Source: an uncultured Oscillospiraceae bacterium | GTDB taxonomy: Bacteria > Bacillota > Clostridia > UMGS1883 | NCBI GenBank assembly: GCA_964390145.1 | Contig: CAYMHB010000003.1 | Span: 3,145-67,144, forward strand | DNA length: 64,000 nucleotides | Direction of reading: 5' to 3' | Part shown: positions 1 through 64,000 of the stretch, piece after piece | How the letters are laid out: every line of letters starts with the position of its first letter | Position numbering within the stretch: position 1 is the stretch's first letter | The notes under the pieces: model-generated | The model's input: the letters and a program-made list of their open reading frames with translations, nothing else | Told to the model about the DNA's origin: nothing | The model's database searches: none | Translations under genes and position numbers: made by a program

Positions 1-2
1 AA

Positions 3-1445
3 ATGATGACGGCAGAAAAGAACATTCTCGGATTCAATGTTGAAGAAGAGAAGGAACTTACATATTCTGTTGAGGGTATTCTCAACGAAGTGAACGATGT
101 TGACCTTAACGGTATCGGCTTCAAAGTTACTGCAAAAAATTCCGAGAAAAAGAAAAAACTTATGTACAGCGCTGAAGCGGTGTATGATGGCGAGACTCTT
201 GCTTCCGGCTTGTTTATGCTTGATGATAAGAATATCTACATTGATTCGCCTGAATTTTTCAAAGACAGTCTCAGCATCCCTGCAAAGGGTTTTGGTAAAG
301 CCTGGAATGACAGCGACCTTGCAGATGAAACTGAAATCGAATTCAGCGAAGACCTTGATTTGAATTATAGCGAGCTTTTCGAAAAGAAAGATTTTCTTAC
401 AAAGAAATCCAATAAGTCTATTGAAAAAGAAATCAAGAATCTCATAGAGGCGTCAACACTTGAAAAGTCAAAGGGTACCGCAGAAGTTGGCGGAAAAAAT
501 GTAAATACAAAAACCCTTATTATTTCAATTGATCCTGATGACATCGAAGATACATTCTGTAACATTCTCGACATTGTTGAAGAGGATGAAAACGTTAAAG
601 AGTTTTTCGAAATGAACGAAGAAGCGAAAGATGCAAAAGACGAATTTTTTGACGGCTTGAAAGATGTTGCCAAGGAATTGTCAGGCATATTCGATGAAGA
701 AATTGTTGTGGAACTTCAGGTATACAAGGGAAAGGCCGTACTTATCGCAGCAGAGCTTGACTTTGACGGCGATCCAAGTGTCAGAATCGAGACCGCATTC
801 GAAGATAAGAACACTCTCATAAACGATATGAGAATGCTTATAGAAGTGAAGGCACAGGGCCAAAAGGCAGTTATCGAAATCAATTCCGAGGGTAATCATA
901 TCGCAAAAGGAAAAGTATTCACAGACGAAACTGTAGTCGAAATAAAGTCTCCTTATGGAGAAAAAATCGAGTTTGAGCATACTTTGACATTGGATATGAA
1001 GCAGAATAATTATGAACAGGATTTCAAAATAAAGGGCGACGGAGAAAATGTCGGAATTTCTCTTGAAGGAACCTGCTCGAACAAGAAAGGCTTCAAACTT
1101 GAACTCGACAGCATCAAGTTTAAGGGTGTTGATACCGAAGAGCTTACCAAAATCAAGGGCAAGCTTACAATGACAATCACTCCCGAAGCAAAGTTTGATA
1201 AAGTTAATACATCAGGCTCTCTTAATATTTTGGCTGCAGATGAAGATGACCTTGAGAAGTGGGGAGAAGATGTAGCAGAAAAGGCTGAAAAATTCGCGGA
1301 GAAAAATGAAGAACTTTTCAGCTCGGAAGTTGCAGAAGTTTTCGGATTGGGTGGTAATTCTTATGAGGATTACTATTACGAAGATGATTACTACGAGTAT
1401 GATTACGACGAGTATGACTTCGATGAATACGATTTCTACGAGTAA
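3..1445 (+). CDS. hypothetical acidic protein, possibly 5'-partial, with an Asp/Tyr/Glu-only C-terminal tail
   Basis: The ORF is open from the window edge, with an ATG at 3. It encodes 480 aa, is strongly acidic, and ends SYEDYYYEDDYYEYDYDEYDFDEYDFYE. I do not recognise a family. Confidence 0.55.
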   Translation: MMTAEKNILGFNVEEEKELTYSVEGILNEVNDVDLNGIGFKVTAKNSEKKKKLMYSAEAVYDGETLASGLFMLDDKNIYIDSPEFFKDSLSIPAKGFGKAWNDSDLADETEIEFSEDLDLNYSELFEKKDFLTKKSNKSIEKEIKNLIEASTLEKSKGTAEVGGKNVNTKTLIISIDPDDIEDTFCNILDIVEEDENVKEFFEMNEEAKDAKDEFFDGLKDVAKELSGIFDEEIVVELQVYKGKAVLIAAELDFDGDPSVRIETAFEDKNTLINDMRMLIEVKAQGQKAVIEINSEGNHIAKGKVFTDETVVEIKSPYGEKIEFEHTLTLDMKQNNYEQDFKIKGDGENVGISLEGTCSNKKGFKLELDSIKFKGVDTEELTKIKGKLTMTITPEAKFDKVNTSGSLNILAADEDDLEKWGEDVAEKAEKFAEKNEELFSSEVAEVFGLGGNSYEDYYYEDDYYEYDYDEYDFDEYDFYE

Positions 1446-1487
1446 TATAATTAAAGCTTAATTATATAAAATCAAAGGAGGAAAATT

Positions 1488-3455
1488 ATGTTCTGTTCAA
1501 ATTGTGGAACAAAAAATGAAGATGGCGCAAAATTCTGCGCGAATTGTGGAACTGCCTTCGAAGAAGCAACTGAAACTGCTTCTGTAGAGGCTGCTCCTGT
1601 GGAGGCTGCTCCTGTGGAGACTGCCCCTGTGGAGACTGCTCCTGTGGAGACTGCTCCTTATTGTGAAGACGATGCTTCAAACTACGAGGCAAATGATGAA
1701 AAGAAATCAAAGATTAAGAAGATTATTACTGTTGCAGTTATTGTTGCAGTAGTAGCAGCTATTGCGATTTTCGCGGTTAAGTTAATCGGCGGACTCTTCG
1801 GCGACAAGGATCAATTTGATGTTAGCAATCATCCCTTGATCTACCTCAAAGAAGACGAAGTAAAAGTTAACCCCGCAGGCAAGAAAGATTCATATGAACT
1901 TGGCGATACAGACTCAATCTCAGGTTTGAAGATTACTGACGACGGTAAGGTTATTTTCTACGCTGATGACTACGACGATGGTGAATTCGACCTTTACTAC
2001 AGAAAGTCTGCTGATAAAAAGAGCGAAGGAATTAAAATTGATAAGGGCGTAAGCGAGTTCTATATTGTTCCCGGTACAAAGGATGTTGTTTACTTAAAGA
2101 GCGATGAACTTATTTACCACAACCTTAAGAAAGAAAGAGAAATAGCTGACAAAGTAGTTGATTTCTACGATTTTTCAGAAGACGGCAGTAAAATTGCATT
2201 TGAAGACGAAGATGGAACTGTATATATCAGCGGTCTTGGAAAGAATGCTAAACCCGAAAAGATTGATTCTGAAATAAGTCTTGTTGATATTTCTGAGGAT
2301 TACAAAACAGTTTATTATACCAAGGAAGAAAAGCTTTACAAGAAAGAACTTGGTAAGGACAAGGAAAAACTCGCATCTGATGTATATGATGCATACGTTC
2401 TTGACAATAATGTGTTTGTAATTAAGTCTGAAGATAAAGAATACAAATATGACGATCTCTTCATAAACGATATTGAAGATGAAATGGAAAACCTTGTTGA
2501 TCCTGATAGTATTGAAAAACCAAACTATGACGATTACGGCGATTACGATGCATATTCTGATGCTTATGATGAGTATTGGGATGCATACAATGATGCTTAC
2601 GACGAGTGGTATAAGTATGAAGGCTTTATGGGTTTGGAAGATGAATATAACGAAAATCCTGTAACAATTTCATCTTATGTTCTCTATCAGTTAAAGGGAA
2701 AAGACCTTACAAAGATAGATGAAAATCTTGAATCCTATGGTTGGTCTTTCTATGAAGAATCAGGAATCGGAGTTTATAAAAAGAAGGATGGCGACGGTTT
2801 CAAGAAGATTAAGATTAGCTCACTTGAAAGCAGATGGGATGTATACAGCAAAATCAATGAGCAGATATATGGCGGTGCTGATACAAGTCTTTATATCCTG
2901 ACATCTGCAGGAAAGAGCTTCCTTGCATTTGACGATACAAAAGATATCTATGACTATGAAATAAGTGAAGACGGTAAGGAAATCTATGTTTTGGACAAGA
3001 AGTCAGGCAAGGAAGAGGGCGAACTTAAGAATTACAAGATCGGCTCATCCAAGATTTCAGGAGAAAAGGTTGTTTCCAAAGATGTTGCATCTTTCTCACT
3101 TTGGGAAGACGGTAATATTATCGTAACAGACAAAGGTGGCGAAAAGACATTGGTTAGAAAGAACGGCAAGACAGTTTCTCTCGGTGATGATGTCGTAAAC
3201 CTTACATATAAGGACGGCGTATTCTACTACATTGCAGATTACAGCCACAAGTCCAGCGACGGTGACCTTACATACTGTGAAAACGGCAAGGTTAAGAAGA
3301 TTGCTGACGACGTACATGATTACAAGGTATTCAGCGAAAAGAGAATTGCTTATATTGCAGAGTACGACAATGACGATGGTTGCGGCGAACTTTACATAGG
3401 CAAGAAGAACGGAAAGGCAAAACTCATAGACGATGAAGTTAGAGCTATTTATTAA
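1488..3455 (+). CDS. zinc-ribbon, membrane-anchored repeat protein (N-terminal CxxC-x10-CxxC, APVE repeat linker, one TM, large extracytoplasmic repeat domain)
   Basis: An AAAGGAGG RBS lies 8 nt upstream. The N-terminus is MFCSNCGTKNEDGAKFCANCG. The TM helix is ITVAVIVAVVAAIAIFAV. The C-terminal ~540 aa contain recurring aromatic/Asp beta-strand-like repeats (VFYYIADY, IAYIAEYD). Confidence 0.7.
   Translation: MFCSNCGTKNEDGAKFCANCGTAFEEATETASVEAAPVEAAPVETAPVETAPVETAPYCEDDASNYEANDEKKSKIKKIITVAVIVAVVAAIAIFAVKLIGGLFGDKDQFDVSNHPLIYLKEDEVKVNPAGKKDSYELGDTDSISGLKITDDGKVIFYADDYDDGEFDLYYRKSADKKSEGIKIDKGVSEFYIVPGTKDVVYLKSDELIYHNLKKEREIADKVVDFYDFSEDGSKIAFEDEDGTVYISGLGKNAKPEKIDSEISLVDISEDYKTVYYTKEEKLYKKELGKDKEKLASDVYDAYVLDNNVFVIKSEDKEYKYDDLFINDIEDEMENLVDPDSIEKPNYDDYGDYDAYSDAYDEYWDAYNDAYDEWYKYEGFMGLEDEYNENPVTISSYVLYQLKGKDLTKIDENLESYGWSFYEESGIGVYKKKDGDGFKKIKISSLESRWDVYSKINEQIYGGADTSLYILTSAGKSFLAFDDTKDIYDYEISEDGKEIYVLDKKSGKEEGELKNYKIGSSKISGEKVVSKDVASFSLWEDGNIIVTDKGGEKTLVRKNGKTVSLGDDVVNLTYKDGVFYYIADYSHKSSDGDLTYCENGKVKKIADDVHDYKVFSEKRIAYIAEYDNDDGCGELYIGKKNGKAKLIDDEVRAIY
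1578..1658 (+). repeat. in-frame 15-bp tandem repeat, ~5.4 copies (gctcctgtggagNct), encoding A(S/P)VE(A/T)
   Basis: Read directly from the sequence: gcttctgtagaggct gctcctgtggaggct gctcctgtggagact gcccctgtggagact gctcctgtggagact gctcct. Confidence 0.85.
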
Positions 3456-3483
3456 TCAAATCATCGGAAAGGAGTTTTAACAG

Positions 3484-3885
3484 ATGGCAGACTTTTTTGA
3501 CAGAGTTTTGGACGGTGTTAATAAAGGTGTTGCAACCGTAAGCACCGGTTCAAAAACTATTCTTGAAAAAACAAAAATCAACAGTGTTATTAAGACACTT
3601 ACTGACGAGAAAAAACAGCTTCTTGAAATTCTTGGAAACAAGGTATATACATTCGCTGCACAGGAAAAGAAAGATGTTCCTTTTGCAGAAATAGAAGCTA
3701 TTTGTGCACAGATTACTCAGCGCATCCAGCAGATTGCTGAGCAGCAGGCAAAGATTGACGCACTCGATGATGAGATGAATAAAATCACCGGTTCATCCGG
3801 CATTTCATCAGCAGTTTGTCCTTGCGGACACATCAATAAGAACGGTGCAAAGTTCTGTGCAGCTTGCGGCAATAAATTGTCTTAA
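3484..3885 (+). CDS. small coiled-coil protein with a C-terminal zinc ribbon
   Basis: The protein is 133 aa and ends CPCGHINKNGAKFCAACGNKLS. A GGAAAGGAG RBS lies upstream. Confidence 0.65.
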   Translation: MADFFDRVLDGVNKGVATVSTGSKTILEKTKINSVIKTLTDEKKQLLEILGNKVYTFAAQEKKDVPFAEIEAICAQITQRIQQIAEQQAKIDALDDEMNKITGSSGISSAVCPCGHINKNGAKFCAACGNKLS

Positions 3886-3891
3886 AACCCA

Positions 3892-3923
3892 AACCCCATC
3901 CTGATTTCAGGATGGGGTTTTTA
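3892..3923 (+). terminator. Rho-independent terminator
   Basis: An 11-bp stem, aaccccatcct / aggatggggtt, is followed by a T-run. Confidence 0.8.
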
Positions 3924-4013
3924 TATAAATCAAAGAACTACTTGAAATAATGCGTAGTGTTTGATAAAATTAGTGTAAGGGTTATATATACTTGATTAAC
4001 AGGGGAGATAGCT

Positions 4014-5198
4014 ATGCAGGAAATAAAATGTCCAAAATGCGGCGAGGTATTTCAGGTTGACGAATCGGGCTATGCCGCAATTGTGAAGCAGGTTCGCGAT
4101 AAAGAATTTGAAAGAGAAGTACAGGAACGCGAAAATGCGCATAAAAGCGACAAGGATTCTGCAGTTAAACTTGCAGTAACAAAAGCCGAGGCGGATAAAG
4201 ACAGGGAAATTGCCGAAAAAAACCTTGAAATAGCGCGTCTCAAGGGCGAACTTGAGCTTAACAGGAAAAGTACCGATCTGGCTGTTAAAAACGCTGTTCA
4301 GGAGAAAGAAACCAAAATACTTGAACTTGAGAATAAAATAGTACTAAAAGACAGCGAGTTCGAATTGAAAGAAAAATCCGCTACTGAAAAACACGCGGAG
4401 GAATTACGACTCAAGGAAGAAGAAATCGCGTACTACAAGGATTTCAAAACTCGTCAATCTACCAAAATGATTGGTGAAAGTCTTGAACAGCACTGTGAAA
4501 TTGAGTTTAATAAATTAAGGGCAACGGCTTTCCCGAATGCATATTTTGAAAAAGATAACGACGCCAAAACGGGCAGTAAGGGCGATTTCATATACCGTGA
4601 AACATCCGAGGACGGTACGGAATTTATCTCGATTATGTTTGAAATGAAAAACGAGATGGACACTACCGCGACAAAGCATAAAAACGAAGACTTCTTCAAG
4701 GAACTTGACAAGGACAGACGCGAGAAAAATTGCGAATATGCAGTTCTTGTGTCGATGCTTGAAGCAGATAACGAGCTCTATAACACGGGTATTATTGATG
4801 TTTCTTACAAATATCCCAAAATGTATGTTGTAAGACCGCAGTTTTTTATACCGATTATAACCCTGCTTCGAAATGCGTCACTCAATACACTTACATACAA
4901 GCGCGAACTTGAGGTTATGCGAAATCAGAATATTGATATTACTCATTTTGAAGAAGATATCAACGATTTCAAGGAAAAGTTCTCGCGCAATTTCCGTCTT
5001 GCAAGTGAGAAATTCCAGAAAGCAATCGACGAAATTGACAAGACGATTGACCATCTGCAAAAGACAAAGGATGCCCTGATATCGTCTGAAAATAATCTGC
5101 GTCTTGCTAATAACAAGGCGGAGGACCTTACTATTAAAAGGCTTACAAAAGGAAATCCCACCATGGCAGAAAAATTTGCCGAACTTGAAAACAACTAA
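4014..5198 (+). CDS. DUF2130-family protein (N-terminal zinc ribbon, long coiled coil, C-terminal PD-(D/E)xK-like core)
   Basis: The N-terminus [33 protein letters not shown] is typical of DUF2130. GDFIYRE...[11 protein letters not shown] gives a D...ExK pattern. Confidence 0.7.
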
Positions 5199-5236
5199 AA
5201 AAGAGCAACAGATTTTCAAATCTGTTGCTCTTTTTA
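5197..5236. terminator. bidirectional Rho-independent terminator between convergent genes
   Basis: A 12-bp stem, agagcaacagat / atctgttgctct, is flanked by an A-run and a T-run. Confidence 0.8.
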
Positions 5237-5237
5237 A

Positions 5238-6350
5238 TTACGGTTTTAACGAAGTGCTGTTATTAAGCAGTGAAGTGCTGTAAATAAACAAGACATCACT
5301 GTTTTCGAAATCAGCAAAAGCACCTACATAACTGCTGGATAACATATAGCGTATATCAAAAACGGTAATCTTTTTATATCCTTCGGCAAAAAGCGGCGCC
5401 AGACTGCTTCCGAAAGAGTCTCGGAAAATGACAAGCTCCTTATCTGTCTTTGCGTTGGGGTTTTCAATTATTACAATGGATTCTGAACCCGAAAGAAACA
5501 TTTCGTACGGGTCCTTGCCGTTCGCTTTTTCCATGTTATACATGTCGCCCTTTACAGGGAGTCCCATATCGTTATAATATGTCACGGTGCAGCTATCGAG
5601 AGTATCATTTGTCAGATACTTAATAGTGTCCGACTCTACAGGAAGCGCGTATTGACCGCTGTAAACTCCCTGAAACGGTTTTTCAAGAACGTTAATGGTG
5701 TAACTGGTTTTAACGTCCGTTCCCATCTGAGAGGCAATATGCTGCGCAATATCGGTTATTTCTTCTTGCTTCCAATGGGTGTCCGTCGTGTAATAGTCAT
5801 TGAGGGAAAGATGCTTTGTTATATCGATATACTTCATAAATGGCGTCCTATCTCGCATTTTCTCTATAAACTTATCATAATCAAGTGAAGGATAGCCATT
5901 TTTTTCTGCAAGATAGTAATTTTTATCGGGAACTATTGAAAAATAAATATTTGCATTTTTATCTTTCATATTTTCATCTGCAAGCTTTTTGAAAATGTCA
6001 GCGGCATAATTGAGCATATTCTCGTCTTCTTTTTCATCAAGTTTGGAAAGATGACCTTGGGCTCTGAAAACACCATTATTTTCTGCTTGCATCAAAATCC
6101 TTTCGGCAAAAAGAACCTTTATTCCGCGTGCAAAATCACGTGCAGGGAATTGATCTGCTGTATAGGTTTCAAATTCTTTCATGAAACTGCCGCTTGAAAC
6201 AGTTTCCATATTTAATATTGGCTTTTTTGCAAGAAGACGTCTTTCGCTATCAGAAAACTCCGTGTCAGGTTTGAAATAGCATATTGCAGAAACAGAGAAG
6301 ATAAAAACAGTGAAAACTATGGTCATTATTATACTTTTTGCTTTGTTCAT
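5238..6350 (-). CDS. DHHW-family protein (AlgX/AlgJ-like partner of an MBOAT acyltransferase)
   Basis: It has an N-terminal TM anchor and the YYTTDTHW motif. It lies immediately downstream of the MBOAT gene. A GGAGGAG RBS is present. Confidence 0.75.
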   Translation of the reverse strand: MNKAKSIIMTIVFTVFIFSVSAICYFKPDTEFSDSERRLLAKKPILNMETVSSGSFMKEFETYTADQFPARDFARGIKVLFAERILMQAENNGVFRAQGHLSKLDEKEDENMLNYAADIFKKLADENMKDKNANIYFSIVPDKNYYLAEKNGYPSLDYDKFIEKMRDRTPFMKYIDITKHLSLNDYYTTDTHWKQEEITDIAQHIASQMGTDVKTSYTINVLEKPFQGVYSGQYALPVESDTIKYLTNDTLDSCTVTYYNDMGLPVKGDMYNMEKANGKDPYEMFLSGSESIVIIENPNAKTDKELVIFRDSFGSSLAPLFAEGYKKITVFDIRYMLSSSYVGAFADFENSDVLFIYSTSLLNNSTSLKP

Positions 6351-6365
6351 ATTATCTCCTCCTAC

Positions 6366-7766
6366 TTAAAATCTGAAATATAAAAACGGGTTAAAAGAAC
6401 CGTCTACAAGATATGCCGTAGCAACTATAATAAGGATTAAAAGAACGGGCATTTCGAGAATATCCATAGCAAGATGCGTCTTTTTGTTTTGCTCTAATTT
6501 TTCTTTTACTTTTACAAAAATCGGGGTTGCGGCAAACATTGCAATCAAGAGTACAAACCCAAAGTTTCTCAGATTATATATTGCACCCTTGGAAATTAAG
6601 GGGATAGAGCCGTAACCAAACATTCCGCCAACATATGAAAGTGATTCTTTCATTCCATTTCCTGCAAAAATTGCAAAACTTATCGCAGTAAAGAATAATA
6701 CGTAGATATGACTTGCAATTTTTGATTTTTCAAGCTTCTTTGTAAGGAAATATTTTTCAATAAGAAGCAATATTCCGAAATAAACACCCCAGATTATGAA
6801 GTTCCATTCGGCGCCGTGCCAGAAACCTGTCAGGAACCATACGGTAAAGATATTTAAAAGAAGCCTTGCTTTACCGACACGATTTCCGCCCATAGGGATA
6901 TATACATAATCTCTGAACCATGAGCCGAGTGAAATGTGCCATCTGCGCCAGAACTCGCTTATACTGGATGAAATAAACGGATAGCGAAAGTTTTCAATGA
7001 AATCAAATCCAAAAAGCTTACCGAGACCGATAGCCATATCGCTGTAACCTGAAAAGTCAAAATAAATTTGAAGCATAAAGGCTATTACATAAAGCCAATA
7101 GAACAAAACAGATTTGTCATCTGCCACTTTAAAGTTTTCGCAAAGAATACCTAAAGTGTTGGCTATAATTATTTTTTTTGAAAGACCGATTACAAATCGG
7201 CGTATACCAAGAGCCGTTTTTTCAAATGTATGGCTTCTTTGTGCAAGCTGCTTTTCAACATCGATATATCTTACGATAGGACCTGCAATGAGCTGTGGAA
7301 AAAGTGCGATGTACGCACCGAGTGTAATCGGATTTTTCTGTGCAGCAACATATCCGCGGTAAACATCAACAGTATAACTTAAAATCTGGAATGTGTAAAA
7401 ACTTATACCAATAGGAAGAGCAATCTTTAAAAGAGGAATAGAAAAACCGGTCAGGGCATTAAAATTCTCTATAAAAAAGTCTGCATATTTAAAATATCCG
7501 AGTACAGCAAGCGAAGCCGTAGCTGAAAGTATCACAAAAAATTTGGACAGCCACTTACCTCGTGTTTTTTCAATTAAAATACCAATAATATAGTTAAAAA
7601 GTACTGTCGCTATCATCAAAAACACGTAGCGCGGTTCACCCCATGCGTAGAAAACAAGGCTCGACAAAAGAAGCACCGTGTTTTTAAGAAATTTTGGAGC
7701 GATAAAGTACAAAATAATTACAGTCGGCAAAAAGTAATATAAAAATGGGATACTTGAAAAAAGCAT
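6366..7766 (-). CDS. MBOAT-family O-acyltransferase (AlgI/DltB-like)
   Basis: It is polytopic and carries the signature FWRRWHISLGSWFRDYVYIPMGGNR. I moved the start to the ATG at 7766, which has AAAGGAG 8 nt upstream. The TTG at 7772 is too close to that RBS. Confidence 0.85.
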   Translation of the reverse strand: MLFSSIPFLYYFLPTVIILYFIAPKFLKNTVLLLSSLVFYAWGEPRYVFLMIATVLFNYIIGILIEKTRGKWLSKFFVILSATASLAVLGYFKYADFFIENFNALTGFSIPLLKIALPIGISFYTFQILSYTVDVYRGYVAAQKNPITLGAYIALFPQLIAGPIVRYIDVEKQLAQRSHTFEKTALGIRRFVIGLSKKIIIANTLGILCENFKVADDKSVLFYWLYVIAFMLQIYFDFSGYSDMAIGLGKLFGFDFIENFRYPFISSSISEFWRRWHISLGSWFRDYVYIPMGGNRVGKARLLLNIFTVWFLTGFWHGAEWNFIIWGVYFGILLLIEKYFLTKKLEKSKIASHIYVLFFTAISFAIFAGNGMKESLSYVGGMFGYGSIPLISKGAIYNLRNFGFVLLIAMFAATPIFVKVKEKLEQNKKTHLAMDILEMPVLLILIIVATAYLVDGSFNPFLYFRF

Positions 7767-7785
7767 AGTCAATACTCCTTTAAAT

Positions 7786-7815
7786 AATTAAAAGCGGGGA
7801 AGACCCCGCTTTTAA
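7786..7815 (-). terminator. Rho-independent hairpin directly after the lipoprotein gene
   Basis: The hairpin is aaaagcgggg aaga ccccgctttt. Confidence 0.65.
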
Positions 7816-8496
7816 TTATTCAGCATCTTCAAAACTTGTGGGACACATTACGAAGAAAACTTTGTTTCCGACATTGCCGCTAACCATTTCGTCTGCAGAT
7901 GTGCAGATGTTCCATCTGAGATTCGCGGCATTTTTCAATGTGTTAATAAAATCAGAAGCATTTGTTCCTTCAGCAAGTGTGAAAACATAGCCAACGAAGG
8001 GGATTGTTCCAATCATGGGCGCAAACATTGCACCTTCGCTGAACCCCTTGATTTCAGTGTTGTCAAAACCTGTAAGGTAACCTTCCTCAACAGGCATTGC
8101 GCCGCAACCGATAGGAGCGAGTACTTCATTAGTAACAAGTGCTTCTGCAATAGAAAGAGCAGAAGCAGAATTGCTTGCGCCTGACTTGAATCCGGAAAGA
8201 AGAGCCTGACCAACAGTTTTTGATGTTTCAGTGTCTGTTTCAGGAGTTGTTACAGGTGTGTTTTCAGGCTTTTTAACAGGAGTAGTTGTAGTTTCGTCTT
8301 TGTTTTCCTCTTCTTTTTCAGGTTCCTTATCTTCTTCCATTTCGGATTCTTCTTCAGGCTCCTTCTTATCAGTTTCTTCCTTTTCAACAACTTCATTATC
8401 ATTAGAAGTAGCTGTTTCTTCGGTATTTTTCTTGCCGCATGCGGCAAAAGATAATGCAATCATAAGTGCTAAAATAATCGAAAGTAGTTTTTTCAT
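7816..8496 (-). CDS. lipoprotein with an acidic low-complexity linker
   Basis: The signal peptide plus lipobox is LSFAAC-GKK. An E/K/T/P-rich linker precedes a ~130-aa globular C-terminal domain. An AAAGGAG RBS is present. Confidence 0.7.
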   Translation of the reverse strand: MKKLLSIILALMIALSFAACGKKNTEETATSNDNEVVEKEETDKKEPEEESEMEEDKEPEKEEENKDETTTTPVKKPENTPVTTPETDTETSKTVGQALLSGFKSGASNSASALSIAEALVTNEVLAPIGCGAMPVEEGYLTGFDNTEIKGFSEGAMFAPMIGTIPFVGYVFTLAEGTNASDFINTLKNAANLRWNICTSADEMVSGNVGNKVFFVMCPTSFEDAE

Positions 8497-8578
8497 ATAG
8501 TGTTCTCCTTTTTGTCAAAAAAATTCTTTGTAATTAACAACTACATTATACAAAAATGCAATATACATGTCAAATGTT

Positions 8579-9508
8579 TTATCTTTCTAACCGAGGTAAA
8601 GAATGTATTGCCCGCATAAGTTCGGAAAGGTTTTCGGTTCTTCTTACAATTTTGTAGATTTTTTTCTCTTTTGGAAAATTCCACATCATAAGAAGCCATA
8701 TCTCTTTCAGCTTGTGCATTGTGAACTTGTCACTTGATAAAATGGCGTTATATCGCTCTTTCAGAATTTCGGTAAACTCAATCATCTGCGCGGTAGTAAC
8801 TTTTTCTCCTCCACGTATTTCGCGGAAAAGAGCTGGATTTGCTACCGCACCGCGACCAAGCATAATACTGTCAATGTCGGGGTACATTGAGATAATCCTT
8901 TCATAATCTTCTTTGGTAAAAACATTCCCGTTATAACATATTGGATTTTCCGAAAGCTTATAAGCCAGCGAGAATGCTTCAAGATTAACATCACCTTTAT
9001 AAAAATCGGCCCTGCAACGGGGATGTATGGTGAGCAGCTTTATAGGATATTGGTTGTAAAGATTTAAAAGCTCCTCAAATTCATCAGGAGTGGAAAAACC
9101 TATTCTAGTCTTTATAGAAATCTTTATATCGCATTTTTCAAAAATCTCGTCAAGAAAATTCTCCAAAAGCTCTCTTTCACGAAGAAGTCCGCTTCCGCGT
9201 TTTTTATTGACAACGGTAGGCGAGGGACAACCGAGATTTATATTAACCTCGTCATACCCATACTCTTTAAGTTTTTCAGTAAATTTCAAAAACGAAACGC
9301 TGTTATTGGTAAGAACCTGAACAGTAGGGCGAATAACAGTATTGTTTTCGGGAAGCATATCCCGAAATCCTTTTCTGCCGATTTTACTGTTGTCACTAGG
9401 CGAAATAAAAGGAGTATAGTACTCATCACAACCGCCGAAGTATTCTGCGTGTGTGTTACGGTATATGTATCCTGTAATCCCTTCTAATGGGGCAAAACTA
9501 AGTTTCAT
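8579..9508 (-). CDS. tRNA-dihydrouridine synthase family protein
   Basis: The protein has a Dus-like TIM-barrel sequence (LAPLEGITG..., INLGCPSP, HPR). Confidence 0.8.
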   Translation of the reverse strand: MKLSFAPLEGITGYIYRNTHAEYFGGCDEYYTPFISPSDNSKIGRKGFRDMLPENNTVIRPTVQVLTNNSVSFLKFTEKLKEYGYDEVNINLGCPSPTVVNKKRGSGLLRERELLENFLDEIFEKCDIKISIKTRIGFSTPDEFEELLNLYNQYPIKLLTIHPRCRADFYKGDVNLEAFSLAYKLSENPICYNGNVFTKEDYERIISMYPDIDSIMLGRGAVANPALFREIRGGEKVTTAQMIEFTEILKERYNAILSSDKFTMHKLKEIWLLMMWNFPKEKKIYKIVRRTENLSELMRAIHSLPRLER

Positions 9509-9526
9509 ATAAACTCACCATTCCTT

Positions 9527-9563
9527 AAAAAAGAGCAATAGAATTTTCTATTGCTCTTTTTTT
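9527..9563 (-). terminator. hairpin terminator overlapping the 3' end of pflA
   Basis: The stem agagcaatag / ctattgctct is flanked by A- and T-runs. It sits only ~18 nt upstream of the dus start. Confidence 0.65.
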
Positions 9564-10300
9564 GTTCGTGTTTTTCTGATTCCTTCCAAAATATATTCCC
9601 TTGCCAGAACAGCCTTCTCAACAGGAAGGGCTGGTAAATCCTTAAGCGGATAATCAATACCAAGTTCCTTATATTTGGAAACTCCCATTGTATGATAGGG
9701 GAGAACATCAAGCGCACTGACATTTGTAAGTGTTCCGATAAATTCGCCTAAACAGATAAGCGCATCTTTATCATCTGTGATGCCTTCAATAACGATATGC
9801 CTTATCCACACGGGAACATTATTCTTCTCAAGGAATTTTGCAAAATCAAGCACCGATTCGTTTTTGTGTCCCGTAAGATTCTTATGCATTTGGGAATCAA
9901 TATGCTTAATATCAAGCATAACAAGGTCAGTGTGATTGATCAGTAATTCAAGTTTTGCTATATACTCGGGTGTATCGTTATAAGTAATACCCGAAGTATC
10001 AATGCATGTATGAATACCCTCTTCTTTTGCTTTTATGAAAAGTTCAGTCAGAAAGTCAATCTGCAGCAGCGGTTCGCCGCCTGTTACAGTAATACCGCCA
10101 TCTTTGTAAAAAGGACGGTTTTTATTATACTGAGCTATAATTTCATCTGCAGTAGTTTCTTTCCCCGTACCGATTTCCCACGTATCGGGATTATGACAGT
10201 AGGCACAGCGCATAGGGCATCCCTGCATAAATACAACAAGTCTTATCCCGGGACCGTCAACTGTACCGAAACTTTCGGTTGAATGTATATAACCCTTCAT
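9548..10300 (-). CDS. pflA: pyruvate formate-lyase activating enzyme (radical SAM)
   Basis: It carries the radical SAM motif CPMRCAYCHNPDTW. It is adjacent to pflB. Its ATG overlaps the upstream stop codon (TGATG). Confidence 0.9.
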   Translation of the reverse strand: MKGYIHSTESFGTVDGPGIRLVVFMQGCPMRCAYCHNPDTWEIGTGKETTADEIIAQYNKNRPFYKDGGITVTGGEPLLQIDFLTELFIKAKEEGIHTCIDTSGITYNDTPEYIAKLELLINHTDLVMLDIKHIDSQMHKNLTGHKNESVLDFAKFLEKNNVPVWIRHIVIEGITDDKDALICLGEFIGTLTNVSALDVLPYHTMGVSKYKELGIDYPLKDLPALPVEKAVLAREYILEGIRKTRTKKEQ

Positions 10301-10542
10301 CAGATACTATCGTGGAATGTTCTTGATATAACTTCATCCTGCTGCTCTTTTGTAAGCTTGATGAAGTTAACTGCATATCCGCTTACCCTTACAGTAAGCT
10401 GAGGATATCTTTCGGGGTGTTTCTGCGCATCAAGAAGAGTCTCTTTTGTGAAAACATTTACATTAAGGTGGTGACCGCCTTTTTCAACATAACCGTCAAG
10501 GAGAGACACCAAGTTGTCAATCTGGTTTTTTGTTGCTGCCAT
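10300..10542 (-). CDS. stand-alone glycyl-radical domain (GrcA/YfiD-like), equal to the detached C-terminus of PFL
   Basis: The 80-aa product contains HHLNVNV...[31 protein letters not shown], which is the PFL glycyl-radical signature RVxGY. It has its own AAAGGAGG RBS. Confidence 0.85.
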
Positions 10543-10560
10543 AAACTTTTCCTCCTTTAA

Positions 10561-12660
10561 TTAGTCTGCATCAAGCCCCTGCAAAAGTGTGGGGGAGATG
10601 CATGCCCCATTTGCACAGTCAAAATTAACTTCAAGGTCGCCAAGGAAGATTCTGTCATCCTTGCCGAGTGCATCGGGAATAATTGAAAATGTATTTGAAA
10701 TACCGTCCTGCGCGTCAACAAAAGGAAGTTTCGCAACACTGGCAAGTGAAGCAACTGCGCCGCTTGTATCCCTTCTGTGCATAGGATTAGCGCCGGGAGC
10801 AAAGGCTTCGCCTTTCTTACGGCCGTCAGGTGTAGCGCCTGTATTCTTGCCGTAAACAACATTAGATGTAATTGTAAGAATCGATGTTGTAGGAATACTT
10901 TCGCGATATGTGGCGTTCTTTCTGATATGTTTCATAAACTTATGAACAACATCATATGCGATAGAGTCAACTCTGTCATCGTCGTTTCCGTATTTGGGGA
11001 AATCACCCTCAACCTCGTAATCAACGGCGATTCCTGCCTCGTTACGGATTGTCTTAACCTTTGCATATTTGATTGCTGAAAGTGAATCTACAACAACGGA
11101 AAGACCTGCAATACCTGTCGCAAACCAGCGTGTAACCTTCTTGTCGTGAAGTGCCATCTGGATTTTTTCGTAACAGTATTTATCGTGCATATAATGGATT
11201 ACATTAAGTGTATTTACATAAACGCTTGCAAGCCATTCCATCATATGGTCGTATTTTTCCATAACCTCGTCAAAATCAAGGTATTCGGTTGTCACGGGAC
11301 GGTAACGGGGAGCAACCTGCTGCCCTGAAATTTCGTCAACACCGCCGTTAATTGCATAAAGAAGACATTTTGCAAGGTTTGCTCTTGCGCCGAAGAACTG
11401 CATTTCCTTGCCGACTCTCATCGAAGATACACAGCAGGCGATAGCGTAGTCGTCACCGTGCACAGGTCTCATCAAATCATCGTTTTCGTACTGAATTGAA
11501 GATGTTTCGATAGAAAGCCTTGCACAATATCTTTTGAAATTGAGAGGAAGTCTTGTTGACCACAAAACAGTAAGATTCGGCTCAGGCGCAGGACCAAGGT
11601 TTACGAGTGTATGCAAGTAGCGATAACTCATCTTTGTAACCATATGTCTGCCGTCAAGCGCAATACCTGCGATGGATTCCGTAACCCACTGAGGGTCGCC
11701 CGAGAAAAGTGAATTGTACTCAGGTGTACGCGCAAACTTTATAAGACGAAGTTTCATTATGAAATGGTCAATCATTTCCTGAATTTCTTTTTCAGTATAT
11801 GTGCCGTTCGCAAGGTCACGCTCTGCATAAATATCAAGGAAAGTAGAGGTTCTTCCAAGTGACATTGCCGCACCGTTTTGCTCCTTAACTGCGGCAAGAT
11901 AACCAAAGTAGAGCCACTGAATTGCTTCCTTGGTATCCTTTGCGGGTACAGAAATATCAAAACCGTAGGAAAGTGCCATTGCTTTTAAATCTGAAAGGGC
12001 GCGAACCTGCTCTGAAAGTTCTTCTCTGTTACGAATTGTGTTTTCGTTCATAACTGAGCCGGTTGTTTCTTTCTGATTCATCTTATCCTTTATAAGAAAG
12101 TCAACGCCGTAAAGAGCAACTCGTCTGTAGTCGCCGATAATTCTTCCGCGACCGTATGCATCGGGAAGACCTGTGATAATATGACTTGAACGGCATGCCC
12201 GCATTTCGGGAGTATAGACATCAAAAACACCGGCGTTATGGGTTTTTCTGTGTCTCGTGAAAAACTCTTTAACTTCGGGATCTATTGTATATCCGTTATC
12301 TGCACACGCTTTTTCAGCCATACGAATACCGCCGTAAGGCATAAGAGCACGTTTGAAAGGCTTGTCCGTCTGAAAACCGACTATTGTTTCTTTATTCTTA
12401 TCAAGATAAGCAGGACCATGAGAGACAATTGTGGATATGGTTTCGGTGTCCATATCGAGTACTCCGCCTGCCTCACGCTCTTTTTTAGAGAGTTCGAGCA
12501 CTTGCTCCCAAAGGTCTATTGTGTTTTGAGTAGGTGATTCAAGGAATTTTTCATCATCATCATATGGGGTGAAGTTCTGCTTTATAAAGCTTCTGACATT
12601 AACTTCTTTTTCCCATACGCCTCCATTGAAACCTGCCCAGAATTCAGAATTGGTATACAT
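10561..12660 (-). CDS. pflB: pyruvate formate-lyase catalytic core, lacking the glycyl-radical domain
   Basis: It reads as PFL throughout, including the active-site [11 protein letters not shown] similarity ends at ...PDALGKDD, and 30 unrelated codons and a TAA stop follow. Confidence 0.9.
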
Positions 12661-12867
12661 TAGAATTCCCTCTTTCAGCCATAGTAAGTATGAAAAACAT
12701 TACTTTAATATAAACTAATATGTGCGACAAAATATGAAAGAAAAAATCACATATTGTCACACACAAAATTATAGCATATTTTTTTCGTCAAGTAAATAGT
12801 TAATTTACTCTAAAAACGAAACTTCTGAAAGAATTTATATATATAATATATACAAGTTTTCCTGAAA

Positions 12868-13851
12868 TCATTTTATCGGGGTTTTGATTAATGCTTCAAC
12901 AAATTTTGCCGTATTTTCAAGGTCATCACGGCATACAATTTCATTTGCACTGTGGATGTATCGCGTGGGAATAGAAATAGTTCCCGCAGGAATTCCGCCG
13001 CCTGCCGTGTGAATTGCCCCTGAATCTGTACCGCCGAAACTTGCCGCTTCAAGCTGGAAAGGAATACCGCTTTTATTCGCCGCGTAAAGAAGTATATCTT
13101 TCACCTTTTCGTGAATGATGAAGGAAGCATCTTTAATTTTTATTGCGGGACCCTTTCCAAGCGTCAGATTAAGTTCCATCGATTCTGGCGTATCTCCGAC
13201 ATTTGAAACATCAACCGCAACCGCAATATCGGGATTTATCTGTGCCGCTGCAGTTTTTGCACCGCGACAGCCGACCTCTTCCTGAACGGTAAATACTGCA
13301 TAGACATCGTTTTGCGTTTCGTTTACATTTTGCATCGCACGGATGAGAGTCCAGCAGCCGACACGGTCATCAAGAGCCTTTGCCATGATTTTGTTTCCTA
13401 TAAGTGCGAAATTACCGCCGTAGGATGCCATATCTCCGATTTGTACGCGCTTTTCTGCATCTTCTTTGTTTTGCGCACCGATATCTATATACATCTTTTC
13501 AAAACCGACGGATGATGGGTTTTCCTTATTTTCGTAAGAGATTTTACCCTTTTCTCCGCTTGTAAACTCAACTGTTGAGTTTATGCTGTTGTATTTCAAT
13601 ATACCACCGATAGTTGAAAAACGAAGAAAGCCCTTGTCGTCAATATAATTTACCATAAAGCCGATTTCGTCCATATGTGCCGCAAGCATCAGTTTTTTAC
13701 CGTTTCCTTTTTTATGGCATATAAGGTTTCCGAGAGTGTCAGTGTATATTTCATCACAAACATCTTTCAGTTCTTCGCGTATAATATCAGTTATAGCGCT
13801 TTCTCTGCCTGAAGGAGAAACGCACAGTGTAAGTTTTTCTAAAAGTTTCAT
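12868..13851 (-). CDS. M42 family metallopeptidase (TET/FrvX-like aminopeptidase), paralog 3
   Basis: The motifs are HMDEIGFMV, DDRVGC and VQEEVGCRGA. Confidence 0.85.
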   Translation of the reverse strand: MKLLEKLTLCVSPSGRESAITDIIREELKDVCDEIYTDTLGNLICHKKGNGKKLMLAAHMDEIGFMVNYIDDKGFLRFSTIGGILKYNSINSTVEFTSGEKGKISYENKENPSSVGFEKMYIDIGAQNKEDAEKRVQIGDMASYGGNFALIGNKIMAKALDDRVGCWTLIRAMQNVNETQNDVYAVFTVQEEVGCRGAKTAAAQINPDIAVAVDVSNVGDTPESMELNLTLGKGPAIKIKDASFIIHEKVKDILLYAANKSGIPFQLEAASFGGTDSGAIHTAGGGIPAGTISIPTRYIHSANEIVCRDDLENTAKFVEALIKTPIK

Positions 13852-14864
13852 ACGAGATTGCTCCTTTCGATGCTTCCCAGTACTGATTTTGCAAGAAGAT
13901 ATACACTTTTTGCATCTTCAGTATGCATAACACTGACGGGGGAGTGAATGTATCTGCACGGCACAGCAAGAACGGCTGTTTTTACGCCATATCCGCTACG
14001 CTGAATAACACCTGCATCGGTGCCACCCATAGTCGTCTTTTTGATTTGCAGTTTTATACCGTTTTCTTCTGCTGTTTTCATAATAAAATCATAGTAGCCT
14101 TTGTCAGAAATCGCCGTACCGTCAGCGGCTGTCATAACTGCACCTGCGCCGAGGTTTGTTACCTGATTGTGCTTTTTACTGCCATACACATCGGAACAGG
14201 TTGTACCCTCAATAACAAGCGCAATATCGGGTTTTATCCTGTTTGCGACAATGTTTGCTCCGCGACAGCCAACCTCTTCCTGAACTGTAAAACAGAAGTA
14301 AATATCACTATCGTAATCTTCCTTCATAAGCTCAAGCAGAATTGCGCAACCCACTCTGTCATCGAGAGCCTTGCTTTTAACAAGATTTTCTCCGAATGGA
14401 GTATATTCTCCGTCAAATACGGCATAGTCACCGAGAGATACAATTTTCTCGGCGCTTTCCTTGTCGCTTGCGCCAATATCAATATATAAATCCTTGATTT
14501 TAGTAGGAGACTTTGCTTCATCGTCCTTTTGAAGATGAACTGCCTTTGTGCTTATAATTCCGGGAATTTTGTCCTTACCAATCAGTATTTTTTTACTGCC
14601 CAAAACGGCAGTTTCGATACCGCCGAGAGTTTCAAAACGTAAAAAACCCTCGTCAGTAATTCCCGTGATTATGAAGCCAACCTCGTCCATATGAGCCGCA
14701 ATCATAACCTTTTTGCCGTTACCTTTTTTGTGGCATATAAGATTCCCCATGGAGTCGGTAAATACCTCGTCACAAATCACGCGTTCACGGATAAAATCGC
14801 GTACCTCGTCCTCAAATCCCGAGGGAGCATTAAGTGATGTTAATTCCTTTACCAGCACAGGCAT
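13848..14864 (-). CDS. M42 family metallopeptidase, paralog 2
   Basis: The motifs are HMDEVGFII, DDRVGC and VQEEVGCRGA. It overlaps the downstream paralog by 4 nt. Confidence 0.85.
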   Translation of the reverse strand: MPVLVKELTSLNAPSGFEDEVRDFIRERVICDEVFTDSMGNLICHKKGNGKKVMIAAHMDEVGFIITGITDEGFLRFETLGGIETAVLGSKKILIGKDKIPGIISTKAVHLQKDDEAKSPTKIKDLYIDIGASDKESAEKIVSLGDYAVFDGEYTPFGENLVKSKALDDRVGCAILLELMKEDYDSDIYFCFTVQEEVGCRGANIVANRIKPDIALVIEGTTCSDVYGSKKHNQVTNLGAGAVMTAADGTAISDKGYYDFIMKTAEENGIKLQIKKTTMGGTDAGVIQRSGYGVKTAVLAVPCRYIHSPVSVMHTEDAKSVYLLAKSVLGSIERSNLV

Positions 14865-15883
14865 TCACCCTCTTTCAAAGAATCTGCAAACGCACTAATG
14901 ATTTTTGCCGTGTTTTCCATATCATCGGTATCGGCAACCTCAAAATTACCGTGCATATATCTTACAGGAACACTTAAAAGTGCAGTAGGAATACCTTCGC
15001 CTGAAACCTGAATTTCCCACGCGTCTGTACCTGTGTTTGATGCACAAACTTCAAGTTGGAGGTCAATCTTATCACGCTTTGCAATCGAAATGATTTCACG
15101 AGTCATTTTGGAATGAAGATTAGGTCCGATTGTAATGACGGGACCTTTACCGCAGGGGAATGCATCCTCTGACACACCGGGACTTGTCCCGTGACACACA
15201 TCAAGTGCAATTGCACACGAAGGCTTAACATTAAATGCCGCAGTCTTTGCGCCGCGAAGTCCGACTTCCTCCTGAACGGTTGCAATGGCAATAATGTCAT
15301 TTTCAATCTTTTTATCTTCAAGAAGGTCAAGCACTCTTAAAATTACGGCGAGCCCGCCGCGGTCATCAATACAGCGCGATGCGACTTTATTGCCTGCAAG
15401 CTTTGTAAATCCTGTATTAAATGTGATTATATCTCCAATTGAAACCTTTTTCTCGGTATCATCTTTTGAAAAACCTATATCAACGCACAGTTCGTCAAGT
15501 TTTACGGCTTTGCTTCTGTCAGTTATAAGATGGGGAGGTTTAAATCCTATTACGCCGAAAAGCTTTTCACGTCCCCAAACAGTAACTTCTGTACCGGGGA
15601 GAATTTTGGCGTCAATACCACCGATGGGAATAAATTTAAGACTTCCCTCATCGGTAATGCCGCTAACCATAAGTCCAAGCTCGTCCATATGAGCCTCAAT
15701 CATAAGAGATGGGGCAGAGGGGTTTGTGCCTTTTCTGATACCGATTACATTTCCGAGATTATCGGAAGTGATTTCACTGCAGAATCTGGAAAATAGATTT
15801 TTCACACACTCACGGACGTTCTTTTCGTGACCGCTGACACCAAATTCGCCATCAAGAATTTTCAGATATTCAGTAACTGTCAT
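14849..15883 (-). CDS. M42 family metallopeptidase, paralog 1
   Basis: The motifs are HMDELGLMV, DDRGG and VQEEVGLRGA. It overlaps the next paralog by 16 nt. Confidence 0.85.
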   Translation of the reverse strand: MTVTEYLKILDGEFGVSGHEKNVRECVKNLFSRFCSEITSDNLGNVIGIRKGTNPSAPSLMIEAHMDELGLMVSGITDEGSLKFIPIGGIDAKILPGTEVTVWGREKLFGVIGFKPPHLITDRSKAVKLDELCVDIGFSKDDTEKKVSIGDIITFNTGFTKLAGNKVASRCIDDRGGLAVILRVLDLLEDKKIENDIIAIATVQEEVGLRGAKTAAFNVKPSCAIALDVCHGTSPGVSEDAFPCGKGPVITIGPNLHSKMTREIISIAKRDKIDLQLEVCASNTGTDAWEIQVSGEGIPTALLSVPVRYMHGNFEVADTDDMENTAKIISAFADSLKEGECLCW

Positions 15884-15887
15884 ATAA

Positions 15888-17267
15888 TCAGTCCTTCAAA
15901 TTCATAACTATTTCTTTAAATAAATTGCCGCGTTCTTCAAAGTTTTTGAACATATCGAAACTTGTACTTGCATTGGAAAGGAGAACGATATCTCCCTCTT
16001 TTGCAGCGTTTTTAGCGCAATCAACCGCTTCTTCATATGTTGTGCAGAACTGTGTCGGAATATCCTTGCCAACGCCTGTTTTTTCTGCATACTTATCGAG
16101 CGCATCCTTAATAAGCGGACCTGTTTTTCCTATAAGAACAATATGTTTTGTCTTTGTTGCAAGAGCCTCACCAATTTCATCGTACGGGATTCCCTTGTCC
16201 TTGCCGCCTGTGATAAGGACAACTTTATCAAATACTTTGAGGGTGTTAATTGTTCTGTTGGGACTTGAGTCGATAGAGCTGTTGTAATATTTTACGCCGT
16301 TAAGCTCGCGTACAAACTCAATTCTGTGAGGAACACCGCCAAAAGTTTGTGCGACTTTTTTTACCGCATCTTCTTTGTAGAGAGGGGAGGTTGCAGCTAT
16401 GGCTGTCATATAGTTCTGAACATTGTGTTCTCCGGGGAGAATAATATCTTTCTTATCAAGCAGCTTTTTTCCGAATGCATATATGCTTTCGCCGTCAGAA
16501 TAGACATCGCAGTCTTTATCATAACCAAAAACGCGGACTTCCCCGTTTGCACTGTCTTTGCATTTGTAAGACTTGTCGTTTGCCTTATTTACAACAAGAA
16601 CGCTGTTTTTATCTGCGTGCAGATATATGTTACGCTTTGCCTCAATATATTCTTCATACGATTTATGCATATCAAGATGATTGGGAGTAATGTTAGTAAC
16701 TGCCGCCACATCGGCACTCTTTTGCATTGTGTGAAGCTGGAAACTTGAAAGCTCAAGCACAACTAAATCATCGGGAGAAATATCGCTTGTATTGCAAAGC
16801 AGCGGATTGCCGATATTTCCGCCAAGGTGGCACTTATAGCCGCTTTCGGTAAGTATCTTGTGAACAAGGGTAGTGGTTGTTGTCTTGCCGTCGCTACCTG
16901 TAATTGCAATAATTTTTGCGGGACAAACTTCAAAGAAAACTTCCATCTCGCTTGTGATGATGCTTCCGTTTTCACGCGCTTTCTGAAGCTGGGGGAGATC
17001 AAAACGCATTCCGGGTGTTTTGAATATAATTTCACCTGACAGGTTGTCAAGATAATTTTCACCGCAGTTGAGTTTTACGCCAAGAGATTCCAGCTCTTTC
17101 CCGATTTCTCCAAGGTCTTCACTTGACTTTTTGTCACACGCAGTTACGATTGCACCGTTCTCAGAAAGAAATCTGATAAGCGGAAGATTGCTTATACCGA
17201 TGCCGACTACTGTTATATTTTTCCCGTTCACATATCTTTTAAAAGATTCAAATTTAGAACTACTCAA
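15888..17267 (-). CDS. murD: UDP-N-acetylmuramoyl-L-alanine--D-glutamate ligase
   Basis: It has an N-terminal Rossmann-like VVGIGISN motif and the Mur ligase P-loop ITGSDGKTTTT. The apparent start is a TTG with AGAGGGA upstream. Confidence 0.9.
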   Translation of the reverse strand: MSSSKFESFKRYVNGKNITVVGIGISNLPLIRFLSENGAIVTACDKKSSEDLGEIGKELESLGVKLNCGENYLDNLSGEIIFKTPGMRFDLPQLQKARENGSIITSEMEVFFEVCPAKIIAITGSDGKTTTTTLVHKILTESGYKCHLGGNIGNPLLCNTSDISPDDLVVLELSSFQLHTMQKSADVAAVTNITPNHLDMHKSYEEYIEAKRNIYLHADKNSVLVVNKANDKSYKCKDSANGEVRVFGYDKDCDVYSDGESIYAFGKKLLDKKDIILPGEHNVQNYMTAIAATSPLYKEDAVKKVAQTFGGVPHRIEFVRELNGVKYYNSSIDSSPNRTINTLKVFDKVVLITGGKDKGIPYDEIGEALATKTKHIVLIGKTGPLIKDALDKYAEKTGVGKDIPTQFCTTYEEAVDCAKNAAKEGDIVLLSNASTSFDMFKNFEERGNLFKEIVMNLKD

Positions 17268-17278
17268 GTTTATCCCTC

Positions 17279-17896
17279 TTATCTGATAAAATTTGTTCTG
17301 ATTTTTTCTTCTGCAGCAGGCTTTTTAACGCCTGCCTCGGCGCCTTTTTCTATACACTTAAGAATCCACGCCATATTTTTACCAATGGAGCGCATAACCT
17401 GCATACCCTCAAGGTCCTGCACTGTTTCTTCAGGCGTGTTTCCGTGTACCATTGACCAATACTGACCGTTTACAATGGGCATTTCGTTAATTTCGGGGTA
17501 TTTAAGAAGTTGGTCAAGAGTTGCTGTGGAACCACCGCGTCTGCAACTTGCGACAACGGCACAGGGCTTATGCTTGAGGAGAGATGAACTACTGTAAAAC
17601 AGTCGGTCAAGGAAAGATGTCATCATTCCCGACATAGCGGCGTAATGAACGGGAGACCCAAAAACAAATCCGTCTGCATCAGAAACAAGCTTTATTGCCT
17701 CGTTGACACAGTCGTCTGTTATGCATTTGCCGTTTTTTTTGCAATAACCACAACCAAGACAACCTTTTGTAGCCGTACCTGCGTGGAAAATTTCAGTTTC
17801 TATACCTTCCTTATTAAGCTCTTTTTCGATTTCACAAAGTGCTGTGTATGTGCAGCCGTTTTTCTTTGGACTACCGTTAAAAAGAATAACTTTCAT
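17279..17896 (-). CDS. flavodoxin-family / NADPH-dependent FMN reductase-like protein with a Cys cluster
   Basis: The N-terminus is MKVILFNGSPKKNGCT. The Cys cluster is GCLGCGYCKKNGKC. Confidence 0.75.
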   Translation of the reverse strand: MKVILFNGSPKKNGCTYTALCEIEKELNKEGIETEIFHAGTATKGCLGCGYCKKNGKCITDDCVNEAIKLVSDADGFVFGSPVHYAAMSGMMTSFLDRLFYSSSSLLKHKPCAVVASCRRGGSTATLDQLLKYPEINEMPIVNGQYWSMVHGNTPEETVQDLEGMQVMRSIGKNMAWILKCIEKGAEAGVKKPAAEEKIRTNFIR

Positions 17897-17916
17897 TAAA
17901 AAACAACCCTTTCAAA

Positions 17917-18957
17917 TTATGGATTACAGTTTCCGCAAACTTTATACCCTAAATTTATAGCTTCCTCGCGCGAGGCAAAGTCTATTCTGTTATTTTCTGA
18001 AGGCAGATTTGCACAAGCTTCGCTGTGAAAAACCATGGATTTCATATTGCCGATATAAACTGTTTCAATGGGTGAAGATTTATTCTTCTTAAATTCTTCA
18101 CCGGATGTTTTCTTCAGCGTTTTTCCGTCAGTTCGAAAAACTACAGTTCCATCCTTGTAAGTTTGATACACTGTCGAAGAAATATCATTAAGTCGTTTTA
18201 TTGTTTCATCGTGCGGATGACCGTATGAATTACCTTCACCACACTGAATTACGCTTACACTGGGAGATACAGCATTTAAAAAAGCGGCAGATGAGGCATA
18301 TCTGCTTCCGTGATGGCCGACCTTAAGGATGTCTGCGTCAATCAGTTTTTTGTTTTTCAGAAGTTCAGCTTCAACACTTCTTTCAGCATCACCCGTAAAG
18401 AGTGCTTTTATATTTCCGAACTGCACAGTAAATACCAGCGAGTTATTGTTCTCATCTTCAGTAAGCTCTTTGGGTGAAAGAAACTTTATACGAAAATCAC
18501 CTATTTCATATACACAGTCCAAATCAGGAATTGTGGGGCAGATGTCTTTTTCAGCCAGCACATCTACAAACCTGTCATAATGGAAACCCGTTACTTCCTC
18601 ACCGTTTATAAATACTGTTTCAACATCAATAGAGGAGAGAACTGTTGCTGCTCCTCCCATATGGTCTTCGTGCGGATGCGTTCCAATAAAATAGTCGATG
18701 CAATCCACACCCAGTTCTTTCAGATATTTGTAGATTACACTACCGCTGTTATAAGTTCCTGAGTCTATCAGAATATTTACATCTTCACTTTGTATAAAAA
18801 TGCAGTCTCCTTGTCCGACATCGATAAAATGAAATACAGCCTCACCGGGAACGGCAACCAGCTCGTTTTTCGGCGTGAAAAATTTTGCGAGATAAACAAA
18901 CGACGAAAGTATAAGGGCCACTATAAGAATTATGATTGCGCTTGTGCGTTTATTCAT
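17917..18957 (-). CDS. membrane-anchored MBL-fold hydrolase (ComEC/Rec2 beta-lactamase-domain-like) with a C-terminal Cys-containing tail
   Basis: It has the HPHEDHMGG (HxHxDH) motif and an N-terminal TM helix. The C-terminus is HSEAC...CGNCNP. I placed the start at the ATG at 18957, which has GGGTGG upstream. The track ORF begins at a GTG at 18966. Confidence 0.75.
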   Translation of the reverse strand: MNKRTSAIIILIVALILSSFVYLAKFFTPKNELVAVPGEAVFHFIDVGQGDCIFIQSEDVNILIDSGTYNSGSVIYKYLKELGVDCIDYFIGTHPHEDHMGGAATVLSSIDVETVFINGEEVTGFHYDRFVDVLAEKDICPTIPDLDCVYEIGDFRIKFLSPKELTEDENNNSLVFTVQFGNIKALFTGDAERSVEAELLKNKKLIDADILKVGHHGSRYASSAAFLNAVSPSVSVIQCGEGNSYGHPHDETIKRLNDISSTVYQTYKDGTVVFRTDGKTLKKTSGEEFKKNKSSPIETVYIGNMKSMVFHSEACANLPSENNRIDFASREEAINLGYKVCGNCNP

Positions 18958-19013
18958 ATTAACCACCCATCAAAAGTTAAAAAAGGCCTGACGAGCTGTC
19001 AGGCCTTGAAAGT

Positions 19014-19277
19014 TCATTCTGCAAAGTTGGATTCAACAAGAGTTGCCAATTCTTCGATAGCTGCATCTTCATCTGCACCGTCAGCAGTCAAAGTCACAAC
19101 AGTACCGCGTGTGATACCTAAATATAAAACGCCTAAAAGACTTTTTGCATTCACCTTGCGTTCATCTTTAGAAATCCAGATAGATGAGCTAAACTCATTT
19201 GCCTTCTGTATAAAGAATGTTGCAGGGCGCGCATGCAAGCCTACCTGATTCTGCACAACAACCTCTTTTGAAACCAT
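19014..19277 (-). CDS. ptsH: HPr-family phosphocarrier protein
   Basis: MVSKEVVVQNQVGLHARPA places His15, and KSLLGVL places Ser46. An AAGGAG RBS is present. The track ORF is extended upstream beyond the real start. Confidence 0.9.
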   Translation of the reverse strand: MVSKEVVVQNQVGLHARPATFFIQKANEFSSSIWISKDERKVNAKSLLGVLYLGITRGTVVTLTADGADEDAAIEELATLVESNFAE

Positions 19278-19311
19278 AAAAATATTGCTCCTTACTAAAA
19301 ACTTGTATATA

Positions 19312-19340
19312 ATTATATATCTTTTTAAACTATTAGTCAA
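19312..19340 (-). promoter_or_regulatory. sigma-A-type promoter for the HPr gene
   Basis: On the minus strand the elements are TTGACT, a 17-nt spacer, and TATAAT. Confidence 0.55.
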
Positions 19341-19355
19341 CAAGTTTTTGCAAAA

Positions 19356-19976
19356 TTATTTTTTATTAAAATATGCGTCAGGAACACTTCCGACGATGAG
19401 TGTCTGCGCGATTGGCATTTCTGATTCTACGGTAATATTACTGTACGCGAACGGAAGCAATATTTCAATGTCAATCGAGATGGAAAGAAAAATTGTATGG
19501 AGAGTCTGATTTATGGCGGTTTCTTCAAAAGTGTGGATTATATCTGCGTGCGTAACAGATATAGGCTCGAACCTTATAGGAACTTTTGGACCGAAGCCTG
19601 CAAAAATGTCGAAACCAATCAGAGAAGACAGGTAAACCCTATTTTCCAGTACATCGTTTTTTTCAATCATATCACCGATTTTGATATCAAGCTCGTTGGC
19701 AAAATTGTTGATAAGAACTGAATTGGTACTTATAGAGGTAACTTTTCCACTACTGTCGCGAGAAATTATGGTTATTTTATCATAACTCAAAAATTCTTCA
19801 AGCATAAGTCGTTTGACCTCTCGGTCAATCATATTTGAAACTTCATTTTCAACGAATTTTTGTGATATAATTATAATTTTAGGCCGCAAATATTTTGTAT
19901 AGGCGTATATCGAAACGAGACCCATAGCCCCAGATAAAATCAAAATGAGGGCAATCAATCTTTTCAATCTGCTCAT
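19356..19976 (-). CDS. putative sporulation protein YunB-like
   Basis: The call rests on the N-terminal TM anchor, the size, and my overall recollection of the Spore_YunB family. It is tentative. Confidence 0.5.
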   Translation of the reverse strand: MSRLKRLIALILILSGAMGLVSIYAYTKYLRPKIIIISQKFVENEVSNMIDREVKRLMLEEFLSYDKITIISRDSSGKVTSISTNSVLINNFANELDIKIGDMIEKNDVLENRVYLSSLIGFDIFAGFGPKVPIRFEPISVTHADIIHTFEETAINQTLHTIFLSISIDIEILLPFAYSNITVESEMPIAQTLIVGSVPDAYFNKK

Positions 19977-20028
19977 GCTACCACTCCTTTATTATTCTAT
20001 GCAGAAAAAAGGAGGATAGTTCAATAAT

Positions 20029-20058
20029 AAAACGGTCAGGATTACCCTGACCGTTTTA
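20029..20058 (-). terminator. Rho-independent terminator after pyk
   Basis: The stem is aacggtcagg / cctgaccgtt, with T-rich flanks. Confidence 0.7.
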
Positions 20059-21483
20059 TTATATCTTTTTTGTGATTTTTTCAAGCCTGATTGTATTGGT
20101 TTCTCCTGATTTGCCACTCGTTGTACCACCGACAATTATCAGGTTGTCACTCTCCTTAAGGTTGAGAATTTCAACTGTTTTGCGGCTTGCGTTATAAAAC
20201 ATAACCTCAGAAGAGGGGAACTCTTCGCAAAGAACAGGAATAACACCCCAGGAAAGTGAGAGCTTACGCCATACTTTTTTGCTTGTAGTAAGTGCAACGA
20301 TATCTGCTATTGGTCGGAACCGTGAAACAAATCTTGCGGTCATGCCGGAAATAGAGCAAACAGCAATAGCTTTTGCGTTAACACTAATTGCCATTGAACA
20401 GGCAGAATGTGAAATAGCGTCGATGTTATCATGCATTTCAAATTCGTGTCTGTGAAAACGCTTGTTATAGTGAATGTTGCTTTCGGTTTCTTTACAGATA
20501 TCACTCATTATTTCAACTGTTTTAACCGGGTATTTACCTACCGCAGTTTCACCTGAAAGCATTACCGCACTTGTTCCGTCGTAAACGGCGTTTGCAACGT
20601 CTGAAATTTCAGCACGTGTAGGACGGGGATTGTATATCATTGATTCGAGCATTTCTGTCGCGGTTATAATTCTCTTTCCGAGCATACGACAAGCTGTAAC
20701 AAGCTTCTTCTGTACTGCGGGAAGTTCCTGAAAAGGAATTTCAACTCCGAGATCACCGCGCGCAATCATAACACCTTCACAGTGCTTGCATATATCATGC
20801 AGGTTATCAACACCAAAACGATTTTCAATCTTTGCAACAAGACCGATATCATTACCGTTATTTGCTTTCAGAAATTCCTTAATATCAACAATATCCTGCT
20901 CGCACGAGACAAATGATGCAGCAATATAGTCAATATCGTTTTCAATGCCGAAAAGAATATCTTTTTTGTCCTGCTCGCTCAAAAATGTCTGTTTTAACAT
21001 TTTGTTCGGGAAACTCATACTCTTCTGGTTGGACAGTTCTCCGCCATGAATTACTGTGCAAAGAGCCTCTGTTTTTGAAAGCTCCTTCACCTTGAATTCT
21101 ACAAGACCATTGTTGACAAGAATCGGATCGCCAATTTCAAGGTCATCCATAAGACCCTTGTAATTAACGCTGACTTTTTTTTCGTCGCCTATGATATCTT
21201 CAATGGTAAATGTAAACTCATCGCCGTCAGAGAGATGGATTTTACCGTCTTTAAATTCCTTAATTCTGTATTCGGGACCCTTTGTGTCAAGCATAATAGC
21301 AACAGGCATATCAAGCTTTTCGCGAACTTTTTTTATAAGGTCAATCATTTCTTTGTGAGCCTCATGTGTGCCATGTGAAAAATTAAGTCTGGCAACATTC
21401 ATTCCGGCTTTGCACATTTGTGTCAATATTTCTTCGCTGTTGCAGGCAGGACCCACCGTGCAAATAATTTTAGTCTTTCTCAT
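20059..21483 (-). CDS. pyk: pyruvate kinase
   Basis: The motifs are MRKTKIICTVGPA, ARLNFSHG and MIARGDLGVEIP. The start is set at the ATG at 21483, with GAAAGGA upstream. Confidence 0.9.
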   Translation of the reverse strand: MRKTKIICTVGPACNSEEILTQMCKAGMNVARLNFSHGTHEAHKEMIDLIKKVREKLDMPVAIMLDTKGPEYRIKEFKDGKIHLSDGDEFTFTIEDIIGDEKKVSVNYKGLMDDLEIGDPILVNNGLVEFKVKELSKTEALCTVIHGGELSNQKSMSFPNKMLKQTFLSEQDKKDILFGIENDIDYIAASFVSCEQDIVDIKEFLKANNGNDIGLVAKIENRFGVDNLHDICKHCEGVMIARGDLGVEIPFQELPAVQKKLVTACRMLGKRIITATEMLESMIYNPRPTRAEISDVANAVYDGTSAVMLSGETAVGKYPVKTVEIMSDICKETESNIHYNKRFHRHEFEMHDNIDAISHSACSMAISVNAKAIAVCSISGMTARFVSRFRPIADIVALTTSKKVWRKLSLSWGVIPVLCEEFPSSEVMFYNASRKTVEILNLKESDNLIIVGGTTSGKSGETNTIRLEKITKKI

Positions 21484-21504
21484 GTGTTTTCCTTTCAAAA
21501 TCAG

Positions 21505-21702
21505 TTATATCTTATTGTCGGTAAGACCGTATCCTTTTGCGATTCGGTTTGCGTAATAGTCTTCATCCTTTTTTTCGTCAACTAAAACTTCCTCATCGTC
21601 CAATTCTTCTTCATAAAGCATATCTTCAGGAATATCGGCCATTTCCGCATATTCGCGGTCAATCATTTTGCTAAAAAGCTTTTCAGCGCCGTTTTGTTTC
21701 AT
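21505..21702 (-). CDS. small acidic hypothetical protein
   Basis: The ORF encodes ~65 aa, with GAAGGG 8 nt upstream of the ATG at 21702. I do not recognise a family. Confidence 0.4.
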   Translation of the reverse strand: MKQNGAEKLFSKMIDREYAEMADIPEDMLYEEELDDEEVLVDEKKDEDYYANRIAKGYGLTDNKI

Positions 21703-21717
21703 TTCGGGCACCCTTCA

Positions 21718-22470
21718 TTATTCAAATCTGATACCTTCGGAACTTTCCTTTTCAACAACAGAAGTTTCTTCGTTGTTGGAAGGTGTTACAGGCTTCTTAT
21801 CGGTCGGGGGAGTGGTTGAATTGCCGGAAGAAGGTTTCTTTTTAGCTTCTTCGACATCATCCTCAACCTCGTCTTCAGTTTCTTCCTGAACTGCCTGATT
21901 ATCTTCACGAGACTCCGTTTCATCAGTTTCCGATTCTGCTACAACTTCCTCATTGGGATATGCTTCCTCATTGGTAGCATTTTCATAAAAATCATTTTCA
22001 TCCGGAATCTTAGGAACAATCGCTTCTTCAACTTCGGTGTTTGTTTCGGTGTCAGTATCTGAAGGTGCTGTAAGGATTTTGTATGCAACAATGAAAGAAA
22101 GCATAAATACTAATATGAATGCAAGAATTACTATAAGTACATGAAGTGCTGTTCTGCCTTTTTTCTTTTTCTTTTTTTTCTTCGCCTTTTTAGGAGCGAC
22201 AGGTTTTTTATCAATTTCTCCGCCCATTAAATTCCCCTCAACAAGCTGTTCTACTATTTCTTCGTCAATCTCGCCATCGGTTAAAGCATTTTCGACAGGC
22301 TGCTTGACAATTTCTTCAGGAGCGTCCTTGATTTCTTTTGTATATTCTGCAACCTCTTCTGGATTTTCAGCAATTTCTTTTTCGGTTAAATCGTCTTCAA
22401 GAAGCGGTGCAAGTGATTCTTTTACAATATTTTTAGGAATGAGTTTTGTTTCTTCTATATTATCTGCCAT
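21718..22470 (-). CDS. hypothetical single-pass membrane protein with acidic low-complexity regions and a poly-Lys tract
   Basis: A GGAGG RBS lies 8 nt before the ATG at 22470 (MADNIEE...). KKAKKKKKKKKGR is followed by the TM helix ALHVLIVILAFILVFMLSFIVAY. Confidence 0.55.
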   Translation of the reverse strand: MADNIEETKLIPKNIVKESLAPLLEDDLTEKEIAENPEEVAEYTKEIKDAPEEIVKQPVENALTDGEIDEEIVEQLVEGNLMGGEIDKKPVAPKKAKKKKKKKKGRTALHVLIVILAFILVFMLSFIVAYKILTAPSDTDTETNTEVEEAIVPKIPDENDFYENATNEEAYPNEEVVAESETDETESREDNQAVQEETEDEVEDDVEEAKKKPSSGNSTTPPTDKKPVTPSNNEETSVVEKESSEGIRFE

Positions 22471-22502
22471 TTTAGTTACCTCCAACTCTTTCGTAGTCAA
22501 CA

Positions 22503-25500
22503 TCATTGCAATTCTATTATATCATTTTTATGCATTAAGTAAAGATATTTTTGTATAATTTTTTCCTTAAAGCGTTTCTTCAATGCCAATTCGTAATAAT
22601 AAAGCTGCTTCTGATATTTTTCGACAATTTCAATTGGGTTTTCATATACGTCTGTTTTGTAGTCAACAAGAATAATCCTGCCGTCATATTCAAAATAGCA
22701 GTCAATAATACCCTGGATACATATGGTCTCACTTGCAGGAAGAGATTCGTCAACCTCGTTTGCACTAACACTTATGACAAATGATTCTTCACGATATACC
22801 CTGTCTGCGCCTTTAAGCATTTTCCCAAGAGCACTTTCAAGAAACTCCTCGATTTTTTCCATTCTTATTGACTCATATTCTTTATCTGTGAGAAAACCTT
22901 TTTCATAGAGATTTTGACATTGTTCGCTTACGGAAGAGCCGTTGTAGTCGAGGTATTGAAGAATTTTGTGATGTACAGTACCGAAAAATGTACCTTGCGA
23001 TTGCTTTTTGTCGAAATCAGGACGCCTTAACAAAATCTTCTTTGAAGATGGAATACCAATCATCGGAATATGGCCGTCATCTGACGGAGCAAGGTTTATA
23101 TCAAGCGATTTCAAAAATGTTACCGATGCCTTATTAGGAAGAGATACGGAACTTTTGTGTGGGTACTCATATTCGAGAAGTGATGAAATGTTTTTATCTT
23201 CAACAAATTCGTAATTACCACACTTATCTTCTGTAGTTTCCGCAGTAACTTCGGTTGGGGTAACGATTTTAAGATTCCACATATTGTCCGCACCGCGGGC
23301 ATACGCAAGAGCCATAAGAGAAAAATAGTTGCTTGCGGCGAGGATTTCGTTTGCGCTCAGGCTCGCTAAAGCTGAAAGAGAGTTTTCATCAAACTTTTCA
23401 GCATTCTGGAGCGCGCCAACAACATATAATTTTTCTCGCGCACGGGTAAGTGCAACGTAGAAAAGGCGCATTTCTTCGCGTGCGTTTTCCTTTGATTCAA
23501 TATCCTTAAGAACTGTTTGTATGGGTGAATTATATTTACAACGCAATACAGGATTGATTACATCCATACCGATTCCCGCGTGACTGTTCATAATCAGCCC
23601 GCCTGCTTTTGTTTTGACACTTCCGTATGAATTAGCACATCCGATTACAAAAACAATAGGAAATTCAAGCCCTTTTGATTTATGAATGGTCATTATTCTG
23701 ACTGCATCCATCCGATCGGAAATAGATTTTGCTTCACTCGTAACGTCTGCAGTTTTTTTGATTTTCTCAACATAATTTACAAAGTTGAAAAGCCCTGTAT
23801 ATGAAGAGCGCTCAAATTCTTCCGCCTTTTCAAGCAACAGGTCAAGATTCGCTCGGCGGAGCGCACCGTCGGGGAAGGACAAGACACTGCTGTAAAGGTT
23901 TGTATCTGTATAGATTCTGCGGATAAGCTCTTCGACCGTAATAAATCCCGATGCATTTCTCCATGCGGTGAGAGTTTTTAAGAAGTTTTTGCATTTTTTT
24001 GCAAGGGTTGGGCTTATCGGATACTTTGACGAGCAAATTCCGTAAAATGCATCGCAGAAACTTTCTTTGCTGCAAAGACGGATTTTAAGAAGGTCATTCT
24101 CGTCAAACATAAACATCGGACTGCGAAGCGCACACGCAAGGGAAATATCGCTTTGTGCATTGTCAATAAGGCGCAGGATTTCAAGTACCTGACCGACTTC
24201 AACAGTCTCGTAAAGGTCGCTGTTACCGTCAACACAGCAAGGAACGCCTTCAAGCGCGAATGCATTTTCGAAAAAGTCTGACGATTTTTTTACGCTTCGT
24301 GCAAGTACGGCAATATCGCTGTATTTTACTTCGCGTTGCTCACCTGTTTCTTTGTCCCATACAAGTCTTTTTGACTTTACGATTTCCTTGATTTCCTTTG
24401 CAATATAAGCGGCTTCGCTGTATCTTCTTTCGTCGATTTTTCCTTCGCTTTCAATGATGATTATGTCACATTTTTCGCCTTTGACACTCTCCGGCATAAA
24501 GTCGGCACCGAAATCAAGACTTTGCTCTTTTTTGTAATCAACTCCGCTTGAAGGAAGGGTCATTACAACATTAAAAATACTGTTAACACCGTCAATTACA
24601 CTTTTTGCGCTGCGGAAATTTTTGGAAAGGAATATCTTGCGCTTGTGTGAATCCTCGTCAAAAAATGATTCCTCACATTTTTTCATAAAGATTGAAGGGT
24701 CAGCGTTACGGAATCCGTAAATACTTTGCTTAACGTCTCCAACCATAAAACTGCGACCGCGGGAAATGAGTGAGAACAACATATCCTGAAGATCGTTTGA
24801 ATCCTGAAATTCGTCGATGTATATTTCGTCATATTTGTTCTTGAGCGATTCTCCCGTATCGCTGAGGTTTATTCCGTCTTCGGAGATTATATCGAGTGCG
24901 AGGTGCTCGCATGTAGAAAAATCGATGATTTTTCTGTCAGTCATCTTTTTATAATAAATTCTGCCGAGAAGAATTGTCGCACTGCAAAGTGCCTTTATCT
25001 GCGGATAAAGTTGTGCGCGTAATGATTCGCATTCTTCAAGTGAAAATTCAAGATACATCGGAAGACGTTTTTTTATATTGTTCTTAATAACCGTGCGTGT
25101 TGCAGTAATTTTCTTTTTGAGTTCCTTGTCGCAATCGGTGTTTTTTCCCGTGATTGTAGGGAAAAGAGATGCCGACTGATAGTACTCGTAAAGTTCCTTA
25201 TAATCTTTGCAGGACGCAAATTCATAAAGCTGCTGCGCTTCATTACGCAAAAAGTCAGCGTAGCCGATATTATTTACCTCGCAAACTTCTGCAAGAGAAT
25301 TTATACTATCGCCTGCGTTTTTCAGAGTGATTTTGCACATATCACAAACGTATTTATAAATAAATGTATCGGAATAGGGAGTAGCGCTGTTATACATATC
25401 CGCGACTTCATTAAGCCATTTTTCAGGATATGCGGCAGATTGCGCCTTGGTGTAAAGTTCGGAAATCATCGTTGTATAATCTCCGACACCCTTTATATTT

Positions 25501-26117
25501 TCGGAAAATTCGCTGTCACGATTTTCGTATGAACAGGCATTTGTAAGTGCCTCAAACCCCTTGAGGATAAAATCAAACTCTGTTTTGTCCGCGAATTCAT
25601 TTTCTGCTATAAGGGAAAGGAGTTGATTTTCCTCTGTCAAGGGATTTCCCTTGCTCTTTTCAAGCGCACAATAAAGTGCGTTTACTGCTTCTTCAAGTGC
25701 GGAAAGTTTGAGAAGAGACAGCTCTCCCGTCTCGCCGATAGAAATATCTGAAGGGAGATTTACCTTGAAAAAGTTTTGCTTTACAATGTCGTAGCAGAAT
25801 GAGTCAATCGTAGAGATCTGCGCACTGCCAAGTAGTGCAAGTTGTCCTTTAAGGTACTTGCGCGCAGACGCATCATCACTTTCATTTATTGCTTTCTTAA
25901 GAGCCTTTCCGATACGCTCCTTCATTTCCGATGCTGCCGCCTTGGTAAATGTCACAACAAGGAGCTTTTCAACGGAAACAGGGGAAGAGGTGTCTTTAAT
26001 TCTTTCGATAATTCTTGTTGTAAGAACCTGTGTTTTACCGCTGCCTGCGGCGGCGCTTACAACAATTTCGGAAGGCTTGGCAAATATGCATTTTTCCTGA
26101 TCATTGGTCCATTTCAT
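22503..26117 (-). CDS. addA: ATP-dependent helicase/nuclease subunit A
   Basis: It has the UvrD-type Walker A AAAGSGKTQVL and a C-terminal RecB-family nuclease (GIIDCYF...VDYKTD). The start MKWTNDQ is at 26117, with AGGAGG upstream. It overlaps the end of addB. Confidence 0.9.
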   Translation of the reverse strand: MKWTNDQEKCIFAKPSEIVVSAAAGSGKTQVLTTRIIERIKDTSSPVSVEKLLVVTFTKAAASEMKERIGKALKKAINESDDASARKYLKGQLALLGSAQISTIDSFCYDIVKQNFFKVNLPSDISIGETGELSLLKLSALEEAVNALYCALEKSKGNPLTEENQLLSLIAENEFADKTEFDFILKGFEALTNACSYENRDSEFSENIKGVGDYTTMISELYTKAQSAAYPEKWLNEVADMYNSATPYSDTFIYKYVCDMCKITLKNAGDSINSLAEVCEVNNIGYADFLRNEAQQLYEFASCKDYKELYEYYQSASLFPTITGKNTDCDKELKKKITATRTVIKNNIKKRLPMYLEFSLEECESLRAQLYPQIKALCSATILLGRIYYKKMTDRKIIDFSTCEHLALDIISEDGINLSDTGESLKNKYDEIYIDEFQDSNDLQDMLFSLISRGRSFMVGDVKQSIYGFRNADPSIFMKKCEESFFDEDSHKRKIFLSKNFRSAKSVIDGVNSIFNVVMTLPSSGVDYKKEQSLDFGADFMPESVKGEKCDIIIIESEGKIDERRYSEAAYIAKEIKEIVKSKRLVWDKETGEQREVKYSDIAVLARSVKKSSDFFENAFALEGVPCCVDGNSDLYETVEVGQVLEILRLIDNAQSDISLACALRSPMFMFDENDLLKIRLCSKESFCDAFYGICSSKYPISPTLAKKCKNFLKTLTAWRNASGFITVEELIRRIYTDTNLYSSVLSFPDGALRRANLDLLLEKAEEFERSSYTGLFNFVNYVEKIKKTADVTSEAKSISDRMDAVRIMTIHKSKGLEFPIVFVIGCANSYGSVKTKAGGLIMNSHAGIGMDVINPVLRCKYNSPIQTVLKDIESKENAREEMRLFYVALTRAREKLYVVGALQNAEKFDENSLSALASLSANEILAASNYFSLMALAYARGADNMWNLKIVTPTEVTAETTEDKCGNYEFVEDKNISSLLEYEYPHKSSVSLPNKASVTFLKSLDINLAPSDDGHIPMIGIPSSKKILLRRPDFDKKQSQGTFFGTVHHKILQYLDYNGSSVSEQCQNLYEKGFLTDKEYESIRMEKIEEFLESALGKMLKGADRVYREESFVISVSANEVDESLPASETICIQGIIDCYFEYDGRIILVDYKTDVYENPIEIVEKYQKQLYYYELALKKRFKEKIIQKYLYLMHKNDIIELQ

Positions 26118-29100
26118 TTTCTGCAGCCTCCTTTTCAAGAATTGCCCAGATTTCGTCATCAGTAAGTTCGGGAGATGATTGCGTCATGCAACCGACAAAT
26201 GAGGTGTCAAATCGGCATAACTGATTAAATTCACACCAAGTGCATGCGTCGTCGCTGCAGCGGATGGGGAACTTTCCTCCGTAAATATCCTGTGCAGTTT
26301 TTGAAACAACTTTATTGATGTGGCGGAACATTGAATTGAAATTCTTTGCAGTAACTGCTTTCTTTGTTTTTAAGATTTCGTCGCCCCCCATATGGTCGAG
26401 CATCGAATGTTCGGAAAGGATTATTCCGTCCATTCGTCTTGCTTTTGATTTTTGTGCAAGAATTTCTTCCTCTGTCGCATTTGACTTAACGGAAACCATC
26501 TGGTCTGAAAGATTGCAGTAAAGTATTCCTGCGGGAGAGTAACCGTTGTCGCAAAGCGCGGAAAGATACACGAAAAGCTGCAGCTGAACGCCCTGATAAA
26601 CATCTGCAAGAGAAATGGTTTTATCACTGCTCTTGTAATCTACAATTCTTACAAATTTGCCGACAGTTCCGTCGGGCATAGCTATACTGAATTCATCGGC
26701 ACGGTCGATTCTTCCGCGCAGAATAACCTTCTGACCATCGGGAAGAGTGATCTTACGTGGCTTGAAAGTTCCGTCCTCATCAAAACTGATTTCGTATCCC
26801 ATTGGGATAAAATCGCTCTTGACAATATGATTTCTTACCGCGAAAACGGCCTGCATTGCACTGCGGCACAATCTGTCGAACAGCGCTTTGATTCGCGGAG
26901 TTTCAAGTATATGAGAATTAACCCCTGCGAGTACTTCCTTGAGTATGATAGGGGTGTGTTTCTTTATGAATTCGTCATCAATCGTTTTCCAAGTGTGCGG
27001 ATTTCCGTCTTCGTCAACACTGTTTATAATAAAACTCGAGAATATATCGAGGAAATCGTGAAGAAACGAACCGCTGTCGGATACATTGACCTCAAATGTC
27101 TTTTTCGGTTCGAGTTTAAGCAAATATTTCGCGAAATACGAGAAGGGACACTTGTTGTAGGATTCAAGACGGGTAATACTCGTCTTCATTTCGTCTCCGA
27201 TTGCTTTTCCTATAAGGTCCGGGTAAATTGTACTCGTCGCGTTTGTAAACTTTGTCATACGGATTGCTTCGTCAAGAAGCGGTGCATAAACATCGTCTTT
27301 GCTGAAGTAATATGCCGCTGCACTCATTACGGGGGAAAGTGCCTTGCCCTCGGTGACATATTCGCGAAGACGCGCGCAGAGCATATCAAACACCGCTTTT
27401 TTCGATGTAATTGCGCTTATATCATCGGGAATAGCTACGATATCGTCAGTAAACGAAATGTCAGGGAAAAGCGTCATAATGCGCTCTACAACTTCGCTCG
27501 GCATCATGGCACCCGATGAACTGTCTGCCATTGCGTAACTGATGACAAGCTTTTCACCTGCACAGGTGATAGCATCGTAAATCAAAAGCTCTTCACTCTG
27601 CGCCATATGGAGCAGAGTTGGAGGCATCTCAATACCCATTTGTGTTAATGTCTTTTTGTCGTCGTCGCTGAAAATTCCGCTTTCCGATGGGGAGGCAGGG
27701 AACACACCACTGTTCACACCAATCAGGAACACAACTTTTGCACCGTGTCCCTTGATTCTGTCTATACTGCCGATTGTCACACAGTCGGATGAACTGGGAA
27801 TTGTGCCGATTTCAACCGATTCGAGACCGGTAGAGATAGTCGTGTAAAATTCGCGCAGTGTCAGTTCTTTGTGACCTAATACGGAGCAGATATCGTCAAA
27901 TATTTCGATAAGTATATTGTAAACCTGCATTGTCTGAAGCGCATACAGATTTTCGCCCGATTTTTCGAGCGCTCTTACATGGAATTTAATGCTTGCCTCC
28001 AGTCCGACTTCGCTTAAAAAGTCAAAGAGATATGTGCAAAGCCGACATACTGTTGCCTTTTTACGCATCTTTGTAATAAGTTCATTTAAAGGATTATAAA
28101 CCTTTTCGCGCAGAGCATTTATTTTTCCCATTCGCTCGGGAGTAAATTCATCGCTGCGCATACCGTTTTCGCTGCTGTATGCGCCTGCTTTTACTGAAAA
28201 AGGTTTGCCCCAGGAATACTGCCTTACACCCGTTGCAAGACAGTAATTTTCAAGCTCGTCCGCCTCATCTTTGGTAAGAGGGGAGAACGGGCTTTTTATG
28301 TAACTGAATATATTTTCGTAAGTAAATCCGCCAAGCGCAATATCAAGAATACTTGTTATGAAGACAGAAACGCTGTGGCTCGAAAGCGAAATTTTCCTGT
28401 CAAGGAAAATCGGAATTTCATAAAATGGGAATACCCGTTCAATAATGCCCTTGTAAATTTCGGCATCTCTTGCGACGATGGAAATATCGCGGTAGCGCAT
28501 TTTTTTGTCGCGCACAAGCCTTGTTATTTCGCGTGCAACGTTATGGATTTCCGAAAATCTGTTTTGTCCGCAGAATATGCTGATGCTTCCGTCGTCTCCC
28601 GCAAGTGGGGAAGTGATATCGGAAAAATAAGTCTTTTCAAGGTGTGAAAGCATAGGCCTTGCACCAATCATCGCACAAGAAAGATTTTCAGTCGGTTCAA
28701 TTTCAGCGCCATTTTCCTGTGCTGTGCGAATCAATGTGTCATAGGTGCGATTTACCGTTTCAAACGGCTCCTTACCGTCCGTGCAAAGCGCAACACACAC
28801 TCTCTTAGCGCGTTTTATCATCTGTTTTATACATTCGCATTCGATCGGGTCAAAATCTGAAAACTGGTCTATGTAAATGTGCTTGTCCGAAAGAAAATCA
28901 CAGTCTTCGTCGGCAAAAATATCAGCAAGCACGCTGAGCTTATCGCATAAATCGGAAATCTGTGCCTCGGATAATTCGCGCAGATATTCCTCATATATTA
29001 CGAGCGAGTCAGAAAGTTTCTTCTTAAGAAGAGAGTCATCAGTTTTGTCAATCGCATAGCGGAGTTTATCGGGGGTAATGCGATAACGCTTGAAGGTCGT

Positions 29101-29460
29101 AATTATTGCAGATGCCGTACTCGAAAGCTCGCTCTTTTTAACAAGACCGTCAAAAAGGCGCAGATTTTCAGGCGCAATCGAGTTTGCACAGTAGCTGACA
29201 AGCATTTCATAAGATGCGTTGTCCGACACGAATTCAGGTGCACCATATTTTGAAAAAACAAGGTCGGCAAGGCGCATGAAACTAAGGACCTGTGGATTGC
29301 CAAGCCCTACTGTGCCGAATTTATCAATTATTTTCTTTTCGGCAGAAAAGGAAAACTGCTCAGGTACGATATAAATTGAATTCTCGTTTTCGAGCATATC
29401 GTCAAGCAAGTATGTACTTTTTCCGCTTCCTGCACGACCGCAAACAATCTTAAGAGACAT
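26101..29460 (-). CDS. addB: helicase-exonuclease AddAB subunit B
   Basis: It has the Walker A GRAGSGKST. The C-terminal nuclease has Fe-S cluster cysteines (CPFSYF ... CTWCEFNQLC). It is paired with addA. Confidence 0.9.
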   Translation of the reverse strand: MSLKIVCGRAGSGKSTYLLDDMLENENSIYIVPEQFSFSAEKKIIDKFGTVGLGNPQVLSFMRLADLVFSKYGAPEFVSDNASYEMLVSYCANSIAPENLRLFDGLVKKSELSSTASAIITTFKRYRITPDKLRYAIDKTDDSLLKKKLSDSLVIYEEYLRELSEAQISDLCDKLSVLADIFADEDCDFLSDKHIYIDQFSDFDPIECECIKQMIKRAKRVCVALCTDGKEPFETVNRTYDTLIRTAQENGAEIEPTENLSCAMIGARPMLSHLEKTYFSDITSPLAGDDGSISIFCGQNRFSEIHNVAREITRLVRDKKMRYRDISIVARDAEIYKGIIERVFPFYEIPIFLDRKISLSSHSVSVFITSILDIALGGFTYENIFSYIKSPFSPLTKDEADELENYCLATGVRQYSWGKPFSVKAGAYSSENGMRSDEFTPERMGKINALREKVYNPLNELITKMRKKATVCRLCTYLFDFLSEVGLEASIKFHVRALEKSGENLYALQTMQVYNILIEIFDDICSVLGHKELTLREFYTTISTGLESVEIGTIPSSSDCVTIGSIDRIKGHGAKVVFLIGVNSGVFPASPSESGIFSDDDKKTLTQMGIEMPPTLLHMAQSEELLIYDAITCAGEKLVISYAMADSSSGAMMPSEVVERIMTLFPDISFTDDIVAIPDDISAITSKKAVFDMLCARLREYVTEGKALSPVMSAAAYYFSKDDVYAPLLDEAIRMTKFTNATSTIYPDLIGKAIGDEMKTSITRLESYNKCPFSYFAKYLLKLEPKKTFEVNVSDSGSFLHDFLDIFSSFIINSVDEDGNPHTWKTIDDEFIKKHTPIILKEVLAGVNSHILETPRIKALFDRLCRSAMQAVFAVRNHIVKSDFIPMGYEISFDEDGTFKPRKITLPDGQKVILRGRIDRADEFSIAMPDGTVGKFVRIVDYKSSDKTISLADVYQGVQLQLFVYLSALCDNGYSPAGILYCNLSDQMVSVKSNATEEEILAQKSKARRMDGIILSEHSMLDHMGGDEILKTKKAVTAKNFNSMFRHINKVVSKTAQDIYGGKFPIRCSDDACTWCEFNQLCRFDTSFVGCMTQSSPELTDDEIWAILEKEAAENEMDQ

Positions 29461-29560
29461 AAAAGCGACTCCTTAATATGTGATATATAAATTATACTAT
29501 ATATTGTCCTGACTTTCAATAAAAAACTCAAATTATTGTAAAATTATAGGGTTAAAATTA

Positions 29561-29589
29561 TTGCAATTACAGAATTTGTGCAGTATAAT
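29561..29589 (+). promoter_or_regulatory. sigma-A-type promoter upstream of the GNAT gene
   Basis: The elements are TTGCAA, a 17-nt spacer, and TATAAT. Confidence 0.5.
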
Positions 29590-29662
29590 ATATCTTGAGT
29601 TATTATAGTTGCAGATGATATTTAAGTAAAGCTGTTGATATAATTTAAAAAGGTGATTTGAT

Positions 29663-30100
29663 ATGAATACTATAATAAGAGTTATGACCCCAAAAGATAA
29701 ACCCGAAGTTTTTGAAATGATGAAAACTTTCTACACTTCTCCTGCTGTATTTACCGACGGGTCTGATGAAATCTATTCTGAAGATATAGATAATTGTGTT
29801 AACGATAACCCTTATCTTGAAGGATACATCATTGAAAATTCAGAAGAAATACAAGGATATGCGATGATTGCGAAAAGCTTTTCAACGGAATTCGGTAAGC
29901 CGTGTATCTGGATTGAGGATTTGTATATCAAAGAAGAGTATCGTGGTTTGGGAATAGGGAAAATGTTTTTTGATTTTATAGAAAAAAGGTATACCGACTG
30001 CATTTTCCGTCTGGAAGTGGAAGAAGAAAATGAAAGAGCGGTAAAATTATATAAAAAATGCGGATTTACTGTTCTGCCATATATGGAAATGAAAAAATAA
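29663..30100 (+). CDS. GNAT family N-acetyltransferase
   Basis: It carries the acetyl-CoA binding motif YRGLGIGKMFFDFIE. Confidence 0.85.
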   Translation: MNTIIRVMTPKDKPEVFEMMKTFYTSPAVFTDGSDEIYSEDIDNCVNDNPYLEGYIIENSEEIQGYAMIAKSFSTEFGKPCIWIEDLYIKEEYRGLGIGKMFFDFIEKRYTDCIFRLEVEEENERAVKLYKKCGFTVLPYMEMKK

Positions 30101-30118
30101 CTTAAAAGGAGAATAATT

Positions 30119-30286
30119 ATGGACAAGAAAAAAATAGACCGTATAAATGAACTTGCACACAAGAAAAAGGCGGAAGGACTTACCGAGGCAGAACTTCAGG
30201 AGCAGGCAGAACTGCGTAAAGAATACCTTGAAAGTATCCGCGCAAACTTCAGACAGACGCTCGAAAGTATAGAGTATAAAGATTAA
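30119..30286 (+). CDS. DUF896 (UPF0291) family small protein
   Basis: This 55-aa ORF is missing from the track because it is under 60 aa. The sequence is MDKKKIDRINELAHKKKAEGLTEAELQEQAELRKEYLESIRANFRQTLESIEYKD. An AAAGGAG RBS is present. Confidence 0.7.
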   Translation: MDKKKIDRINELAHKKKAEGLTEAELQEQAELRKEYLESIRANFRQTLESIEYKD

Positions 30287-30306
30287 AAAGAAAGAAGAGA
30301 ATTGTT

Positions 30307-32460
30307 GTGAGTAAGAACATTTCCCTTTGGAACGACTATGATAAAGAAAATCTGCGCTATGAACATGATTTCCCGCCGTCATTCCCCTGGAGTAAAGTAA
30401 AAAGTGAAGATGTACCGCGCTATGTGAAAGGCGAGGATAATTACTACTATGTACCTTCACAGCGTGAAAGCGGAAAAGCGCTTCTTTCTCTTACGGGCGA
30501 CCTTATGTGCGAACCCAAGATGTGCCGCAAAAACAGATATGGAGACACCTTCCTTTTCCATCCGTGCTTTCAGTATGTACGCAAGATTTTTAAGTCATCT
30601 GACCTTGTTATCGGCAATCTTGAAACGACTATTACCGACCAGACTCCCTATGCAGGCGAGTATCATGTAATTCCTGTGCGTGACCGTTTTAAATACCATT
30701 GTAACGGCCCCGAAAGTTATCTTGATGCAGTCCGTTATGCAGGCTACGACGTCCTTATAAATGCCAACAATCACAACTGCGATTCGGGTGTATCCGGCCT
30801 TTTTGAAACCCTTCAAAAAATGGATAAGCACAATTTCCTCCGTACCGGCGCATTTCTTCCGGGGGATGACCGCGTGCTTCTTGTAAAAGTTCACGGAATA
30901 AAGATTGCAATCCTTTCTTACGGAACCCGATACAACGACCTTGACGATTACTACTGGACACAAGAGGGTATTGATAATGTGCTCAACTATTTCTCTCCCG
31001 AAAAGGCTCGCGCAGATGTGAGATATGCTCGCGAAATGGGTGCGGAATTTGTAATAGCGTATATCCATTGGGGAAACGACTACGAACTTGAACCTAATGA
31101 ATCCCAGATGGCAATTCTCCCCGAACTTGCAGAGTCGGGAGTAGACTACATAGTAGGTAGTCACACGCATTGTCTTCAAAATTTTGATAAATACACGACG
31201 TCAAGCGGAAAGGTGGTTCCGCTTACATTCTCTATGGGTAATTTCGTAACTAACGAGATTAAGGAACTGTGTAAGCATACGGGCATTCTTCAACTTGTGT
31301 TAGAGCGTAAGAATGGAGAAATACAGGTCAGCGAATACTTTATGCCCTGCTATGTTTTTGATGAAATGGGCAGCGGAAAATATACGGTTGTTCCCGTTGA
31401 CAGTTTTTACGGAGGTGTTGACTGTCCAAAACTGCGTGATGTCCGTAAGTATGTGAAAGACCGTATTCGCGCGGATATTCCTGAGCCTGTATCTTCGGCG
31501 ATTACTCTTGCGGAAGTTTGCAGGATTATTGGTGCGGATCCCCCTGAAAACAGCGAGTACACACCTGTTACAAAGATTTTTATTCGTCCGTATGCAGTGA
31601 CCGAAGGCGCGCTTTATTTTGCAAACGGCGATGAGGATAATCAGGAGAAATTACTTATAAAATCATACTTTGCTTCAGCAGTTGTCACAAAGGAGGAGTG
31701 GGACGGAATAAAAACTGTCATTTGCGAAGATCCTCTTGCGGCGTATGAAAAGGTTGCAAGGCATCTGCGCGCTCGTTTTGACGCAAAAATGGTGCTTATC
31801 GCAGGCGGATATAATAAGACGGAAATTCGTGAAAAACTTTCATATGCACTTTCGGAAAAATACAGCGTACTCACGCAAAAGGACGAGGTGCATATTGATT
31901 CGTCCGCGTGGCAGAATCTTCATCCGTATCACGATTACTGCGTGATGGAAATCCGTCCCGATGAGTCTGCTGATGTATTGAGTCGGGTTATAAACCCCGA
32001 ATTGTGTATCTTTACGGGCAGAATTTCTATGAATCAGGAAGAAAATGATACCTATGCAAAAATGCTTGCAGACGGACTTAAAGAGAATGGAAAACTCTTC
32101 TATAACGCAGAGGATGAAATTGTCGTAGGCGCAGTAGAGAAGCTTGCTGTAAAAAAAATTCCCTTTACACTCGGAGCATTCGCAGAGGAAACAGGTATCA
32201 GTACAGATGCATTTGACGGTTGCAAGAATGAAAGTCTCCATAAGAACGAATTTAAACTTGACGGAATCAATCTTATAATAGACACCCGTGCGAAGATGCG
32301 TAAAGATATAGAAAAACTCATTGACAAGGCGTCTGAAAAGGGTGAATTCATCGCAGTTCTTGGAACAACCGATATTGATGATGCTGACCTTACAGAGTAT
32401 GCTATGAAAAAAGGAGTAAAACTTATCATAAACGCAGAAAAAGACGAGCGTGACAAGTAA
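30307..32460 (+). CDS. CapA-family metallophosphatase fused to a MurF-like (Mur ligase) region with a degenerate P-loop
   Basis: Residues 1-380 carry CapA motifs (GNLETTIT, NANNHNCDSG, YIHWGNDYE, GSHTHCLQ). Residues ~390-717 run parallel to MurF domain by domain, but GGYNKTE replaces G(S/T)NGKT. The start codon is GTG. Confidence 0.7.
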   Translation: MSKNISLWNDYDKENLRYEHDFPPSFPWSKVKSEDVPRYVKGEDNYYYVPSQRESGKALLSLTGDLMCEPKMCRKNRYGDTFLFHPCFQYVRKIFKSSDLVIGNLETTITDQTPYAGEYHVIPVRDRFKYHCNGPESYLDAVRYAGYDVLINANNHNCDSGVSGLFETLQKMDKHNFLRTGAFLPGDDRVLLVKVHGIKIAILSYGTRYNDLDDYYWTQEGIDNVLNYFSPEKARADVRYAREMGAEFVIAYIHWGNDYELEPNESQMAILPELAESGVDYIVGSHTHCLQNFDKYTTSSGKVVPLTFSMGNFVTNEIKELCKHTGILQLVLERKNGEIQVSEYFMPCYVFDEMGSGKYTVVPVDSFYGGVDCPKLRDVRKYVKDRIRADIPEPVSSAITLAEVCRIIGADPPENSEYTPVTKIFIRPYAVTEGALYFANGDEDNQEKLLIKSYFASAVVTKEEWDGIKTVICEDPLAAYEKVARHLRARFDAKMVLIAGGYNKTEIREKLSYALSEKYSVLTQKDEVHIDSSAWQNLHPYHDYCVMEIRPDESADVLSRVINPELCIFTGRISMNQEENDTYAKMLADGLKENGKLFYNAEDEIVVGAVEKLAVKKIPFTLGAFAEETGISTDAFDGCKNESLHKNEFKLDGINLIIDTRAKMRKDIEKLIDKASEKGEFIAVLGTTDIDDADLTEYAMKKGVKLIINAEKDERDK

Positions 32461-32463
32461 ATA

Positions 32464-32589
32464 ATGCTACTTGCCAACATGAAAGCAGGGGATACCCTCC
32501 TTATCTGCGGTGGAAGAAAGCATGACCTTAATATTATTGTCCGCAGAATTTTCGGACTTAATGACCATTATATAAGAGGCGGAAGATAA
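32464..32589 (+). other. 41-codon continuation of the MurF-like reading frame after an in-frame TAA (detached C-terminal end)
   Basis: It is in the same frame as 30307..32460. MLLANMKAGDTLLICGGRKHDLNIIVRRI resembles the MurF C-terminal ...ILVKGSR....E.VV motif. The transcription terminator follows this piece, not the TAA. Confidence 0.5.
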
Positions 32590-32596
32590 AGTAGTA

Positions 32597-32626
32597 AAAT
32601 AGCGAGGCAGAAGCCTCGCTATTTTA
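32597..32626 (+). terminator. Rho-independent terminator
   Basis: The hairpin is aaatagcgaggc agaa gcctcgctattt, followed by T residues. Confidence 0.75.
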
Positions 32627-32649
32627 TTGCAGAAAATTTATTTTTTTAC

Positions 32650-32678
32650 TTGACAAGAATGGGGCACTTGAATATAAT
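32650..32678 (+). promoter_or_regulatory. consensus sigma-A promoter for tRNA-Trp
   Basis: The elements are TTGACA, a 17-nt spacer, and TATAAT. The -10 element ends 17 nt upstream of the tRNA 5' end. Confidence 0.7.
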
Positions 32679-32695
32679 ATAATGGTAGCCAATAA

Positions 32696-32769
32696 AGGGG
32701 TATGATGTAATGGTAACATGCCGGTCTCCAAAACCGTTCTTGAGGGTTCGAGTCCTTCTACCCCTGCCA
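32696..32769 (+). tRNA. trnW: tRNA-Trp (anticodon CCA)
   Basis: I folded the cloverleaf by hand. The acceptor stem is AGGGGTA/TACCCCT. The anticodon loop is CTCCAAA. The T-arm is GAGGG-TTCGAGT-CCTTC. The CCA end is encoded. Confidence 0.9.
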
Positions 32770-32812
32770 AATAAAAGAAAGAGATACCTTGCGTATCTCT
32801 TTCTTTTATTTT
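32769..32812 (+). terminator. long Rho-independent terminator after tRNA-Trp
   Basis: A 19-bp stem, aaataaaagaaagagatac / gtatctctttcttttattt, is present. Confidence 0.75.
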
Positions 32813-32980
32813 AGTTAGAAAGGACTCGAACCCAGAGTGGGAACCGAGCCTGAGCGCTGCCAGTGGCAGGTGAAGCGAAGGCGCAGGGTTGTGCAGAAAC
32901 AGGAGAGCGAAATAAAAAGATTAGCGCATAAAAAATCGCTTTACATACAATAATGAAATTGTAAATTTTTTTATATCTAC

Positions 32981-33009
32981 TTGACAAAATATTCTAATTG
33001 CGATAAAAT
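32981..33009 (+). promoter_or_regulatory. sigma-A-type promoter for the riboswitch and ATPase transcript
   Basis: The elements are TTGACA, a 17-nt spacer, and TAAAAT. Confidence 0.55.
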
Positions 33010-33020
33010 CACATATAATC

Positions 33021-33150
33021 TTATAGGGAGTAGTTAGCGCTTTTAATAAGCGTGTCAAGTCAACATATACACGGCGATTATATCGCTTGGCTTGAATTAA
33101 AAGACGAGACTATATGTAAGCAGAATGCTATACATATGGTCTTATTTTTT
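33021..33150 (+). promoter_or_regulatory. yybP-ykoY-like (Mn2+) riboswitch with an intrinsic terminator expression platform
   Basis: The P1 stem pairs TATAG (33022-26) with CTATA (33110-14). Conserved-looking elements are GGGAGTAG (33026-33), CAACATA (33061-67) and AAGACGAGAC (33101-10). Internal hairpins lie at 33037-53 and 33074-86. The terminator is gactatatgta/tacatatggtc plus a T7 run (33108-50), and its 5' arm overlaps the P1 3' strand. Confidence 0.6.
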
Positions 33151-33188
33151 TATGTGTAGCAAAATAAATTACCGAAAGGAAGATTATT

Positions 33189-35810
33189 GTGAAACACTAT
33201 CTCGAAGAAAAAGAAACCGTACTTTCTGCGCTTTCATCCTCGGAAAGCACAGGACTTTCAGAAACGGAGGCAGCCTCGCGTCTGGAAAAAAACGGTAAGA
33301 ACAAACTGATTGAGGGAAAGAAAAAGACTCTTTTTCAGAAACTTATTGCACAGATAGCAGACCCGATGGTGCTTGTGCTTATCGGTGCAGCCGTTGTGTC
33401 ACTTATTACCTCTCTTATAGAGGGAGAAGCGCCGACAGATGTTTTTATCATCCTTGCAGTTGTAGTACTTAATACAGTTTTGGGCGTTCTGCAGGAAAAC
33501 AAGGCGGAAAAAGCAATTGACGCACTTAAGGAAATGGCGGCCGCAACATCCAAGGTTATCCGTGGTGGAAAGCATATGGTTGTTAAAAGCGAAGACCTTG
33601 TTGTTGGCGATATTGTAATACTGGAAGCAGGCGATGCAGTTCCTGCTGACGGCAGAATTATGGAATCTGCAAGCCTTAAAATCGAAGAAGCAGCCCTTAC
33701 AGGAGAGTCTGTTCCGTCAGATAAATTTGACTACTCGCTGACTGCCGCTGAAAACGGCGATGTCCCGCTCGGCGACAGAAAGAATATGTGCTATATGGGA
33801 AGTGTTGTTGTTTACGGCAGAGGAACAATGCTGGTAACCGCAACGGGAATGGATACCGAAATGGGCAAGATAGCAACAGCCATAACTCAGGCAGAAGAGG
33901 GCGAAACCCCTCTTCAGAAGAGACTCTCGCAGCTAAGCGCGCTTCTTACAAAACTTGTTTTGGGTATATGTGTATTTATGTTCCTGTTTACCCTTGTGAG
34001 AAACGGAAAATTCGATGTTCACACAACCCTTGATACATTTATGCTTGCTGTCAGCCTTGCAGTAGCAGCAATTCCCGAAGGACTTGCCGCAGTTGTAACA
34101 ATCGTTCTTTCGATGGGTGTTACCAAAATGTCAAAGCAAAAGGCAATCATCCGCCGTCTGACAGCGGTTGAAACACTTGGCTGTACGCAGATTATCTGCT
34201 CAGATAAAACAGGTACGCTTACACAGAATAAAATGACTGTGGTTGATTTCTGGAGTGAAGATGAGAAGTTCCTTGCAACAGGAATGGCTCTTTGTTCTGA
34301 TGCACAGCCCGACGAAAACGGAGAAGCAACGGGCGAACCTACTGAGTGTGCGCTCGTGAACTATGCAACAAAACTCGGACTTGACAAAAAAGATTTGAGT
34401 AAAAAGATGCCCCGTATCGGAGAAGTTCCGTTTGATTCAGGAAGAAAAATGATGTCAACAATTCATAAAGTTGACGAAGAAATCATTCAATACACAAAGG
34501 GCGCGCCGGACGAACTGCTTGCAAGATGTACGCATATTTTAGAAGGCGGAAAAGCGGTGACTCTTACTGATGAATTGCGTGAAAAGGTTCTTGCAAAGAA
34601 TAAAGAATTTGCATCACAGGCACTCAGAGTTCTTGCGTGCGCGTATAAAATGCATGCAGAGGTTCCGAAAATATATACTTCAGACGAACTCGAAAAAAAT
34701 ATGGCGTTTATGGGTCTTGTCGGTATGATCGACCCTGTAAGACCCGAAGTTACTGCGGCGGTAAGCGAATGTACAAAAGCGGGTATCCGCCCGATAATGA
34801 TAACAGGCGACCACAAGGATACAGCAGTTGCCATTGCAAAAACACTGGGTATTATAACTGACGCATCAGAGGCAATAACAGGTGCAGAAATTGATAAATA
34901 TAGTGACGAAGAGTTTAATGAAATTGTCACAAAATATTCAGTTTATGCACGTGTTCAGCCTGAACACAAGGTTCGAATTGTAAATGCATGGCGTAAACTC
35001 GGCTGTGTTACTGCTATGACAGGTGACGGTGTAAACGATGCTCCCTCAATCAAAAATGCAGATATTGGTATCGGCATGGGTATAACCGGTACCGATGTTA
35101 CAAAGAATGTCGCAGATATGATTCTTGCAGACGATAACTTTGCTACAATCGTAAGTGCCGTTGCAGAAGGAAGAAGAATCTTTGATAATATCTGTAAATG
35201 TATACAGTTCCTTCTTTCATCAAATCTGAGTGAGGTTATAAGCATATTCATCGCAACACTTTGCGGTTTTACGATATTGAAGCCTGCTCACATTCTCTTT
35301 ATAAACCTTGTAACAGACTCACTTCCCGCACTTGCGCTCGGCGCGGAAAAGGCAGAGCCTGACATTATGACAAGAAAACCAAGAAAGAGCGATGAGGGAA
35401 TTTTTGCAAACGGTCTTGGTGTGAATGTTGCATATCAGGGTATTATGGTATCGGTAATTACGCTCGCTGCGTATTTTATAGGTCATTATATCGAGTCAGG
35501 CGTATGGGAAATCACTCAGAGTTCCGACGGTATGACAATGGCATTTTTAGCAATGTCAATGGCGGAAATATTCCACTCATTCAATATGCGTTCTCACGGC
35601 TCAATATTTAAGCTGAAAACACAGAACTTGCTCCTTTGGGGTACTATGGTTCTCTCACTTGCATTGACATCAGCACTCATATTCGTACCTGCCCTGAGAA
35701 GTATTTTTGATTTTGAAGCAATCAGCATACTCGAATATGCTGTGGCCCTTCTGCTTGCCCTTGCTACAATACCTATTGTTGAAGTTGTAAAATTATTCAG
35801 AAGAAAATAA
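33189..35810 (+). CDS. cation-translocating P-type ATPase (P2-type, Ca2+/Mn2+-like)
   Basis: The motifs are CSDKTGTLTQN, TGDHKDTA and TGDGVNDAPSIKNADIGIGMG, and there are 10 predicted TM segments. The start is GTG, with GAAAGGAAG upstream. Confidence 0.9.
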   Translation: MKHYLEEKETVLSALSSSESTGLSETEAASRLEKNGKNKLIEGKKKTLFQKLIAQIADPMVLVLIGAAVVSLITSLIEGEAPTDVFIILAVVVLNTVLGVLQENKAEKAIDALKEMAAATSKVIRGGKHMVVKSEDLVVGDIVILEAGDAVPADGRIMESASLKIEEAALTGESVPSDKFDYSLTAAENGDVPLGDRKNMCYMGSVVVYGRGTMLVTATGMDTEMGKIATAITQAEEGETPLQKRLSQLSALLTKLVLGICVFMFLFTLVRNGKFDVHTTLDTFMLAVSLAVAAIPEGLAAVVTIVLSMGVTKMSKQKAIIRRLTAVETLGCTQIICSDKTGTLTQNKMTVVDFWSEDEKFLATGMALCSDAQPDENGEATGEPTECALVNYATKLGLDKKDLSKKMPRIGEVPFDSGRKMMSTIHKVDEEIIQYTKGAPDELLARCTHILEGGKAVTLTDELREKVLAKNKEFASQALRVLACAYKMHAEVPKIYTSDELEKNMAFMGLVGMIDPVRPEVTAAVSECTKAGIRPIMITGDHKDTAVAIAKTLGIITDASEAITGAEIDKYSDEEFNEIVTKYSVYARVQPEHKVRIVNAWRKLGCVTAMTGDGVNDAPSIKNADIGIGMGITGTDVTKNVADMILADDNFATIVSAVAEGRRIFDNICKCIQFLLSSNLSEVISIFIATLCGFTILKPAHILFINLVTDSLPALALGAEKAEPDIMTRKPRKSDEGIFANGLGVNVAYQGIMVSVITLAAYFIGHYIESGVWEITQSSDGMTMAFLAMSMAEIFHSFNMRSHGSIFKLKTQNLLLWGTMVLSLALTSALIFVPALRSIFDFEAISILEYAVALLLALATIPIVEVVKLFRRK

Positions 35811-35907
35811 AAAGATGGCAGACGAGGAAAAAGGAAGGTAAATTTGCTCAACACGAACTCGTCGGCGTACGAGGGTACGATAGAGGGCGTGTTGAACGAA
35901 AGCAAGC

Positions 35908-35942
35908 AAAAGCCCTGAAAATTGCAATTTTCAGGGCTTTTT
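35908..35942 (+). terminator. Rho-independent terminator after the ATPase
   Basis: A perfect palindrome, aaaagccctgaaaattg|caattttcagggctttt, is present. Confidence 0.8.
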
Positions 35943-36060
35943 ATTATGTGGTTGATAGTGGTTTTTTGTTTTTATCAGTTTATCGAAAATTTTCAAACCC
36001 TGCAAAAAAATATTTATTTTTATATTTTGCTTGCGCTTGACCGACTTTTTCGACAATCTG

Positions 36061-36098
36061 AGATGGCAGACACAAATTTTTTGTGTCTGCCATCTTTT
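36061..36098. terminator. 15-bp hairpin next to the 3' end of the 36100..36783 gene; the T-run is on the plus side
   Basis: The hairpin is agatggcagacacaa atttt ttgtgtctgccatct, followed by tttgtt. On the minus strand it is not followed by a U-run. Confidence 0.45.
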
Positions 36099-36099
36099 G

Positions 36100-36783
36100 T
36101 TACTCAAACCATTTTTCAATATTAAATCTGTTCTTAAATTCGAACCTGCTATCAAGAAAATTTGAAATTTTCCCGATTAAAGTGCCATTTATCAGCGCGC
36201 AGACTATTGTTCCGATTCCTACTCCGCGGAATACAAACCATCCAAAAAACGCGAACGAAAGAACAAGCGCTATCAATGTGCTTATACAGTCATAAATTGT
36301 CTTTACTTTATTGATATCACAAGAAAACTTTTTGGAAAATTCCTTTACAATCAGTTCATACGCCTCGGGAGATATGTATGTATGGAAGAAAAGAGATACT
36401 GCCGTTGCACATAATAAGGTGCCGATTATAAACCACAGTATGCGTATTGCAATCAGCCCGTCAGGAAGAGAGGTGAGAAGATACATTGCACCATCTAACA
36501 CCGTTCCGTAGAGTAATGCTGTCACAAAAGAAAACAGATAAGATACTTTGAATTTGCGCATTACAAGGGCGATAATGACGATGATAAGTCCCTGAACAAA
36601 ATACTCAGCAACACCAAAAGAAAACCACGGCAAAAATTCTGATACCTTCAGGTGCAGAGCATATGTAGGTGCTACTACCATCGACATTCCGAAATTTGCC
36701 AGTTCGGTAAACGCTGCTCCGAATGCCATAATAATAAGTCCCAGAACATAAGAAATTTCAGCATAAAAAACAGGTTTTTTCAT
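36100..36783 (-). CDS. polytopic membrane protein (possibly YczE/DUF6198-like; tentative)
   Basis: It has 6 or more hydrophobic segments. The family name is only a weak recollection. Confidence 0.5.
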   Translation of the reverse strand: MKKPVFYAEISYVLGLIIMAFGAAFTELANFGMSMVVAPTYALHLKVSEFLPWFSFGVAEYFVQGLIIVIIALVMRKFKVSYLFSFVTALLYGTVLDGAMYLLTSLPDGLIAIRILWFIIGTLLCATAVSLFFHTYISPEAYELIVKEFSKKFSCDINKVKTIYDCISTLIALVLSFAFFGWFVFRGVGIGTIVCALINGTLIGKISNFLDSRFEFKNRFNIEKWFE

Positions 36784-36826
36784 TACTTTGAACTCCTAAA
36801 AATCTTTTGTAAACTTGTAAATATGG

Positions 36827-37570
36827 TTACTTTCTTAGTTTTCTGCAGTACTGAGTACAGAGTTTATCGGTACATTCTGAACATTTGAGAGCCATATTAC
36901 TGTTTTCCCAGAACCTTTCCGGGTAAGTAAATACACATAATTCCCAGACAAGCCAGATAAGAAATGCCAGTAAAACAAGAGACCAGGAATAAAAACTGTT
37001 TACTGTTACAATCGGGAGAAACATCATCAGGTGGTCCCAGTTGAAAATTCTGCATGTAGTGCAGCACTTATTTTTCATTATAAGCCTGAAAGGGCACCAT
37101 ATAAGAACGCAGATAAGATCACATACATAAAAGAATACTGACACTAAAATCATCATACCTGTATCTATTATTCCGCCTAAATGCAGAATACTGATTACAA
37201 GGGTAAGTAAAACCCATATTATCATCACTTTGTACGCGGATAGAGTAGTGTCTTTTATATACTTCTTCAGACTTTTGTAGTTGATTTTTTCCTTTATAGG
37301 TATGAAAAGAGACTCAAAAACTTTCTGCGAACCTATCGAAATATGTGCTTTTATGGGAGTAAGCTGCAAAACCATATCCCAAACCCATATTATCCACAAA
37401 AGATGAAGAACCGAAAACTCAGTAAAAAAATTAAAACCGTAAACTATATTAAATTGTTTTTTGTCAAATACATATATCAGCACTGCGACGAGAAAAACTA
37501 TTATTCTGCCCAGCAGCCTTAAAAAATATATTTTTCGTGTTTTTGATGTCCTGTTTATATTTTCTTTCAT
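36827..37570 (-). CDS. uncharacterised polytopic membrane protein with Cys-rich motifs
   Basis: The motifs are KNKCCTTCRIFNWDH and a C-terminal CSECTDKLCTQYC. I do not recognise a family. Confidence 0.5.
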   Translation of the reverse strand: MKENINRTSKTRKIYFLRLLGRIIVFLVAVLIYVFDKKQFNIVYGFNFFTEFSVLHLLWIIWVWDMVLQLTPIKAHISIGSQKVFESLFIPIKEKINYKSLKKYIKDTTLSAYKVMIIWVLLTLVISILHLGGIIDTGMMILVSVFFYVCDLICVLIWCPFRLIMKNKCCTTCRIFNWDHLMMFLPIVTVNSFYSWSLVLLAFLIWLVWELCVFTYPERFWENSNMALKCSECTDKLCTQYCRKLRK

Positions 37571-37595
37571 CAGGTAAATATTCTCCGTATCGCTA

Positions 37596-38102
37596 TCAGA
37601 TTATCTCAATCTGTACTGCTTTCATTGCCTCAAGCGCCGTATTGTGGCTTTCAACGCTGACGCCGGCGCAACAAGTGCTGTCAACTATAATCTTTGCTTC
37701 GGGAAATGTCGCTTTTAATATTATGGCATTTGAAATTACGCAGATATCCGTACATAATCCGCAAAGTTCAATTTCCTCAATTTCGTGACCGCATTTTTTT
37801 AAAATCTGCGGTAAATCCATACTTCCGAATGTTACCTTGTCAACAACATCGGTTGCAAAACTCTCTAATTCATCGCAAATCTGCCACCCGTCAGTTTCTT
37901 TTATACAATGACGGACAGGAAGTTTTTTGCCCTCCTGTGTATCAAGATAATCTTCAAAATGAGTATCTCTTGTGAAAATCACTTTGCCGTCAAAGGTCTT
38001 GACTTTTTCAACCACATTTGGAACAATGGCTTCTGCAAGCGTACTGCCGAGGCTTCCTGTTATAAAATCGATTTGCATATCAACAACTATTAAATATTTC
38101 AA
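37596..38102 (-). CDS. isochorismatase-family cysteine hydrolase (nicotinamidase/pyrazinamidase-like)
   Basis: The motifs are VVDMQIDF, a conserved Lys region, and GLCTDICV containing the catalytic Cys. Confidence 0.8.
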   Translation of the reverse strand: MKYLIVVDMQIDFITGSLGSTLAEAIVPNVVEKVKTFDGKVIFTRDTHFEDYLDTQEGKKLPVRHCIKETDGWQICDELESFATDVVDKVTFGSMDLPQILKKCGHEIEEIELCGLCTDICVISNAIILKATFPEAKIIVDSTCCAGVSVESHNTALEAMKAVQIEII

Positions 38103-38178
38103 TTTGACTTCTCCTTATTTGCTATTGTGTAAAAATTCTCCGAACATTCTAACATATACAGCAGATGATTTCAAGATT

Positions 38179-39024
38179 CTAAAGTTCTATTTTTCTGTTT
38201 GCGATAATTTCATTCTCCTGCGACGGAGTATAGCCGAAATATGTTGTGTAGTTCCTGAAAAATGTTGCGTAGTCACTAAATCCGCATGATGAAAAAACTG
38301 CACTTGGCTTTTCTCCAAGTCGTATCAGCTTCTGTGCTTTTGCAAGCCGTCTGATATTGATATACTTTTTTGGAGTTATCTGCAGAAACTCCGAAAACAA
38401 ATGATGCAAGTGGCTCTTGTTCGTGCAGAGATGTTGTGCCATATCGTCAACCGATATCTGTTCGCAGTAATGTTCATCTATATACTTAATAGCATTTCTA
38501 ATAGTAGGGTGCACGCTTATTAGTTCGTTATCAAAGTCATCAGGATGGGAAATGGAAATGTTGAATAACAACTCTTCAATGACATTTGTTAATAAAAGAC
38601 CAAGATCATCGCCTTCGAAATTCTGACAATAGAAATCCATTCTGCTGAATAAATCAACAATGTAGTTGTTGCCGTTGCAGTCAATACAGCAAAGTTTTTT
38701 TGGAATTCTGTGAAAAATCTGGTTGCCTAATATATTTTCATCAAAAAGTATGTTGTAACGCTCGTAAACGGAAGAATCTTCAAATATGATTTTGTGGGGG
38801 GTGTTCGCCCTGAAAATCATAAGACTGTTCTTTTTAAGTTTGTAAATCTTATCTCCAATCATTCCCGAAACATTGCCTTTTTTAAGGAAAATCAGTTCAC
38901 AGATATCGTGCACATGGAATCCCGGAATTGCATCTTTCGGGGAAGAATTGGCGGCATAATTAAATAATATTGTCTCGTTTTCGTATGAAGAAATTACTTT
39001 TAGCAAGGTTTTCACATCCTTCAT
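38179..39024 (-). CDS. AraC-family transcriptional regulator (cupin N-terminal domain plus HTH)
   Basis: It has a C-terminal double HTH (ISVDDMAQHLCTNKSHLHHLF...YINIRRLAKAQKLI). It is divergent from the oxidoreductase locus. Confidence 0.85.
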   Translation of the reverse strand: MKDVKTLLKVISSYENETILFNYAANSSPKDAIPGFHVHDICELIFLKKGNVSGMIGDKIYKLKKNSLMIFRANTPHKIIFEDSSVYERYNILFDENILGNQIFHRIPKKLCCIDCNGNNYIVDLFSRMDFYCQNFEGDDLGLLLTNVIEELLFNISISHPDDFDNELISVHPTIRNAIKYIDEHYCEQISVDDMAQHLCTNKSHLHHLFSEFLQITPKKYINIRRLAKAQKLIRLGEKPSAVFSSCGFSDYATFFRNYTTYFGYTPSQENEIIANRKIEL

Positions 39025-39142
39025 AAGGATTATAGTACATTTTCACACTTTTTGCAATATGAAAACATATTTTTTCGTATTTACCTTTTTAAAAATATCA
39101 TTTATTCTTATTATATAATCTATTTTTACGGAGGTTATGATT

Positions 39143-40419
39143 ATGAAAAAATTAAACGTTGCCATAATTGGCCAGGGAAGAAGCGGTCGCGATATTCACG
39201 GCTATTACTTCAAAAACTTCGGTACAGAACTTTATAATGTTGTAGCGGTGGTAGACCGTGACGCAAGAAGAAGGGAAATAGCACTTGCTGAGTATCCAGG
39301 TTGCGAAGCTTTTGAATCGTATCAGGAACTGTATGGCAGAAAAGATATTGACCTTGTAATAAACTCTACAATTTCCAATGAGCACTTTCAGGTTGCAAAG
39401 GAAAAAGGTGTCAAACTCGGTGTGTTCCAGCAGACTTTCTTGACACCTTATTACTTAAAATCGCAGGAAGTTATTGCAAGCGGGAAACTCGGCGAAATCA
39501 AGCAGGTTGATATTACATTCAGTGGTTTCTCGAGAAGATGGGACTGGCAGTGTGCACAGATGCAAAAGCTATGCTTGAAAACGAAAAAACAGATGTTTGC
39601 TGTATCCTTACTCCCAGCGGTATACACCGTGACTGTGTTTGCCTTTGTGCCCAGCACGGAGTAAATGTTCTTTGTGAAAAACCGCTTGAGGTTACACGCG
39701 AAAAAATGCAGAAAATGATAGATTGTTGCCACGAAAACAACGTGAAACTTGGCTGCATTTTCCAAAGGCGCACCTATGAAGGTGTTATAAAATCGAAAGA
39801 AGCCGTTGAAAAAGGATATCTTGGTAAAGTTACTCTTGCGGATGCATCGCTTAAGTATTACAGGGATCAGGAATATTATGACAGCGGCGAGTGGAGGGCA
39901 ACGTGGGAACTTGACGGAGGCGGTGCGCTGATGAATCAGGGCGTGCATGGCGTTGATATGCTTCAATATGTCATGGGCGGAGTTCATTCTGTGAATGCTA
40001 TCTGCAAAAATCTGGTCTGGGATATAGAGGTCGAGGATACTGCCGTAGTTATGGTCAAGTTCAAAAACGGTGCAGTCGGTGTCATTCAGGCGGCGACCAG
40101 CGTTTATCCGGGACTGGATACAGTTCTTAGCTTCCACGGTTCTGAAGGAAGTATTTCTTTCGGAGACGAAAGTCTTCTCCTTTGGAATCTGAAAGATAAA
40201 AACATCGAGCCACCTGTAATTAACGGAAGTATGGGAGGAGAAAACTGTCAGTACTCAACTACTAATTCAGGACACATAATTTTGGTTGAAGATATGGCAA
40301 TGTCTTTAATTGAGGGAAGAGACCCGATGATAACAGGCGAGGATGCTAAAAAAAGCGTGGAAATCATCCTTGCTATATATGAATCTGCACGGACAGGAAA
40401 AGAAATTATTCTTGATTAA
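39143..40419 (+). pseudogene. decayed and chimeric Gfo/Idh/MocA-family oxidoreductase locus (two overlapping frames)
   Basis: Frame A (39137/39143..39664) has the Rossmann motif VAIIGQGRSGR but lacks the ...AGKHVLCEKP... segment and ends out of frame after RRWDWQ. Frame B (39538..40419) starts mid-Rossmann (CTDAKAMLENEKTDV...VLCEKPLEV...) without GxGxxG. Confidence 0.65.
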
Positions 40420-40424
40420 GAAAA

Positions 40425-40449
40425 TGACCGCCCGCGGGCGGTTATTTTT
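40425..40449 (+). terminator. Rho-independent terminator
   Basis: The GC-rich palindrome accgcccgcgggcggt is followed by a T-run. Confidence 0.75.
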
Positions 40450-40450
40450 A

Positions 40451-40479
40451 TTGACATTTTCACTCTAAAATGTTAATAT
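40451..40479 (+). promoter_or_regulatory. sigma-A-type promoter for mntP
   Basis: The elements are TTGACA, a 17-nt spacer, and TAATAT. Confidence 0.6.
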
Positions 40480-40510
40480 ATTATGGTATTTCAACGAAGG
40501 AGCGTAATAT

Positions 40511-41092
40511 ATGGATTTTGGTTTTATATTTACTAATGCAGCTTTCGGAATCGGTCTTGCTATGGATGCGTTCTCAGTTTCTCTTGCTGACGGACTTCGC
40601 GAGCCTTGCATGAAAAGAAAGAAAATATTCCTGATTGCAATTGTATTTACGATTTTTCAGGGGTTGATGCCCATCATCGGTTGGTTCTGCGTTCATTCAA
40701 TCGCAGAAAAGTTTGAGGCTTTTGAACCTTTCATACCGTGGATTGCACTTGCACTTCTTCTTTACATAGGTGTCGGAATGATTCGCGAAGGCTTTTGCGA
40801 GGAAGAAGATGCTTGTTCATGCAACGAAGCACTTAGTTTTACCGCCCTTATGGTTCAGGGTATTGCAACCTCAATCGACGCACTTTCTGTTGGATTTACA
40901 ATCGCTGAATACGGTGCTTTAAAGGCGGTTGCGGCAGCATCAATCATTGCGGCATTAACTTTTGTGATATGCTATGCAGGTGTTGTAATAGGTAAGAAAT
41001 TCGGTACGAAATTCGCACAGAAATCATCTGTTTTCGGCGGTATCATACTCATACTTATCGGACTTAAAATATTTATAGAAGGTGTAATGTAA
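40511..41092 (+). CDS. mntP: manganese efflux pump MntP
   Basis: It has the duplicated DUF204 motifs AMDAFSVSLADG and SIDALSVGFT, and 6 TM segments. Confidence 0.85.
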   Translation: MDFGFIFTNAAFGIGLAMDAFSVSLADGLREPCMKRKKIFLIAIVFTIFQGLMPIIGWFCVHSIAEKFEAFEPFIPWIALALLLYIGVGMIREGFCEEEDACSCNEALSFTALMVQGIATSIDALSVGFTIAEYGALKAVAAASIIAALTFVICYAGVVIGKKFGTKFAQKSSVFGGIILILIGLKIFIEGVM

Positions 41093-41093
41093 A

Positions 41094-41134
41094 ACAAAAA
41101 TACCGCAGGACATAAGTCCTGCGGTATTTTTGTT
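41094..41134. terminator. bidirectional terminator between convergent mntP and the SPFH gene
   Basis: The hairpin taccgcaggac ataa gtcctgcggta is flanked by an A-run and a T-run. Confidence 0.8.
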
Positions 41135-42019
41135 TTAGTCTTTAAAAAGTTCCTTACAACTTGAGGCAAGTCCGGCGAGTGACTGTATTTCAGATGGAAT
41201 AATAATCTTTGTTGCTTTACCGTCGGAAACTTTTTCCATTGTTTCAAGAGATTTAATCGCAATATAAGACTTCGAGGGATCTGCCTCGTTGATTTTCTTG
41301 ATACCTTCTGCGATAGCAGTCTGTACAGCGATAATAGCTTCAGCTTCACCTTCCGCTTCGCGGATTGCAGCTTGCTTTTTAGCTTCCGCGCGAAGAATTG
41401 CCGATTCTTTTTCGCCCTCTGCCATAAGAATTGAAGATTTCTTTTCACCCTCTGCGCGAAGAATTGCCTCGCGGCGTTCGCGCTCTGCCTTCATCTGTTT
41501 TTCCATCGCGTTCTGGATTTCTCTGGGAGGAATAATGTTTTTTAGCTCAACACGGTTGATTTTAATTCCCCAAGGGTCAGTAGCTTCGTCAAGAATGGCG
41601 CGCATCTTTGTATTTACTGTGTCGCGCGATGTAAGTGTTCCGTCAAGGTCAAGGTCACCGATTATATTACGAAGTGTAGTTGCGGTCAGATTTTCGATCG
41701 CCATCATAGGACGCTCAACGCCGTATGTGTATAGCTTGGGATCGGTTATCTGGAAATATACAACAGTATCAATCTGCATTGAAACATTATCCTTTGTAAT
41801 AACTGGCTGGGGAGGGAAGTCAACAACCTGTTCCTTGAGGTTTACTTTTTTTGAAATACGGTCGATAAAAGGAATTTTGAAATGAAGACCTACGCTCCAG
41901 GTTGTCTGATATCCGCCAAAACGTTCAATAACATAAGCGTATGCCTGCGGAACAACCTTGATGTTTGAGATTACAAGGATGATAAAAACCAAAAAAACAG
42001 TAAAAATAATGCTACCCAT
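41135..42019 (-). CDS. SPFH/band-7 (stomatin/prohibitin-like) protein
   Basis: It has an N-terminal TM, an SPFH core (VPQAYAYVIERFGGY...) and an EA-rich coiled coil. Confidence 0.9.
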   Translation of the reverse strand: MGSIIFTVFLVFIILVISNIKVVPQAYAYVIERFGGYQTTWSVGLHFKIPFIDRISKKVNLKEQVVDFPPQPVITKDNVSMQIDTVVYFQITDPKLYTYGVERPMMAIENLTATTLRNIIGDLDLDGTLTSRDTVNTKMRAILDEATDPWGIKINRVELKNIIPPREIQNAMEKQMKAERERREAILRAEGEKKSSILMAEGEKESAILRAEAKKQAAIREAEGEAEAIIAVQTAIAEGIKKINEADPSKSYIAIKSLETMEKVSDGKATKIIIPSEIQSLAGLASSCKELFKD

Positions 42020-42041
42020 ATAAACTCTCCTTTTATTATTT

Positions 42042-42464
42042 TTAAATTTTATCTACAATCAATTTAACGCCGTCAATCTCTTTAACTGTGACATATGAAT
42101 CCTTCTCAATAGGCTCCCCGTCAGCACTTCTGGCACTCCACTCTATACCGCGGAGTTTTACGCTTCCTTTTGCATCAATATTGGATATGTCGTCAGTTAC
42201 AATTGCAGACTGCCCGATAAGAGCATCTGCATTTGTTTTTGCAGGCTCTTTAGATTTAAGTTTATCCACAATTTTCTTTGTGGATACTAAAAGTATCGCG
42301 GAAGAAATCACAAAAACACCGGTCTGTACAGTGGTGCTCAGGTTTAAAAGTGCGCATATAAGAGAACATAATGCTCCGCCGGCGAACCATATACATATAA
42401 GCTGGGTTGTTGACGCTTCAAGCACTAAGAAACCGATTAGTAATACCATCCACAAAATTTCCAT
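42042..42464 (-). CDS. NfeD-family membrane protein
   Basis: It has 3 N-terminal TM segments plus a C-terminal OB-like NfeD domain (GSVKLRGIEWSARS). It forms the canonical pair with the SPFH gene. Confidence 0.8.
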   Translation of the reverse strand: MEILWMVLLIGFLVLEASTTQLICIWFAGGALCSLICALLNLSTTVQTGVFVISSAILLVSTKKIVDKLKSKEPAKTNADALIGQSAIVTDDISNIDAKGSVKLRGIEWSARSADGEPIEKDSYVTVKEIDGVKLIVDKI

Positions 42465-42478
42465 ATAAAAACACCTCG

Positions 42479-44152
42479 CTAATTAAGATATTTATCAAAT
42501 ACATCCATTGTTCCTTCAGGGGTATCCATAAAGTAAGGTCTTGACAGGTTTTCACCGTCATAATCCGTTGCGTGCCACCATATACCAAGTTTGATTTTAT
42601 CGTATTTCGGAAGTGATTGGAACATATCCTCAATCCACGCGATTTTGTCGCCGCCGATAGCAGAACAGGAAAATTCAGTTATCATTACAGGCTTTTCGTT
42701 AAGTTGAATAACCTTTTCATATATCGGTTCATAAACCTCATCAAAACTTCTCCAGCTTTCGCCCTCATAATATGTGCCCGTGTTGTATCCGGTAATTCCG
42801 AATATATCAACATACTCATCTCCGGGGTAATAGAGAGACTGGTTATTCCACTTGTAATTCGGGAAACTGATTTCATTGGGATTCCATACCCACAGAGTAT
42901 TTTCACAACCTATACTGCTGAATCTGTCGTAAAGGTATCTGTACACCTCAACATAAATTTTCGGGTCGCGTGAAGTGTGATATGAACTGTAGTTGCACCA
43001 GTCACCGTTCATTTCGTTAAAGGGTCTGAAAAGGATGGTTACATCAGGATATTTTGATATGAGTTTTGCATATTCGTCAATGAAATAATCATATTTTCCG
43101 TCGAGGATTTCATACATCATATTGGCACTGCTCATCTCTCTGCCAAGCGGTGTCTGAAGTGTAAGCTCAATCGCCCTGCCGGTATCTTGTGCGTAGGTGA
43201 AACTGCGCTCTACTTTTTCAATGTACTGTTTAACATACGTGGGATATTGACTTTCCCCGATTGCAGTTATATCAGCAATTTCTGTATAAACAAGAAAGGC
43301 GCAGAACTTGTAGCCGAGTCTTTCTTCAAACGCTTCCATTTTGGCAAAACCACCGAATTTATCAGGGGAGAACATGCCCATTTTAAAGGATGAGTCTTCT
43401 CCGAAAAGTTCGTTGTAAGTTTCTTTTGCAGCTGCGTTAAGTCTTGAAATATCAGTTCCTTTATACCCCTTGTTGTAAGCGTTTGCACGGGGAACAGACG
43501 GGTCAAATGTTAAAAGTGAATTTACGATATCTGTATACCCGCCATACAGGTTAAAGGGAATATTTGAATTAAAGAAAAATGTGTAAACTCGCGCACCGAT
43601 ACAAACATCAACACAAGCATAGTAATTTTTGTCATCCTTTACTTTGGTAAGGCGCTTACGGGACCATTCGGTTATGTAGTATTCGGTATCTCCCTCTGTG
43701 AAGCTCTCTTTTTTTGTGAGTTTGTGGTCATCGGTATTATCGAGAAATCTATTGGAATAATTAAGGTACGAAAGTCTCTCATTTGAAGTATCAAAGCTTT
43801 CTTTGAATATTTTAAGCGTTATATATTCGTCAGAAAAAATGGCACACACATCTGAAATTGACATATCAATTTCCAGTGAAGCAGGAATGACCACAGAATA
43901 TCCGTCAACAAGGTTAGTGAATTTGATTTTCTTTGCCGAAACACTTTCTGTGAAATACATTTCGTCTTCTGATTTCATTTGATTGTTATTGGCGACAGGT
44001 AGATTTTCGTTATCAAGAAGTGCATCGCCAGCCATCCAGATAGGAGCAGAAAGAACCCGCGTTTCTTCGGGTGTTGACGCACTTGCAACTGTAGAAAAGA
44101 CTATCGCAAGAAGTGTTGTTATTGATATCAGCTTTTTCGTTGTGTAGTTCAT
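42479..44152 (-). CDS. secreted protein with a C-terminal glycoside hydrolase family 26-like domain
   Basis: It has a signal peptide. LFRPFNEMNGDWCNY contains the acid/base Glu motif. The other motifs are VWNPN, YPGDEYVDIFG, and VMITEFS with the nucleophile Glu. Confidence 0.6.
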   Translation of the reverse strand: MNYTTKKLISITTLLAIVFSTVASASTPEETRVLSAPIWMAGDALLDNENLPVANNNQMKSEDEMYFTESVSAKKIKFTNLVDGYSVVIPASLEIDMSISDVCAIFSDEYITLKIFKESFDTSNERLSYLNYSNRFLDNTDDHKLTKKESFTEGDTEYYITEWSRKRLTKVKDDKNYYACVDVCIGARVYTFFFNSNIPFNLYGGYTDIVNSLLTFDPSVPRANAYNKGYKGTDISRLNAAAKETYNELFGEDSSFKMGMFSPDKFGGFAKMEAFEERLGYKFCAFLVYTEIADITAIGESQYPTYVKQYIEKVERSFTYAQDTGRAIELTLQTPLGREMSSANMMYEILDGKYDYFIDEYAKLISKYPDVTILFRPFNEMNGDWCNYSSYHTSRDPKIYVEVYRYLYDRFSSIGCENTLWVWNPNEISFPNYKWNNQSLYYPGDEYVDIFGITGYNTGTYYEGESWRSFDEVYEPIYEKVIQLNEKPVMITEFSCSAIGGDKIAWIEDMFQSLPKYDKIKLGIWWHATDYDGENLSRPYFMDTPEGTMDVFDKYLN

Positions 44153-44221
44153 TGGTAATTTTCCTTTTTTGTGTGATGAAATAATTATAACACAGCAGTT
44201 TTCTGAATTCCAACGGGAATT

Positions 44222-45391
44222 TCAGGAAGTTGCCTTTTCAAGATAATATACAAACCTCTCAAAAGGTTTCGTATGTGCATTAAATATAATTTCGATTCCC
44301 ATATCGCGCGCTCGTTCAAGGATTCTTTCGCGCGCAGAAATATTTTTGGAAAGATAAGTACATATAAGCACCTTTTTTGCATATGTACCGCCAAGCGCCC
44401 TCGCGACGGAATCAAGTTCGTACAGCGCTTCTTTTTTTACTTCTCCGTTTTTGCATGACACAAACACGGGAAGGGAAGATGAGATTGCCATTACATCGAT
44501 TTCATTTTGTGTTTCAAAGTATTTTTTTCTGACATCCCACTCAATCTGCACCCCGACTTTTATGTCGGACAGACTTTTGGTTTCCGCCATTGCAATAGCC
44601 GAATAATACTCAAGCGCATTGCCCGATTTTTTAAGACACATTGAAACAATGTGCGATTTGATTTTATAAGTGAGAGTTCTTTCATTCTCATCAATTTTTC
44701 CGATGAGGTTTTTTTCCTCCAGAAGCCTTAAAACAGGATAGATATCACGCCTTGCACGAGTGATGTTTTTCTCCAAATCGCTTTTAATTATACCGAGAGT
44801 CTTATAATCCTCCGACAAAAACTCCGATACTGCATTACACATGGCGCTAAATGCCTCGGGATTATGACTGTTTACTTCGAAAACACTTTTGAGTGTGGCA
44901 ATATCTTCATATGTAAAAGAATTTATGTCATCGTATGACAGCACGTGTCCGCCCTGAAGCGATATAAGGTCAAATACGCCAAGCGAGGCTTTTTTAAAGG
45001 ATAAATTTTTCGGCCTTCCATGAACAAAAGTACATTTTTTGGTCCTTACATCTATACGGATTACGGGAATTGAATAACGCTCTGAAATTACGCCGACATT
45101 GGTCAAAATAACATCCTCGCCACCGGTTGCATCGAAAACAGCGTCAGGATTGCTTTTTATAATTTGAACCAGTCTGTTTTTTATGGATGCCTCGTTATCG
45201 CGCTCAACATAATAAAATTCCAAAGGAACACTGTACTTTATTCTGTCAAAAAACAGGCGGATGTTATTGATTTTTTCACCCGTCATAACCTCTTTTGTCC
45301 CTACATAAACAAGCTTCTTAATGTCAAGACTGACGGGCGTTATTATATTTTCATATTGCTTTGCGTCAAAAATCTCAATAAGCGTACACAT
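44222..45391 (-). CDS. CARF-domain protein with a C-terminal DUF1887 / PD-(D/E)xK nuclease-like domain (Card1/Can2-like)
   Basis: It has an N-terminal Rossmann-like CARF region (VFDATGGEDVIL). The C-terminus NEIDVMAISSSLPVFVSCKNGEV matches the Card1-type D...(E)xK block. The size is ~390 aa. Confidence 0.6.
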   Translation of the reverse strand: MCTLIEIFDAKQYENIITPVSLDIKKLVYVGTKEVMTGEKINNIRLFFDRIKYSVPLEFYYVERDNEASIKNRLVQIIKSNPDAVFDATGGEDVILTNVGVISERYSIPVIRIDVRTKKCTFVHGRPKNLSFKKASLGVFDLISLQGGHVLSYDDINSFTYEDIATLKSVFEVNSHNPEAFSAMCNAVSEFLSEDYKTLGIIKSDLEKNITRARRDIYPVLRLLEEKNLIGKIDENERTLTYKIKSHIVSMCLKKSGNALEYYSAIAMAETKSLSDIKVGVQIEWDVRKKYFETQNEIDVMAISSSLPVFVSCKNGEVKKEALYELDSVARALGGTYAKKVLICTYLSKNISARERILERARDMGIEIIFNAHTKPFERFVYYLEKATS

Positions 45392-45537
45392 AATTACCCT
45401 GCTTTCTCTAATTGCAAGAAGGTTAAATACAATATATAGAATATTGCAATCATATTATACTGCAAAATATAGAAAATGTCAATTAAAGCACGAAAACAAA
45501 ATATAGCAAAAAACTTGATTTCAAAAGCATAAAAATA

Positions 45538-45566
45538 TTGCATTTTATTACTGAAAAGTATATAAT
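45538..45566 (+). promoter_or_regulatory. sigma-A-type promoter for the ABC/DUF1854 operon
   Basis: The elements are TTGCAT, a 17-nt spacer, and TATAAT. Confidence 0.55.
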
Positions 45567-45610
45567 AAAATAAGGTATGTATGTTTTCTTGAAAAGGAGG
45601 CGGCAAAGAT

Positions 45611-47776
45611 ATGAAAAACGAAACTGATTATTGTGAAAAAGAGATGTTCGAAAAACTTGAAAAAATCGGTATCGATACAAGTAGCATCATAGCTACTCTT
45701 GTAACTGATCTTGACCGCCCCGCAAGTTACGGTAAAACAACTCTTTGTGCTTTGACGGACGCTCTTTGCATACTTGGCGAAGATGGAAGTTTCATTCTCA
45801 AAAATTATAAAGACATTTCGGATGTCTACACAGATACATATGTTTCTTCCGGCTCGCTCATTATAAGGGAGGGCGAAAAACTCTCTGCAATTGCTGATTT
45901 CACACTCGCAGTTTCGGCGCGTGTGGAGTGGTTTGTGAATATCCTTCAAAAACTTCTCGCAGGTGAAGTGCCGAATGCGGATGAAAGCGCTATCAGGCAA
46001 AACGCAGATTTTGAATATATAAACAGCGGCAGAAAGAAACTTTTCCTAAGAGTGCTTTCCTATGTGCCGAGGTATAAAAAACATCTTATTGCTATGATGG
46101 CAATCATCATACTCTCGGCACTTGTGAATTTGTTGCCTCCGTATTTATCGGGTAATATTTTATATGATGAGGTGTTAAATCCCGACGGAAAATATGCAGG
46201 GGCAATTTTACCTCTTGTTTCGATTCTTGTGCTTATATCGGCTGTGACAGTTGTCCTCGGAATACTTCTCGGCAGAATTGGTGCAGAAATGTCGGGTAAC
46301 ATTATCTACGACATCAAAACGGAAGTTTTTTCTGCTATGCAAAATCTCGGGATGAGCTTTTTCTCATCAAAACGCACGGGAAATCTGCTCAACCGCATAA
46401 ACAGCGATGCACTTGATATTCAGTACTTCCTGAATGACGGACTGCCGAACTTCATAATAAATGCGGCTACAATATGTGCAATCGGACTTTTCCTTTTTAT
46501 CGTAAATCCGATTCTTTCCGTTGCGGTTCTGGTGCCGGTACCCATTATCGCGCTTATTATTAAAAAATCCACAAGGAAGTTTAAAAAAATCAAGTGGCAC
46601 ACATGGCGCCGTTCTTCAACAATGAACTCTGTTATAAACGATACGCTTTTGGGTGTTCGGGTGGTAAAGGCTTTCGGCAAAGAGGAAACTGAAATAGAAA
46701 GATTCAATGAATCAAGCAGACTCCTTGCGGAAAACAAAGTCCGTGAAGGCGTTGCCGCGGCAAAAGTTTTCCCGATGCTCAGCTTCATTATGTCGCTCGG
46801 CGGGCTTATCGTATGGGGAATTGGCGGCGGACAGGTTATCCGCGGAAAACTTACATTCGGTGAACTTATGACATTTGTCGGTTACCTTTCACTTTTGTAC
46901 GCACCGGTTAATTTTATGGTTAAGACATTTGACTGGTGGACTAACTGTATGAACAGCGCCCAGCGTATTTTTGAGGTTATCGACAGAAAAACCGATGTGC
47001 CCGAAAAAGAAAATGCGGCTAATATCAACGTGGAAGGAAATATCGAACTCAAAAATGTAACCTTCTCGTACGAACCAAACCGAACAGTGCTAAAAAACGT
47101 TTCCTTCACAGTTGAAAAAGGCGAAATGATTGGCCTTGTCGGACACAGTGGCGCAGGAAAAAGCACAATCACAAACCTTATTACCCGTCTTTACGATGTC
47201 AATGACGGAGAGGTTTTGATAGACGGAATAAATGTAAAAGATATCAGTTTCAATTGCCTTCGCGGCAGTATTGGTATGGTACTTCAGGAGACATTCCTTT
47301 TTGAAGGAACAATTGCGGAAAATATCGCGTACGGAAAGCCTGATGCTTCTACCGAAGAAATTGTAGAGGCGGCAAAAAAAGCATACGCACACGATTTTAT
47401 AACCTCGCTTCCTGACGGGTACGATACCCTGATTGGCAAAGGTGGTGCGGATTTATCAGGTGGTGAGAGGCAGCGTATAAGCATTGCCCGTGCAATTCTT
47501 ATGAATCCGCCTATACTTATTTTTGATGAGGCTACATCATCGCTTGATACGAAGACTGAACAGCAGATACAAATGGCGATGGATTTCTTGATGAAAGACA
47601 GGACGACCATTGCAATAGCGCACAGATTTTCAACTCTTAAAAATGCCAACAGGCTGATAGTAGTTGAAAAAGGCGAAATCGTTGAGGATGGCACGCACGA
47701 AGAACTCTTCAACAAAAAAGACGGCGTTTATGCAAGAATGGCACATCTTCAACTGGACGCGCTTAACCTTTCTTGA
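45611..47776 (+). CDS. ABC exporter half-transporter (TMD-NBD) with a ~140-aa N-terminal cytosolic extension
   Basis: It has Walker A GHSGAGKST, the signature LSGGERQRI, and Walker B ILIFDEATSSLD, with 6 TM segments. An AAAGGAGG RBS is present. Confidence 0.9.
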   Translation: MKNETDYCEKEMFEKLEKIGIDTSSIIATLVTDLDRPASYGKTTLCALTDALCILGEDGSFILKNYKDISDVYTDTYVSSGSLIIREGEKLSAIADFTLAVSARVEWFVNILQKLLAGEVPNADESAIRQNADFEYINSGRKKLFLRVLSYVPRYKKHLIAMMAIIILSALVNLLPPYLSGNILYDEVLNPDGKYAGAILPLVSILVLISAVTVVLGILLGRIGAEMSGNIIYDIKTEVFSAMQNLGMSFFSSKRTGNLLNRINSDALDIQYFLNDGLPNFIINAATICAIGLFLFIVNPILSVAVLVPVPIIALIIKKSTRKFKKIKWHTWRRSSTMNSVINDTLLGVRVVKAFGKEETEIERFNESSRLLAENKVREGVAAAKVFPMLSFIMSLGGLIVWGIGGGQVIRGKLTFGELMTFVGYLSLLYAPVNFMVKTFDWWTNCMNSAQRIFEVIDRKTDVPEKENAANINVEGNIELKNVTFSYEPNRTVLKNVSFTVEKGEMIGLVGHSGAGKSTITNLITRLYDVNDGEVLIDGINVKDISFNCLRGSIGMVLQETFLFEGTIAENIAYGKPDASTEEIVEAAKKAYAHDFITSLPDGYDTLIGKGGADLSGGERQRISIARAILMNPPILIFDEATSSLDTKTEQQIQMAMDFLMKDRTTIAIAHRFSTLKNANRLIVVEKGEIVEDGTHEELFNKKDGVYARMAHLQLDALNLS

Positions 47777-47789
47777 AAGGATGATGAAA

Positions 47790-48299
47790 ATGGAAGAAAA
47801 ACTGAGCTACTTAGATGCAAGTGACCTTGAATTTTATACTTCGGACACTTCTCTTTTGTTTCTTCGCTATAGAGGGGAGGACCTCGGAAGAGTATCTATT
47901 ATAAGAATGTTCCCCTTTAAGCACGAGGAGGAATATATTGTAATCCGTCAGGAAAACTATTCAATACACGATAAAGAAAGCGAAATCGGAATACTTCGCG
48001 CAGTAAATGAGCTTCCTGAAAATCAGGCAAATCTTGTGCGCGAGGAACTCGAAAAGAGATATTTTATTCCCGACATCATTTCGGTAAGTGATGTAAAAGA
48101 AGAATTTGGAAGTGCTACATGGAAAACTACGACCACTGCAGGTGAGAGGGAATTTACTATGACAGACCTCGGAACAAATGTAAGAGGTCTTGGTAATAAT
48201 CGCGTTATGCTGGTAGATGTTTACGGAAACAGATATTACATCCCCGACATAACAAAAGCGGACGATAAAACACAAAAGGTTCTTGAAATCTGGATATAA
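47790..48299 (+). CDS. DUF1854-family protein (ABC-transporter-associated)
   Basis: It is sandwiched between two ABC genes, and the sequence (RMFPF...YFIPDI...VDVYGNRYYIPDI) is as I recall for DUF1854. I chose the start at 47790 from the AAAGGA spacing. The track ORF extends upstream into the ABC gene. Confidence 0.65.
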   Translation: MEEKLSYLDASDLEFYTSDTSLLFLRYRGEDLGRVSIIRMFPFKHEEEYIVIRQENYSIHDKESEIGILRAVNELPENQANLVREELEKRYFIPDIISVSDVKEEFGSATWKTTTTAGEREFTMTDLGTNVRGLGNNRVMLVDVYGNRYYIPDITKADDKTQKVLEIWI

Positions 48300-48313
48300 A
48301 AGGAGGCTTTTGC

Positions 48314-50584
48314 ATGAATCAGGCGGCGTCAATAATTAAATACAGTAAGCTTTTTGACCGTGCGCTTGATGGTGCAGAAATCCTGATTGCGTCAGATTTT
48401 GACTTGTCTTCAAGCGGCAAATATGTGAGTGGTGCCTTTGCGGTAAGCAGGGATAAAATCTGCGTTGTAACAGATGAAAAAGTAACACTGATTGAAAACA
48501 TATCAAACATTGAAAAGGTTTGCTGCGGAGAATATACAGGCGGTGGAATATTAGAGGCTTATTTTAAGGATGGCAGAAAACAAATTGTCCGTTTCACCAT
48601 GCGCTATATAGAACAGTTCAGCGCGATTGCTGAAATAATAAATGAGCTTGCATTGGGAAATGTCCCTCTGATAAACGAAAAAACTTTCCCGAAGGAACGG
48701 GTTTGCCCCAAATGCGGAAAACCGTTTATAAGAAACACAACAGTTTGCAGGTTCTGCACAGATAAGTTTGGAATAATTAAAAGATTGTGGTCTCTTTCAA
48801 AAAGCTGCAGACCGCTTTATGCAATTTTGCTGCTTCTTTTCTGGATAACAAGTGCCGCAACAGTTGCTACTCCCGAACTTTCAAAAAGGCTTATAAATGA
48901 TGTTCTCAATAACAAAAACGCATCGGCAAAAACACTTATTCTGATAGTTTTATTGATGCTTTTCTGCGGTGCTGTTACCTGGATTGTTGCTGCACTGCGC
49001 GATATCATTTCCTCAAAAGCAAGTAACACTCTTGTAATGGAGCTTCGCAATCACATTTATAAAAAACTTCAGGAAATGCCGCTTTCTTACATTGAGGAAA
49101 AGAAAACGGGTGACCTGATGCAACGAATTAACAACGATACACAACGTATTCAGACATTTATTCAGGACATCGCCATTATGGCAGTTAACGAAGTGTGTCT
49201 TTTTATCGCAGTTGCAATCATAACTTTTATGCTTAATGCGAAAATGGCACTTTTGATATTTATTCCGATGCCGTTTGCAGCATTTTTGGTAAATATAATA
49301 CGTCGTAGCATAAGAAGGCGCTATATGAAGCAGTGGCGCAAGATGGATAAACTTACAAACCGCCTTACTGAAGTCCTTAACGGAATAAAGGTAGTTAAGG
49401 TCTTTGGCAGAGAAAATGACGAGATAGACCGCTTCAAAGAAACTGCAGGCGTTGTAAGGGATATTACATGTAAAAACGAGAAATATGTTTATACAGTTTT
49501 TCCGCTTATCAAATTCCTTATGGGTCTTGGCGGATATTTCGTGCTTCTTTACGGCGGAAGTATGGTTCTCGGAAATAATATGAGCGTAGGTGAACTTGTA
49601 CAGTTTTCTTCCTACGGAAGCTTTCTTTACAGTAAACTCGAATGGTTTACAATGCTTCCCAGACACTTTACAATGGCAATGGTAAGCTCACAGCGCGTAT
49701 TTGAAGTGCTTGACGAAACCGATGAAAAGGTTGGCGCAAGTGATTCTCGCATAGACGACATTAAAGATAAAATTGAATTTCAGAAGGTATCTTTTGGCTA
49801 CAAGAGTTACCGAAAGGTGCTTAAAAATATAAATGAAAGTGTCAGAAAAGGCGAAATGATAGGACTTGTAGGACACAGTGGAGCAGGTAAGAGCACACTT
49901 ATAAACCTCATAATGCGTCTTTACAATGCAGACAGCGGAAAGATATTGCTCGACGGCATCGACGTAAATGATTATCAAAAGGACGATTATAAGGATATGC
50001 TCGGTGTAGTGCTTCAGGAAAGTTACCTCTTCAGCGGAACTATTCTGGAAAACATCTGCTATTCAAATCCTTCTGCAACATTGGAAGATTGCGTGCTCGC
50101 TGCAAAAAAGGCAAATGCACATGATTTTATAATGTCGCTGCCGGATGCATATGATACATATGTAGGCGAGAAGGGACACCGTCTTTCAGGTGGTGAGAGA
50201 CAAAGGATTTCGATTGCCCGTGCAATTATTTCAAATCCAAAACTTCTGGTACTCGACGAGGCGACGGCATCGGTAGACACCCAGACCGAACAAAAGATAC
50301 AAAGCGCACTCAAAAATGTTACGGAAGGCAAAACTGTTTTTGCGATTGCACACAGACTCTCGACACTCAAAAATGCCGACAGACTCTTTGTCCTTGAGGA
50401 AGGAAAAATTGTTGAAACGGGAACGCATAAGGAACTTGTAGAAAAAGACGGCATATATGCTTCGCTTCTTCGTGCACAGCAGGAGATGGCTACAAGAAGC
50501 ACAACAATAGATAATACTCATATTAAAAAGGACGAATCAGAAACAAAAAATTTCGAAGGGAATGTAGAAGATGAGCAAGATTAA
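48314..50584 (+). CDS. ABC exporter half-transporter with a ~170-aa N-terminal extension including a zinc ribbon
   Basis: It has Walker A GHSGAGKST, LSGGERQRI and LLVLDEATASVD. The N-terminal extension contains CPKCGKPFIRNTTVCRFC. Confidence 0.9.
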   Translation: MNQAASIIKYSKLFDRALDGAEILIASDFDLSSSGKYVSGAFAVSRDKICVVTDEKVTLIENISNIEKVCCGEYTGGGILEAYFKDGRKQIVRFTMRYIEQFSAIAEIINELALGNVPLINEKTFPKERVCPKCGKPFIRNTTVCRFCTDKFGIIKRLWSLSKSCRPLYAILLLLFWITSAATVATPELSKRLINDVLNNKNASAKTLILIVLLMLFCGAVTWIVAALRDIISSKASNTLVMELRNHIYKKLQEMPLSYIEEKKTGDLMQRINNDTQRIQTFIQDIAIMAVNEVCLFIAVAIITFMLNAKMALLIFIPMPFAAFLVNIIRRSIRRRYMKQWRKMDKLTNRLTEVLNGIKVVKVFGRENDEIDRFKETAGVVRDITCKNEKYVYTVFPLIKFLMGLGGYFVLLYGGSMVLGNNMSVGELVQFSSYGSFLYSKLEWFTMLPRHFTMAMVSSQRVFEVLDETDEKVGASDSRIDDIKDKIEFQKVSFGYKSYRKVLKNINESVRKGEMIGLVGHSGAGKSTLINLIMRLYNADSGKILLDGIDVNDYQKDDYKDMLGVVLQESYLFSGTILENICYSNPSATLEDCVLAAKKANAHDFIMSLPDAYDTYVGEKGHRLSGGERQRISIARAIISNPKLLVLDEATASVDTQTEQKIQSALKNVTEGKTVFAIAHRLSTLKNADRLFVLEEGKIVETGTHKELVEKDGIYASLLRAQQEMATRSTTIDNTHIKKDESETKNFEGNVEDEQD

Positions 50585-51458
50585 AATCATTACTGACAGC
50601 GGCAGCGATATTTCAGTTGAAACCGCACAAAAACTCGGAATACGCGTTCTTCCTATTTCATTTACATTTGACGGTGAAACATATTACAGGGAAGGGCTTG
50701 ATATGAGCAAAGCTGAATTTTATGAAAAGCTTTCAGACAAAGATGCTCCTATCCCGAAAACTGCTCAGGTAACACCCATTCAGTTTATCGATGCATATAA
50801 CGAAGAATACGATAATGGCTATGATATCCTCATCGTCGTTACTATTTCCTCAAAGGGCAGCGGCATGTACCAGAACGCCGTTATGTCTGCACAGGAAGTT
50901 ATGGATGAGCGCGGCGGAGAAATTATTGTTATTGATACTATGGGTTATTCCTGCATGTACGGTGCGCCCGTTATCCATGCGGCTAATATGATTAGTGAGG
51001 GGAAGGGAAAGGACGAGATTGTTTCCTACCTTAAAGAATCAACGGGAAGCATCAAGACATATTTCCTTGTAGATGAACTTTTGCATCTGAAAAAAGGCGG
51101 AAGAATCAACTCTGCAACGCTTGTTCTTGCAAATATGCTTGAAATAAAGCCCATCCTTGACATAAGGGACGGACTTGTGGTTCAGGACGGCTCTCTCAGA
51201 GGCAGCAAACGCCTTATGAAAAAGCTTGTTAACAAGGCGAAAACCGACGGATACGACCTTTCGGGAAGAAGAGTTTTCGTTGCGAATACATCTTGCCCCG
51301 ATATTGCAGAAGAACTTAAGGCAGAACTTTCAGAAGCGTTTGATGGTATTGAATTCAACGAATACAGAGTTGGCTCTGTAATAGGTTGCCACGGTGGACC
51401 GGGACTTGTTGGTTTTGTGTTTTCAGACAAATATGATTTTGAAGATTTTGAGGGTTAA
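50571..51458 (+). CDS. DegV-family fatty-acid-binding protein
   Basis: It begins KIITDSGSDI and has DegV-like sequence throughout. Its start overlaps the end of the ABC gene by 14 nt. Confidence 0.85.
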   Translation: MSKIKIITDSGSDISVETAQKLGIRVLPISFTFDGETYYREGLDMSKAEFYEKLSDKDAPIPKTAQVTPIQFIDAYNEEYDNGYDILIVVTISSKGSGMYQNAVMSAQEVMDERGGEIIVIDTMGYSCMYGAPVIHAANMISEGKGKDEIVSYLKESTGSIKTYFLVDELLHLKKGGRINSATLVLANMLEIKPILDIRDGLVVQDGSLRGSKRLMKKLVNKAKTDGYDLSGRRVFVANTSCPDIAEELKAELSEAFDGIEFNEYRVGSVIGCHGGPGLVGFVFSDKYDFEDFEG

Positions 51459-51460
51459 TT

Positions 51461-52312
51461 ATGTGGGTAGCAGATAAGTGGAAAGACTACGAATGTATAG
51501 ATACGGCAAACGGCGAAAAACTCGAGCGTTGGGGAAATATAATCCTTTGCAGACCCGATCCGCAGGTTATTTGGGATGAAAAGGCAGACTCTTCGCGCTG
51601 GAGGGAGGTAAACGCCCATTATCACCGTTCATCAAGCGGTGGCGGAAAATGGGAGTTTAGAAAAGATTTGCCCGAACAGTGGACAGTAAATTACAGAGAT
51701 TTGACGTTTAACATCAAACCTATGGGCTTCAAGCATACTGGACTATTTCCCGAACAGGCGGTTAACTGGGACTATATGGCAGAGAAGATTAAAACACGTA
51801 AAGGTGCAAAGGTTCTTAATCTCTTTGCCTATACTGGTGGTGCTACTGTTGCCTGTGCCAAAGCAGGCGCAAGTGTGACACATGTTGACGCATCAAAGGG
51901 TATGGTTCAGTGGGCAAAGGAAAACGCCCGTTCAAGCGGTCTTGCTGATGCACCCATAAGATACCTTGTTGACGATTGTATGAAATTCGTTGAACGCGAG
52001 ATAAGACGCGGAAACAAGTATGACGCTATCCTGATGGACCCTCCGTCTTATGGCAGAGGTCCGGGCGGCGAAGTGTGGAAAATTGAGGATTCAATCTGCC
52101 AGTTTGTACGCAGGTGCGCACTTCTTTTAAGTGATGAACCGTTGTTTTTCATCATAAATTCTTACACGACGGGACTCGCTCCTACCGTGCTTACAAACCT
52201 TATGAAAATATGTCTTCCTGAAGGGAAGATAGAATCAAGTGAAATTGGACTTAATATTACAGCGTCTTCCATGGTGCTTCCGTGCGGAGCGACGGGAAGA
52301 TGGGAAAAATAG
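51461..52312 (+). CDS. class I SAM-dependent methyltransferase (COG1092/RlmI-like core)
   Basis: The SAM motif is VLNLFAYTGGATVACAKAGA, followed by ILMDPPSYGRG. Confidence 0.8.
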   Translation: MWVADKWKDYECIDTANGEKLERWGNIILCRPDPQVIWDEKADSSRWREVNAHYHRSSSGGGKWEFRKDLPEQWTVNYRDLTFNIKPMGFKHTGLFPEQAVNWDYMAEKIKTRKGAKVLNLFAYTGGATVACAKAGASVTHVDASKGMVQWAKENARSSGLADAPIRYLVDDCMKFVEREIRRGNKYDAILMDPPSYGRGPGGEVWKIEDSICQFVRRCALLLSDEPLFFIINSYTTGLAPTVLTNLMKICLPEGKIESSEIGLNITASSMVLPCGATGRWEK

Positions 52313-52327
52313 TATTGGATTGATTGT

Positions 52328-53179
52328 ATGAATATTATTGAGGCGAAGGAACTGACTTTTTCCTACAAAAGTAACGAAAAGGAAAAGGTGGTTTTAGATT
52401 CTCTTAATCTTAATATTGAAAAAGGCAGTTTTACTGCAATTATCGGACATAACGGCAGCGGAAAAAGTACATTTGCAAAGCATATAAACGCAATACTTCT
52501 CCCAAGTGGTGGCAGTATCCGTGTTTGCGGCATTGACTCAAAGGACGAAGAAAAACTCTACGAACTACGAAAATCTGCAGGTATGGTTTTCCAGAATCCC
52601 GACAACCAGATTGTTGCAACAATAGTCGAAGAAGATGTTGCCTTCGGCCTTGAAAATTTAGGCATAGAGTGGGAAGAAATGCACAAAAGGGTGGAATCCG
52701 CTCTTGAAGCGGTTAATATGTACAAGTATCGCAAGCGTGCACCGCATCTGCTCTCCGGTGGACAAAAACAGCGTGTTGCGATTGCAGGAATACTTGCTAT
52801 GCAGCCGCAGTGTATTATACTTGACGAGCCTACGGCGATGCTTGACCCCAAGGGCAGGAGAGAAGTTATGGATACAATCCTTTCTCTCAACAAAGAGAAA
52901 AACATCACTATCATAATGATAACTCATTATATGGATGAGGCTGCAAAGGCTGACCGTGTGATTGTGCTTGACCGCGGAAAAGTTATGTTTGACGATACTC
53001 CGGAAAAAGTTTTTGAAAATGAGAAAGAACTTTTGGAATTAGGACTTAATGTGCCGCATCCTACGGCTCTTGCACACAGGCTTTGTGAAAAAGGAATAAA
53101 AATTGATAGCAGCGTCCTTACACCTGAGGAATGTGCCCGTGAAATACTCAAGCATACGTTGCTCAAACAAAGGAAATAG
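52328..53179 (+). CDS. ecfA1: energy-coupling factor transporter ATPase
   Basis: The motifs are GHNGSGKST, LSGGQKQRV and IILDEPTAMLD. It sits in the ecfA1-ecfA2-ecfT-truA arrangement. Confidence 0.9.
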   Translation: MNIIEAKELTFSYKSNEKEKVVLDSLNLNIEKGSFTAIIGHNGSGKSTFAKHINAILLPSGGSIRVCGIDSKDEEKLYELRKSAGMVFQNPDNQIVATIVEEDVAFGLENLGIEWEEMHKRVESALEAVNMYKYRKRAPHLLSGGQKQRVAIAGILAMQPQCIILDEPTAMLDPKGRREVMDTILSLNKEKNITIIMITHYMDEAAKADRVIVLDRGKVMFDDTPEKVFENEKELLELGLNVPHPTALAHRLCEKGIKIDSSVLTPEECAREILKHTLLKQRK

Positions 53180-53181
53180 TT

Positions 53182-54033
53182 ATGATTGAACTGAGGAATA
53201 TTTCATATTCGTACAGTGCAAACAGCAGTGAAAATACCGTTGCGCTGAAGAATATAAATCTGAAAATAAATAAAGGTGAATTTATCGGCATTGCAGGTCA
53301 CACCGGTAGCGGCAAGACAACCGTAGCACAAATCCTTGCAGGCCTCATAAACCCTTCTGCGGGCGAGATTTTCGTGGATGGAGAAGGTTTATCCGATTAC
53401 AAAAGCGCCGCACGGGCGCTCAGAAGCAAAGTCGGAATTGTATTTCAGTATCCCGAACATCAGCTTTTTGAAGAAACTGTGTATCGCGATATTGCCTTCG
53501 GACCGAAAAACAAGGGACTTTCTGAAAAGGAAATTGATGAATGTGTAAGAAGAAGTGCGCACCTTGCGCATCTTAAAGAGGAACTTTTCGAGAAATCTCC
53601 TTTTGAACTTTCCGGCGGTCAGAAGAGGCGCGTAGCAATTGCAGGTGTGCTTGCTACAACTCCTGAAATACTGATTCTGGACGAGCCTGCTGCGGGACTT
53701 GACCCATCAGGCAGAGCACGTCTTTTAGCGGAACTCAGAAGAATAAGGGAAGAGGAAGGAACAACTGTTGTGCTGATTTCTCACAGTATGGAGGATTTGG
53801 CAGAAAATGTTGACAGAATCATTCTCTTAAATAACGGCGAAAAAATCAAGGATGCTACCGTAAATGAAGTTTTTGATGATGTAGAAACACTTGAAAACTG
53901 CTCTCTTGAAATTCCCGAAATAACTAAGGTTATAAAACTTCTTAATGAAGGCGGAATGAATCTTGCTGAAAATATCTTCACCGTTGAAGATGCGGTTGTT
54001 GCAATCTCAAAAGCGTTGGAGGTGGAGAAATGA
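53182..54033 (+). CDS. ecfA2: energy-coupling factor transporter ATPase
   Basis: The motifs are GHTGSGKTT, LSGGQKRRV and ILILDEPAAGLD. Confidence 0.9.
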   Translation: MIELRNISYSYSANSSENTVALKNINLKINKGEFIGIAGHTGSGKTTVAQILAGLINPSAGEIFVDGEGLSDYKSAARALRSKVGIVFQYPEHQLFEETVYRDIAFGPKNKGLSEKEIDECVRRSAHLAHLKEELFEKSPFELSGGQKRRVAIAGVLATTPEILILDEPAAGLDPSGRARLLAELRRIREEEGTTVVLISHSMEDLAENVDRIILLNNGEKIKDATVNEVFDDVETLENCSLEIPEITKVIKLLNEGGMNLAENIFTVEDAVVAISKALEVEK

Positions 54034-54833
54034 TAAGAGACATTACCATCGGGCAGTATTATGATGCCCAATCTCCAATTCATAAAATGGACCCCAGAAC
54101 AAAGATTTTATGGACGCTTTTTTATATGATTGCCCTCTTTGCTGTAAATGGGCTTTGGTCATATATCACAATCATAGCGTTTACAACTCTTGTTATTGCG
54201 GTGTCTAAAATACCCGTTAAATTTATGCTTCGAGGTCTTAAACCGATAATTCTGCTTGTAGTTATTACGGCGGCGCTCAATCTTTTTATGACTCAGGGCG
54301 AAAATGTCATTTTCTCGAAAGGAATATTCACAATTACTCTCGAGGGTGTTTATATGGCAACAAAAATGGCTGTAAGAATAATTCTTCTGATTGTCGGAAC
54401 TTCAATTCTTACGCTTACAACTACACCTACTGTCTTAACCGGCGGTCTGGAGGTGCTTTTGTCACCGCTTAAAAAAATAGGTGTCCCCATATCTGTATTT
54501 GTCATGATGATTGGTATTGCTCTTCGCTTTATTCCTACGCTTCTTGATGAAACGGATAAGATAATTAAGGCTCAGACATCACGCGGTGCAGATTTTGAAA
54601 ACAAAAACCCTATAAAGCGTATTAAATCAATGATACCAATTTTGATTCCGCTCTTTGTCAGCGCTTTCAGAAGAGCAGACGACCTTGCAGTAGCAATGGA
54701 ATGTCGCTGTTATAATGCAGATGCAAATCGCAGCAGTTACCGTAGATTCTCATTTGGTAAATATGATTTATATGCGCTCATATCTGGGATTATACTCACG
54801 ATTATACTTGTGGTTATAAAGGTTGTGCTCTAA
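54030..54833 (+). CDS. ecfT: energy-coupling factor transporter transmembrane component
   Basis: It is a CbiQ-like polytopic protein. It overlaps ecfA2 through an ATGA junction. Confidence 0.85.
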   Translation: MIRDITIGQYYDAQSPIHKMDPRTKILWTLFYMIALFAVNGLWSYITIIAFTTLVIAVSKIPVKFMLRGLKPIILLVVITAALNLFMTQGENVIFSKGIFTITLEGVYMATKMAVRIILLIVGTSILTLTTTPTVLTGGLEVLLSPLKKIGVPISVFVMMIGIALRFIPTLLDETDKIIKAQTSRGADFENKNPIKRIKSMIPILIPLFVSAFRRADDLAVAMECRCYNADANRSSYRRFSFGKYDLYALISGIILTIILVVIKVVL

Positions 54834-55568
54834 ATGAATTATAAAATGACAATGGCATACGACGGCACGAACTATCATGGTTGGCAACGCCAGAAAAACG
54901 GCATTACCGTTCAGGAAGTTCTGGAAGATGTCCTTTCCGAAATGTTTGGAGTGGAAACTGTTGTTACAGGCTGTTCCAGAACCGACGCAGGCGTTCATGC
55001 CAGAATATATGTGTGCAGTTTTTGTGGCGAAACTACAATTCCCGCCGACAAAATACCATTTGTTCTCAATACAAAACTCCCCGATGATATCAGGGTATAT
55101 AAGTGCGAAGAAGTTTCCGACGATTTTAATGCAAGATTTCATACAGTAACCAAGGCGTATGAGTATAAAATCGTTAACCGTGCTTTTCAGAACCCGCTTC
55201 TTCGTAATTTTGCGTGGCATTATCCGATTGAACTTGATGTCGAAAAAATGCAAAAAGCTGCCGAAATTATAAAAGGAAAGCATGATTTTGCATCCTTTTG
55301 TGCGGCAGGAAGCGTTGTTAAATCAACTGTCAGAAATATTACTGAATTGACTGTGAGAAAAGACGGAGACATAATAACTGTGCGTGCCGCTGCAGATGGT
55401 TTTCTGTATAATATGGTGCGTATTATTGTCGGGACGCTCGTTTATGTAGGAAACGGAAAACTTTCCGAAAACGATATAAAAGACCTTATTGAAAAGAAGG
55501 ACAGGCGTGAGATGGGAATTACTGCCCCGCCGCAGGGACTTTCGCTTGTGGAGGTTAACTATGAATAA
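54834..55568 (+). CDS. truA: tRNA pseudouridine(38-40) synthase
   Basis: It has the catalytic motif SRTDAGVHA and the canonical position after ecfT. Confidence 0.9.
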   Translation: MNYKMTMAYDGTNYHGWQRQKNGITVQEVLEDVLSEMFGVETVVTGCSRTDAGVHARIYVCSFCGETTIPADKIPFVLNTKLPDDIRVYKCEEVSDDFNARFHTVTKAYEYKIVNRAFQNPLLRNFAWHYPIELDVEKMQKAAEIIKGKHDFASFCAAGSVVKSTVRNITELTVRKDGDIITVRAAADGFLYNMVRIIVGTLVYVGNGKLSENDIKDLIEKKDRREMGITAPPQGLSLVEVNYE

Positions 55569-56679
55569 ACAAAAGATGCTTAATATACTAAAAAACATTC
55601 TGGCGGTAATTGTTGTTGTTGCAATGTTTATAATTGTTTTTTATCAGAACAGAGACAGGGATATTTTTGAATTTGGTAAAAACGGAGGCAACGAACTTCT
55701 TTCAAACTCACAAGACGGAGGCGCTTTTTACGGTGGCGATATTGCCAGACTTGAGGATAAGGTTGCTTTCCTTACCACAACCAATTTTACAGTAGTTAAC
55801 AAAAAAGGAGAGACTGAAAGCTTCCCTATAGCAATTTCAGACCCGACTTTACATGTAAAAGGGGAATGGGCGGCATGTTATGACGCGGACTCAAAAGAAG
55901 TTCTTGTTTTTAAAAAGGAATCTCAGGCATATACTGTAAAAACAAATAATAAAATAATCAGTGCAAAGGTGAATAAGAACGGATACCTTTTCGCAGTAAC
56001 TGAAAAAGAAGGCTATAACTGTGAATGTATGGTATATAACAACAAGGGCGAAGCTATTTTCAAATGGGATATCAGCAAAAGTGAATTTCTGGACGGCGAC
56101 ATAAACTTCACCAACAACACCATGGCTTTATCACTGGCTTCTGCAGGCAAGGATAAGCTTGTGGGTGAGGTTTACCTGATTGATATGACAACTGCAGAGG
56201 TTATTAAAAAAATAACTTTTGATTCAGAAATTTTCTATTCTTTAACATTTAACAGAGACGATACCTATACGCTTTTAGGGAATAGTTCTCTTGCATACTT
56301 TAATTCCGACGGAACAAAAAGGTGGTCATATAAGTTCGGAGACAAGTCTCTTATAAAAGCAGACATTTCAAAAAATGACAGACTTGTACTTGCTTTTTCA
56401 TCAACAAATATAGCTAAGGGGAAATCCACGGATATAAAGATTGTGAACAGTCTCGGTGAAGTTACTGCAGAAAATAATTACAGCGGTACTATCGATGCCA
56501 TCAGTCAGAATGAAGATTCAATCGCTTTTGCATTTGGCAAAAAAGTCTATGTTACAAACGGAAAATTGCACGAAAAGAAAAAAACACAATCAGAATACAA
56601 TATAAAGAAAATGGTACTTTATAAAGACAGTAAATATTTATTTGTTCTTGGAAACACAGGCGGAAATGTTATAGAGTAA
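55561..56679 (+). CDS. membrane-anchored hypothetical protein (beta-rich extracytoplasmic domain)
   Basis: I moved the start to the ATG at 55561 (MNKQKMLNILKNILAVIVVVAMFIIVF), which overlaps the truA stop. I cannot name a family with confidence. Confidence 0.55.
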   Translation: MNKQKMLNILKNILAVIVVVAMFIIVFYQNRDRDIFEFGKNGGNELLSNSQDGGAFYGGDIARLEDKVAFLTTTNFTVVNKKGETESFPIAISDPTLHVKGEWAACYDADSKEVLVFKKESQAYTVKTNNKIISAKVNKNGYLFAVTEKEGYNCECMVYNNKGEAIFKWDISKSEFLDGDINFTNNTMALSLASAGKDKLVGEVYLIDMTTAEVIKKITFDSEIFYSLTFNRDDTYTLLGNSSLAYFNSDGTKRWSYKFGDKSLIKADISKNDRLVLAFSSTNIAKGKSTDIKIVNSLGEVTAENNYSGTIDAISQNEDSIAFAFGKKVYVTNGKLHEKKKTQSEYNIKKMVLYKDSKYLFVLGNTGGNVIE

Positions 56680-56689
56680 GGGATGAATT

Positions 56690-57256
56690 ATGACGGATAT
56701 TATTTTAATTTTTATTTTAGTTTTATTTGCATACGATGGCTGGAAGAGAGGCTTTGTTAAAAAGCTCTTAGGATTAGTTTCTACGGTAATTTCTCTCATT
56801 TTCAGTATAATTCTCTATAATCCGATATCAAAATTCATCAGCGAATCTTCTTTGGGTGCTTTTGTGAGGGAAAATGTATATAACTTCCTTCAGGAAAAAG
56901 GAGAACAGCTTTTAAAAACTGATGTCGCAGTAGAAACTGCAAGTACTATAATTATAAATACGATAAGTTTTATAATTATCATAATTCTGGCGAAAATTCT
57001 TGTAACAATACTTTCTGAAGTGCTCAATATCGCTTCGAAGTTCCCTGTTATAAAGCAGGCTAATAAGGTCTTGGGTATGGCAATCGGTCTTGTTAGCGGA
57101 CTTTTAATATGCTACATAGCAATAGGGGTAATGAAAAATCTCTCTGCAAATGCTACGGTTTCTCAAATATTAGAAAGCATTAAAAGTTCATCAATCGCTG
57201 TAAGGTTTTACGATAACAACATTGTTGCGGATGTTTTAACAAAGATTATGGAATAA
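56690..57256 (+). CDS. CvpA-family membrane protein
   Basis: The N-terminus ILIFILVLFAYDGWKRGFVKKLLGLVS is typical of CvpA. Confidence 0.75.
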   Translation: MTDIILIFILVLFAYDGWKRGFVKKLLGLVSTVISLIFSIILYNPISKFISESSLGAFVRENVYNFLQEKGEQLLKTDVAVETASTIIINTISFIIIIILAKILVTILSEVLNIASKFPVIKQANKVLGMAIGLVSGLLICYIAIGVMKNLSANATVSQILESIKSSSIAVRFYDNNIVADVLTKIME

Positions 57257-57297
57257 AAATCAGTCCCTGAATACGTAAATTCAGGGACTGATTTTTA
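57255..57297. terminator. bidirectional terminator between convergent genes
   Basis: A 15-bp stem, aatcagtccctgaat / attcagggactgatt, is present. Confidence 0.8.
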
Positions 57298-58500
57298 TTT
57301 TCCTGCGCTTTTTAATACATTTTTCTGGTGAGTGGAATTTTCGACACCGCTGCTGTGTCCGATTGATTTATAGAAATGCAAATCAAAATGTCCGTGTGCA
57401 TCGTTTCCTTTTATGTAGTCGTAATTCGTCCCTGCGCCGTAATTGTCACTTCGCCAGCTTGTCCACTCTCCGCCAGCAGCGCCGTCGTTTCCTGCATGAA
57501 GCATCCCTGCGGCACTTGCCGCAATCGTTCTTCCGTTGATTTTAATAAGAACACTGCGCTTGCTCCAATTAAATGTTCCGCCCCATATTTCTTTCATTTT
57601 TGCGGTGTCACTTGCAGTAAGCGGCTCACAGTCTGCATGGCCGCTACCGACAGTCCTTCTCGCATTAAAACTTTTTCCTGTTTCAAGGTCAACTACGGTG
57701 AAATCTGCATTTATAGGAACAACGTACTGTGCCTCGCTGAACCATTCAAGCAGTTCTCCGTAACCGCTTGGTGCATCCTTTACAGGAATGTGATGAACAG
57801 GAATTGTAAGTTTCATCCCGTTGTATATATAGCTTGATTCGGTGAGTGAATTAGTATCTAAAAGTTCCTGATAGGGGATTCCGTATTTGATAGCAATATT
57901 CCAAAGCGTATCTCCGCTTGTGACGGTATGTGTTTTATATGTGACAGATGGAGTTGTTGATGAACTTCCATCCGAACTTCCGCCGTTTGAGGAAACAGGA
58001 ATTTGAACAATGTCGCCCACAAAGAGAGTTGAGTTACTTGTTGCATTGTTGGCAGAAAGTATCGAATTAAGGCTGATTCCGTACTTTTGCGAAATAGTCC
58101 AGTAAGTATCGCCTTTTTGTACCGTGTAGGACGTATATCCGCTGTTTGATGATGGAATAGTGATTTTTTGTCCTACGTAAAGCATAGTATTACTGTTAGC
58201 GTTGTTTGCATCAAGGAGAGATGAAAGTGATATACCGCATTTTTTTGCAATAAGATAGTATGTATCACCCTTCTGGATTGTATATGTGTTTGAAGGTACT
58301 TTTATTATCTGTCCCACCATTAACGAAGAGGAATAATCGGCTCCGTTTACTTCGAGAACGGAACTAAGCGTCGTATTAAACTTTTGCGCTATATTCCAGT
58401 AAGAGTCTCCTTTCTGTACGCTATAATTTACATCGGCAAGAGCGGTAGAGGGTAAAAGTGCCATAGCCGTCAGCGATGCAATTATTTTTTTGTTCTTCAT
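57295..58500 (-). CDS. secreted protein with four LysM repeats and a C-terminal domain of unknown function
   Basis: It has four Y(S/T)VQKGD(S/T)YW...-type LysM units. The signal peptide MKNKKIIASLTAMALLPSTALA starts at 58500. An upstream in-frame ATG at 58527 lacks an RBS. Confidence 0.8.
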   Translation of the reverse strand: MKNKKIIASLTAMALLPSTALADVNYSVQKGDSYWNIAQKFNTTLSSVLEVNGADYSSSLMVGQIIKVPSNTYTIQKGDTYYLIAKKCGISLSSLLDANNANSNTMLYVGQKITIPSSNSGYTSYTVQKGDTYWTISQKYGISLNSILSANNATSNSTLFVGDIVQIPVSSNGGSSDGSSSTTPSVTYKTHTVTSGDTLWNIAIKYGIPYQELLDTNSLTESSYIYNGMKLTIPVHHIPVKDAPSGYGELLEWFSEAQYVVPINADFTVVDLETGKSFNARRTVGSGHADCEPLTASDTAKMKEIWGGTFNWSKRSVLIKINGRTIAASAAGMLHAGNDGAAGGEWTSWRSDNYGAGTNYDYIKGNDAHGHFDLHFYKSIGHSSGVENSTHQKNVLKSAGK

Positions 58501-58633
58501 ATAGTTTTCAAACCTTTCTGTCTGCATATAATTTAGAGTAGCCTACCGCAGACAAGTAGGCTCATACTAAAATATTCTGCAAAAGGCGCTGAAATCTTTT
58601 ATGTAAATTATGGAAGAATTTTAGAAAAAACTA

Positions 58634-58662
58634 TTGACAAACAAAAAAATAATTGTTAAAAC
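58634..58662 (+). promoter_or_regulatory. candidate promoter for feoA
   Basis: The elements are TTGACA, a 17-nt spacer, and a weak -10 (TAAAAC). The -10 region lies inside the palindrome AATTGT-TAAA-ACAATT (58651-66). Confidence 0.4.
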
Positions 58663-58669
58663 AATTATG

Positions 58670-58685
58670 GTTAGTTGAGACTAAC
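58670..58685. promoter_or_regulatory. palindrome GTTAG-N6-CTAAC (candidate operator 1, feoA leader)
   Basis: Read directly as gttag ttgaga ctaac, immediately downstream of the candidate promoter. Confidence 0.4.
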
Positions 58686-58711
58686 TAACTGATTTGAGAG
58701 AAGGTGTAGTT

Positions 58712-58924
58712 ATGAATCTTACAAATGCTGAAGAAGGAAAAGAGTATATCATAAAAGAAATTCTGACAGATGATGAAGAGCTTGACGCCTTTTTATTCTC
58801 GCTCGGTTGCTACAGTGGTGAACCTATAACGGTTATATCGCATCTTAATAGCAGCTGTGTCGTTTCGATAAAGGACGGGCGATACAATATCGATAATCAG
58901 TTGGCAGAAGCTATTTTAATATAA
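58712..58924 (+). CDS. feoA: FeoA-family protein
   Basis: It is an SH3-like FeoA sequence (EGKEYIIKEI...VSIKDGRYNI) upstream of feoB. The ATG at 58712 has GAGAGAAGG upstream. Confidence 0.85.
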   Translation: MNLTNAEEGKEYIIKEILTDDEELDAFLFSLGCYSGEPITVISHLNSSCVVSIKDGRYNIDNQLAEAILI

Positions 58925-58955
58925 AATAACAGCCGTAAGGCTTTTATTTTTGACA

Positions 58956-58979
58956 TACAGTTAGCCTTAACTAACTGTA
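58956..58979. promoter_or_regulatory. palindrome TACAGTTAG-N6-CTAACTGTA (candidate operator 2, between feoA and feoB)
   Basis: It has perfect 9-bp arms and starts directly after a TTGACA hexamer at 58950-55. Confidence 0.45.
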
Positions 58980-59002
58980 TAAAACAAGAAGGAGGATTTA
59001 TT

Positions 59003-61012
59003 ATGAGAATTGCTTTCACAGGCAACCCTAACAGCGGTAAAACTACGATGTATAATGCGCTTACGGGAAGAAATGAACGCGTAGGAAACTGGGCAGGGGT
59101 AACAGTAGATAAAAAAGAAGCTCCGATAAAAAAGAGCTTTTATAACAAGGAAGAACTTATTGCAGTTGACCTTCCGGGTGCATATTCAATGTCGCCATTT
59201 ACATCGGAGGAAAGTATCACAAGCAGTTACATTAAAGAAGAAAACCCCGATGTTATCATTAACATTGTTGATGCAACAAACCTCAGCCGCAGCTTATTTT
59301 TCACAACTCAGATACTTGAACTTGGAATTCCTGTGGTTGTAGCTCTCAATAAGAGTGATATTAACGAGAAAAAGAAAACAACAATCGACACTGCGCTTCT
59401 TTCTGAAAAACTGGGATGTCCTGTTGTAGAAACTGTTTCGACAGCAAACGGCGAAAACGGTCTTTCTGAATTGATTGAAAAGGCAGTTTCAATCAAGGGA
59501 AAATCACAGAGTGCTCCGTTTGTACAGGGTGATATGGAACTTGTAAGCAAGGCTACGGTTAAAGCTGCAGACAGAAAGCGATTTGAATTTGTAAATAAGA
59601 TTGTAAAAGACGTTGAAAAACGTATAGTACATACAAACGAGAGAAATTTCCAGGATAAAATTGACGCAGTTATAACAAACAAATGGCTTGGAATTCCGAT
59701 TTTTGCTGTCATAATGTTCCTCGTGTTTGACATTTCACAGTCAACCCTCGGTCCTTTCCTCGCGGATACACTTGTAGGCTGGATAGACGCTTTCTATTCC
59801 GTTGCGGAAGGCTGGATGGAAGGAAGCAGTGACATTTCAAAGGCGTTACTTCTTGACGGAATTATTGGCGGTGTAGGTGCCGTTGTAGGTTTCCTTCCGC
59901 TTGTAATGGTTATGTATTTCCTTATTGCACTTTTGGAAGACTGCGGTTATATGGCGCGTGTAAGTGTTGTGCTTGACCCCATCTTCAAAAAAGTCGGCCT
60001 TTCAGGAAAATCAGTTATTCCTTTTGTAATTGGTACAGGTTGTGCAATCCCCGGCGTAATGGCGTGCCGTACTATCCGCAACGAAAATGAACGCCGTGCT
60101 ACTGCAATGCTTACTCCGTTTATGCCGTGTGGTGCAAAGCTCCCCGTTATTGCTCTTTTTGCAGGTGCATTTTTCAAAGACGCAACATGGGTAGGTACGC
60201 TGATGTACTTTGCAGGCATACTTATAATTTTCCTCGGCGCTCTTCTCATAAACGCAATAACAGGAAACAAAAACAAAAAATCGTTCTTTATCATGGAACT
60301 TCCCGAATATAAGATTCCAAGTGTAAAGAGAGCATTTACTTCAATGTGTTCGCGCGGATGGGCATACATAGTAAAAGCAGGTACAATCATTCTTGTTTGT
60401 AATGCGGCAGTACAGATTATGCAGACCTTCACATGGTCATTTACTGTGGCAAATGAGGCAGACAGTTCTATCCTTGCAACAGTAGCGACTCCCATCTCGT
60501 ATATAATTATTCCCGTTATCGGAATAAAGGCTTGGCAGCTTGCGGCAGCAGCCGTTACAGGCTTCATCGCTAAAGAAAATGTTGTCGGAACAATAGCAGT
60601 TGTTTATCCTGCAATTGCAGGCTTTATCAACGAAGATTTTGAAATGACAGGCGGAAGCGCGGAAATTGCATCTGTAATTGGACTTACAAAGGTTGCGGCA
60701 CTTGCATATCTGATGTTTAATCTTTTCACACCGCCTTGCTTTGCGGCTATGGGTGCTATGAACTCTGAAATTAAGAGCAGAAAGTGGCTTTGGGGCGGCA
60801 TAGGACTTCAGTTCGCAACAGGCTACACAGTAGCATTTTTGGTGTATCAGATCGGCACACTTATCGTAGACAAAAAATTTGGAAACGGTTTTGTACCTGG
60901 GCTTTTGATAGTTGCGGCAATAGTTGCATATATAACATATCTGATTCTGAAAGCCAACAAAGAAACCGCTTTGTCCGATAAAGAAACAAAAAAGGAATAC
61001 TCTCTGAAATAA
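59003..61012 (+). CDS. feoB: ferrous iron transport protein B
   Basis: It has the G-domain motif GNPNSGKTT and DLPG, plus a polytopic permease domain. A GAAGGAGG RBS is present. Confidence 0.95.
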   Translation: MRIAFTGNPNSGKTTMYNALTGRNERVGNWAGVTVDKKEAPIKKSFYNKEELIAVDLPGAYSMSPFTSEESITSSYIKEENPDVIINIVDATNLSRSLFFTTQILELGIPVVVALNKSDINEKKKTTIDTALLSEKLGCPVVETVSTANGENGLSELIEKAVSIKGKSQSAPFVQGDMELVSKATVKAADRKRFEFVNKIVKDVEKRIVHTNERNFQDKIDAVITNKWLGIPIFAVIMFLVFDISQSTLGPFLADTLVGWIDAFYSVAEGWMEGSSDISKALLLDGIIGGVGAVVGFLPLVMVMYFLIALLEDCGYMARVSVVLDPIFKKVGLSGKSVIPFVIGTGCAIPGVMACRTIRNENERRATAMLTPFMPCGAKLPVIALFAGAFFKDATWVGTLMYFAGILIIFLGALLINAITGNKNKKSFFIMELPEYKIPSVKRAFTSMCSRGWAYIVKAGTIILVCNAAVQIMQTFTWSFTVANEADSSILATVATPISYIIIPVIGIKAWQLAAAAVTGFIAKENVVGTIAVVYPAIAGFINEDFEMTGGSAEIASVIGLTKVAALAYLMFNLFTPPCFAAMGAMNSEIKSRKWLWGGIGLQFATGYTVAFLVYQIGTLIVDKKFGNGFVPGLLIVAAIVAYITYLILKANKETALSDKETKKEYSLK

Positions 61013-61024
61013 AGGGGGAGAAAA

Positions 61025-61180
61025 ATGAAAGATATTATAATTCTCGCAGTTACCATAATTGTTCTGGCTTTTGCGATGAGATATATAATAAAGGCAAAAA
61101 AGAACGGACAAAAATGCATAGGCTGCCCGCACAGTAAAGAGTGTGCGAGCAAATGCAGTTGCAGTGATAAAGTAGTTTAA
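61025..61180 (+). CDS. FeoB-associated Cys-rich small membrane protein
   Basis: This 51-aa ORF is missing from the track. The sequence is MKDIIILAVTIIVLAFAMRYIIKAKKNGQKCIGCPHSKECASKCSCSDKVV. A GGGGGAG RBS is present. Confidence 0.7.
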   Translation: MKDIIILAVTIIVLAFAMRYIIKAKKNGQKCIGCPHSKECASKCSCSDKVV

Positions 61181-61183
61181 TTT

Positions 61184-61220
61184 AAAAATGCAGGACATTT
61201 TAAAATGTTCTGCATTTTTA
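61184..61220 (+). terminator. Rho-independent terminator after the feo operon
   Basis: The stem aaaatgcaggacatttt / aaaatgttctgcatttt has one G-T pair and is followed by a T-run. Confidence 0.8.
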
Positions 61221-61279
61221 AATTGTGTGACTATGTTAAGAAAATTTTGTAAAAAATATATTAAGGTAATGGTGTTTTG

Positions 61280-61309
61280 TTGACAATTACTGCTGTTTTG
61301 TGGTATGAT
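61280..61309 (+). promoter_or_regulatory. sigma-A-type promoter (extended -10)
   Basis: The elements are TTGACA, an 18-nt spacer, and TATGAT, preceded by TGG. Confidence 0.5.
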
Positions 61310-61342
61310 AAATATGTAAATTTATAGTAAAATGGAGGCATA

Positions 61343-62005
61343 GTGTTGGGTAACTTCGTATCATCTATTACTGAACTTTTGGCACGAATTATTGTGGTGT
61401 TTACGGCAATATCTGTTCATGAACTTGCTCACGGATTTGTTGCATATAAACTTGGCGACCCTACCGCAAAATATGCTGGCCGTCTTTCTCTTAACCCTAT
61501 GTCGCATTTTGACCCGATAGGTGCACTGTGTATGATTTTGTTCGGGTTTGGTTGGGCGAAACCTGTGCCGGTAAATCCCATGTATTTTAAGGACAGAAAA
61601 AGGGATAATGCACTCGTTGCACTTGCAGGACCTGTTTCAAATATACTCCTTGCTTTTGCATCGACAATACTTACCGCACTCTTTATCTGTTTTGTAAATG
61701 CTAAATTCCCAAACTTTGTAACTGATTTTGTTACTCTGGTTTTGGTTCAGCTTGCAATAGTAAATATAGGATTTGCTGTGTTTAACCTTATTCCTTTTCC
61801 GCCGCTTGACGGAAGCAAAATTCTCGGAGCATTTTTATCATATGAAAGTTATAATAAGCTCCTGATGTATGAACGTTTTGGATTCCCGATACTGATGCTC
61901 TTGTCATTCACAGGTGTTTTAGGCAGGATTCTCAGTATTTTTACGTCGCCTTTATACTCCGGATGGTACTGGCTGCTTGATGCCCTGATAAATCTATTTA
62001 GCTAA
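61343..62005 (+). CDS. site-2 protease (M50) family protein
   Basis: It has the HELAHG zinc motif in a TM helix, plus a later NLIPFPPLDG motif. The start is non-ATG. Confidence 0.8.
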   Translation: MLGNFVSSITELLARIIVVFTAISVHELAHGFVAYKLGDPTAKYAGRLSLNPMSHFDPIGALCMILFGFGWAKPVPVNPMYFKDRKRDNALVALAGPVSNILLAFASTILTALFICFVNAKFPNFVTDFVTLVLVQLAIVNIGFAVFNLIPFPPLDGSKILGAFLSYESYNKLLMYERFGFPILMLLSFTGVLGRILSIFTSPLYSGWYWLLDALINLFS

Positions 62006-62016
62006 GGATAAATGTT

Positions 62017-62763
62017 ATGAGCGAACTTTCTTTCAAAGTAGATGTTTTTGAAGGCCCGCTTGACCTTCTTTTGCATCTTATCAGTAAGAATAAAGTAAGC
62101 ATATGCGACATACCGATTTCCATGATAACTGACCAGTATTTTGCATATATTGAACTTATGCAGCAACTCGACATGGAAGTAGGCGGCGACTTTCTTGTAA
62201 TGGCGTCGCAGCTTTTGTATATCAAATCAAAAATGCTGCTTCCCACTCCTGAAGATGAGGAAGAGGACCCCCGTGCAGAACTTGCCGACAGACTTGAAGA
62301 GTATAAAAGATACAAGGAAATTTCCGCCCAGATGGATGTTCTCAGCCACAGCCGAGATGAGGTATTCTTTAAAGGTGCAGAACCGCTTGACCTTCCGAAA
62401 GTTAAGACAGAAAACAAGGAAATTCCGATAGAGAGACTTTTTGAAGCTTTCTTTTCCGTAATAGACAGAACTTCAACCCGTAAGCCTATTGACCCCAAAA
62501 GCTTTAAACGCGTTTTGGGAAGGACAAACTATTCTGTAAGAACTGCATCGAAAGGCGTTCTGGGAAAACTTAAAAAAGGGGAGAAGACTGCTTTTGCAAA
62601 CCTTTTTGACGGGCTTACTGCTCGTGGAGAATATGTTGCAACCTTCCTTGCTCTTTTAGAGCTTATTAAAGAGAATGTAGTTACTGTAATAGAGGAGGGG
62701 GACCGTCTCTATTGCGAGAGAGGTGAAAAAGATGTGGAACTTGACAATTGGGAAGAATATTGA
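62017..62763 (+). CDS. scpA: segregation and condensation protein A
   Basis: The N-terminus FEGPLDLLLHLISKNKVSICDIPI is typical of ScpA. Confidence 0.9.
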   Translation: MSELSFKVDVFEGPLDLLLHLISKNKVSICDIPISMITDQYFAYIELMQQLDMEVGGDFLVMASQLLYIKSKMLLPTPEDEEEDPRAELADRLEEYKRYKEISAQMDVLSHSRDEVFFKGAEPLDLPKVKTENKEIPIERLFEAFFSVIDRTSTRKPIDPKSFKRVLGRTNYSVRTASKGVLGKLKKGEKTAFANLFDGLTARGEYVATFLALLELIKENVVTVIEEGDRLYCERGEKDVELDNWEEY

Positions 62764-63346
62764 GTGTGCGCTTGAGGCGGTTTTATTCTCCTTGGGCGAG
62801 GCAGTTGAAATAGAAAAACTTGCTGAAGCACTTGAAGTCAAGGAGGAAGAAGTTAAAGAAGCAAGCCTTTCGCTTCAGAAAAAGTATGATGAGGAAAATC
62901 GCGGAATTAAAATCATTGAAATAGAGAATTCTATTCAGATGTGTTCAAATCCCGAGTATTTTGAATGTATAAAGCGTGTTACGCAGATAAAGAAACAGGC
63001 AGGACTGTCTTCAGCCGCTCTTGAAACACTTTCCATAATTGCATATAATCAGCCCGTTACAAAGGGAACGATTGAATTTATAAGAGGCGTTGATTCTACA
63101 TATTCAGTAACAAGGCTTCTTGAAAGAGGGCTGATTGATGAACTCGGACGAGCAGAAACCCCCGGAAGACCTATTCTCTACGGAACAACAACAGAGTTTT
63201 TAAGATGCTTTGGTCTTAAGAATCTGGAGGAGCTTCCTCCGCTTCCTGAAAAGGAGGATCCGCTTGCTGAGACCGAAAAAGTTGAAACAGACATAATAGA
63301 AGAAGTCGCTGAGGAACAAAATGCTGAAACGGAGATTGATGAATAA
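62732..63346 (+). CDS. scpB: segregation and condensation protein B
   Basis: It contains ALEAVLFSLGEAV... and two wHTH domains. The ATG at 62732 lies 8 nt after GAGAGAGG, and the gene overlaps the scpA end. Confidence 0.85.
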   Translation: MWNLTIGKNIECALEAVLFSLGEAVEIEKLAEALEVKEEEVKEASLSLQKKYDEENRGIKIIEIENSIQMCSNPEYFECIKRVTQIKKQAGLSSAALETLSIIAYNQPVTKGTIEFIRGVDSTYSVTRLLERGLIDELGRAETPGRPILYGTTTEFLRCFGLKNLEELPPLPEKEDPLAETEKVETDIIEEVAEEQNAETEIDE

Positions 63347-63895
63347 TTGATATATGGTATTATCATAGTACTTGTTATTCTGATTTGTATATTGTTTTTA
63401 CCGATTAAGGCTGAACTTTTATATAAAGAGCAGGCGAGGCTAAAGGTTTCTTTCGTGGGTATCCCGATTTATAAGAAAATACTGAAAAAGAAAGAAAATC
63501 AAAAAACAAAAACCCCGGAGGAAAAGGCGCAAAAGCTTGATAAAAGCTCAAAAAAACTTGGAAAAAAGATTAAAGAGTTCAAAGCGTTTTATAAAATGGC
63601 AACAAAGCTTTTAAATCGGTATGTAAAACTTGATGAAATAATGATAAAAATCGAGTTTGGAACAGGTGATGCTCCAACGACTGCTATTTCAACTGGGGCG
63701 CTTTGGGGTATCGTGTATGGTTTGATAGGCAAGATAGGAAGCATATGCCAAATCCAAAAGCATGATGTTGTAATCAATCCAAACTACAATAATACGATTT
63801 TTTCCTTTGAAGGAAAATGTATAATAAAAAGCAGTATTGCTTATATTATAATTATTGCGATAACAATTTTGATGAAAAGAAATAAGGAGGAGTAA
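63347..63895 (+). CDS. DUF2953 (YtfI-like) sporulation-associated membrane protein
   Basis: It has an N-terminal TM. It sits in the scpB - DUF2953 - ytfJ arrangement typical of spore formers. The start appears to be a TTG and is uncertain. Confidence 0.5.
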   Translation: MIYGIIIVLVILICILFLPIKAELLYKEQARLKVSFVGIPIYKKILKKKENQKTKTPEEKAQKLDKSSKKLGKKIKEFKAFYKMATKLLNRYVKLDEIMIKIEFGTGDAPTTAISTGALWGIVYGLIGKIGSICQIQKHDVVINPNYNNTIFSFEGKCIIKSSIAYIIIIAITILMKRNKEE

Positions 63896-63898
63896 ATT

Positions 63899-64000
63899 AT
63901 GGGCGAACATCCTATCAACAATTTAATGAGCACGGTGATGGAAAACATCAAGGGAATGATTGATGTGGATACCGTTATTGGCGAACCTGTTGAAACATCC
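63899..64000 (+). CDS. ytfJ: GerW/YtfJ-family sporulation protein (3'-truncated by the window edge)
   Basis: The N-terminus is MGEHPINNLMSTVMENIKGMIDVDTVIGEPVETS. An AAGGAGG RBS is present. Confidence 0.6.
   Translation, partial: MGEHPINNLMSTVMENIKGMIDVDTVIGEPVETS

Follow-up and report, generated by a model that had tools for sequence, protein, structure and literature searches.

Genetic Organization of the Locus

The window analyzed here, i.e., the whole 64,000-nucleotide stretch of DNA from an uncultured Oscillospiraceae bacterium, carries a Can2/Card1-like gene whose product is referred to as P0001. The gene is the first in a unit of four closely spaced genes on one strand, in which it is followed by genes for a GH26-like secreted protein, an NfeD-family membrane protein and an SPFH/Band_7 protein (Table 1), and nothing resembling a terminator was found to separate the Can2-like and GH26-like genes. 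The gene layout agreed with the initial annotation of this DNA in that the Can2-like gene lies divergent from an ABC/DUF1854 operon. The GH26-like, SPFH and NfeD neighbors had been described there as accessory-looking; comparison within the genus reversed this picture, as the neighbors form a core block in 30/39 genus genomes whereas the Can2-like gene is the accessory component (14/39). The GH26-like gene itself was counted in 30 of the 39 genomes, in 16 of them without the Can2-like gene, and the two genes are adjacent in 13 of the 14 genomes that have the latter.

Table 1. Features of the Can2/Card1-like locus and its host operon (positions are those of the window).
Feature	Position	Strand	Remarks
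Consensus sigma-70-type promoter, TTGACA-17-TATAAT (12/12)	45454..45482	-	Can2-like start ~60 nt downstream
Can2/Card1-like gene (P0001, 389 aa)	44222..45391	-	CARF + winged-helix-like insertion + PD-(D/E)xK; clade A of the Ser-Cys-Lys branch
CARF (Rossmann-like) sensor domain	44927..45391	-	residues ~1-155
Winged-helix-like insertion	44633..44806	-	residues ~196-253
PD-(D/E)xK nuclease core	44267..44626	-	PF09002 match, residues 256-375; invariant E261 on preceding helix and invariant R360
Motif II, N296-E297-I298-D299, intact	44495..44506	-	corresponds to Can2 E276/D278, VC1899 E291/D293, Cdn1 E308/E310
Motif III, S312-C313-K314, Ser for the canonical Glu	44450..44458	-	invariant in 195 homologs
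Spacer, 3' end of the one-gene indel	44153..44221	-	second promoter-like TTGGAA-18-(TG)TATAAT at 44184-44213
GH26-like secreted protein (557 aa, signal peptide)	42479..44152	-	core genus gene; opens the host operon wherever relatives lack the Can2-like gene
NfeD-family membrane protein (host operon)	42042..42464	-	
SPFH/Band_7 protein (host operon)	41135..42019	-	
Hairpin, 20-bp stem	41092..41135		between convergent mntP and SPFH genes; likely bidirectional terminator ending the operon

Comparison with sister species defined the Can2-like gene as a one-gene indel of ~1.25 kb, with the conserved consensus promoter on one side and the GH26 gene on the other. At the empty sites (L102 and L103) the same ABC gene, the promoter and the GH26 ribosome binding site are kept, and in relatives without the Can2-like gene the same promoter directly drives the GH26-like gene. 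The borders of the indel showed neither direct repeats nor remnants. Where the gene is present in the genus its reading frame is intact and free of stops (14/14 members), and its identity to relatives, 45-78% as against 55-79% for the neighboring gene, tracks that of the neighbor (Spearman 0.82, p 5e-4). Because the Can2-like gene co-diverges with its neighbor, the data favor ancestral presence with later losses, i.e., vertical inheritance and clean loss in many sister species. We also considered a homing-endonuclease-like selfish element and rejected it, given that the gene co-diverges with its neighbor, is always found at a single site and encodes a sensor domain. The idea of a functional four-gene system was rejected as well: PADLOC gave no defense matches for the GH26-like, NfeD and SPFH neighbors, and the empty-site comparison settled the matter. 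Nothing relevant to a defense role of NfeD/SPFH proteins was retrieved from the literature.

P0001 Is a Member of the Can2/Card1/DUF1887 Family

The product of the gene was confirmed as a member of the Can2/Card1/DUF1887 (CARF4) family, combining a CARF domain with a PD-(D/E)xK domain. P0001 matched Pfam PF09002 (Card1_endonuc) at 5.9e-12 and 45.8 bits against a cut-off of 26.4, and the PADLOC profile CARF4--CARF_PDDEXK at 3.7e-37 over its full length (residues 3-378), while an NCBIfam search returned 0 matches. A single-sequence phmmer search against PDB was marginal (E 0.064); a profile search identified VC1899 at 5e-17 and Can2 at 5.8e-15. When the AF2 model of P0001 (pLDDT 94.3, pTM 0.90) was compared with PDB using Foldseek, the top matches were 1XMX (TM 0.77, E 1e-21), 9U49, 7BDV, 8BAO and 6XL1, and Csa3, Cam1 and Crn1 were matched through the CARF domain only. 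In the model the winged-helix-like segment, which includes RDIYPVLRLLEEKNLIGKIDENERTLTYKIK (residues 214-244), takes the form of a helix-helix-hairpin (H203-213, H218-226, E230-235, E239-244), and the nuclease core, which includes NEIDVMAISSSLPVFVSCKNGEV (residues 296-318), shows an alpha-beta-beta-beta-alpha-beta arrangement. The initial annotation had read an N-terminal CARF-type region, a winged-helix-like central segment and Card1/DUF1887 family membership from the DNA alone; all three are borne out by the PF09002, CARF4 and PDB matches and by the model, and the structure search that it had proposed against Card1, Can2 and Csa3 recovered both the CARF and the PD-(D/E)xK folds.

The best structural and best profile match, VC1899 of Vibrio cholerae (PDB 1XMX), is the founding DUF1887 protein and has the same three-part architecture as P0001, including the winged-helix-like insertion that is an ordinary trait of Can2 and VC1899 (Zhu et al., 2021). 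Both proteins carry Asp at the position of Can2 Ser19. They differ in that identity is ~15%, VC1899 keeps E-C-K, Arg96 of VC1899 corresponds to Asp93 of P0001, and phylum and genomic context are not the same. VC1899 is an orphan without a type III system, with a pocket that cannot hold cA4 and no response to cA4; it shows essentially no activity in vitro, and no ligand is known for it (Zhu et al., 2021). P0001 combines the features of such orphan DUF1887 proteins, i.e., the architecture, no type III partner and a pocket unsuited to cA4, which is a shared condition and not a subfamily. The full-length fold is also common to SthCan2 (7BDV), TresuCard1 (6WXW/6XL1), 8BAO and Cdn1 (9U49). Can2, Card1 and Cdn1 are cA4- or cA6-activated CARF4 nucleases of type III CRISPR systems, whose partner Cas10 is absent from the genome and the taxonomic family of P0001. 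P0001 shares with them N-E-x-D, the Cys-Lys of motif III, the helix Glu and the T-G-G CARF loop, but has Ser for the motif III Glu and D9/D93/R112 for S19/K99/Y118.

A Ser-Cys-Lys Motif Is Fixed in the Branch Containing P0001

HMMER alignments with VC1899, SthCan2, 8BAO and Cdn1 placed S312-C-K314 of P0001 opposite E-C-K and N-E297-I-D299 opposite N-E-x-D. P0001 thus retains only part of the E-x-D plus E-x-K pattern of Can2/Card1, namely E297-x-D299 and K314, with Ser312 standing for the motif III Glu; the equivalents of E297 and D299 are key active-site residues of Can2 (Zhu et al., 2021). The initial annotation had called the catalytic motif atypical and had proposed an alignment of homologs at the E-to-S position. 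The alignment showed the Ser to be fixed (195/195), so that the substitution itself is real, but it is not peculiar to P0001 and marks a large family, the Ser-Cys-Lys pattern being present in 519 species of the genome collection. N-E-x-D...S-C-K is unchanged across the 195 homologs at identities down to 24%, and E261, N296, E297, D299, S312, C313, K314 and R360 are each 100% conserved in both clades (A, 53 sequences; B, 142 sequences). Within the clade of P0001, site and pocket residues are still 98-100% conserved where identity has fallen to 45%. P0001 is a stand-alone member of a large, gut-associated and previously undescribed branch of Can2/Card1 that is largely confined to Clostridia. With N-E-x-D...S-C-K invariant in the 195 homologs, the E-to-S change is not decay.

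Active PD-(D/E)xK enzymes are also found in a family unrelated to that of P0001, that of the restriction endonucleases Cfr10I, NgoMIV and SgrAI. Cfr10I has Ser at the position of the motif III acid and is nevertheless active, the missing acid being proposed to come from a later Glu (PMC2532715). By analogy, Ser at motif III may be compatible with catalysis in P0001, where E261 and E297 are candidate compensating acids. Given that the equivalent Glu in Cdn1 helps to hold a Mg2+-water network, the Ser variant could also be far slower or inactive. P0001 is probably a nuclease, although with considerable room for doubt.

The CARF Pocket of P0001 Differs from That of Can2

The conserved CARF loops of P0001 comprise E6/D9/N15 and D87-A-T89-G90-G91-E92-D93. 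Across the sequences of both clades G90 and G91 are invariant, and E6, D9, N15, D87 and T89 are conserved at 82-100%. In a profile alignment, not a ligand-bound structure, the cA4 contacts S19/T42/K99/Y118 of SthCan2 stand opposite D9/T32/D93/R112 of P0001, only the Thr being kept. The CARF loops in the branch of P0001 are thus acidic (D9, E92 and D93) where Can2 holds cA4 with Ser19 and Lys99. Since clade A has additional fixed basic residues (K11, R64 and R112), a further ligand shift is suggested for this clade. Ligand gating of P0001 is reasonably probable, and any assignment of the ligand to a class is tentative at best. A nuclease under a perfect consensus promoter must be either tightly gated or harmless. 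A stand-alone TIR-SAVED effector reads host c-di-AMP without a cognate cyclase (Choudhary et al., bioRxiv 2025); it differs from P0001 in having SAVED in place of CARF, an NADase in place of a nuclease, and an archaeal host. A DAC-domain cyclase is encoded in the same genome as P0001, and there is no evidence for c-di-AMP as the ligand of P0001.

Searches for CRISPR, Cas10 and Cyclases

The absence of CRISPR-Cas and cyclase genes that had been reported for the window was found to hold for the whole assembly, a MAG of 1.49 Mb in 53 contigs and 82% complete, in which no Csm1, Cas1, Cas10 palm, mCpol or SMODS match was obtained; scanning the entire genome for 20-mer spacing revealed no CRISPR-like arrays. 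None of 64 GTDB-family genomes, of which 24 are at least 90% complete, contained the Cas10 palm, and among the close-clade genomes carrying relatives of P0001 Cas10 and CorA were each present in 0/13. Within the genus mCpol was found in none of the 39 genomes and SMODS in one. Because the whole GTDB family is without Cas10 and no mCpol/CD-NTase partner tracks the gene, activation of P0001 must be independent of type III CRISPR.

The distant Ser-Cys-Lys members are mostly orphans as well, and they occur in many unrelated gene contexts. In the wider branch Cas10 was found in 5/50 genomes, all five of which also carry a CRISPR-type CorA (III-B), and in two of the five the gene adjoins Cmr1-6 and CorA; in three genomes the family member lies on another contig than the CorA-type III-B locus, or ~15 kb from it. 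[quoted passage not shown] The only CRISPR loci of the Ser-Cys-Lys relatives are likewise of the Cmr1-6 plus CorA kind, whereas Cas10 and CorA are both missing from the genome of P0001. SAM-AMP is the product of published CorA systems. Those described as SAM-AMP systems are marked by NrN, DEDD or SAM-lyase proteins, in contrast to the Clostridia CorA loci: the clade B relatives have Cas10 and CorA, and none of the three enzymes was found in CorA loci L070 and L109. No CRISPR arrays were found in the retrieved parts of the CorA loci, and the literature searched yielded no SAM-AMP-dependent CARF effector. As relatives linked to CRISPR were found solely with CorA-type III-B systems, the original signal of the family is probably whatever these systems make, and its assignment as SAM-AMP is indirect.

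Discussion

The explanation that we favor, and consider probable though far from certain, is that P0001 is a Cas10-independent, ligand-gated nuclease with a ligand other than cA4, carried as an accessory cassette in the leader of a core operon. The P0001 dimer would be held off until a small molecule that is not cA4 occupies its CARF pocket; ligand binding would then switch on metal-dependent cutting of DNA and/or RNA, and cutting would lead to growth arrest or defense. We see the chances of a role in defense as roughly even. The initial annotation had offered three options, namely that the protein acts in trans as an effector for a distant type III locus, that it is a sensor taken over by another signaling pathway, or that it is a nuclease-dead regulator. 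The second is the best supported of these, the first is effectively excluded for the lineage by the absence of Cas10 from the 64 family genomes, and the third is weakened by the invariant site in 195 sequences, by the active Ser enzyme Cfr10I and by the promoter that is kept without the gene.

The regulator option can be put more sharply, as a catalytically impaired, ligand-responsive, Csa3-like DNA-binding regulator of the GH26-like/NfeD/SPFH operon. The position of the gene at the head of the unit without an intervening terminator, an arrangement kept in 15 loci with differing flanks, speaks for it, as do the winged-helix-like insertion, the loss of the motif III Glu that helps hold Mg2+ in Cdn1, and the label 'predicted transcriptional regulator' that a homolog bears in one source. 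We nevertheless regard it as unlikely: promoter and operon are unchanged in relatives without the gene, 16 genus genomes have the GH26-like gene alone, distant members lie in many unrelated contexts, and all remaining catalytic residues, for which a mere DNA binder has no need, are invariant. The insertion is moreover generic to Can2 and VC1899, and the Foldseek matches to Csa3 (E 1e-5 to 1e-4) cover the CARF part only (TMq 0.26); Csa3 has the wHTH as its sole output domain and no nuclease domain, whereas P0001 has a full nuclease domain after its winged-helix-like insertion. A non-functional relic of a lost type III CRISPR system, drifting toward decay, would fit the lack of a signal generator in the genome, the repeated loss within the genus and the faster evolution of the gene relative to its neighbor, but the intact frames in 14/14 genus members, the 98-100% conservation of site and pocket residues at 45% identity and the retained consensus promoter make this very improbable.

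Two further possibilities take the CorA-type loci as their starting point. P0001 and its relatives might remove or sponge a CorA-type signal (SAM-AMP or similar), serving as an off-switch in CorA loci and as an anti-CRISPR on mobile elements. Published CorA systems need an NrN, DEDD or SAM-lyase enzyme, though the CorA loci with family members have none; many clade B copies sit in mobile-element-like contexts (integrase, T4SS coupling protein, TIR genes), and CARF domains can act as ring nucleases. P0001, however, is chromosomal and vertically inherited in a family without Cas10, hence with no such signal to remove, and it keeps the full invariant nuclease site, so that we think this explanation improbable. 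The chance that P0001 is an ordinary trans-acting effector of a CorA-type type III locus in the unassembled 18% of the genome is slight indeed. The 82% completeness of the MAG and the three genomes in which a member lies off-contig or ~15 kb from such a locus leave it some room, against which stand the Cas10 counts of 0/64 for the family and 0/13 for the close clade, the CorA count of 0/13, and a genome without Cas1, Csm1 or an array.

Beyond the Cas10-independent, ligand-gated nuclease that we favor, a bolder reading may be put forward, which we hold to be doubtful: the Ser-Cys-Lys branch could comprise the first CARF effectors tuned to a signal other than cyclic oligoadenylates, with an acidic pocket matching a SAM-AMP-type positive charge in CorA loci and re-tuned (K11/R64/R112, long branch) to a host- or phage-derived molecule where Cas10 is absent, making P0001 a CRISPR-independent single-gene immune module.

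The current understanding of CARF effectors is that they receive cyclic oligoadenylates made by Cas10; here, strong constraint has maintained a CARF nuclease lineage across genus-level divergence in a bacterial family without Cas10. Should P0001 prove inactive, it would be one more VC1899-type orphan of modest interest. If it is active, it would show that CARF sensors can be wired to inputs of another kind, and its CRISPR-linked cousins would let one ask what the CARF pocket binds and whether a nuclease serves as a second effector in CorA-type (SAM-AMP) systems. Sister species that have or lack the gene at this one site provide a clean natural knock-out series.

Fold and family assignment of the Can2-like protein

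The initial annotation had described the product of the Can2-like gene as a CARF domain and a restriction-endonuclease fold with a winged helix between them, and the two strings that it quoted are present in the protein (residues 214-244 and 296-318). The protein matched Card1_endonuc (PF09002) in Pfam above the curated cut-off (5.9e-12) and, over its whole length, CARF4--CARF_PDDEXK in PADLOC (3.7e-37), and an NCBIfam search gave no match. A profile of 63 homologues searched against the PDB matched VC1899 (5e-17), SthCan2 (5.8e-15), the Can2 of 8BAO and Cdn1, with alignments of near-full length. The AlphaFold2 model obtained from the same 63-homologue alignment (pLDDT 94.3, pTM 0.90) was closest among PDB structures to 1XMX/VC1899 (TM 0.77), followed by Cdn1, Can2 and Card1; Csa3, Cam1 and ring nucleases resembled it in the CARF part only. 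The fold reading was thus borne out by profile and structure searches. The winged helix is real as well, and its interpretation as a new output domain was rejected since it is the insertion previously described in Can2 and VC1899 (Zhu et al., 2021).

Features of the window and of the compared loci
Feature	Position	Strand	Remark
Can2-like ORF	window 44222..45391	(-)	389 aa
GH26-like gene	window 42479-44152		
ABC-DUF1854-ABC-DegV unit	window 45611-51458		
Overlapping Gfo/Idh/MocA ORFs	window 39137-40419		two ORFs, 175 aa and 293 aa
Hairpin	window 41092-41135		20-bp stem; between convergent mntP and SPFH genes; ends the SPFH unit
CapA/PGA_cap-like metallophosphatase gene	L070:8807-9979; L038:62-1216		Pfam 2e-69
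TIR_2-Sel1/TPR island with a clade B member	L005:185-21236		also in L006, L007
Recurrent clade B neighbours (c6, c17)	L087:3300-6159		also at L029, L053, L073, others

A conserved Ser-Cys-Lys motif in the nuclease domain

In every HMMER alignment to solved relatives, N-E297-I-D299 of the query fell on their N-E-x-D and S312-C-K314 on their E-C-K, confirming the earlier remark that Ser stands in place of the catalytic Glu. E297 and D299 are equivalent to Glu276 and Asp278 of Can2, which are key active-site residues, and TsuCan2 was inactivated through E302A/K304A (Zhu et al., 2021), taken here to be the E-x-K motif. Since the Mg2+-water network of Cdn1 is held by E308, E310 and E323 along with K325, S312 replaces a genuine metal-site residue. 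The alignment of homologues that the initial annotation had proposed showed the change to be conserved, with (V/I)-S-C-K in 120/120 database homologues at identities as low as 24%, and E261, N296, E297, D299, S312, C313, K314 and R360 were 100% conserved across 53 sequences of clade A (close relatives of the query) and 142 of clade B (distant members of the same branch); on these grounds decay was rejected as an explanation of the Glu-to-Ser change. When one genome per species was scanned, 519 species encoded a relative that bears P-[VIL]-F-[VI]-S-C-K-N-G, and among the matches listed nearly all were gut or rumen Clostridia MAGs. Cfr10I is an active PD-(D/E)xK enzyme with Ser at the motif position, and a compensating role has been proposed for a different Glu (PMC2532715). 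We read the Ser-Cys-Lys site as a fixed variant that is probably still catalytic.

The sensor pocket differs from that of Can2

Four residues through which Can2 contacts cA4, and which Can1 shares, are S19, T42, K99 and Y118 (Zhu et al., 2021); in a profile alignment they fell on D9, T32, D93 and R112 of the query. D9, D87, T89, G90 and G91 were conserved family-wide and position 93 was acidic in both clades; judged from these residues, the pocket appears constrained, yet unlike a pocket for cA4. Like the query, the orphan VC1899, which is unresponsive to cA4, has Asp at the S19 position (Zhu et al., 2021). K11, R64 and R112 were fixed in clade A and variable in clade B, and the clade A branch was long (1.28) and fully supported (100/100), consistent with a shift after clade A split from the rest.

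The close clade occurs without Cas10

The source assembly is a MAG of 1.49 Mb in 53 contigs, and no Csm1, Cas1 or Cas10-palm matches and no array-like repeats were found in the whole of this 82%-complete assembly. Because absence from one MAG proves little, the test was extended to the genomes of relatives. The Cas10 palm domain was found in none of the 13 genomes carrying the close clade and in none of 64 genomes of the same GTDB family, of which 24 were at least 90% complete and in the search of which control genomes scored as expected. Among 39 genomes of the genus, mCpol was found in none and SMODS in one. The source genome encodes a housekeeping DAC-domain cyclase, which shows only that c-di-AMP is available, as a signal from the host that is conceivable; a stand-alone TIR-SAVED effector is a reported case of such use.

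The Can2-like gene is an accessory module in an operon leader

GH26-like, NfeD and SPFH genes follow the Can2-like gene on the same strand in all close-clade loci, with variable flanks, and no terminator-like site was found between genes of the unit; the hairpin beyond SPFH is probably a bidirectional terminator common to mntP and SPFH. A four-gene system was rejected by presence and absence in the genus and by comparison of empty sites. The GH26-like orthologue was present in 30/39 genomes and the clade A Can2-like gene in 14/39, the two being adjacent in 13 of the 14 carriers (a contig end cuts the fourteenth). In six gene-less genomes inspected directly, no remnant lay upstream of the GH26-like gene. 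Two of these loci, L102 and L103, have the window arrangement minus the Can2-like gene, with DegV-ABC-DUF1854-ABC divergent from GH26-like/NfeD/SPFH. On alignment, the TTGACA-17-TATAAT promoter and the GH26 ribosome-binding region were the same in the window and both of these loci, and in the window they are separated by a segment of ~1.25 kb that comprises the Can2-like ORF and ~70 nt with a second promoter-like site. When compared with its relatives in the genus, the Can2-like protein showed identities that tracked those of the GH26-like protein next to it (Spearman 0.82, p 5e-4). From these comparisons the gene appears to be old in the genus, vertically inherited, lost repeatedly and cleanly, and faster-evolving than its neighbour; it behaves as an accessory, dispensable module.

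The divergent unit is independent of the Can2-like gene, since it is conserved in the sister species that lack it (both ABC transporters at 85-89% and DegV at 80-90% protein identity in L102/L103). The GH26-like protein, whose gene is core in the genus, has a signal peptide and ~330 N-terminal residues without a family; its similarity to the GH26 profile is confined to residues 346-472, which cover profile positions 128-246 of 311. A second paralogue (35-40% identity) occurs in several genomes. The window's Gfo/Idh/MocA ORFs resemble a pair of paralogues that has decayed or fused; in the relative L002 this position is occupied by three intact genes (of 340, 284 and 356 aa).

Clade B and CorA-type III-B loci

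Clade B members (at most 37% identity) were found in many contexts, several of which, with TIR-Sel1 genes, AAA ATPase, ClpP, T4SS coupling protein and integrase, look like mobile elements. Cas10 was present in 5 of 50 clade B genomes. In loci L070 and L038 the Can2-like gene adjoins Cmr1?-Cas10/Cmr2-Cmr3-Cmr4-Cmr5-Cmr6 and a CRISPR-type CorA (PADLOC CorA 6e-61), with Cas6 additionally in L038, and in both a CapA-like metallophosphatase gene lies directly upstream of it. All five Cas10-positive genomes had a CorA homologue, on the Cas10 contig in four; this is unlikely by chance given CorA in just 53/1113 type III loci (Hoikkala et al., 2024), a survey rate that is not Clostridia-specific, set against five phylogenetically non-independent genomes. 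Published CorA systems use SAM-AMP and require NrN, DEDD or SAM-AMP lyase. Pfam found no NrN, DEDD or SAM-lyase in the CorA loci L070, L038 and L109 (G031:C8), so that SAM-AMP is not established as their signal, and no CARF effector for SAM-AMP was described in the SAM-AMP literature searched.

In one island a clade B member is accompanied by three proteins of the TIR_2-Sel1/TPR type, two small HTH_3 proteins and genes for an AAA ATPase, YbjN, ClpP, a T4SS coupling protein and transglutaminase-like products; this looks like conjugative-element cargo or a defence island. A large membrane protein of roughly 700-860 aa (cluster c6) and a ~93-aa protein (c17) recur beside clade B members, often together with a giant protein that is AAA/FtsH-like (c63) and one that is sigma-like (c64).

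Discussion

The finding goes beyond one odd gene: within the Can2/Card1 family, the query belongs to a Ser-Cys-Lys branch that is large and unnamed. It has the family's architecture but lacks three defining functional features, namely the Glu of E-x-K, the residues contacting cA4 and a linkage to Cas10, and we therefore file it as a variant and not as Can2.

The best-supported mechanism would be a Cas10-independent, ligand-gated nuclease whose ligand is other than cA4. The initial annotation had offered an effector of a distant type III locus; this ranks lower and is effectively excluded by the Cas10-palm counts in close-clade carriers (0/13) and in the family (0/64). A regulator also ranks lower, the accessory, dispensable behaviour of the gene arguing against one dedicated to the GH26-like operon, as do a remover of the signal and a relic.

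Orphan DUF1887 proteins were already known, VC1899 being one. What this window adds is a Can2-like gene kept in a taxonomic family without Cas10, empty sites that show the gene to be a cassette of its own within an operon leader, co-divergence combined with losses that recur, and pocket changes specific to clade A.
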